The notes beneath the pieces are model-generated. The model was not told where the DNA came from, did not search any database, and saw only the letters and a program-made list of their open reading frames with translations. From assembly GCA_046262595.1 (NCBI GenBank), contig JBHEMM010000041.1:1-19389 (forward strand): a stretch of 19,389 bases of DNA, written 5' to 3'. Source of the DNA: Vulcanimicrobiaceae bacterium. Its GTDB lineage: Bacteria > Vulcanimicrobiota > Vulcanimicrobiia > Vulcanimicrobiales > Vulcanimicrobiaceae. Shown one piece after another: positions 1-19,389 of the stretch. The translations under genes and the position numbers were made by a program. The first letter of the stretch is position 1; the number at the start of each line of letters is the position of its first letter.

Positions 1-87
1 CGTGAGAAGGGCGCTGATCCGATGGTCTGTCCTAAGTGCAAGAGCCCGTACTGGAACACGCCGCGCAAAAGTGTTAAAGTAAATTAG
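1..87 (+). CDS. 3' end of a small zinc-ribbon protein (5' truncated by the window edge)
   Basis: Frame 1 reads REKGADPMVCPKCKSPYWNTPRKSVKVN*, stop TAG at 85-87. The PxxCPxCKSPYWNxPR pattern resembles the second CxxC knuckle of small Zn-ribbon proteins. Confidence 0.6.
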   Translation, partial: REKGADPMVCPKCKSPYWNTPRKSVKVN

Positions 88-116
88 CCTCTAGCCCCAA
101 CGGTGAGGAGGTTTAG

Positions 117-200
117 TGCGCTCGACGGGATTTGAACCCGCACGGGTTAGGGCCCACTAGGATGACAGCCTAGCGCGTCTACCGATTCCGCCACGAGCGC
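117..200 (-). tRNA. Class II tRNA with a tRNA-Leu body and GUC (Asp) anticodon
   Basis: Reverse complement: GCGCTCG TG GCG-GAATCGGTAGA-CGC G CTAGG-CTGTCAT-CCTAG TGGGCCCTAACCCGT GCGGG-TTCAAAT-CCCGT CGAGCGC A. All stems pair. It is 84 nt with a 15-nt variable arm, anticodon GTC at 166-164 and discriminator A. It is followed by CTA, so CCA is not encoded. Confidence 0.93.
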
Positions 201-206
201 GAGATC

Positions 207-247
207 CAAAGGGGAAGGACGGTTTAGGGATCGGACCTTCCCCTTTG
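207..247. terminator. Perfect 12-bp inverted repeat (weak terminator or RNA processing stem)
   Basis: CAAAGGGGAAGG (207-218) pairs with CCTTCCCCTTTG (236-247) around a 17-nt loop. It lies between the ORF stop (265) and the tRNA 5' end (200). The U tract is short on both strands. Confidence 0.55.
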
Positions 248-264
248 CCTTGAATAAGATAGGG

Positions 265-1020
265 TTACATCGGCGGTTCCTCGGTCATCAGCGCGAATGT
301 GCCGTCCGGGCGGGTGTCAATCCGGCGCCCCTCCTGCCGCTGTTGATAGATGAGCGTAGCTAAGGATTTATCGGGATTATTGCTACCGGCAAGATAGCCT
401 TGCGCCTTCAACTGCTCTATCAACTGATCGCCCTTCGCCCCTGAAGCACCGAACCCCAAGAGGACTTCCCGCAAGGCATCGCCCGCACGTTTGTAGTTTG
501 AGCCGTAGCGGCCGGGCGGCTGCTTTTGCGCTGGCCGACCGTTTGAATGCGCCGGGGCCGCAGTCATCGCCGATCCCGCCCAGCGCCAATACCCACGACC
601 CTGCCGCCGAATCGGCTTCTTCTTTAACTTCAAGTTGTTGAGAGCGTTCCTAACCGCGTTGACCGGGCTTTTAGCGGCCGTCGTAAAACCACGGCCCCGC
701 AGCTCCGCCTCGATGTCCTCGGCGGTCATCCGCCTTCCGCCGGCCGCCTTCAAGACATCAAAGACGGCGTCCTGAAAGGTTTCTGGGGCACGCGGTGCGG
801 CGGAGTGATTGGAGCCGGAACCTGAAGTATGAACCGAGGCCATAGATTCAAGTTGCCGGACAAGGCGCTGGCGGAGCTCGATATTGGATGCAATAATGGC
901 CCGCTTCTCACGAAGGAATTGAAGTTGCCGCTCAGCATCGGCTATATCGCGCTCGACGAGCTTCAGGTCGTACTCCGTTTGCTGTAGTTCGGCGCGCGCG
1001 TTTTCCGGGGTTTCCACCAT
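265..1020 (-). CDS. Hypothetical protein: N-terminal coiled coil plus two winged-HTH (HARE-HTH-like) domains
   Basis: 251 aa. SD-like AGGTAGGTGA precedes the ATG and a consensus promoter lies upstream. Residues ~5-60 are a heptad-like coiled coil. Two similar modules follow: TFQDAVFDVLKAAGGRRMTAEDIEAELRGRGF...SPVNAVRNAL...IRRQGRGYWRW and AGDALREVLLGFGASGAKGDQLIEQLKAQGY...NPDKSLATLI...IDTRPDGTFAL. Confidence 0.75.
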   Translation of the reverse strand: MVETPENARAELQQTEYDLKLVERDIADAERQLQFLREKRAIIASNIELRQRLVRQLESMASVHTSGSGSNHSAAPRAPETFQDAVFDVLKAAGGRRMTAEDIEAELRGRGFTTAAKSPVNAVRNALNNLKLKKKPIRRQGRGYWRWAGSAMTAAPAHSNGRPAQKQPPGRYGSNYKRAGDALREVLLGFGASGAKGDQLIEQLKAQGYLAGSNNPDKSLATLIYQQRQEGRRIDTRPDGTFALMTEEPPM

Positions 1021-1079
1021 GTTTTCACCTACCTGGATAGGGCGAGTGCCGCGTACTGGGCCGCCCTCCCGCTGGGGGC

Positions 1080-1108
1080 ATTCTACACCCTGTTAGGCGA
1101 ACAGTCAA
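1080..1108 (-). promoter_or_regulatory. sigma70-type promoter for the wHTH gene and the downstream tRNA
   Basis: Minus strand TTGACT (1108-1103), 17-nt spacer, TAGAAT (1085-1080); about 60 nt upstream of the ATG at 1020. Confidence 0.75.
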
Positions 1109-1120
1109 ATCAATACGAAC

Positions 1121-1150
1121 ATCCATGAATCTATCCGTGAATGATCCGAC
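1121..1150. repeat. Short direct repeats, candidate operator
   Basis: ATCCATGAAT (1121-1130), ATCCGTGAAT (1133-1142) and partial ATCCGAC (1144-1150); 11-12 bp period. Confidence 0.45.
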
Positions 1151-1253
1151 CTGCTCCATTCGACAGTATGTCTGCAAAACTCTAATAAAAATGGACTTTT
1201 ACACCACGGAACGACCGGAAAAACCGATCGCACATTCTATGGTTGACACGTCA

Positions 1254-1262
1254 TGGTAGACT
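1254..1262 (+). promoter_or_regulatory. Extended -10 promoter for the tRNA-like/ncRNA unit
   Basis: TG-G-TAGACT at 1254-1262 predicts a start near 1269, just before the tRNA-like gene at 1277. A TTGACA at 1243-1248 has the wrong spacing to be its -35. Confidence 0.5.
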
Positions 1263-1276
1263 TATTCCAAAGACGC

Positions 1277-1344
1277 GGGCCGGGTCTTGGTAGCGGCAAG
1301 GTCTCCAAAACCAACGCGAGTGGGTTCGACTCCCATCCGGTCCA
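1277..1344 (+). tRNA. Degenerate tRNA-Trp(CCA)-like gene with short D arm (possible pseudo-tRNA)
   Basis: Acceptor GGGCCGG/CCGGTCC and T arm GTGGG-TTCGACT-CCCAT are intact. Anticodon arm AAGGT-CTCCAAA-ACCAA has CCA at 1305-1307 but only 3 bp pair, with two A.A mismatches. Only 14 nt separate the acceptor and anticodon stems. No encoded CCA end. Confidence 0.7.
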
Positions 1345-1347
1345 GCA

Positions 1348-1481
1348 GGGCAATGGCTGTCCACGGGCACGGCTGTTGAAGCGGGGCTGTTGGTGCGAGG
1401 AGATCAGCCCTTCCCTAATTTTACTCTGGGATGATATGATGTGCCCGGAGACCTTGTCGCGGGCCACGCCCGTTTCAAGCC
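1348..1481 (+). ncRNA. Candidate structured non-coding RNA between the tRNA-like gene and the terminator
   Basis: Helices found by hand: 1351-1360/1369-1378, 1383-1389/1405-1411, 1364-1370/1441-1447, 1376-1385/1469-1478, 1460-1464/1468-1472. No credible ORF and no family recognised. Confidence 0.35.
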
Positions 1482-1515
1482 AAAGAGCCAGGCGAACAAC
1501 GCTTGGCTCTTTTTT
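1482..1515 (+). terminator. Rho-independent terminator
   Basis: AAAGAGCCAGGCG-AACAA-CGCTTGGCTCTTT stem-loop running into T6 (1510-1515). Confidence 0.85.
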
Positions 1516-1707
1516 GTGCAGATAACCGACTTATTAGGCAGGCAGGCTTTCCTGGGCAAAGCCGCGTCAGATATATCATCTTGACACTTGTCAAGGTGAC
1601 ACGTCTATTGGTCTATTGCTGTATTGCCCGGCCCGGGTGGTCGTTACCGTGCGCCACTGAGCCTCAGCCACCGTTACGCACGTCGCGTCCTGGGCAACAT
1701 TGCCGCT

Positions 1708-2694
1708 ATGAACAGCACTGAGTTAGGCGGCAGCGGCCTTCGCGTTTCGGCGATGGGCCTCGGCTGCATGGGAATGTCGGATTTTTACGCCGGCTACGAT
1801 GATGCGGAGTCCATTGCGACGATTCATCGCGCGATCGAAGTGGGCGTCACGTTCTTGGATACGGCCGATATGTACGGTGTGGGCAAGAACGAAGAGCTCG
1901 TCGGACGCGCGATTGCGGACCGCCGCGAGCGCGTCGTGCTTGCCACGAAGTTCGGTAACGTGCGCAAACCGGACGGCACGTACGCCGGCGTGAGCGGAAC
2001 TCCGGAGTACGTACGCAGTGCGTGCGAGGCCAGTTTGAAACGCCTTAACGTCGAGACGATCGATCTGTACTACCAGCATCGCGTCGATCCGCAAACGCCG
2101 ATCGAAGATACGGTGGGAGCGATGGCCGAACTGGTGCGCGAGGGTAAAGTGCGCTATTTAGGACTATCCGAAGCGGCGCCCGAAACGATACGCCGGGCCG
2201 CCAAGGCGCATCCGATCGCCGCGCTGCAAACGGAGTATTCGCTCTGGACGCGCGATCCGGAGAGCAACGGCGTGCTGCAGACGGTGCGCGAGCTGGGGAT
2301 CGGATTCGTGGCCTACAGTCCGCTCGGGCGTGGCTTTTTGAGCGGCCGCTTTCAAAAGCCCGAGGATCTGCCCGCTGACGACACACGGCGAAACCACCCG
2401 CGCTTCCAAGGCGAGAATTTCCAGAAGAATTTGCACCTCGCGCGCCTCGTGCAAGAGATTGCGAGTGAAAAGAACGCTACGGCCAGTCAAATTGCGCTCG
2501 CGTGGCTCTTGGCGCAAGAGGATGTGGTGCCGATTCCCGGCACGAAACACCGGAAGTACTTAGAAGAAAACGTGCAGGCGACCGGTGTTACTCTCTCCGG
2601 GCAAGATCTCGCACGCATCGAGCAAGCGTTCCCCGTCGGCGCCGCTTCGGGCGAACGTTACCCGGAACAAGCGCTGGCAGCGGTGCACCGCTGA
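1708..2694 (+). CDS. Aldo/keto reductase
   Basis: Motifs [62 protein letters not shown] and VPIPGT. Start placed at ATG 1708 (MNSTELG) rather than 1624. Confidence 0.96.
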
Positions 2695-2715
2695 CGAAAC
2701 GGGTACGACGTTATC

Positions 2716-3354
2716 ATGGCTGACACAAAACACAGTTTGCAAACCTATATTAGCGACATGCTTGCGCTCGAAGAGCACGTGCGCGTGCCGTTCGAGGCGC
2801 AGCTGAAGGACGAGGACCTTTCATCGTATCCCACGGCGCAGACGCTGCTGCGCCGCCTATCCGACCTATCGAACACGCACATCGACGCGCTCAAGAACCT
2901 GCTCGAGCAGTACGGCGGGCACGAAGCGCATCCGGTAAAGGGAGCCGTCAGCGCGACGGCGGGCTTCTTCGCAAGCGCTATCGACAAAGTGCGGAAAACG
3001 GCGGTCGCGAAGGGTCTTCGCGACGACTACACGGCGCTTTCGCTCTGCACCGTTTCCTACAGTATGCTGCTTTCCACCGCAAACGCGTACGGCATGCCCG
3101 ACGTCAGCGCGCTGGCGCAGCAGCATATGCGCGACTATGCGCAGCTCATCATGGAAATCGGAACGGCCATACCGGAGATCGTCGTGTACGATCTTCAGCA
3201 AACGGGACTGGATGCGGACCCGTCGAGCGTCTCCGAAAGCGTTTCGCAAATCGAGTCGACGTGGCGCAGCAGCGCAAGTTCGGAACGCGGCCAAATCACG
3301 ACCGGTTCGATCGGCTCAGGAGCTACGCCGAGCCAAACGTCACGACCGGTTTAA
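2716..3354 (+). CDS. Ferritin-like four-helix bundle protein (DUF892/YciF-like stress protein)
   Basis: Helical protein with YISDMLALEEH, H-IDAL and LRDDYTAL...Y.ML, plus a Ser/Gly-rich tail. Its 3' end overlaps the convergent gene by 32 nt. Confidence 0.7.
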   Translation: MADTKHSLQTYISDMLALEEHVRVPFEAQLKDEDLSSYPTAQTLLRRLSDLSNTHIDALKNLLEQYGGHEAHPVKGAVSATAGFFASAIDKVRKTAVAKGLRDDYTALSLCTVSYSMLLSTANAYGMPDVSALAQQHMRDYAQLIMEIGTAIPEIVVYDLQQTGLDADPSSVSESVSQIESTWRSSASSERGQITTGSIGSGATPSQTSRPV

Positions 3355-4312
3355 GCACTCTAGAGCCGCGCAGAGCCGCATAGGCCTGCGCGGCTTCTTC
3401 CAACGGATACAAGGCTGCACCCAAACGCCGTGCGGTAACCACGCCGCGTTCGATGTGGCGCAGCGCGTCGCGCGTGTCATTCGGGCCGCACGAATAACTC
3501 GTTACCAGCCGCACGTCGCGAAAGTACAGATCGTTCGGGTCAAGCGTGAGCGCGACGCCCGGCTCGAGCGGCGTGAACATGACGACCGTTCCACCGCCGT
3601 TCACCGCAGCGGCGGCGTCACGCAGCGCCTCGGGCGAGCCCGGCCCGCAAATAACGACGTCAGCCTTTGCGCCGCCGTCTTCCACAATCGCAATGCCAAG
3701 CGTGCGCGCAAACGCCGCGCGCTGAGCCAGAAGGTCGGCGCCGGTAACACGCGCACCCAACGCCTTTCCGATCAGCGCGTGCATGACGCCCATCACCCCC
3801 AGCCCGATGACGTGCAGCGTATCGCCGCGCCTCACGCCGCTGCGGCGCAGCGATTTTACGACGCACGCAAGCGGCTCGACAAGCGAACCGTCTTCGAAGG
3901 AAACGTTCGGCGCAAGCAGCAGCGTATCGCCAACGTTTTCGCGCGGCACGCGGAAGAACTCCGCCAAGCCGCCGGGATCGATCCCGGTCTTGCGCCAGGT
4001 CGCGCACTGCACGAAGTCTTTGCGCTCGCATGAGCGGCACGTGAAGCACGGCGCGTGGTGATGCACGAAAACGCGGTCGCCGCAGGCAAAACCGCTCACG
4101 CCCGCGCCCACCGCATGCACGGTGCCCGCCGGTTCGTGGCCCAGCACGAGCGGTGCTTTGCGCCGTACGTACCACGCCATCACGTCTCCGCTGCATATTC
4201 CGCTCGCGCGCGTGCGCACGAGCAGTTCCCCTTCACCGATCTCCGGAACGGGACGCCGCTCGATCCGGATGTCATCCACGTCATACAGCACCGCTACGCG
4301 CATCTCGCTCAT
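3323..4312 (-). CDS. Zn-dependent medium-chain dehydrogenase (sorbitol/threonine dehydrogenase-like)
   Basis: MSEMRVAVLYD start at 4312 with ATGA overlap to the upstream stop. Motifs GICSGD, LGHEPAG, CFTCRSC-x7-C, VEPLAC and IGLGVMG. Confidence 0.92.
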   Translation of the reverse strand: MSEMRVAVLYDVDDIRIERRPVPEIGEGELLVRTRASGICSGDVMAWYVRRKAPLVLGHEPAGTVHAVGAGVSGFACGDRVFVHHHAPCFTCRSCERKDFVQCATWRKTGIDPGGLAEFFRVPRENVGDTLLLAPNVSFEDGSLVEPLACVVKSLRRSGVRRGDTLHVIGLGVMGVMHALIGKALGARVTGADLLAQRAAFARTLGIAIVEDGGAKADVVICGPGSPEALRDAAAAVNGGGTVVMFTPLEPGVALTLDPNDLYFRDVRLVTSYSCGPNDTRDALRHIERGVVTARRLGAALYPLEEAAQAYAALRGSRVLKPVVTFGSA

Positions 4313-5346
4313 GGTTCGATAGCGAACTTGATGCCTTCGCCGCGGTCCAGGCGCTCGAAGACGCGCGTAATGCCGGCGAGCGCGACGGTCTGCGTCACGA
4401 GGCCCAGCGGATCGATCGCGCGCGACGCGAGCAGATCGAATGCACGTTTTACCGATGAAGGACGGAAATGGAACGGGCTGACCAAGCGCACCTGATCGTA
4501 ATGCATGCGCGATGCATCGAAGCTCACGCGCGTGCCGGAGGGTAAGCCGCCGAAGAACGAAACGGTGCCGCCTCGCCGCACGAGCGCCGGCGCGTTTTCC
4601 CAAATCTGCGCTTGACCCGTACATTCGACGAGTGCATCGGCGCCGCGCCCCTGCGTNNNNNNNNNNCTGAGGGCCAGCGAGTAGAGGGGCCAGCCGTCGC
4701 CGCGGAGCTCGCCGAGCGACGCCGGCTCGCGAACGAGCAGCGCGAGCAGGTTGCTGCGCGTGGCGGTCGAGTCGTCGAGCTCGACGCCCGCGCGCGCGAG
4801 CAGCATCGCATGCAGAAAACCGAAGCCGCCGTCGCCCACGACGGCGACGAACTCGCCTTCGCGCGGTGAGAGCACGTCCAGCGAGTGTACGGCGCACGCA
4901 AGCGGCTCCAAAAATGCTGCGGCAACGTACGAAAGATGCGCCGGCTTTGCAAACGCGTTGACACGCACGATGTGAGCCGGCACCTCGATGAACTGCGCGT
5001 AAGCGCCTAAGATCTTCGCGCTCATCACCGACTCGCAAAGTTCTTCCTCGCCGCGCATGCACCAAAAGCACTGCAGGCAAGGCGCGGAGTGCACGCACGC
5101 GACGGGATCGCCCGCAGCGAACTGCCCGACGCCTTCGCCCACTGCGGCGACGTCGCCCGAAAACTCGTGTCCGAACGGAGTGGGCATCGGCATCTGCGGA
5201 TGGCCGCGCTGGTATGCTTTCAAATCCGTGCCGTCGGTGAGCGCAGCACGGACGCGCACGACGATGCCTCCGGCTTGCGGCTGCGGGCAGGCCACCTCGC
5301 GCAGCTCGATGCGCTTGGGTTCGACCAAAAACGCCGACTGCATCAT
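4309..5346 (-). CDS. Zn-dependent medium-chain dehydrogenase (spans an assembly gap)
   Basis: MMQSAFLVEPK start at 5346 with ATGA overlap. Motifs ALTDGTD, FGHEFSG, CLQCFWC-x7-C, LEPLAC, VGDGGFG and GADALVECTG. Ten Ns at 4657-4666; ~4667-4790 looks unreliable. Confidence 0.88.
   Translation of the reverse strand: MMQSAFLVEPKRIELREVACPQPQAGGIVVRVRAALTDGTDLKAYQRGHPQMPMPTPFGHEFSGDVAAVGEGVGQFAAGDPVACVHSAPCLQCFWCMRGEEELCESVMSAKILGAYAQFIEVPAHIVRVNAFAKPAHLSYVAAAFLEPLACAVHSLDVLSPREGEFVAVVGDGGFGFLHAMLLARAGVELDDSTATRSNLLALLVREPASLGELRGDGWPLYSLALXXXXTQGRGADALVECTGQAQIWENAPALVRRGGTVSFFGGLPSGTRVSFDASRMHYDQVRLVSPFHFRPSSVKRAFDLLASRAIDPLGLVTQTVALAGITRVFERLDRGEGIKFAIEP
4657..4666. other. Scaffold gap (10 N)
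   Basis: Run of ten n characters. Confidence 1.
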
Positions 5347-5789
5347 GCTGAAGCGGCGAGCAGCGCGGCGCGGACCGGCGGCGGCAGCGGGCGGCTTTTC
5401 TGCGTGCGCCGGTCCATGCAGGCAACGACCAAATGAAAAGCCGCGCCGATCTCGCCCGTACGTTCGTTGTGCACCAGCGTCTGCCACTTGACCGACGATC
5501 CGCCGACGTGGCGGATATGCGTTTTGAGCACGAGCCAATCGCCCATCAGCGCGGGCTTATGGTAATCCGCCTCGACGTGGACGCGCGGGAGCCAAATATC
5601 GTATGCCTCGAAAACCGTGCTATACGGAAAGCCTAGTTCGCCGAAGAAATCCATTTCGGCGCGTTCCACCGCGCGCTGGTACGCGGCGAAATACATGATT
5701 CCGGCGATGTCGATATCCGCCCACTGCACCATCACGCGAGTGGTGAAGACGCGCGCGCCCGGCGGTGTGGTGTCTTTAAATTTTGGCAT
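5343..5789 (-). CDS. Acyl-CoA thioesterase (4HBT/YbgC hotdog family)
   Basis: VQWADIDIAGIMYFAAY...ERA, EADYHKPALMGD and C-terminal SRPLP; 148 aa. Confidence 0.9.
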   Translation of the reverse strand: MPKFKDTTPPGARVFTTRVMVQWADIDIAGIMYFAAYQRAVERAEMDFFGELGFPYSTVFEAYDIWLPRVHVEADYHKPALMGDWLVLKTHIRHVGGSSVKWQTLVHNERTGEIGAAFHLVVACMDRRTQKSRPLPPPVRAALLAASA

Positions 5790-6357
5790 AACGCGCGATC
5801 GGGTCGGCCTCCAAATTCACGCGGTCGCCCTCGTGCCGCGCGCCCAGCGTCGTGCGCGCGAGCGTCTGCGGAATCAACGCGATCTCGAAAAACTCTTCAT
5901 CGGCAAGCGCGATGGTGACGCTCACGCCATCTACGCTGATGAAGCCCTTCTCGCAAACGAAGCGGCGCAGCTTTTCCGGTGTTTCGATGCGCATGCGCAA
6001 ACCTTGGCCTTCCGGTAAGAGCGCGAGCACCGTTGAAGCGGCGTCGACGTGCCCGTAAACGAAGTGCCCGCCCATGCGATCGCCCACGCGAAGCGAATAT
6101 TCGACGTTCACCCGATCTCCCTCGCGCAGCGCGCCCAGCGTCGAGCACTGCAGCGTTTCCGGAACCACGTCGAACGCGACGCTGTTGTGGTCCACAGCCG
6201 TTGCCGTCAAACACACGCCGTTGACCGCGATCGAATCCTTCGGCTCCGTCTCTTCATCAGAAGCTCCTTCGCATCGAATGCGCAGATGCATACCGCCCGT
6301 GGAAAAGAGTGTTGCTTCTTCCACCGTTCCGCGATAGCCGATAAGACCGCTAAACAC
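5776..6357 (-). CDS. ribE: Riboflavin synthase (alpha chain)
   Basis: MFSGLI N-terminus, DSIAVNGVCLT, GGHFVYGHVD, KGFISVDGVSVT and VNLEAD; directly downstream of ribD. Confidence 0.95.
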   Translation of the reverse strand: MFSGLIGYRGTVEEATLFSTGGMHLRIRCEGASDEETEPKDSIAVNGVCLTATAVDHNSVAFDVVPETLQCSTLGALREGDRVNVEYSLRVGDRMGGHFVYGHVDAASTVLALLPEGQGLRMRIETPEKLRRFVCEKGFISVDGVSVTIALADEEFFEIALIPQTLARTTLGARHEGDRVNLEADPIARYAKI

Positions 6358-7444
6358 GCTCGAACATTCCCGTCATCATCATGTCGCCGCCGAGCCTTTC
6401 GACGGACGTCACACGCAGGCCCCGCGTCTCTGCGAGCGTACCGCCGCTCACCACCGGAACGGCATGAGGCGAGTGCAAAAAGCGCGGCGCAATCAGCCAA
6501 ACGAGGCGATCGACCAAGCCCAGGCGCAAGAAGCTGCCCGCGAGTGCCGGCCCGCCCTCGCAGAGCAGACTCATAATGCCGCGTGCGTAAAGCGCGTCCA
6601 AGGCGAGGTTCAAGTCAAGCTGCGGCGTTTCGCCCACGAAGAGCACATCCGCGGCTGGGCCGAGTGTGTCGACGGTTTTACGATTTGCACCGGATGCAAG
6701 AACGATCGTTTTCGCGTAACCGGGCTGTTCTGCGAAAATGCGCCGATCGCGCTGCGGAGGTTCGGTCCCGCAGAAAACAACGCGCGCATACGGAACGGCT
6801 CGCCGGCGCGCCGGCCGCACGGTCAGCTGCGGATCGTCGGCTTGCACCGTCCCGGCGCCAATGCCCGCGGCGTCGTGTTCGATACGCAGCTCGCGCACGA
6901 ACGCGCGCGCCTCTTCGCCCGTTAGCCAGGTCTGCACGCCCGGCCCCGCGGCGGCAAACCCGTCGAGCGACATCGCCATCTTCAGCGTGACGAAGGGACG
7001 CTGCGACTGTATCGCGCGCGCGAACGGCGCTATGAGATCGCGCGCTTGCGGATCGTGCGCGTCTTGCGCGGCGACGCCGTGCTCGCGCAGATACGCGAAC
7101 CCGGCGCCCGCGGTGCGCGGATCGGGATCGCGCGTGCCTGCAACAACGCGCGTTATGTCCGCTTGCGCGAGCGCATGCGTGCACGGTGGCGTGCGGCCGT
7201 GATGATTGCACGGCTCGAGCGAGACATAGAGAACGGCGCCGCGCGCGCGTTCGCCGGCGGCGGCTAGCGCAAGCACTTCCGCATGCGCCTCGCCCGCGCG
7301 ATGGTGGTAACCCTCGCCGACAATCCGGCCATCGGCAACGACGACGGCGCCGACGGGGGGATTCGGCGAGATGTTGCCCAACGCGCGGCGCGCGAGCGCG
7401 TAGGTTCGTTCCAGATACACACGATCGGCCGGCGCGAGGCTCAT
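6350..7444 (-). CDS. ribD: Bifunctional riboflavin deaminase/reductase
   Basis: SPNPPVGAV, HAE, LEPCNHHGRTPPC, LKMAMSLDG, DDPQLTVR and EGG. Start placed at ATG 7444. Confidence 0.96.
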   Translation of the reverse strand: MSLAPADRVYLERTYALARRALGNISPNPPVGAVVVADGRIVGEGYHHRAGEAHAEVLALAAAGERARGAVLYVSLEPCNHHGRTPPCTHALAQADITRVVAGTRDPDPRTAGAGFAYLREHGVAAQDAHDPQARDLIAPFARAIQSQRPFVTLKMAMSLDGFAAAGPGVQTWLTGEEARAFVRELRIEHDAAGIGAGTVQADDPQLTVRPARRRAVPYARVVFCGTEPPQRDRRIFAEQPGYAKTIVLASGANRKTVDTLGPAADVLFVGETPQLDLNLALDALYARGIMSLLCEGGPALAGSFLRLGLVDRLVWLIAPRFLHSPHAVPVVSGGTLAETRGLRVTSVERLGGDMMMTGMFERV

Positions 7445-7446
7445 CG

Positions 7447-8046
7447 TTAAGCTGTGAGCGCCAATGCAACCGCGCGCGAAACGGCGCCGCCGGCATCGCG
7501 TACGGCGCGCGCGCAATCTTCCAGGGTCGCGCCGGTGGTCACTACATCGTCAAGCAGCACGATACTCATGCCGTTGAGCGGTTCGCCGTGCCAGAGGAAT
7601 CGCCCGCGTGCGGCCAGACGCTGAACGCGCGAACGGCCGCGTTGGCGATCGCCCCGCACTTGTCGCAGGTGCGGCAAGACGATGGAGCCGTTCCAGGCTG
7701 CCGCAACGTTCGCCATGAGCACGCAGCCGTCGAACCCGCGCTCGCGTCTGCGTGCGGCGGTCGTCGGCACAGGCACGACGGGGCAACGCTCTTGAAGCAT
7801 ATCCGCCAGCCGCAGCGCTGCGGCCCGTGCCACGTCGCGGCGCCCGCTTTTGAGTGCCAGCACGGCGCGCCGTAAAGGCCCTTCGTACAGCCCCGCTGCG
7901 CTCACGGTGATCGTTTCGAGCCGGCGCACGAAGGCTGCGCACGGCGGCGCGCATTCCTCGCAAAGACCCCAGCCTGGGCGCGCGCACCCGCCGCACTGCG
8001 GCGGAAAGAGATACTCGAGAACTGCCTGCAGATTCATGCGCGTCAT
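7447..8046 (-). CDS. comF: ComF family protein (Zn ribbon plus phosphoribosyltransferase)
   Basis: LFPPQCGGC...LCEEC, VPVPT...RERGFD and LLDDVVTTGATL. The start could be 8037. Confidence 0.88.
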   Translation of the reverse strand: MTRMNLQAVLEYLFPPQCGGCARPGWGLCEECAPPCAAFVRRLETITVSAAGLYEGPLRRAVLALKSGRRDVARAAALRLADMLQERCPVVPVPTTAARRRERGFDGCVLMANVAAAWNGSIVLPHLRQVRGDRQRGRSRVQRLAARGRFLWHGEPLNGMSIVLLDDVVTTGATLEDCARAVRDAGGAVSRAVALALTA

Positions 8047-8080
8047 TCACGACGCGGGGCGCCGTATCTATGCGGGCTCT

Positions 8081-9058
8081 CTAGGCCTCGTTGGCTACGA
8101 TCGTATCTTCGATCGTCGTTGACGCCCCGACGCGATAGTTCATGCCGACAATCGCGTTGCGCACGACCGCGCCGGCGCCGATGAGCGAGCCCTGCCAGAT
8201 GATCGAATGCTCGATGCGCGCGCCGGCTTGCACTTCAACGCCCTCGCCGACAACACTCGGCCCCAGAATGGCTGCAGACTTCGCGACCGACGCGCCCGCA
8301 CCGATCCAGACGTTGCCGTTCGGCGCGCGGCGGCCCGGGATCGTGAAGATGCCGTTCAACACGTCGTCGGTGGCGCGGCGGTATTCGTCCGGCGTGCCGA
8401 TATCGCACCAGTACGCGCCGCGCGCGTCAAAACCGTAGAATGCTTCGCCGGCTTGCTGCAACGCCGGAAACACGTTCTTGCCGAAGTCGTAGAACTCGCC
8501 CTTCGGAATGTGATCGAAGATCTGCGGCGAGAATGCATAGATGCCCGTGTTTACAAAGTTGCTCAGCTCGGTGCCCCTCGGGGGCTTCTCCTGGAAGCCC
8601 GTAATTTTGCCTGTTTCGTCGGTGACGACAACGCCGTATTGAGCGACGTCTTCCCGTTCCACCAGACCGATCGTCGCAACGGCATGTTTCTCGGCATGAA
8701 ACGCGAGGAGCGCATCGAGCCGCAAGTCCGTCAAATCGTCGCAGCCTACCACCACGAACGGCTCGCCGCTGAAAAACCACTTCATCTGTTCGACGGCACC
8801 CGCGCTTCCGAGCAATTCTTTTTCGTGCAGATATTCGATGCGCACGCCGAATGCCGAGCCGTCCCCGAGCGCCTGCACGATCGCACCGGAAAGATAATGC
8901 ACGTTGATCGCGATTTCGCCGAATCCGTACTGCTTGAGATACCGGATCAAATGCGCGGCGTTCGGCTCACCCAAAACCGGGACGAGGGGCTTAGGGACTT
9001 GCTTGGTCAGCGGGTACAAGCGGGTACTTAACCCGCCTGCTAAAATCATGGCGCGCAT
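8081..9058 (-). CDS. Sugar-phosphate nucleotidyltransferase (mannose-1-phosphate guanylyltransferase-like)
   Basis: MILAGGLSTRLYPLT..VPKPLVP, FQEKP, YWCDIGT and C-terminal hexapeptide repeats. Confidence 0.92.
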   Translation of the reverse strand: MRAMILAGGLSTRLYPLTKQVPKPLVPVLGEPNAAHLIRYLKQYGFGEIAINVHYLSGAIVQALGDGSAFGVRIEYLHEKELLGSAGAVEQMKWFFSGEPFVVVGCDDLTDLRLDALLAFHAEKHAVATIGLVEREDVAQYGVVVTDETGKITGFQEKPPRGTELSNFVNTGIYAFSPQIFDHIPKGEFYDFGKNVFPALQQAGEAFYGFDARGAYWCDIGTPDEYRRATDDVLNGIFTIPGRRAPNGNVWIGAGASVAKSAAILGPSVVGEGVEVQAGARIEHSIIWQGSLIGAGAVVRNAIVGMNYRVGASTTIEDTIVANEA

Positions 9059-9061
9059 GCG

Positions 9062-9808
9062 CTACGCTTTACCCCGGCCAAGCAGAATCCGCACCTGCTC
9101 GTTTCCCGCGAGCAGCACGAAATACGGCAGCGCCAGCTGCCGGCGCCAGCGCTTGGGTTCGCGCAGCAGCCGGTAAAGCCACTCGAGATGCATCCGCCGC
9201 CAAAGCTGCGGAGCACGCTCCAGTTTCCCGCTAATGACGTCGAACGACCCGCCGACGCCGATCCCCGCGCCGCAGTGCGTCTGTGGGAGCCACTGTGCAA
9301 GCCAGAACTCTTGCTTTGGGAATCCGAGCCCAGCGAACAACACGTGCGCGCCGCTCGCGCGAACCTCTGCCGCAACCTGCGCGGAAGCACTCTCGGGGAA
9401 ATATCCATCGCGCGCACCGGCGACAAGCAGGCCCGGATAGCGGCGCTGCAGTTGCGAGGCGGCTTGCTGCGCGATGCCGGGCGAACCGCCGAGCAAATAG
9501 ACGCTGACGCCGTCGCGGGCTGCCGTTGCACAAAAATGTTCGATCAGATCGACGCCGGTGACACGTTCGCGAAGCGGCGCGCCGCGCGCACGCGCGACGG
9601 CAAGCAAACCGGCCGTATCGCACAACGAAAGCGCGCTGGCATTGATCAGCTCCCGGTAGCGCACATCGCGCTGCGCGTACACGACCATTTCGGTTCCGAG
9701 CGTCACGATCTGCGCACCCCGCTGCGCCTTTGCAAAACCGAGCACGGCTTGCGTTGCGGCATCGGCGTCGAGCGCGTCGAGCTTACACCCCAGAATGCGC
9801 AGCGTCAC
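9062..9808 (-). CDS. WecB/TagA/CpsF family glycosyltransferase (GT26)
   Basis: ERVTGVDL, YLLGG, DGYF, GLGFPKQE, GVGGSFDV, RAP and LEWLYRL..EPKRWRR. Start placed at GTG 9808 (VTLRILG). Confidence 0.93.
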   Translation of the reverse strand: MTLRILGCKLDALDADAATQAVLGFAKAQRGAQIVTLGTEMVVYAQRDVRYRELINASALSLCDTAGLLAVARARGAPLRERVTGVDLIEHFCATAARDGVSVYLLGGSPGIAQQAASQLQRRYPGLLVAGARDGYFPESASAQVAAEVRASGAHVLFAGLGFPKQEFWLAQWLPQTHCGAGIGVGGSFDVISGKLERAPQLWRRMHLEWLYRLLREPKRWRRQLALPYFVLLAGNEQVRILLGRGKA

Positions 9809-10679
9809 GGTACCGTTGCAACATCGGGCGCAGCGCGCCCGAAACATCCCCAGGGATCGCATCGAGCGGTAAGCGGCACTCACCCGCCGCAAAGCCGAGC
9901 TGTCGCATCGCCCACTTCACGCCTATCGGATTAGTCGCGGCGAACAGCGTACGAATCAATGGAAGCAGTGAGAGATGAATGCGTGCGGCTTCTGGCGCGT
10001 CGCCCGATTCATGAGCGCGGATCATCGCGGCGTATTCGAGCGAGCATAAGTGCGATGCGACGCCGACCACGCCGTCCGCACCCATCGCTAAGCACGGTAA
10101 GAACAAATGATCGTCACCGGCAAAAACGAGAAACCCCTGGTCGCGGCCCGCAAGCACCGTGCCGATCTGCATGAGGTCTCCGCTGGATTCTTTGACGCCC
10201 GCAATATTGGCATGCCGGCGCGCCAGCTCGAACAGCGTCTCGGGCAGCATATTCGCCGCGGTCCGGCCGGGGATGTTGTAGATGATGACCGGCAAATCCG
10301 TTGCCTGGGCGATTGCGCCGAAGTGCGCCAGCATGCCGCTCTGCGCGGGCTTGTTGTAGTAGGGAACGACTGCGAGAATCGCGTCGGCGCCGGCGCGCTG
10401 CGCGGCCGTCACGCTGCGCACGGAGTCCCGCGTATCGTTGCTGCCCGCATTCGCAACGACCGTGCGCGCGCCCGCCGCTTCCTTCACCGCTGCGAACAAC
10501 CGCTCGCGCTCGTGCGCCGTGAGCGTCTGCCCTTCGCCGGTGGAACCGGCCACGACCAAGGCGGTGTTTCCGCGCGAAAACAGCCACGCGGCAATGCGGG
10601 CGGCTTCGCGCTCGTCGACATCGCCCCGCTCGTCAAACGGCGTGATCATGGCGGTAACAATCTTGCCGAACTGCGTCAT
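9783..10679 (-). CDS. dapA: 4-hydroxy-tetrahydrodipicolinate synthase
   Basis: TAMITPF, GSTGE, PYYNKP, YNIPGRT, GVKES and NPIGVK; lies in the dap cluster. Confidence 0.96.
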   Translation of the reverse strand: MTQFGKIVTAMITPFDERGDVDEREAARIAAWLFSRGNTALVVAGSTGEGQTLTAHERERLFAAVKEAAGARTVVANAGSNDTRDSVRSVTAAQRAGADAILAVVPYYNKPAQSGMLAHFGAIAQATDLPVIIYNIPGRTAANMLPETLFELARRHANIAGVKESSGDLMQIGTVLAGRDQGFLVFAGDDHLFLPCLAMGADGVVGVASHLCSLEYAAMIRAHESGDAPEAARIHLSLLPLIRTLFAATNPIGVKWAMRQLGFAAGECRLPLDAIPGDVSGALRPMLQRYRDAAHSGV

Positions 10680-11884
10680 GAGCGCACCTTCTCTTCCAAA
10701 TGAAACTGGTCGTGAACGGCTTGTTCGGCGCGCTGCGCGTCAGCCGAGGGAACCAGCACGGAAACCGTGATATTGCTGTCGGTGCAATGAATAATCTCCA
10801 CGCCGGCGGTTGAAAGCGCTCGAACGATGCGCTGAATCACGCCCGGCGTGTAACGCATTGCCGCGCCTACCACCGAAAGCTTCGAGCAGCCCTCACGCAC
10901 GCGCACCGCAAGATTTAAATCGCCGAGCAGCGCCCGGATATCGGCGCCGCGATCGCCTTCGACGACGAACATGACGCCCGCCTGATTGATCGTCACCTGA
11001 TCGATCGAGATGCCGGCGTCCGCGATGCGCACGAACATTTGCAGCTCGACCTGCATGCGCCGCTGCGCATCTTCAATATCGCCGCGGATGACGCGAATCC
11101 ACGTGACGCGTCCCGACGCCGTGACGCCGGTAACCGGGCGTTCGGGCTGGAACGACTCGTCGACAAGGGTGCCGGTGCCGGTCCGCAGGCCCTTTATCGA
11201 ATACGGCGTCGCCGTGCGCTGTGCGAAATCGGCGGCTTTGAAATGCATCACCTTTGCACCGTGCTGTGCGAGCTCGGTCATCTCTTCGGGCGTTGCGCGC
11301 GCGATCGTATGCGCGCCTTCGATGCGCCTTGGGTCGCCCGTCATGGCACCGCTGACATCGGTGTAAATGTCCACGCGTTTTGCGCCGAGCGCGTGTCCGA
11401 GCGCAATCGCGGTTAAATCCGTGCCGCCGCGCCCGAGCGTCGTGACTTCTCCCGTCTCGGTCGCGCCCTGAAAGCCGGCAACGACCGGTACGGCGCCCGC
11501 CTCGAGCGCTGCAAGCACGCGCGAAGGCTCGATGCGCAGAATCTTCGCGTCGCCGTGCGCGCCGTTCGTAACGATGCCGGCCTGCGCGCCCGTGAGGACG
11601 ATCGCCGGCACGCGTAGCCGCTCCAGTTCGCTTGCAAAGACACCGGCCGCGATGATCTCACCGCACGCTAGAAGCAGATCGTTCGTGCGCGAGAACACAT
11701 TGCAGCCGGCAAGCGCGAGCAGCGAATCCGTCGCATACGGCTCCGGCGGGCGGCCCATCGCAGAAACGACGGCAACCGGCGCGAAGCCGGCTTCGCGTTC
11801 GTCTTGCAGACGCCCAGCAGCGAGCGCGCGGTGTTCGGCGTTCGCGACGGACGTGCCGCCGAACTTCAATACCGCGATCTTCAT
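10676..11884 (-). CDS. dapG: Aspartate kinase (DapG/LysC type, with ACT domains)
   Basis: KFGGTSV, VVSAMG, VAGFQG, TLGRGGTDLTA, YTDV.G..T.DPR and GAKVMH. The asd-kinase-dapA order matches the Bacillus dap operon. Confidence 0.92.
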   Translation of the reverse strand: MKIAVLKFGGTSVANAEHRALAAGRLQDEREAGFAPVAVVSAMGRPPEPYATDSLLALAGCNVFSRTNDLLLACGEIIAAGVFASELERLRVPAIVLTGAQAGIVTNGAHGDAKILRIEPSRVLAALEAGAVPVVAGFQGATETGEVTTLGRGGTDLTAIALGHALGAKRVDIYTDVSGAMTGDPRRIEGAHTIARATPEEMTELAQHGAKVMHFKAADFAQRTATPYSIKGLRTGTGTLVDESFQPERPVTGVTASGRVTWIRVIRGDIEDAQRRMQVELQMFVRIADAGISIDQVTINQAGVMFVVEGDRGADIRALLGDLNLAVRVREGCSKLSVVGAAMRYTPGVIQRIVRALSTAGVEIIHCTDSNITVSVLVPSADAQRAEQAVHDQFHLEEKVRS

Positions 11885-12786
11885 GAACGGCGCCGCATGA
11901 GGAGCTCCAAGATCTGTACCGCGTTCGTTGCCGCGCCTTTACGCAGCTGATCGCCGCAAATCCACATTTGAAAGTGGTTGGGGCGCTCGCATGCCCGCAG
12001 CCGGGCGACGTGCACCTCGTCCGTGCCCTCGACCTCGCGCGGCGTGACGATGCCGTCACGATGAAACACGACGCCGGGCGCGCGTTCGAACGCTTCGCTG
12101 AGCTCACGAACGCCCGCCGGGCGCGCGGTTTCAAAAAAGACCGCTTCGGAATGCGCCGTACGTACCGGCACGCGCGCGCACGTTATCTCGATTGAGAGCT
12201 GCGGCAATTCCAAAATCTTGCGCGTTTCGTCGCGCACTTTAGCTTCTTCGCCGGTCGATCCGCCCTCACCGAACGAACCGATCTGCGGCACGACATTGCG
12301 CACGGCGGCGCCTTCCCCGCGATCGAACTCCTGGAGGGCAACGCGTCCCGCTCCGCTGATGGCTTGATACGTTGCCACCTGCGCGCTGCGTAGGCCCGCG
12401 GCATCGCGCACCGGCGCAAGCGCCAGGCACAGAATGATGGCGGTGCAGTTCGCAACCGGGAAAAGCAAGTCGTCCGCGCGCATGACGTGCGCGTTGACCT
12501 CCGGAACGATGAGCGGCACGCCATCGCGCATGCGAAACGTCGAACTGTTATCAATGACGATGCCGCCGCGCCGCACAATAGCGGGCGCCAGCGCTTCGCT
12601 CGCGTCTTCACTGCCGGCAAAGAAGACGGCGCCGAACGCAGCAAGGGCGCCCTCATTTGCCGCCTGCACGTCATCACGCGCGCGTGAGGCGAACTTGCCG
12701 GCATCGCTGCCGTGACCGCGCTCGCGAAGAACGCGCAGGATCGTTTCGCCCACGACGCCGGTTGCGCCCACAACGGCAACGCGCAT
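11881..12786 (-). CDS. asd: Aspartate-semialdehyde dehydrogenase
   Basis: VGATGVVG, IDNSSTFRM, VPLIVPEVN, ANCT, TYQAISGAG, RVPV..AHS and DQLRKGAATNAVQI; compact at 301 aa. Confidence 0.95.
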   Translation of the reverse strand: MRVAVVGATGVVGETILRVLRERGHGSDAGKFASRARDDVQAANEGALAAFGAVFFAGSEDASEALAPAIVRRGGIVIDNSSTFRMRDGVPLIVPEVNAHVMRADDLLFPVANCTAIILCLALAPVRDAAGLRSAQVATYQAISGAGRVALQEFDRGEGAAVRNVVPQIGSFGEGGSTGEEAKVRDETRKILELPQLSIEITCARVPVRTAHSEAVFFETARPAGVRELSEAFERAPGVVFHRDGIVTPREVEGTDEVHVARLRACERPNHFQMWICGDQLRKGAATNAVQILELLMRRRS

Positions 12787-12787
12787 G

Positions 12788-13483
12788 CTAAAGAACCGCC
12801 TCTAAACCCACGTGCAGACCGTCGAGCGCCCCGACGCCGCGCAGCGCGCGAAGAAGGCCGGCCGCGAACGAGTCACGCGAGAACGAGTCGTGACGGATGG
12901 TGAGCAGCTCGCCGGTGTTTCCGAACAGCACCATTTGATGCGCGAGCAAGCCCTCGAGCCGCACGCTATGAATTGGAACGGCATGCGCGCCGCCGCCCGA
13001 AGCGATGCGCGCTGCCGTCGCTGCGGCGGTGGCGCTGGGCTTGTCGCGTTTTTTCGCCCGGTGCATCTCAACGATCTCCGCCGTGGGGAAGTGCCGCGCG
13101 GCTTCCTGCGCGAAGCGCATCATCAGCACGGCGCCAATCGCAAAGTTCGGAACGATCAGCGCGCCCAGAGCGCGCTCGCGGCAGCGCAGGGCCAGATCGG
13201 CCCGCTCGCTTTCGTTCCACTCGCTCGAACCGATGATCGGACGCGCGCCGTGCGCGAGCGCACTCTCGGCCGCCGTCTGCGTGAAGGGACGCGCGGTGAA
13301 ATCGACCAGCACCTCGGGCCGCTCTTCTAAGAACAGCTGCTCGAGATCGTTGTAGAGGCGTTGTGCCGGGTCGCGCGTGCGCGCGAAGCCGCCCGCGTAC
13401 TGCAGATCGGGCGCCGCTTCGATGGTTTGGCGCGCCAGAGTGCCCATGCGCCCCAACGCTCCCGAAACGGCGGCGCGGGTCAC
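12788..13483 (-). CDS. dapB: 4-hydroxy-tetrahydrodipicolinate reductase
   Basis: GALGRMG, VDFT, PNFAIG, EIVEMH..K.DKPSATA, IHSVRL and LTIRHDS..R.SF. Confidence 0.94.
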   Translation of the reverse strand: MTRAAVSGALGRMGTLARQTIEAAPDLQYAGGFARTRDPAQRLYNDLEQLFLEERPEVLVDFTARPFTQTAAESALAHGARPIIGSSEWNESERADLALRCRERALGALIVPNFAIGAVLMMRFAQEAARHFPTAEIVEMHRAKKRDKPSATAAATAARIASGGGAHAVPIHSVRLEGLLAHQMVLFGNTGELLTIRHDSFSRDSFAAGLLRALRGVGALDGLHVGLEAVL

Positions 13484-15639
13484 ACTTTTTCTAAGGGTGC
13501 GTATTTCAACATGACCATCTTCTGCCCCACGTTCGGGAAATCGATGGTCACTAAACCGTCCCCGCCTGCGCCTACGACATCGCCGATGATGCCTTCACCC
13601 CACTTGGGATGACGCACGCGGTCACCCTTTTTCAAGCCCATGCCCATACCGGCACCGGCGCTCTCGTGGATGGAGACCTCACGCCAGCGTCCGCCCGCGG
13701 GGCGGGGCAGAACCACGCCGCCGAGCAGTTCGACTTCAGGCATCTCTTCCAAGAAGCGCGATTTCGGATGGGCGAACGTGTTGCCGAACAGCGTACGCCG
13801 TTCCGCGTAGGATAAGAAAAGGCGATCCATCGCTCGCGTCACGCCGACATACGCCAAGCGGCGTTCTTCTTCGAGTTCGGTCATATCGACCAGCGCACGC
13901 GAATGCGGGAAGACGCCTTCTTCCAAGCCGGTGAGGAAAACGTTGGGAAACTCCAGACCTTTCGCGCCGTGCAGGGTCATGAGCGTCACGTACGACGAAT
14001 CCGCGTCGAGCGTGTCCAGGTCGGTGATTAGCGCAATGTTCGCAAGGAAACCGGAAAGCGTCGCATCGCCTTCGTTTTGCTCGTACTCGCGAGCGACGCC
14101 AATCAGCTCCTGCAGATTTTCCAGGCGCGTGCGCGCGTCGGCCGTGTCTTCGTTCTTGAGTTCCCGCACGTAGCCCGACTCTTCCATCACTGCAACGAGC
14201 AGGTCGGCTATCGAGAAGCCGGCGGTCCGCGAACGCAGCGTTTCAATGAGCTCGGCGAACCGCTCCAGTTCCTTCGTTTTCTTGGGAACGGCTTTCTTGA
14301 GCAGTTCTTTATCGAAGACCGCCTGTCCGACCGATAGCCCGGCCGCATTTGCTGCCGTCACGAGACTCGCTAAGGTTTGCTGCCCGATGCTGCGGCGCGG
14401 CACGTTGACGATGCGTTTGAACGCAATGGCGTCGGCCGGATTCTCAATATAGCGCAGATAGGCGATGATGTCTTTGATTTCCGTGCGGGCGTAGAAGCCG
14501 ACGCCGCCCACCACGCGGTACGGAATACCTTCCGCGATGAGTGCTTCTTCGAACACGCGCGACTGCGCGTTCGTGCGGTAGAGAACGAGGAAGTCGCGGT
14601 AAGCCGAGCCTTCGCGTACGAGCTCTTTGACTTTTTCGACGACGTACCGCGCTTCGGAACGCTCGGTGTCCGCTCCGAAGGCCGTGATTTTGTCGCCTTC
14701 CGCGCGCTTGGTGAAAAGCTTCTTTACCTGGCGGTGCTTGTTGTTTGAAACGAGCGCGTTCGCCGCGTCCAGAATCGTTTGTGTGCTGCGGTAGTTTTCC
14801 TCGAGCGTAAAGACTTTCGCGCCCGGAAAGTCTTCTTCGAAGCGCAGGATCATCCGGTAGTCGCTGCCGCGCCACGAATAGATCGACTGGTCGTCGTCGC
14901 CCACCACCGTGACGTTCTTATGCTTTTCGCCGAGGATGGCGATGAGCCGGTACTGCGCGAAGTTGACGTCCTGATACTCGTCGACCAGAATGTATTGAAA
15001 CTTCTTCTGCCACTTCGTGCGCGTGGCGCTGTCCTTTTCAAACAGATCGATCGTGCGCACGATCAGGTCATCGAAATCTAAGCTGTTCGACTCGGAAAGA
15101 CGGCGCTGATATTCGGTGTAAACGTTCGCGAAGCGCTCCCCTAAGAACGAGGTATTCTTCTCGTGATACTGGTCGGGCCAGACCAAGCTGTTCTTCGCTT
15201 TGCTGATCTCGCCCAGGCAGGCACCCGGCGAGAGCTGGCGCTCGTCGTAGTCCAAATCCGCCAAAATGTCGCGGACCAGCGAACGCTGATCCGCGTCGTC
15301 GATAATCGCGAAGTTCGAGGCAATGCCCGCACGGCCACCGTCGCGGCGCAGCATGCGCACGCACATCGAGTGAAACGTGCCGACCCACAGATCGCGCGCG
15401 GCGTTCCCGACCATGCGCTCCAGACGCGCTTTCATCTCGCCGGCGGCTTTGTTCGTAAACGTTACGGCCAGGATGCGATCGGGCGCCGTTTCCAGCTCGT
15501 TGAGCAGGTGCGCGATGCGGTGCGTGAGCACGCGCGTTTTACCGCTTCCGGCACCGGCAAAAATCAAACAAGGTCCGTTCGCGTAGCGAACGGCGGCGGA
15601 TTGCACGTCGTTTAGGGTTTCCGTCTCCAAGATCATCAC
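13480..15639 (-). CDS. pcrA: ATP-dependent DNA helicase PcrA/UvrD
   Basis: AGAGSGKT, TFTNKAA, VDEYQD, VGDDDQSIY, LEENYRST, TLHGAKGLEF, EERRLAYVGVTRA and C-terminal Tudor-like RVRHPKWGEG. The start could be ATG 15636. Confidence 0.97.
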   Translation of the reverse strand: MMILETETLNDVQSAAVRYANGPCLIFAGAGSGKTRVLTHRIAHLLNELETAPDRILAVTFTNKAAGEMKARLERMVGNAARDLWVGTFHSMCVRMLRRDGGRAGIASNFAIIDDADQRSLVRDILADLDYDERQLSPGACLGEISKAKNSLVWPDQYHEKNTSFLGERFANVYTEYQRRLSESNSLDFDDLIVRTIDLFEKDSATRTKWQKKFQYILVDEYQDVNFAQYRLIAILGEKHKNVTVVGDDDQSIYSWRGSDYRMILRFEEDFPGAKVFTLEENYRSTQTILDAANALVSNNKHRQVKKLFTKRAEGDKITAFGADTERSEARYVVEKVKELVREGSAYRDFLVLYRTNAQSRVFEEALIAEGIPYRVVGGVGFYARTEIKDIIAYLRYIENPADAIAFKRIVNVPRRSIGQQTLASLVTAANAAGLSVGQAVFDKELLKKAVPKKTKELERFAELIETLRSRTAGFSIADLLVAVMEESGYVRELKNEDTADARTRLENLQELIGVAREYEQNEGDATLSGFLANIALITDLDTLDADSSYVTLMTLHGAKGLEFPNVFLTGLEEGVFPHSRALVDMTELEEERRLAYVGVTRAMDRLFLSYAERRTLFGNTFAHPKSRFLEEMPEVELLGGVVLPRPAGGRWREVSIHESAGAGMGMGLKKGDRVRHPKWGEGIIGDVVGAGGDGLVTIDFPNVGQKMVMLKYAPLEKV

Positions 15640-15652
15640 TGTCTACTTCTAC

Positions 15653-15699
15653 AAAAAGGGTAAAACGGCCTCGCCCTGCTAACGTGCCCGCCGTTTACC
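15653..15699 (-). terminator. Terminator-like hairpin between the glycosidase-like gene and pcrA
   Basis: Minus strand GGTAAACGGC-20 nt-GCCGTTTTACC (one bulge) followed by CTTTTT. The large loop lowers confidence. Confidence 0.4.
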
Positions 15700-15739
15700 G
15701 TCGCCGGGGTGCGATATTTGTCGCGTTCTTCGAGCAGTT

Positions 15740-16813
15740 CTACCGTGCAACCGAAAGCGTTGCCGGCGGGCGCGCCGCGAGCGCGTATGCGCCCGCCAGG
15801 TATGCCAGGGTCGACTCCGCGCCCATATTCATGTTCACGGAATCTTCGTTTAAGCCGTCCATGCAGCCGCCGTTGCGGGCCATCACCACGCCGCGGGAGT
15901 TGCGCCCGTAATACCAATCAAGGGCAATCTGCGCCGTTGTCCGGTATGCCGGATCGCCCGTTGCATCGTGAGCCACCAGCGCCGCATCGATCATTGCGGC
16001 CGCCTCCAAGGGCTGCTGCGAATATCTCGGCTTCACGCCGCCACGCTGAAACCAGCCTTTATTGCCGACCGGCACGTAGATGCCGTCCTCGACCGTAGCG
16101 CGTTCGTGGAACTCGAACGTGCGCAGACCAATGGCGATCAGCTCGTCGTCACGCAGGCTCAGGCCGGCGCGCAGCATCGCCTCGGGCAAACGGGCATTGT
16201 CGTACGTCATCGCGTTTTCGAACCATTGCCAGTCGCCCTCGCGCACGTCCAGATAGTTTTGCTTGAGCGAACCGGCAAGCGCGCCAATGTGGCGGCGATA
16301 CTGCGCCGCTTCTTCATGAGCCTCACTGGATTGGAGCGCGTGGGCCAAACCCAGGATCGCATAGGCTTGCGAGCGCGGGTGCTGGAGCCACGCGATCGAT
16401 GTGAGCGCCTTGTCGAACAACTTCTTGGAGGTGCGCTGCCACGAAGCGCGGGCGGCGTGACGCATGCCGTAACCCAGCGACCACAGCGCACGCCCGACAG
16501 AGTCGTGCGTTCCCACAGCATCGAGCCACGTGCGGTCGTAGCCCATGAAGTTGTGGAACCGCCCATCGTCGATCTGCGCATCGTGTAAGAACGAAAGATA
16601 GACCGGCGCAAGCCGCTCGGCTACCGAGTCATGCGGATCGATCTGCAGTTTGGCGAGCACGACCATGAACGCACGCGAGATGTCGTCGGTGCAGTAACCC
16701 GTCCCACGGTTCGGCACATCCTCGACCGCATGCTGAATCACGCCCACGTCGTCGCTGAGCGTGATCAGATGTTCGAGCGTCGGCAGCGAACGCGCGCCTT
16801 CTAACCTATGCAG
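15740..16813 (-). CDS. GT4-associated six-hairpin glycosidase-like protein
   Basis: LITLSDDVGVIQHA, GYCTDD..RA, GRFHNFM.YDR.W, W.WFE...TYDNARLPEA, QQPLEA and N.NMGAESTLA match the domain usually found fused or adjacent to this GT4 type. The start is uncertain: CTG 16813 chosen, the ORF track gives TTG 16876. Confidence 0.78.
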   Translation of the reverse strand: MHRLEGARSLPTLEHLITLSDDVGVIQHAVEDVPNRGTGYCTDDISRAFMVVLAKLQIDPHDSVAERLAPVYLSFLHDAQIDDGRFHNFMGYDRTWLDAVGTHDSVGRALWSLGYGMRHAARASWQRTSKKLFDKALTSIAWLQHPRSQAYAILGLAHALQSSEAHEEAAQYRRHIGALAGSLKQNYLDVREGDWQWFENAMTYDNARLPEAMLRAGLSLRDDELIAIGLRTFEFHERATVEDGIYVPVGNKGWFQRGGVKPRYSQQPLEAAAMIDAALVAHDATGDPAYRTTAQIALDWYYGRNSRGVVMARNGGCMDGLNEDSVNMNMGAESTLAYLAGAYALAARPPATLSVAR

Positions 16814-18023
16814 AATGAACCAACTCCACTTCTTGCGGCGCGAGATGCGCAAACAGACGGCCGTATTCGTCGGCAACGTGCGGCCACGTCATCTGCCGGC
16901 CGTAGCGGTACGCGCGGCGCTCCGTCGCGCGGCGCAATGCCGGATCGTCGAGCAGGCCGTTGATGATTGATGCGATCGAGGGCGCGTCGCGAAATTCGCA
17001 GAGGAATCCGCGATGATTCGCAAGCACTTCTTTGGCGTACAGGTACGGCGTTGAAACGATCGCCTTGCCGCAACCGACGGCGTACGCAAGGGTGCCGCTC
17101 ACGATCTGCGTCGGATTTAAATACGGCGTTAAATAGATGTCCGTCGCCTGCAGATACGTCACAAGCTCGTCGAAGTCCAAATATTTATCGATCAGATGAA
17201 CGTTATTTTTCAGCCCGTACTCCTGCACGAGCTGCTGCAGCGATTCGCGGTAAGACTCGCCTTCTTGACGGCGGACAACGGGATGCGTCTCGCCTAAAAT
17301 GAGGTATAGCGCTTCGGGATGCCGTCTAACGACGGCGCGCATCGCTTCGATTGCGAACTCCAAGCCTTTGCCGCGGTTGATCAATCCGAACGTCGAGATG
17401 ACCATTCGCTCGCCGATGCCGAAGCTGGCTTTGAACGGAGCCGTATCGCGGAACTCGATGTCCGGCACGCCGTGATGAATGACGCGCAACCGGTCCGGAT
17501 CGACGTGATAGACGTTCGCGAGAAGGTCGCGGCCGGTGTGGGAGAGGGCGATCACGACGCTTGCGTAGCGGCAAAGCTCGCGCGTCACGCGCAGCATCTG
17601 TTCGTCGGGTTCCGGAAGAATCGTGTGCAGCGTCACGGTGATCGGTTTTTCAACCGCACGCAGCAGATCGACCAGCCACTCGCCGCGCTCTCCGCCGAAC
17701 AAGCCGTACTCGTGTTGGATGTTCAGCACCGCCGCAGGATGCGCGTTGACGATGGCGGCCACGTCCAAATACGATTCACGTCGCTCTTGCGAGAGACGGG
17801 CGACGACGCGCGGGCCGTACTGGCGCACTTCGCCGCCCGGCTCGTCGATCGCGATAATTTCACTGCTGGTTCTGAACGCGTTGTCGAACGCGTCCACGAC
17901 GTCTTTGGTGAACGTGGCGATCCCACACTCGCGCGGCGGAAACGAGCCAAGAAAGAGCGTGCGCGGCACTGAAGCCACGGCGAGCGCGTCTTGGGCCCTT
18001 CCTATCACCAAAAATGTCTCCAA
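16806..18023 (-). CDS. Glycosyltransferase family 4 (mannosyltransferase-like)
   Basis: SFPPRECGIATFT, IQHEYGLFGG, IHHGVP, TFGLI..GKGLE, G.THP, SGTLAYAVGCGKAIVSTPY.YA.E. The true start may be 18011 or 18008, after GGAG. Confidence 0.93.
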   Translation of the reverse strand: METFLVIGRAQDALAVASVPRTLFLGSFPPRECGIATFTKDVVDAFDNAFRTSSEIIAIDEPGGEVRQYGPRVVARLSQERRESYLDVAAIVNAHPAAVLNIQHEYGLFGGERGEWLVDLLRAVEKPITVTLHTILPEPDEQMLRVTRELCRYASVVIALSHTGRDLLANVYHVDPDRLRVIHHGVPDIEFRDTAPFKASFGIGERMVISTFGLINRGKGLEFAIEAMRAVVRRHPEALYLILGETHPVVRRQEGESYRESLQQLVQEYGLKNNVHLIDKYLDFDELVTYLQATDIYLTPYLNPTQIVSGTLAYAVGCGKAIVSTPYLYAKEVLANHRGFLCEFRDAPSIASIINGLLDDPALRRATERRAYRYGRQMTWPHVADEYGRLFAHLAPQEVELVHSA

Positions 18024-18099
18024 ACGCCGGCTCGGGCAAAACTCAAACTCGCGTCAGGTGGCTAAGCCGGCAGAAGCCTCCTGCGGGTCACTCGTTTTT

Positions 18100-18127
18100 A
18101 TACCCGTGCGTTCTTTACGGGTAAACC
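18100..18127 (-). promoter_or_regulatory. SigF/SigB-type general-stress promoter for the GT4 gene pair
   Basis: Minus strand GGTTT (18127-18123), 17-nt spacer, GGGTAT (18105-18100). It overlaps a 7-bp inverted repeat TACCCGT/ACGGGTA (18101-18123). Confidence 0.6.
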
Positions 18128-18160
18128 TGATCAAGCAGGCATTGGTTGCGCTTGGTTGCC

Positions 18161-19183
18161 TTACCCGGCGGCAACCGGCGTCGTCGGACCGACGCGGGAG
18201 TCTTCGGGCAGCTTCGTGCCCGCCTCGATGCGCACGTCATGACCTATCACGCTTCCGCGCCCGACGTGGACGCCGCGGCCGATTCGCGCTCCGGTGGCGA
18301 TAATCGCCTCCTCGATGTGCGCGCCGTCTTCAATCACAACATTTTCCCACAGCACGGAATCGCGCACGAGCGCGTTCGCGCCGATGCGGCAGCCCGCACC
18401 GAGCACCACATTGGGGCCGATCGTCGCGCTCTGGTCGATAATGACGCCGTCGCCGATGTGCGTATGCGTTAAGGGCATCTTGCCGGAAAGGATGTCGCGA
18501 TGCGCGTTCAAGTAGTGCTCCGGGCGGCCGAGATCGATCCAATAATCATCCGTGGTAAAGGCATACAGCGGACGGTCGCCCCCAAGAATTTTGGGAAACG
18601 TCTCCCGTTCGATCGAAACGTTGCGCCCCGGCGGAATCATCGCCAACACATCTTTTTCCAGCAGATATGTGCCGGCGTTCACTTCATTCGTCGGCTCGGT
18701 GCCCTTGGGCGGCTTCTCGACAAACTGCAGAATGCGCCCGTTGCCGTCGCTCACAACGCATCCGAACGCCGAAGGATCTTCGGCCTTAATGAGATGGAGC
18801 ACGCCCAGGCCGCCCTTTTCGTTATGGAATGCCACCATGGCTTTGAGATCCAGGCTCGTCAGAACGTCGCCGTTCAGCACAAAGAACGGTCCTTTGATGT
18901 ACTGCTCGACGTTCTTGATGGCGCCCGCGGTGCCGAGCGGTTCGTCCTCGATCACGTACGTGATGTTCATGCCCACGCGCGAACCGTCGCCGAAGTAATC
19001 GGTAATCGCTTGCGGCATGTAGCCCGCCGGGAGGATGACGTCGCGAATGCCGGCCTCGTGCAGCCGTTCCAGCGTAATCGCCAAGAACGGCACGTTCATG
19101 ATGGGCACCATCGGTTTCGGCGTTCCGAACGTGAGCGGCCGGAGCCGCGTCCCCTCACCGCCAACCAACACAATTGCCTGCAC
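18161..19183 (-). CDS. Sugar-phosphate nucleotidyltransferase (mannose-1-phosphate guanylyltransferase-like)
   Basis: QAIVLVGGEGTRLRPLT...PKPMVP, EPLGTAGA, VLNGDV, FVEKP, YWIDLG and hexapeptide repeats. GTG start at 19183 has GGAGG 6 nt upstream. Confidence 0.93.
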   Translation of the reverse strand: MQAIVLVGGEGTRLRPLTFGTPKPMVPIMNVPFLAITLERLHEAGIRDVILPAGYMPQAITDYFGDGSRVGMNITYVIEDEPLGTAGAIKNVEQYIKGPFFVLNGDVLTSLDLKAMVAFHNEKGGLGVLHLIKAEDPSAFGCVVSDGNGRILQFVEKPPKGTEPTNEVNAGTYLLEKDVLAMIPPGRNVSIERETFPKILGGDRPLYAFTTDDYWIDLGRPEHYLNAHRDILSGKMPLTHTHIGDGVIIDQSATIGPNVVLGAGCRIGANALVRDSVLWENVVIEDGAHIEEAIIATGARIGRGVHVGRGSVIGHDVRIEAGTKLPEDSRVGPTTPVAAG

Positions 19184-19365
19184 GAGCATCCTCCGGGAGA
19201 AAAGAGAAGGTAGGAGCCGCAAAGCTGCGTCGCCGCAGCTTCATATTCCCTGCTAGGAGCGCCTCAAAGCGGTTCCGACGCTGCCGGAACTGCCACAGCC
19301 GGACGCCAGCTACGGCCGCCCGAATGCGCGCCGGCGGCCCTTGCATGAACGTTTGGAAGTCATGT

Positions 19366-19371
19366 AGTATA
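19366..19371 (-). promoter_or_regulatory. Candidate -10 box for the NTP-transferase transcript
   Basis: TATACT on the minus strand. The -35 would lie at or beyond the window edge. Confidence 0.4.
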
Positions 19372-19389
19372 GGCTGCTCGCAGCGTTCC

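What the first reader, a model, noticed from the sequence alone, without database searches (positions are those of the whole stretch)
117..200. Intact tRNA-Leu body carrying an Asp (GUC) anticodon: candidate natural Asp-to-Leu mistranslating tRNA
Seen: a fully paired 84-nt cloverleaf with Leu hallmarks (long variable arm UG..CGU, G13.A22, A14, A15:U48, G18G19, A20a, G21, discriminator A73) but anticodon loop CU-GUC-AU. The nearest Leu anticodon (GAG) is two substitutions away, and A37 replaces the G37 of CUN-reading tRNA-Leu, so one sequencing error cannot explain it. The stems show no decay. Known: bacterial LeuRS largely ignores the anticodon and uses A73 and the D/variable-arm architecture. 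AspRS needs GUC plus G73 and C38, which are A73 and U38 here, and tRNA-Asp is normally class I. Natural identity/anticodon-mismatched tRNAs exist (allo-tRNAs, Streptomyces Pro-charged tRNA with a Thr anticodon), but I do not recall a Leu/GUC case. Inference: if expressed it would insert Leu at GAC/GAU codons, which should be toxic. Possible roles are a conditional toxin or abortive-infection effector, an anticodon-nuclease decoy, or a recoding tool. Caveat: the gene ends A-CTA, so CCA must be added enzymatically.
Basis: partly seen in the sequence, partly recalled or inferred. Interest (0 to 1): 0.92.

Follow-up and report, generated by a model that had tools for sequence, protein, structure and literature searches.

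The report
Leucine-type tRNA with aspartate anticodon
This soil bacterium has an intact, conserved tRNA gene built like a leucine tRNA but reading aspartate codons. Similar tRNAs occur in many unrelated bacteria and phages, so they may be a natural way of misreading the genetic code.

Summary
An 84-nt class-II tRNA lies on the minus strand at 117-200 (Rfam 60.1 bits, ARAGORN anticodon GTC). Its body is leucine-type: a covariance model built from relatives' tRNA-Leu scores it 83.7 bits. That is inside the range of the genome's four real tRNA-Leu (61-108) and well above Tyr, Ser and the canonical tRNA-Asp (53-34).

It is not an error or a decaying copy. A soil-metagenome contig from a relative about 17% diverged in the flanks has no difference across the tRNA, anticodon included.

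It is not a one-off. A pattern scan of 185,579 species genomes gave 37 hits, 23 of them intact Leu-frame/GUC tRNAs in many phyla. Wider scans of viral and metagenome contigs found Leu-frame tRNAs with about 28 non-Leu anticodons. Across 28 distinct GUC members, A73 (26/28) and U48 (28/28) are kept and G73 is rare (1/28). GUU and GUG members instead carry Asn- and His-type discriminators.

Most likely LeuRS charges it and it puts Leu at GAC/GAU. This was not tested. The gene sits in a strain-specific 1.7-kb region; 5 of 36 related loci lie next to IS1595 transposases, this one does not. This scan has reported similar Leu-type mismatched tRNAs on other DNA.

The parts
117..200 (-). 84-nt class-II tRNA gene with a Leu-type body, anticodon GUC and discriminator A73; no encoded CCA
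   Evidence: ARAGORN; Rfam RF00005 60.1 bits; Leu covariance model 83.7 bits; no difference in a diverged relative's contig
162..168 (-). anticodon loop CU-GUC-AU (anticodon at 164-166; A37, U38)
   Evidence: sequence; structural parse
207..247 (-). perfect 12-bp hairpin with a 17-nt loop between the upstream ORF and the tRNA. It has a weak U tract only, so it is a possible attenuator or processing element.
   Evidence: the repeat finder pair I5. Not called as a terminator. The relative's contig has the paired changes 210A>G and 244T>C, which keep the stem.
265..1020 (-). 251-aa orphan ORF directly upstream of the tRNA on the same strand. It looks coiled-coil at the N terminus and has only sub-threshold HARE-HTH hints.
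   Evidence: No Pfam, PHROGs or PADLOC family. Not found in 40 relatives. One homologue (50% identity) among 5.8 billion proteins.
1080..1108 (-). sigma-70-like promoter match (TTGACT-17-TAGAAT, 10 of 12) upstream of the ORF. It could drive an ORF-plus-tRNA transcript.
   Evidence: scan_promoters_terminators. This is a consensus match only; no promoter-like site lies between the ORF and the tRNA.
1..87 (+). 3' end (last 28 codons plus stop) of a gene cut by the contig end. It has a CPKC zinc-ribbon-like motif and converges on the tRNA.
   Evidence: translation in script; only sub-threshold zinc-ribbon Pfam hits
1..1700 (.). strain-specific (accessory) region that holds the tRNA. Shared synteny with congeners starts at about 1700 (the aldo/keto reductase gene).
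   Evidence: DNA search in 3 same-genus genomes aligns only from 1697-1708 onward. GC is 0.57-0.59 here against about 0.64 further on.

Best explanation
This is a functional, selectively maintained tRNA gene of an accessory genome region. It is a canonical 7/5 class-II tRNA whose whole body carries bacterial leucine identity (A73, A14, A15:U48, G18G19, Leu-type D arm, long variable arm), but whose anticodon loop reads the aspartate codons GAC/GAU. Bacterial LeuRS does not read the anticodon. The most likely mechanism is therefore that the single LeuRS of the cell leucylates it and that it inserts Leu at a fraction of Asp codons, in competition with the canonical tRNA-Asp that the genome also has. 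Expression is probably low or conditional: the tRNA has no promoter of its own and lies behind a hairpin downstream of an orphan ORF. Shown here: the gene, its Leu-type body, its conservation, and its membership of a recurrent class. Inferred: leucylation, ribosomal use, and any benefit or toxicity.
For: (1) It is a real tRNA. (2) A Leu covariance model built from 15 tRNA-Leu of relatives gives it 83.7 bits. The genome's own Leu tRNAs score 107.7, 96.3, 76.1 and 61.1; Tyr scores 53.0, Ser 42.0-33.7, canonical Asp 36.4 and Sec 15-13. (3) Purifying selection: a 408-nt soil-metagenome contig covers window 19-345 with 35 substitutions and 6 gaps, yet has none between 116 and 203. (4) 28 distinct intact Leu-frame/GUC tRNAs from many phyla covary in all stems: 98.5% of cells are paired and 20 of 24 pairs have double changes. 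The variable-arm helix, which I did not use for selection, is 98.2% paired. (5) Leu identity elements that were not part of the search patterns are kept: A73 in 26 of 28 and U48 in 28 of 28. Asp elements are not kept: G73 in 1 of 28, C38 in 6 of 28, G2-C71 in 11 of 28. (6) Internal contrast: Leu-D-arm tRNAs with GUU have G73 in 5 of 7 with a U1-A72 Asn-type end, and those with GUG have C73 in 3 of 4. Frames meant for the anticodon's own synthetase therefore do change their discriminator, and the GUC class did not. (7) The same frame carries UUA and CUA suppressor anticodons with A73 (15 of 15 and 2 of 2), which suggests it works in translation with any anticodon. (8) E. coli LeuRS identity rests on A73, A15-U48, G18G19 and A20a and not on the anticodon (PMC9976931 passages). 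(9) A canonical class-I tRNA-Asp coexists in all 8 genomes where I found it by pattern or ARAGORN (G000, G062, G069, G071, G073-G076), so the GUC tRNA is an extra and not a replacement.
Against: There are no RNA, charging or proteome data. No RNA run holding the locus was listed. The anticodon GUC is the strongest Asp determinant in bacteria (PMC9976931 passages), so some Asp charging or dual identity cannot be excluded; 6 of 28 family members even have the full Asp-type loop CU-GUC-AC. Asp codons are 5.1% of codons in 13 housekeeping ORFs of the window (223 of 4395), so efficient Asp-to-Leu decoding should be harmful. This argues for silence, very low expression or a non-translational role. 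No own promoter was found. 10 of the 37 genome hits are broken or truncated copies, so the class decays often. LeuRS rules come from E. coli and Aquifex, not from this unidentified lineage.
Confidence: 0.5

Rival explanations
1. It is a processed, stable tRNA-shaped RNA that is not meant for bulk decoding. It could be a decoy or sponge for enzymes that read the U33-G34-U35 loop (anticodon nucleases, Tgt), a regulator, or a Leu donor for a non-ribosomal reaction.
For: Strict conservation combined with the expected toxicity of real Asp-to-Leu decoding (5.1% Asp codons). Some published allo-tRNAs and irregular tRNAs were charged but not used in translation (PMC5389517 passages). G34-U35 anticodons (GUC, GUU, GUG) make up 17 of the 112 distinct intact non-GUC-biased viral and metagenome members.
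Against: The anticodon stem-loop is a perfect 5-bp/7-nt decoding arm with U33 and A37 in all 28 members. No nuclease, toxin or defence gene lies beside it. There is no conserved protein partner across 36 loci other than a transposase in 5.
Confidence: 0.18
2. AspRS charges it with aspartate because of its GUC anticodon, and it serves as an unusual spare tRNA-Asp, for example one that escapes factors recognising the normal tRNA-Asp body.
For: Anticodon bases are the strongest Asp determinants in bacteria (PMC9976931 passages). G10 and G1-C72 are present. Leu-D-arm tRNAs with GUU or GUG anticodons do look like correct Asn and His decoders in an odd frame.
Against: The window tRNA has A73, U38 and C2-G71 instead of G73, C38 and G2-C71. 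Across the family G73 occurs in 1 of 28, whereas the GUU and GUG classes did switch discriminator. The long variable arm lies on the side from which class-II synthetases approach (from general knowledge, not tested).
Confidence: 0.12
3. It is a silent passenger: an intact-looking but unexpressed or effectively neutral gene carried on recently acquired DNA.
For: It lies in a 1.7-kb region absent from 3 congeners. The pattern occurs in only 1 of 385 genomes of the class. No own promoter was found. 10 of 37 family hits are broken.
Against: There are no changes in 84 nt while the flanks differ by about 17% in a relative. Compensatory changes occur throughout the family. The hairpin between ORF and tRNA is kept by a paired change.
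Confidence: 0.12
4. It is an assembly or sequencing artefact near a contig end.
For: The gene is 116 nt from the end of a contig of a MAG with 122 contigs.
Against: An independent public assembly from a soil metagenome contains the same tRNA with the same anticodon in a diverged context. The canonical tRNA-Asp shares only 6 nt with it around the anticodon, so a k-mer chimera is implausible.
Confidence: 0.02

Closest known systems
Allo-tRNAs of soil and sediment bacteria (Mukai et al. 2017, PMC5389517; passages read)
   Same: Class-II tRNAs whose identity elements disagree with their anticodon. Anticodons are highly diverse, and GUC is one of the three predominant ones. They are found in soil bacteria near transposon-related and toxin-antitoxin genes. 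Active ones insert the amino acid set by the body.
   Different: Allo-tRNAs have an 8/4 or 9/3 acceptor/T-stem layout and Ser (or Ala) identity. This tRNA has the canonical 7/5 layout, a Leu-type D arm and A73.
tRNAProX / ProRSx of Streptomyces and Kitasatospora (as described in the review PMC11415595; passages and section 18 read)
   Same: Natural bacterial tRNAs that join one identity with anticodons of other amino acids (Ala, Asn, Thr). They are maintained in genomes and their biological role is unknown.
   Different: They have Pro identity, are class I, and are paired with a dedicated synthetase paralogue. Here only one LeuRS was found in the 89.7%-complete assembly.
Nematode nev-tRNAs (PMC3333845; search listing and start of abstract only)
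   Same: Class-II, V-arm tRNAs with anticodons for neither Leu nor Ser. The title states that they decode an alternative code for leucine.
   Different: They are eukaryotic and nematode-specific. As I recall, and did not read here, their anticodons are for Gly and Ile.
Canonical bacterial tRNA-Leu
   Same: D arm, tertiary-pair positions, variable arm, T arm and A73. The Leu covariance-model score is inside the range of the genome's own Leu tRNAs.
   Different: The anticodon GUC is two changes from the nearest Leu anticodon. It has A37 in place of the G37 of CUN readers. It is only 74% identical to the closest paralogue in the genome.
Transposon-borne Leu-type mismatched tRNAs noted earlier in this scan (unchecked AI notes)
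   Same: Leu frame with Ser, Ala or ochre anticodons. I confirmed an IS1595 transposase near GUC members in 5 of 36 loci.
   Different: No transposase lies in the window and no IS1595 transposase in the assembled genome. The contig ends 116 nt past the tRNA, so the link is open for this copy.

Membership tests
Bacterial class-II tRNA-Leu | Sequence and structure profile of tRNA-Leu (isotype model) | tested here: met
   83.7 bits on model R1. Own Leu tRNAs score 61.1-107.7; Tyr, Ser, Asp and Sec score 53.0 or less.
Bacterial class-II tRNA-Leu | Discriminator A73 and the A15:U48, G18G19 and A14 core elements | tested here: met
   Read from the sequence. The elements are as listed in PMC9976931 passages.
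Bacterial class-II tRNA-Leu | Leucine anticodon (NAG or YAA) | tested here: not met
   The anticodon is GUC.
Bacterial class-II tRNA-Leu | Aminoacylation by LeuRS | not testable with these tools
   Needs an in vitro or in vivo charging assay.
Bacterial tRNA-Asp | GUC anticodon | tested here: met
Bacterial tRNA-Asp | G73, C38, G2-C71 and a class-I short variable loop | tested here: not met
   It has A73, U38, C2-G71 and a 15-nt variable region. The genome's true tRNA-Asp on contig C6 has all of these features.
Allo-tRNA (Mukai 2017) | 12-bp acceptor branch in an 8/4 or 9/3 layout | tested here: not met
   7-bp acceptor and 5-bp T stem with U8 and G9 between the arms.
Allo-tRNA (Mukai 2017) | Long variable arm with an anticodon that does not match the identity | tested here: met
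tRNAProX-like pair (mismatched tRNA plus dedicated synthetase) | Extra synthetase paralogue for the odd tRNA | tested here: not met
   One LeuRS-specific domain hit over threshold in a LeuRS-sized frame. Two class-IIb synthetases, as expected for Asp plus Lys or Asn. The assembly is 89.7% complete.
IS1595-type transposon carrying a mismatched tRNA | IS1595 transposase within about 1-2 kb of the tRNA | tested here: inconclusive
   None in window 1-1700 and none in the assembled genome, but the contig ends 116 nt beyond the tRNA. It is present in 5 of 36 related loci.

The most novel reading that the evidence does not exclude
Leu-framed tRNAs with non-leucine anticodons are a widespread, horizontally moving class of 'code-bending' genes of soil and aquatic bacteria and their phages and transposons. 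They exploit the fact that LeuRS does not read the anticodon. The GUC form seen here deliberately puts Leu at Asp codons at a controlled level. It might act as a conditional proteome poison (addiction or abortive infection) or as a private recoding device for the element that carries it.
Probability: 0.3. Interest if true: 0.9.

Novelty: new variant of a known kind. Interest (0 to 1): 0.72.

Why it matters
Natural tRNAs whose body and anticodon disagree are known from only a few systems: allo-tRNAs, tRNAProX and nev-tRNAs. If this one is charged with Leu, Asp-to-Leu is a drastic substitution, from a charged to a large hydrophobic residue, at about 5% of codons. A gene for it that is kept unchanged between diverged relatives, and that recurs in many phyla, would then mean that bacteria or their mobile elements use regulated mistranslation far more widely than is documented. 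The family also gives a ready-made and directly testable set of natural LeuRS substrates with about 28 different anticodons. That is useful for studying sense-codon reassignment and for building orthogonal decoding systems.

Tried and rejected
1. MFE folding of the 84 nt gave no cloverleaf and z -1.39. I did not use it as evidence.

2. Close orthologues were sought in 60 relatives and in 384 other genomes of the class. None was found; the best match, 80% identity, is ordinary tRNA-Leu(CAG).

3. The sequencing-run search listed no RNA holder. The two DNA rows are one data set filed twice, and only a 408-nt contig of a relative was informative.

4. A conserved protein partner was sought by tblastn of the two neighbouring ORFs against 37 loci, Pfam on 135 neighbouring ORFs of 27 loci, and all-against-all BLASTP of ORFs in 36 loci. 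Nothing recurs except an IS1595 transposase in 5 loci.

5. The neighbouring 251-aa ORF has no Pfam, PHROGs or PADLOC family and one homologue only.

6. The 28-aa gene fragment at the contig end was too short for the protein search and gave only sub-threshold zinc-ribbon hits.

7. No overlap of the contig end with other contigs of the assembly. No IS-like terminal repeats.

8. Taxon: the helicase is 37-46% identical to those of 10 named MAGs from several phyla, and the protein atlas gave no usable taxon. The lineage stays unidentified.

9. The idea that the class-II GUC tRNA replaces tRNA-Asp in Planctomycetota was rejected. A 77-nt BLAST query found no tRNA-Asp in 5 genomes, but it also missed the canonical tRNA-Asp that ARAGORN then found in G073, so that blank is uninformative. 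G072, G066, G077 and G078 stay unresolved.

10. Monophyly of the GUC class: 11 of 28 have a GUC nearest neighbour (permutation p about 0.04). This is weak clustering and not a clade. The window tRNA's nearest frames carry UGG and AUC anticodons.

11. Literature: nine full-text searches found no description of bacterial 7/5 Leu-frame tRNAs with an Asp or other non-Leu sense anticodon, nor of IS1595-borne tRNAs. Subscription papers and the supplements of Mukai 2017 were not seen.

Full report
**What is there**

The window is contig C41 of a 2.42-Mb, 122-contig MAG that is 89.7% complete. ARAGORN finds one tRNA in the window, at 116-200 on the minus strand, with anticodon gtc. Rfam RF00005 matches 117-200 on the minus strand at 60.1 bits (gathering score 29, E 5e-11) over the full model, with a 12-nt insertion in the variable region.

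A structural parse reads it as follows:
- acceptor GCGCUCG/CGAGCGC, 7 of 7 paired;
- U8 G9;
- D arm GCGG-AAUCGGUAGA-CGC;
- anticodon stem CUAGG/CCUAG, 5 of 5 paired;
- loop CU-GUC-AU;
- a 15-nt variable region with a GGG/CCC stem;
- T arm GCGGG-UUCAAAU-CCCGU;
- discriminator A, followed by CUA and not CCA.

Simple MFE folding does not give the cloverleaf and is not significant (z -1.39).

**Is the body really Leu?**

In 60 relatives the best non-self matches are 72-80% identical. I scanned 15 of the 29 fetched loci, and all 15 are tRNA-Leu with CAG or GAG anticodons.

I aligned those 15 sequences (A2), built a covariance model (R1) and scored the genome's own class-II tRNAs and its tRNA-Asp with filters off. 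Two of the 15 rows, L018 and L019, come from genomes flagged as unpublished. The scores in bits were:

| tRNA | score |
|---|---|
| Leu-CAG | 107.7 |
| Leu-GAG | 96.3 |
| the GUC tRNA | 83.7 |
| Leu-UAG | 76.1 |
| Leu-CAA | 61.1 |
| Tyr | 53.0 |
| Ser (four genes) | 42.0, 40.7, 35.3, 33.7 |
| canonical Asp | 36.4 |
| Sec (two genes) | 15.1, 13.4 |

The body is Leu.

The genome also has a normal 77-nt tRNA-Asp(GUC) on contig C6, and tRNA-Leu with CAG, UAG, GAG and CAA anticodons. No Leu-UAA was found.

**Error, pseudogene or maintained gene?**

The run search found two soil-metagenome rows with identical figures, so they are one data set. When laid on window 1-1300, a 408-nt contig covers 19-345 with 35 substitutions and 6 gaps. 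None of these differences falls between 116 and 203. Listed differences start again at 204 and stop at 115.

The flanks are therefore about 17% diverged, while the 84-nt tRNA is unchanged, anticodon included. With that flank divergence, the chance of 84 unchanged positions is about 1e-7 by my arithmetic. This excludes an assembly error and free decay. It also shows that the same gene order (zinc-ribbon gene end, tRNA, hairpin, ORF end) exists in a second organism or element.

The 12-bp hairpin at 207-247 keeps pairing in that contig through the paired change 210A>G and 244T>C.

**Local context**

Most of the window is core metabolism: riboflavin, lysine and aspartate-family genes, PcrA and glycosyltransferases. 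Synteny with three congeners begins only at about 1700, and none of the three has a tRNA at that place.

The first 1.7 kb has lower GC. It holds the tRNA and a 251-aa orphan ORF on the same strand upstream of it. That ORF has no family in Pfam, PHROGs or PADLOC, was not found in 40 relatives, and has one 50%-identical homologue among 5.8 billion proteins.

A promoter-like site lies upstream of the ORF at 1108-1080 on the minus strand. None lies between the ORF and the tRNA, and no canonical terminator was called. Co-transcription through the hairpin is an inference.

The assembled genome has:
- one LeuRS;
- an AspRS plus one more class-IIb synthetase;
- a CCA-adding-enzyme family gene;
- no IS1595 transposase.

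By a loose test, 18 of 46 ARAGORN calls lack an encoded CCA. No contig overlaps the window's end.

**Not a one-off**

I scanned one genome for each of 185,579 species with a pattern made of the Leu D arm followed by a stem and YUGUCA. About 0.4 matches were expected by chance (my estimate); 37 loci were found. ARAGORN calls a class-II 'tRNA-Asp gtc' in 27 of the 37. After inspection the 37 hits break down as:
- 23 intact;
- 2 cut by contig ends;
- 10 broken or truncated;
- 2 false positives, which are duplicated 5' halves of tRNA-Leu(CAA).

By record title, the hosts include Planctomycetota/Phycisphaerae, Bryobacterales, Vicinamibacterales, Solirubrobacterales, Gemmatimonadales, Dehalococcoidia/Chloroflexota, Saccharibacteria, Alphaproteobacteria and Verrucomicrobiae MAGs. 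Within the window's own class the pattern occurs in 1 of 385 genomes, the window's own.

A broader pattern (Leu D arm, any anticodon whose middle base is not A, a long variable region, T loop) gave two results:
- 50 loci in viral contigs. Of these, 40 had at least 4 of 5 anticodon-stem pairs, with anticodons GCC 7, UGG 6, GUU 6, UUA 5, UCC 4, UGA 3 and GUC 1, among others.
Of these, 100 were well paired, with 28 different anticodons: CGC 17, UGG 14, UUA 10, GCC 7, GUC 6, GGA 5, GUG 5 and others.

Of 208 sources, 198 could be parsed and 140 had good cloverleaves, giving 135 distinct sequences. GUC is therefore one frequent member of a large set and not a unique oddity.

**Family evidence on identity**

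I aligned the 28 distinct intact GUC members (A1). On the cloverleaf, 98.5% of 672 cells pair and 20 of 24 pairs show changes on both sides. None of 500 shuffles reached the observed paired fraction or covariation score, and slid controls gave 39-47% paired.

Members were chosen for paired acceptor, anticodon and T stems, so those figures are partly circular. The variable-arm helix was not used for selection, and it is 98.2% paired with 4 of 4 pairs covarying.

Positions not fixed by the search patterns are informative:

| Element | Count |
|---|---|
| A73 | 26 of 28 (one C, one G) |
| U48 | 28 of 28 |
| C38 | 6 of 28 |
| G2-C71 | 11 of 28 |

The same frame with GUU has G73 in 5 of 7, with U1-A72 in those five. 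With GUG it has C73 in 3 of 4. These are the discriminators I recall for Asn and His identity. The CGC and UGC members lack G3-U70, with 0 of 20.

So some Leu-D-arm tRNAs look adapted to the synthetase of their anticodon. The GUC, CGC, UGG, UUA and CUA sets keep the Leu end. According to passages of the identity review PMC9976931, E. coli leucine identity rests on A73, A15-U48, G18G19 and A20a and not on the anticodon. Aspartate identity rests on G73, G34, U35, C36, C38 and G1-C72/G2-C71, and the anticodon bases are the strongest determinants in bacteria. Leucylation is therefore the best inference, and partial Asp charging remains possible.

The GUC class is not a clade. 11 of 28 members have a GUC nearest neighbour (p about 0.04), and the window tRNA's nearest frames carry UGG and AUC.

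**Extra or replacement?**

A canonical class-I tRNA-Asp coexists with the class-II GUC tRNA in G000, G062, G069, G071, G073, G074, G075 and G076. For G072, G066, G077 and G078 my pattern and BLAST queries found none. The BLAST query also missed the tRNA-Asp of G073 that ARAGORN later found, so those blanks say nothing.

**Mobile-element link**

Across 36 loci, the only recurring neighbour is an IS1595-type transposase, in 5 loci (L044, L048, L053, L062, L302). Three were confirmed by Pfam and two by BLASTP to those three. L302 is a 143-kb viral contig in which the order is transposase, a small coiled-coil-like ORF, then the tRNA.

Other loci have a housekeeping gene on one side and unknown or mobile genes on the other: an integrase in L046, DDE_3 in L035, HSDR_N in L042 and PD-(D/E)XK in L053. 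For the window itself no transposase is seen, but the contig ends 116 nt past the tRNA.

Earlier unchecked notes of this scan describe transposon-borne Leu-type tRNAs with Ser, Ala and ochre anticodons on other DNA. My IS1595 result agrees with them for part of the GUC set.

**What is in print**

Passages of Mukai et al. 2017 (PMC5389517) and of the review PMC7609411 describe Ser-type allo-tRNAs with 8/4 or 9/3 layouts. Their anticodons cover 35 codons, and UAU, GCG and GUC predominate. They occur near toxin-antitoxin and transposon-related genes, and some are active in E. coli while others are not.

[quoted passage not shown] Nine searches found no account of bacterial 7/5 Leu-frame tRNAs with Asp or other sense anticodons. 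Supplements of these papers and subscription journals were not seen.

**Verdict**

The function is unproven.

I rate leucylation with Asp-to-Leu decoding at a low or conditional level at about 0.5. The rivals are a non-decoding tRNA-shaped RNA, an Asp-charged spare tRNA, and a silent passenger gene. Asp codons make up 5.1% of 4395 codons in 13 housekeeping ORFs of the window, which is why strong expression should be costly.

Claims that rest partly on unpublished genomes are the counts over relatives and 2 of the 15 rows behind model R1.

Noticed in passing
L291/L294 (G073 contig C6, about 952.6-956.1 kb) and L262 (G074): Dense tRNA gene arrays in two Phycisphaerales MAGs. L262 has 20 tRNAs in about 1.8 kb, including 74-nt genes that ARAGORN calls Leu (class-I length). 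G073 has roughly 35 Rfam tRNA hits in 3.4 kb, about 30 kb from its Leu-frame GUC tRNA.
   Followed up: partly
viral loci L074, L081, L090, L110, L111: Phage tRNAs that combine a Leu-type D arm and an enlarged variable arm with a GUU anticodon, a U1-A72 pair, G73 and often CCA. They look like tRNA-Asn in a class-II-like frame and not like mistranslators.
   Followed up: partly
G000 contigs C22:39385-39478 and C62:4644-4737: Two tRNA-Sec(UCA) genes are called in this 2.4-Mb MAG. This could be a real duplicate, strain heterogeneity or contamination.
   Followed up: no
G000 whole genome: No tRNA-Leu(UAA) was found, although TTA codons are used (25 in 13 housekeeping ORFs of the window). It probably lies in the unassembled 10%.
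   Followed up: no
L034 and L038 (Clostridia and Christensenella MAGs): Repeated copies of the 5' half of tRNA-Leu(CAA) lie upstream of the intact gene, about 100-180 nt apart. They look like leftover attachment-site duplications.
   Followed up: no
window 3323-5425 (-): This 700-aa ORF has alcohol-dehydrogenase domains only in residues 397-689. The N-terminal 396 aa have no family and overlap plus-strand ORFs, so the start is probably called too far upstream.
   Followed up: no
window 1482-1512: A 13-bp hairpin with a 5-nt loop (AAAGAGCCAGGCG / CGCTTGGCTCTTT) lies at the end of the 90-aa ORF, just before the conserved region starts. It may be a bidirectional terminator marking the edge of the accessory segment.
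   Followed up: no
G000 C28:31507-31604 and C5:1575-1668: ARAGORN calls a 98-nt 'tRNA-???' with a 4-base anticodon and a 94-nt 'tRNA-Gly ccc'. Neither is among the 43 Rfam tRNA hits, so both are probably false positives.
   Followed up: partly
L062 (Alphaproteobacteria MAG): An IS1595-linked Leu-D-arm GUC tRNA with a 33-nt variable region, G73 and an encoded CCA. It is the one GUC member whose acceptor end could fit Asp or Ser identity.
   Followed up: no

Follow-up and report, generated by a model that had tools for sequence, protein, structure and literature searches.

A protein gene with HARE-HTH-like domains recurs beside anticodon-swapped tRNAs: a possible mobile cassette for low-level mistranslation

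Few bacterial systems of natural, encoded mistranslation are known, the main ones being tRNAProX/ProRSx and the allo-tRNAs. The locus described here bears on the question why mistranslating tRNAs are retained by cells or mobile elements. Near one end of the window (the whole 19,389-nt stretch of DNA that was analyzed) a promoter, a protein gene, a hairpin and a tRNA whose anticodon does not suit its body lie together on one strand (Table 1). The reading preferred here, which stands at about an even chance, is that 117–1108, probably together with 1277–1518, forms a mobile, self-regulated cassette that produces low-level Asp-to-Leu misreading.

When the locus was re-checked, all four elements were found where the original prediction had placed them. 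The near-consensus promoter that it had aimed at the 251-aa ORF (P0001), running from 1108 to 1080 on the minus strand, matches 10 of the 12 consensus positions in the promoter scan, and 1–1700 contains two promoter-like sites of such quality versus 0.6 ± 0.8 expected from 50 shuffles. The distance from the P0001 stop codon to the start of the odd tRNA was re-measured and is 64 nt, as had been claimed, with both on the minus strand. The hairpin between them has two 12-nt arms (207–218 and 236–247) that are 100% complementary; its fold is worth -22 kcal/mol (z -2.7), none of 200 shuffles was as stable, and its end lies 6 nt from the 5' end of the tRNA. A simple terminator scan of 1–1700 gave no intrinsic terminator. 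Since the space before the tRNA is too short for a separate promoter, we infer that the tRNA most likely comes from the same transcript as P0001; RNase P would release it, and the hairpin would stay behind to protect the 3' end of the P0001 mRNA as a cap. The palindrome CTGTT-N5-AACAG in the promoter spacer is a 5-bp inverted repeat and by itself weak evidence for an operator. By eye, three related cassettes (L095, L036 and L099) likewise have palindromes within or close to their putative promoters.

Table 1. Features at the start of the window, with coordinates and the basis on which each was assigned.
Feature	Coordinates	Strand	Remarks
Convergent ORF, 3' end, cut by contig start	1..87	+	read from sequence
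Intact class II tRNA, leucine-type body, anticodon GUC	117..200	-	84 nt, without encoded CCA; Rfam, ARAGORN
12-bp GC-rich hairpin without U-run	207..247	-	between P0001 stop codon and tRNA
ORF P0001, 251 aa	265..1020	-	coiled coil plus two HARE-HTH-like winged-helix domains
Shine-Dalgarno-like AGGTGA	1025..1030	-	5-10 nt 5' of the ORF ATG; read from sequence
Sigma-70-type promoter-like site TTGACT-17-TAGAAT	1080..1108	-	points at the 251-aa ORF; promoter scan
Palindrome CTGTT-N5-AACAG, candidate operator	1090..1104	.	within promoter spacer; by eye
Divergent tRNA-like gene	1277..1343	+	7-bp acceptor stem, G3:U70, A73; cloverleaf by eye
Segment complementary to 1293-1306	1447..1460	+	14 nt, 93%; same strand as tRNA-like gene
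Intrinsic-terminator-like hairpin plus T run	1482..1518	+	13-nt arms, 92%; predicted to end the tRNA-like transcript

The tRNA matches Rfam RF00005 over its full length (1–71) and scores 60.1 bits where 29 is the gathering score; ARAGORN labels it 'Asp (gtc)', 85 nt. All of its stems are fully paired, the acceptor stem with 7 bp and the T stem with 5 bp; the extra arm of 15 nt with a 3-bp stem makes it a class II tRNA with a long variable arm, and the anticodon loop reads CUGUCAU in the assembled sequence, giving GUC. The discriminator is A73, and the D arm is of the Leu type (A14, A15, G18-G19 spacing), being that of the Leu tRNAs of the same genome. A73 and a Leu-type D arm are identity elements for leucyl-tRNA synthetase (LeuRS). 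Identity to tRNA-Leu of its own genome is 0.73 and 0.70, versus 0.60 to the normal tRNA-Asp that this genome also encodes, and the best match in relatives was tRNA-Leu in all nine fetched loci. The predicted conflict between a class II, A73, Leu-type body and the anticodon GUC is therefore real. The long variable arm, A73 and Leu D arm of tRNA-Leu are all present with GUC in place of NAG or YAA, and because of that anticodon the molecule is not classed as a leucine isoacceptor. A tRNA-Asp belongs to class I, its variable loop is short and it carries G73 and C38, whereas the window tRNA shares with it the anticodon GUC and has a class II body, A73 and U38.

The window tRNA is most likely charged with leucine, because it bears leucine identity marks and LeuRS is blind to the anticodon; at GAC and GAU codons it would in that case be a rival of the normal tRNA-Asp, so that some Asp would be misread as Leu. 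According to sections of PMC11415595 and PMC7609411, the synthetases for Leu, Ser and Ala recognize their tRNAs independently of the anticodon. The cassettes have bodies of just those three types, namely Leu-type, Ser-type and, in the tRNA-like gene of the window, G3:U70. Aspartyl-tRNA synthetase (AspRS), however, leans strongly on GUC, the anticodon being its main identity element, and Asp could therefore account for part or the whole of the charging. The tRNA might then be a harmless class II-shaped Asp tRNA, an AspRS substrate that gives the element or the host extra capacity to decode Asp codons, a reading that is quite unlikely. Leu-type GUC tRNAs do occur in stable chromosomal lineages, which suggests a low cost, and GUC is among the commonest allo-tRNA anticodons in sections of PMC5389517 and PMC7609411, but A73 in place of G73, U38 in place of C38 and the long variable arm all run against the aspartate identity rules, and a normal tRNA-Asp is already encoded in the genome. 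Moreover, the sister cassettes described below bear Pro, Leu, Ala and Ser anticodons on Leu-type, Ser-type or other non-matching bodies; what unites them is therefore the mismatch, and not a supply of Asp.

 

The pattern scan for a Leu D arm with a CUGUCA loop covered GTDB species genomes, viral DNA and metagenomic DNA, and yielded 60 loci (19, 1 and 40, respectively); ARAGORN called a class II GUC tRNA in 40 of them (41 genes), from many phyla. Across 33 of those 40 loci, the window included, 20 of the 24 stem pairs show compensatory changes and, judged from these sequences, the Leu-type GUC tRNA is a maintained kind. Several of its lineages lie amid housekeeping genes, on alphaproteobacterial, Gemmatimonadales and Planctomycetes contigs. 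A decaying passenger, in which a captured tRNA-Leu drifted to GUC beside an unrelated regulator, is disfavored as highly improbable. It would suit the single close protein homolog (P0002), the degenerate second tRNA-like gene of the window and the broken tRNAs among the pattern hits, 20 of the 60 loci having no callable tRNA, but the stems of the window tRNA are intact, the order of protein gene and tRNA is repeated with the hairpin in independent loci, and GUC, which differs from any Leu anticodon at two positions at least, is nevertheless found in 40 loci with compensatory stem changes. When 401 genomes in each of two phyla were scanned for Leu-type D arms combined with an anticodon of any kind that lacks A35, a narrow pattern that misses the D arm of L095 and all tRNAs with G37, intact tRNAs were found only in the window and in L028, both with GUC. 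The other seven hits were rejected as interrupted tRNA-Leu 5' halves or coding sequence, and none matched group I intron models at the gathering score.

The original prediction had proposed a protein-plus-tRNA module, and pairs of this sort were sought from both sides. From the tRNA side, a profile of the protein family was run against all ORFs of the 60 pattern loci. L028 has a relative (E 1e-8) whose ORF ends 48 nt 5' of the tRNA on the same strand, L036 has one that lies 159 nt 5' of its tRNA, again on one strand (E 5.7e-5, with a second copy at E 7.9e-5), and in L050 the relative (E 3e-3) is divergent from the tRNA; in L038 a protein of look-alike architecture precedes the tRNA by 60 nt, with weak homology (hhalign E 0.015). 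From the protein side, relatives were found in 23 other loci of 401 genomes of the window's phylum, and an odd tRNA lies within about 200 nt in four of the 23. These are a Leu-type body with anticodon UGG (Pro) 22 nt downstream on the same strand (L095), a Ser-type body with G73 and anticodon UAG (Leu) about 20 nt downstream (L084), another Ser-type tRNA with UAG 8 nt downstream, under the Rfam gathering score and with a cloverleaf by eye (L099), and a class I tRNA with anticodon AGC divergent from the protein gene (L091). In Chloroflexota the protein was matched in 58 of 401 genomes, and among 30 loci examined odd tRNAs are present at L106 (the L028 locus), L125 (AGC, divergent) and L134 (a 75-nt GCU tRNA, upstream); ordinary tRNAs lie near relatives in just two of the 30 (L119 and L135), which is about the chance rate. 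The protein-side searches in the two phyla thus contributed six further odd-tRNA loci (L084, L091, L095, L099, L125 and L134).

Counting as a pair any P0001 relative within about 200 nt of an odd tRNA, the window is joined by nine loci, and by L038 on architecture only. In seven loci ORF, (hairpin) and tRNA follow one another in this order on a single strand, and a stable hairpin occupies the equivalent place in all five Leu-type cassettes that were folded, none of 200 shuffles being as stable; its position is kept among cassettes and its sequence is not. The scan of homologs for adjoining mismatched tRNAs, which had been proposed as a check, therefore came out in favor of the module: the odd tRNAs and the ORF-hairpin-tRNA order recur, and chance adjacency is countered by pairs in independent loci of several phyla, reached from both search sides. 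Pairing is frequent and not obligatory, because most relatives (19 of 23 loci in the window's phylum and 25 of 30 in Chloroflexota) have no adjoining tRNA and the Leu-type GUC tRNA has no such protein alongside in 36 of 40 loci. Across the window and ten related loci, then, Leu- and Ser-type tRNAs of standard geometry with swapped anticodons recur with one protein family, which offers a handle on odd tRNAs overlooked by tRNA finders.

The predicted structure of P0001 (mean pLDDT 86.6) has a helix at 5–65 and winged-helix units at 82–147 and 179–244, and so contains both the coiled coil and the two winged-helix modules that had been read from the sequence; the N-terminus is predicted to form an antiparallel coiled coil at about residues 4–61. 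The HARE-HTH assignment stands at the level of the family: P0001 itself scores 14.1 bits with PF05066, under the Pfam cut-off of 25.9, whereas 4 of 26 distant relatives (P0003, P0004, P0015 and P0024) pass it with 40–49 bits, and the nearest ESM Atlas cluster has HARE-HTH in 38% of its members. The two winged-helix units of P0001 are HARE-HTH-like in fold and family; the coiled coil and the tRNA neighbor are not among the features described for that family. Consistent with the earlier failure to recognize a catalytic motif, Pfam, PHROGs and PADLOC searches with P0001 gave no catalytic family, PHROGs returning nothing but coiled-coil noise (E >= 0.14) and PADLOC-DB 2.0 no family at E <= 1. Foldseek of the model against the PDB returned generic tandem winged-helix proteins and nothing at E <= 0.001, and its weak rows (E 0.007 to 0.2) include the RNA-binding winged-helix proteins SelB and LOTUS domains. 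The one close homolog, P0002, is 50% identical, and a metagenome scan with the P0001 and P0002 alignment gave 256 pattern matches, of which none was confirmed.

P0001 is predicted to be a dimer. The modeled homodimer has an ipSAE of 0.67 versus 0.01 for the best control, at least 85% of contacts agree among three runs with a partner pLDDT of at least 76, and the predicted interface is an antiparallel helix pair formed by residues 4–61. In calibration the ipSAE mark was reached by 20 of 30 pair-solved versus 1 of 23 single-chain-solved proteins, counts that are only rough for P0001, for which a custom alignment was the input. In the preferred reading, a strong promoter would drive the gene for this small dimeric coiled-coil/tandem winged-helix (HARE-HTH-like) protein, which most likely would be a DNA-binding autoregulator that sets the dose; its binding to DNA and the role of 1090–1104 as operator are both guesses, and RNA is also a possible ligand of winged-helix domains.

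The surroundings of the relatives go beyond what the original prediction foresaw. A DDE_Tnp_IS1595 gene adjoins relatives in 5 of 16 scanned loci of the window's phylum and 2 of 17 of Chloroflexota, plus L036, and IS1595 transposases are adjacent in L036, L083, L085, L090, L091, L125 and L134. In L095, 20-nt inverted repeats (95%) span 2.78 kb and hold two ORFs, the protein gene, the tRNA and an IS1595 transposase. A possible transposon inverted repeat (82%) in L036 ends 11 nt before the tRNA, which would therefore sit just outside the element, and L038 adjoins a transposase of another type (DDE_Tnp_1/SWIM). Members of the IS1595 family known as 'transporter IS' carry passenger genes, and the cassette resembles such cargo in that its relatives adjoin IS1595 transposases (Pfam PF12762/PF12760) and the L095 cassette lies inside 20-nt terminal inverted repeats. 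The cassette is regarded as a probable passenger of mobile elements, chiefly of the IS1595 type: it would travel as transposon passenger DNA, mainly of that family, and transposons would move a pair of fixed layout (ORF, hairpin, tRNA) between phyla. Use of the tRNA as an integration (att) site was considered and ruled out, since tRNA sites are not targets of DDE transposons and the tRNA of L095 is inside the inverted repeats.

In the window itself no transposase or element end is visible, the contig stopping 116 nt beyond the tRNA. A search of its 89.7%-complete assembly for an IS1595 transposase (PF12762) gave no match. The window copy nevertheless looks acquired, because the region was not found in 40 relatives (which match only via their own tRNA-Leu genes), synteny with genomes of the same genus begins only at about 1697, and GC across 1–1600 is 0.53–0.63 against 0.627 for the genome.

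Besides transposases, frequent neighbors of the relatives are AbiE, restriction-modification genes, SocA/Panacea and PIN-domain genes. Such defense and addiction neighbors are what would be expected near a toxin-antitoxin or abortive-infection switch, in which a stable mismatched tRNA is a translation poison that P0001 represses or sequesters until loss of the element or phage attack frees it. The fixed order of protein and odd tRNA fits this reading too, as does the benefit that a mobile element would draw from an addiction module; it is rather unlikely all the same, as P0001 has no PADLOC match and no known toxin or antitoxin domain, and Leu-type GUC tRNAs persist in 36 of 40 loci with no protein, some in housekeeping settings, which is hard to square with lethality of the unguarded tRNA. 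Of similarly low probability is the more specific idea of a codon-poisoning device, in which Leu-charged tRNA at Asp codons is the toxin and the P0001 dimer its gatekeeper; the sister tRNAs would then hit Pro, Leu, Ala or Ser codons. If true, this would be a toxin-antitoxin system with a tRNA as toxin, and IS1595-type transposons would use the pair for addiction or for translation-wrecking abortive infection. The cassette is about 1 kb and clonable, and would allow regulation and toxicity of mistranslating tRNAs, and their usefulness to mobile DNA, to be put to the test.

Several known systems share parts of this anatomy. The nev-tRNAs of nematodes are class II, Leu-type, carry Gly or Ile anticodons and are leucine-charged, and thus resemble the window tRNA in combining a Leu-type body with a non-leucine anticodon and an anticodon-blind LeuRS; unlike the cassette, they are eukaryotic nuclear genes with neither partner protein nor mobile context. 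The allo-tRNAs and 'irregular tRNA polycistrons' of soil bacteria (Mukai 2017) are described, in sections of PMC5389517 and PMC7609411, as class II-like, with long extra arms and mismatched anticodon and identity, with GUC as one of their three commonest anticodons, and as neighbors of toxin-antitoxin or transposon-related genes in soil metagenomes. The long V arm, mismatched anticodon, GUC and reliance on an anticodon-blind synthetase are common to both, whereas the allo-tRNAs, in those same sections, have 8/4 or 9/3 geometry (a 12-bp acceptor branch) and serine identity, and the window tRNA is 7/5 and leucine-type. In sections of PMC5389517, two of six engineered allo-tRNA variants were lethal to E. 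coli, the one outside hint at toxicity of such tRNAs, and some irregular tRNAs were charged in vitro and not used in translation; its main text does not contain 'helix-turn-helix', 'HTH', 'transposase', 'IS1595' or 'tRNALeu'. The tRNAProX/ProRSx pair of Streptomyces and Kitasatospora, as presented in sections of PMC11415595, has a tRNA-Pro body with anticodons AGC, AUU and AGU. It too is an encoded bacterial tRNA of hybrid identity with a dedicated neighbor gene, and tRNAProX mistranslates sense codons; its partner, however, is a synthetase paralog, whereas that of the Leu-type window tRNA is a non-catalytic coiled-coil/winged-helix protein, and no tRNA-synthetase domain occurs among the 17 ORFs of the window. 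Literature searches judged by title and start of abstract gave, among the papers listed, no pairing of HARE-HTH with tRNA and nothing relevant on mistranslating tRNAs carried by insertion sequences or on IS1595 with tRNA and passenger; a search on Leu-type GUC tRNAs found nothing, and one on isotype-mismatch surveys found nematodes only.

The divergent tRNA-like gene at 1277–1343 has an anticodon loop CUCCAAA (CCA, Trp) and a good T arm; its D arm is degenerate and its anticodon stem weak, its best Rfam match is tRNA-Sec with 27.4 bits, under the gathering score of 47, and ARAGORN called no tRNA there. It is probably part of the same cassette as P0001, because the odd tRNAs of L091 and L125 are likewise divergent from the protein gene. 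The stretch 1293–1306 is the 5' side of its anticodon arm, and in the minimum-energy fold of 1265–1530 (z -3.4) it is paired with 1447–1460; similar anticodon-arm complements lie 55–59 nt past the odd tRNAs of L091 and L125. These complements look regulatory and not translational, and would suit tRNAs that do not decode at all and act as RNA cofactors or regulators of transposition, or as decoys for anticodon-loop nucleases, with P0001 as an RNA-binding partner or transposition regulator. The weak Foldseek rows with LOTUS domains and SelB point the same way, as do the irregular tRNAs that, in sections of PMC5389517, are charged yet unused in translation. This reading is nonetheless doubtful. 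The class II tRNAs keep their cloverleaf, the T-loop consensus and a discriminator that fits the body (A73 in Leu-type, G73 in Ser-type), which points to selection for aminoacylation, and their anticodon-arm complements are not above those in shuffled flanks except in the window, where a marginal complement of 12/14 compares with a shuffle maximum of 11.

Comparison of 1021–1620 of the window with the other cassettes gave short, chance-level sequence matches only, and a likeness to L099 upstream of the tRNA-like genes, noticed by eye, was dropped. No further tRNA-like elements were found upstream of the protein genes in eight cassette loci at Rfam E <= 5. The hairpin at 1482–1518 is absent from the list produced by the simple terminator scan. 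At the other edge, the 28-aa ORF end at 1–84 belongs to no Pfam family and by eye its C-terminus shows no likeness to those of three IS1595 transposases; the final 28 residues of this ORF carry a CPKC...W zinc-ribbon-like motif.

The tRNA close to the contig end combines the anticodon loop CUGUCAU, giving the anticodon GUC, with a class II body that has a 15-nt extra arm and the discriminator A73. Its D arm matches that of the leucine tRNAs of the same genome, where its closest relatives are tRNA-Leu(CAG) and tRNA-Leu(GAG) (global identity 0.73 and 0.70). No leucine anticodon is fewer than two changes away from GUC, so the mismatch is unlikely to stem from one sequencing error or one mutation. 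A benign tRNA charged with Asp would agree with the anticodon, and we consider it decidedly improbable for this gene, which is only 0.60 identical to the genome's normal 77-nt tRNA-Asp(GUC) (contig C6). Searched against 40 relatives, the region matches through its tRNA alone, and the nine loci fetched from them all hold ordinary tRNA-Leu genes (six CAG, three GAG); the tally over relatives takes in three genomes flagged as unpublished (G011, G023 and G036), G023 being the source of L007, one of the nine. The source genome also carries two different tRNA-Sec genes (C22:39385-39478 and C62:4644-4737) and doubled tRNA-Phe(GAA), tRNA-Cys(GCA) and tRNA-Pro(GGG) genes that differ in sequence; these are either real duplicates or the product of an assembly mixing two strains.

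Promoter, ORF, hairpin and tRNA, the four elements of the original prediction, were all found as described (see the table). Sites like this promoter number two in 1-1700, against 0.6 ± 0.8 in shuffles. The hairpin (folding energy -22 kcal/mol, equalled by 0 of 200 shuffles) has no U-run, and a terminator scan finds none there; it ends 6 nt ahead of the tRNA, leaving no space for a separate promoter between them. Contig C41, which the window covers from end to end, belongs to a 2.42-Mb assembly (122 contigs, 62.7% GC, completeness 89.7%), and the tRNA ends only 116 nt from position 1. From ~1700 onward the window is filled with housekeeping genes, among which there is no tRNA synthetase.

Features of the window and odd tRNAs beside relatives of its 251-aa protein P0001 at other loci
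Locus	Feature	Position	Strand	Remarks
Window	Promoter-like site TTGACT-17-TAGAAT	1108-1080	minus	10/12 consensus matches
Window	Candidate operator CTGTT-N5-AACAG	1104-1090		In P0001 promoter; by eye
Window	AGGTGA	5-10 nt ahead of P0001 ATG		
Window	ORF P0001, 251 aa	1020-265	minus	
Window	Perfect 12-bp hairpin	207-218 paired with 236-247		Between P0001 stop codon and tRNA
Window	tRNA	200-117	minus	Rfam tRNA 60.1 bits, gathering score 29; ARAGORN Asp(gtc), 85 nt
Window	tRNA-like sequence	1277-1343	plus	Outside the coordinates of the original prediction
Window	Terminator-like hairpin and T run	1482-1518	plus	After complementary segment
Window	Aldo/keto reductase gene; riboflavin genes	beyond ~1700		
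Window	Lysine-pathway genes: aspartate kinase, aspartate-semialdehyde dehydrogenase, DHDPS-family, DapB	beyond ~1700		
Window	UvrD-type helicase; sugar-nucleotide and glycosyl transferases	beyond ~1700		
L095	tRNA, Leu-type body, proline anticodon UGG	22 nt past stop codon		
L084	tRNA, 129-nt Ser-type body, G73, leucine anticodon UAG	~20 nt past stop		
L099	tRNA, Ser-type body, UAG	8 nt past stop		Rfam below gathering score; cloverleaf by eye
L091	79-nt class I tRNA, anticodon AGC		divergent	
L106	Leu-type GUC tRNA			Same locus as L028
L125	Class I AGC tRNA, U37		divergent	
L134	75-nt tRNA, serine anticodon GCU, U73	upstream	same strand	

Further Leu-type GUC tRNAs were sought in three collections with a pattern requiring a Leu-type D arm followed by CUGUCA at the correct distance, yielding 19 loci in GTDB contigs (one genome per species), one viral and 40 metagenomic; the taxa given in their record titles include Planctomycetes, Alphaproteobacteria, Gemmatimonadales, Dehalococcoidia/Chloroflexota, Bryobacterales and Solirubrobacterales, among others. 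A class II GUC tRNA is recognised by ARAGORN in 40 of the 60 loci (41 genes, L054 contributing two), and the other 20 are broken tRNAs or chance matches within coding sequence. In an alignment of 33 class II GUC tRNAs, the window's included, 20 of 24 base pairs show compensatory changes; these are maintained genes, with the reservation that D arm and anticodon were fixed by the search pattern. That the window tRNA is a decaying passenger, a fate suggested by the broken copies, is highly improbable; all its stems are fully paired and its T loop is standard. A looser pattern, admitting any anticodon without A35, has its sole intact case among 401 genomes of the window's phylum in the window itself and among 401 Chloroflexota genomes in L028; the seven other matches fall in coding sequence or in 5' halves of interrupted tRNA-Leu genes. 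The Leu-type GUC tRNA is thus rare, and that of the source genome looks acquired. Alphaproteobacterial, Gemmatimonadales and Planctomycetes-type contigs carry lineage-specific groups of these genes (L012, L019, L026, L050, L061, L071 and L074; L015, L025, L044, L055, L060 and L073; L011, L018, L039 and L063), which look like stable chromosomal genes, with thyA, sspB, purC, prs, glmU and formiminotransferase as neighbours and no transposase within reach.

Several of the loci have peculiarities of their own. Two Leu-type tRNA(GUC) genes differing at several positions stand in tandem in L054 (771-856 and 1026-1111, 170 nt apart), and in L028 a 72-nt tRNA-Gly(GCC) (1891-1962) follows the GUC tRNA after only 6 nt, making two tRNAs in a row. 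A second, irregular 78-nt tRNA-like gene of L016 (2399-2476), to which ARAGORN gives the label '???' and an anticodon of two bases, is close to an IS1595 transposase and separated by 470 nt from the Leu-type GUC tRNA. In L036 (2979-3095) the sequences on either side of the GUC tRNA pair with each other, extending the acceptor stem to a 21-bp leader-trailer helix (95% complementary) that resembles a processing stem. The interrupted tRNA-Leu halves (L078-L080, in three of five genomes of one genus, and L137-L139) stop directly after the anticodon-loop CUU and run on into unrelated, partly conserved sequence, to which group I intron models give no match at gathering score; L139 has a complete tRNA-Leu(UAA) ~110 nt downstream.

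P0001 has a single close homolog among 5.8 billion clusters (P0002; 50% identity, 248 aa), and HMMER, run exhaustively over 1.84 billion representatives, finds 26 proteins at E ≤ 0.001, most of which have an N-terminal coiled coil and one or two winged-helix units. The AlphaFold model of P0001 (pLDDT 86.6) has a helix at 5-65 and winged-helix units at 82-147 and 179-244, in keeping with the coiled coil and the two such units predicted originally. The assignment to HARE-HTH held in part: four of the 26 relatives pass the Pfam cut-off, while P0001 itself scores 14.1 bits against 25.9, no Pfam family being above threshold for it. Foldseek returns none at E ≤ 0.001, only generic tandem winged-helix proteins, and the nearest ESM Atlas clusters are labelled 'hypothetical protein', one with HARE-HTH in 38% of members. 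In a two-copy prediction residues 1-150 reach an ipSAE of 0.67 (best control 0.01), the runs sharing at least 85% of contacts with a partner pLDDT of at least 76; of 30 proteins solved as pairs 20 attain this mark, and of 23 solved as single chains one does, counts that apply only roughly here because a custom alignment was used. The modelling thus supports P0001 as a probable antiparallel coiled-coil dimer.

No tblastn match at E ≤ 0.01 links protein to tRNA. When a family HMM was run against all ORFs of the 60 pattern loci, relatives appeared in L028, a Chloroflexota MAG (E 1e-8; ORF end 48 nt ahead of the GUC tRNA, same strand), in L036, a viral-collection contig (E 5.7e-5; 159 nt ahead, same strand, and a further copy at E 7.9e-5 on the other side), and in L050 (E 3e-3; divergent from the tRNA); L038 has a coiled-coil/winged-helix ORF 60 nt ahead of its tRNA with weak profile support (hhalign E 0.015). 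From the protein side, a profile screen of 401 genomes of the window's phylum finds relatives in 24, and an odd tRNA adjoins them in four of 23 loci (window excluded; L084, L091, L095 and L099). In Chloroflexota 58 of 401 genomes have a profile match (the tally includes unpublished G631, none of whose loci were used), and of 30 fetched loci three have odd tRNAs (L106, L125 and L134) and two more have ordinary ones (L119 and L135), the latter about the chance level for 3.3-kb loci at an estimated ~1 tRNA per 50 kb. As odd tRNAs occur elsewhere at ~1 per several hundred genomes, the enrichment is large, these being raw counts from genomes that are not all independent. The idea of a protein-plus-tRNA module is therefore supported, odd tRNAs having been found beside relatives from both the tRNA and the protein side. 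Protein and tRNA need not occur together: no protein is present at 36 of 40 GUC tRNA loci, and 19 of 23 protein loci in the window's phylum and 25 of 30 in Chloroflexota have no tRNA.

The order ORF then tRNA on one strand is found at seven loci, the two being 8 to 159 nt apart. All five Leu-type cassettes have a stable spacer hairpin, its sequence varying by locus (z -2.7 to -6.3; equalled by none of 200 shuffles at each), which ends 6-9 nt ahead of the tRNA in four of them; the last strong hairpin of L036 ends ~17 nt ahead. In both Ser-type cassettes the spacer is too short for a hairpin. Besides Leu-type and Ser-type bodies there is the second tRNA-like gene of the window, with G3:U70, the alanine mark. 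Engineered missense suppressors are built on the logic of anticodon-blind synthetases. Leu-type and Ser-type bodies and the alanine mark belong to synthetases that ignore the anticodon (PMC11415595, PMC7609411), and this fit is the main reason for reading the cassette tRNAs as decoders. The promoter would then give a single transcript covering P0001 and the tRNA, from which RNase P would free the tRNA, the hairpin shielding the new 3' end of the P0001 mRNA; LeuRS would charge the tRNA, which would compete with tRNA-Asp at GAY codons and cause low-level Asp-to-Leu errors, and dimeric winged-helix P0001, bound to the palindrome in its own promoter, would limit the dose. We infer this whole chain, from one transcript through processing, leucine charging and misreading to autoregulation, with about even confidence; against misreading by a cassette stand the several GUC tRNA lineages among housekeeping genes and the non-obligatory pairing.

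The divergent tRNA-like sequence has a 7-bp acceptor stem with the G3:U70 pair, A73, a CCA anticodon loop and a good T arm; its D arm and anticodon stem are degenerate, ARAGORN makes no call there and the best Rfam match is below threshold. One side of its anticodon arm (1293-1306, 14 nt) can pair at 93% with a same-strand segment at 1447-1460, 104 nt downstream of the gene, and the stretch 1265-1530 folds with z -3.4. In L091 and L125, from two phyla, class I tRNAs with the uncommon anticodon AGC, divergent from coiled-coil/HARE-HTH genes, likewise have an anticodon-arm complement 55-59 nt downstream (20 nt at 95%, 1139-1158, and 14/14, 2247-2260, respectively; shuffle maximum 13). The full window cassette may thus comprise a tRNA-like gene with an antisense partner, divergent promoters, the protein, the hairpin and the class II tRNA. 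An RNA role without decoding could accommodate such complements; set beside the tRNA bodies that favour decoding, it appears unlikely.

IS1595 transposase domains lie beside protein relatives in five of 16 window-phylum loci (L083, L085, L090, L091 and L095) and, among Chloroflexota ORFs of at least 150 aa, in two of the 17 loci scanned (L125 and L134); they also occur in L036 and near the GUC-pattern loci L014, L016, L021 and L027. DDE_Tnp_1 transposases flank L029, L038, L047, L052 and L059, three with a SWIM domain. L095 contains a 2.78-kb passenger-carrying element, in which inverted repeats (20 nt, 95%; 342-361 and 3098-3117) enclose the transposase together with the tRNA, the protein gene and two small ORFs. 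A possible element end between protein gene and tRNA in L036 counts against a mobile cassette. The window shows no transposase and the 89.7%-complete assembly no IS1595 transposase, the contig breaking just past the tRNA; GC is lower over 1-1600, and DNA similarity to same-genus genomes begins only at ~1697. Other neighbours of the loci are restriction-modification, AbiE, SocA/Panacea and PIN genes, company that would suit a tRNA-toxin addiction or defence switch; PHROGs and PADLOC return nothing for P0001, and we hold such a switch to be improbable.

Literature searches returned nothing on Leu-type GUC tRNAs, IS1595-borne tRNAs or HARE-HTH proteins paired with tRNAs. The nev-tRNAs of nematodes have a Leu-type body, as does the window tRNA. 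The closest published things are allo-tRNAs and irregular tRNA polycistrons (Mukai et al. 2017, PMC5389517), which have swapped anticodons (GUC among the three commonest) and, like the cassettes here, are loosely associated with toxin-antitoxin and transposon genes; however, the window tRNA lacks the 8/4 or 9/3 geometry that defines allo-tRNAs, and in the main text of that paper HTH, transposase, IS1595 and tRNALeu never occur. The tRNAProX/ProRSx pair similarly combines a hybrid tRNA and a neighbouring partner of its own but differs in both tRNA body and partner (PMC11415595). Natural hybrid-identity tRNAs are a known kind; the conserved protein partner, the fixed operon-like layout and the transposon vehicle are new.

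Upstream of the aldo/keto reductase gene the window also contains a palindrome with 18-nt arms and a TTGACA..TGTCAA centre (1569-1606), which recurs in intergenic DNA of the same-family genome G004 (L034:496-527; 87.5% identity over 32 nt) and is possibly a native operator, or else a small repeat element.
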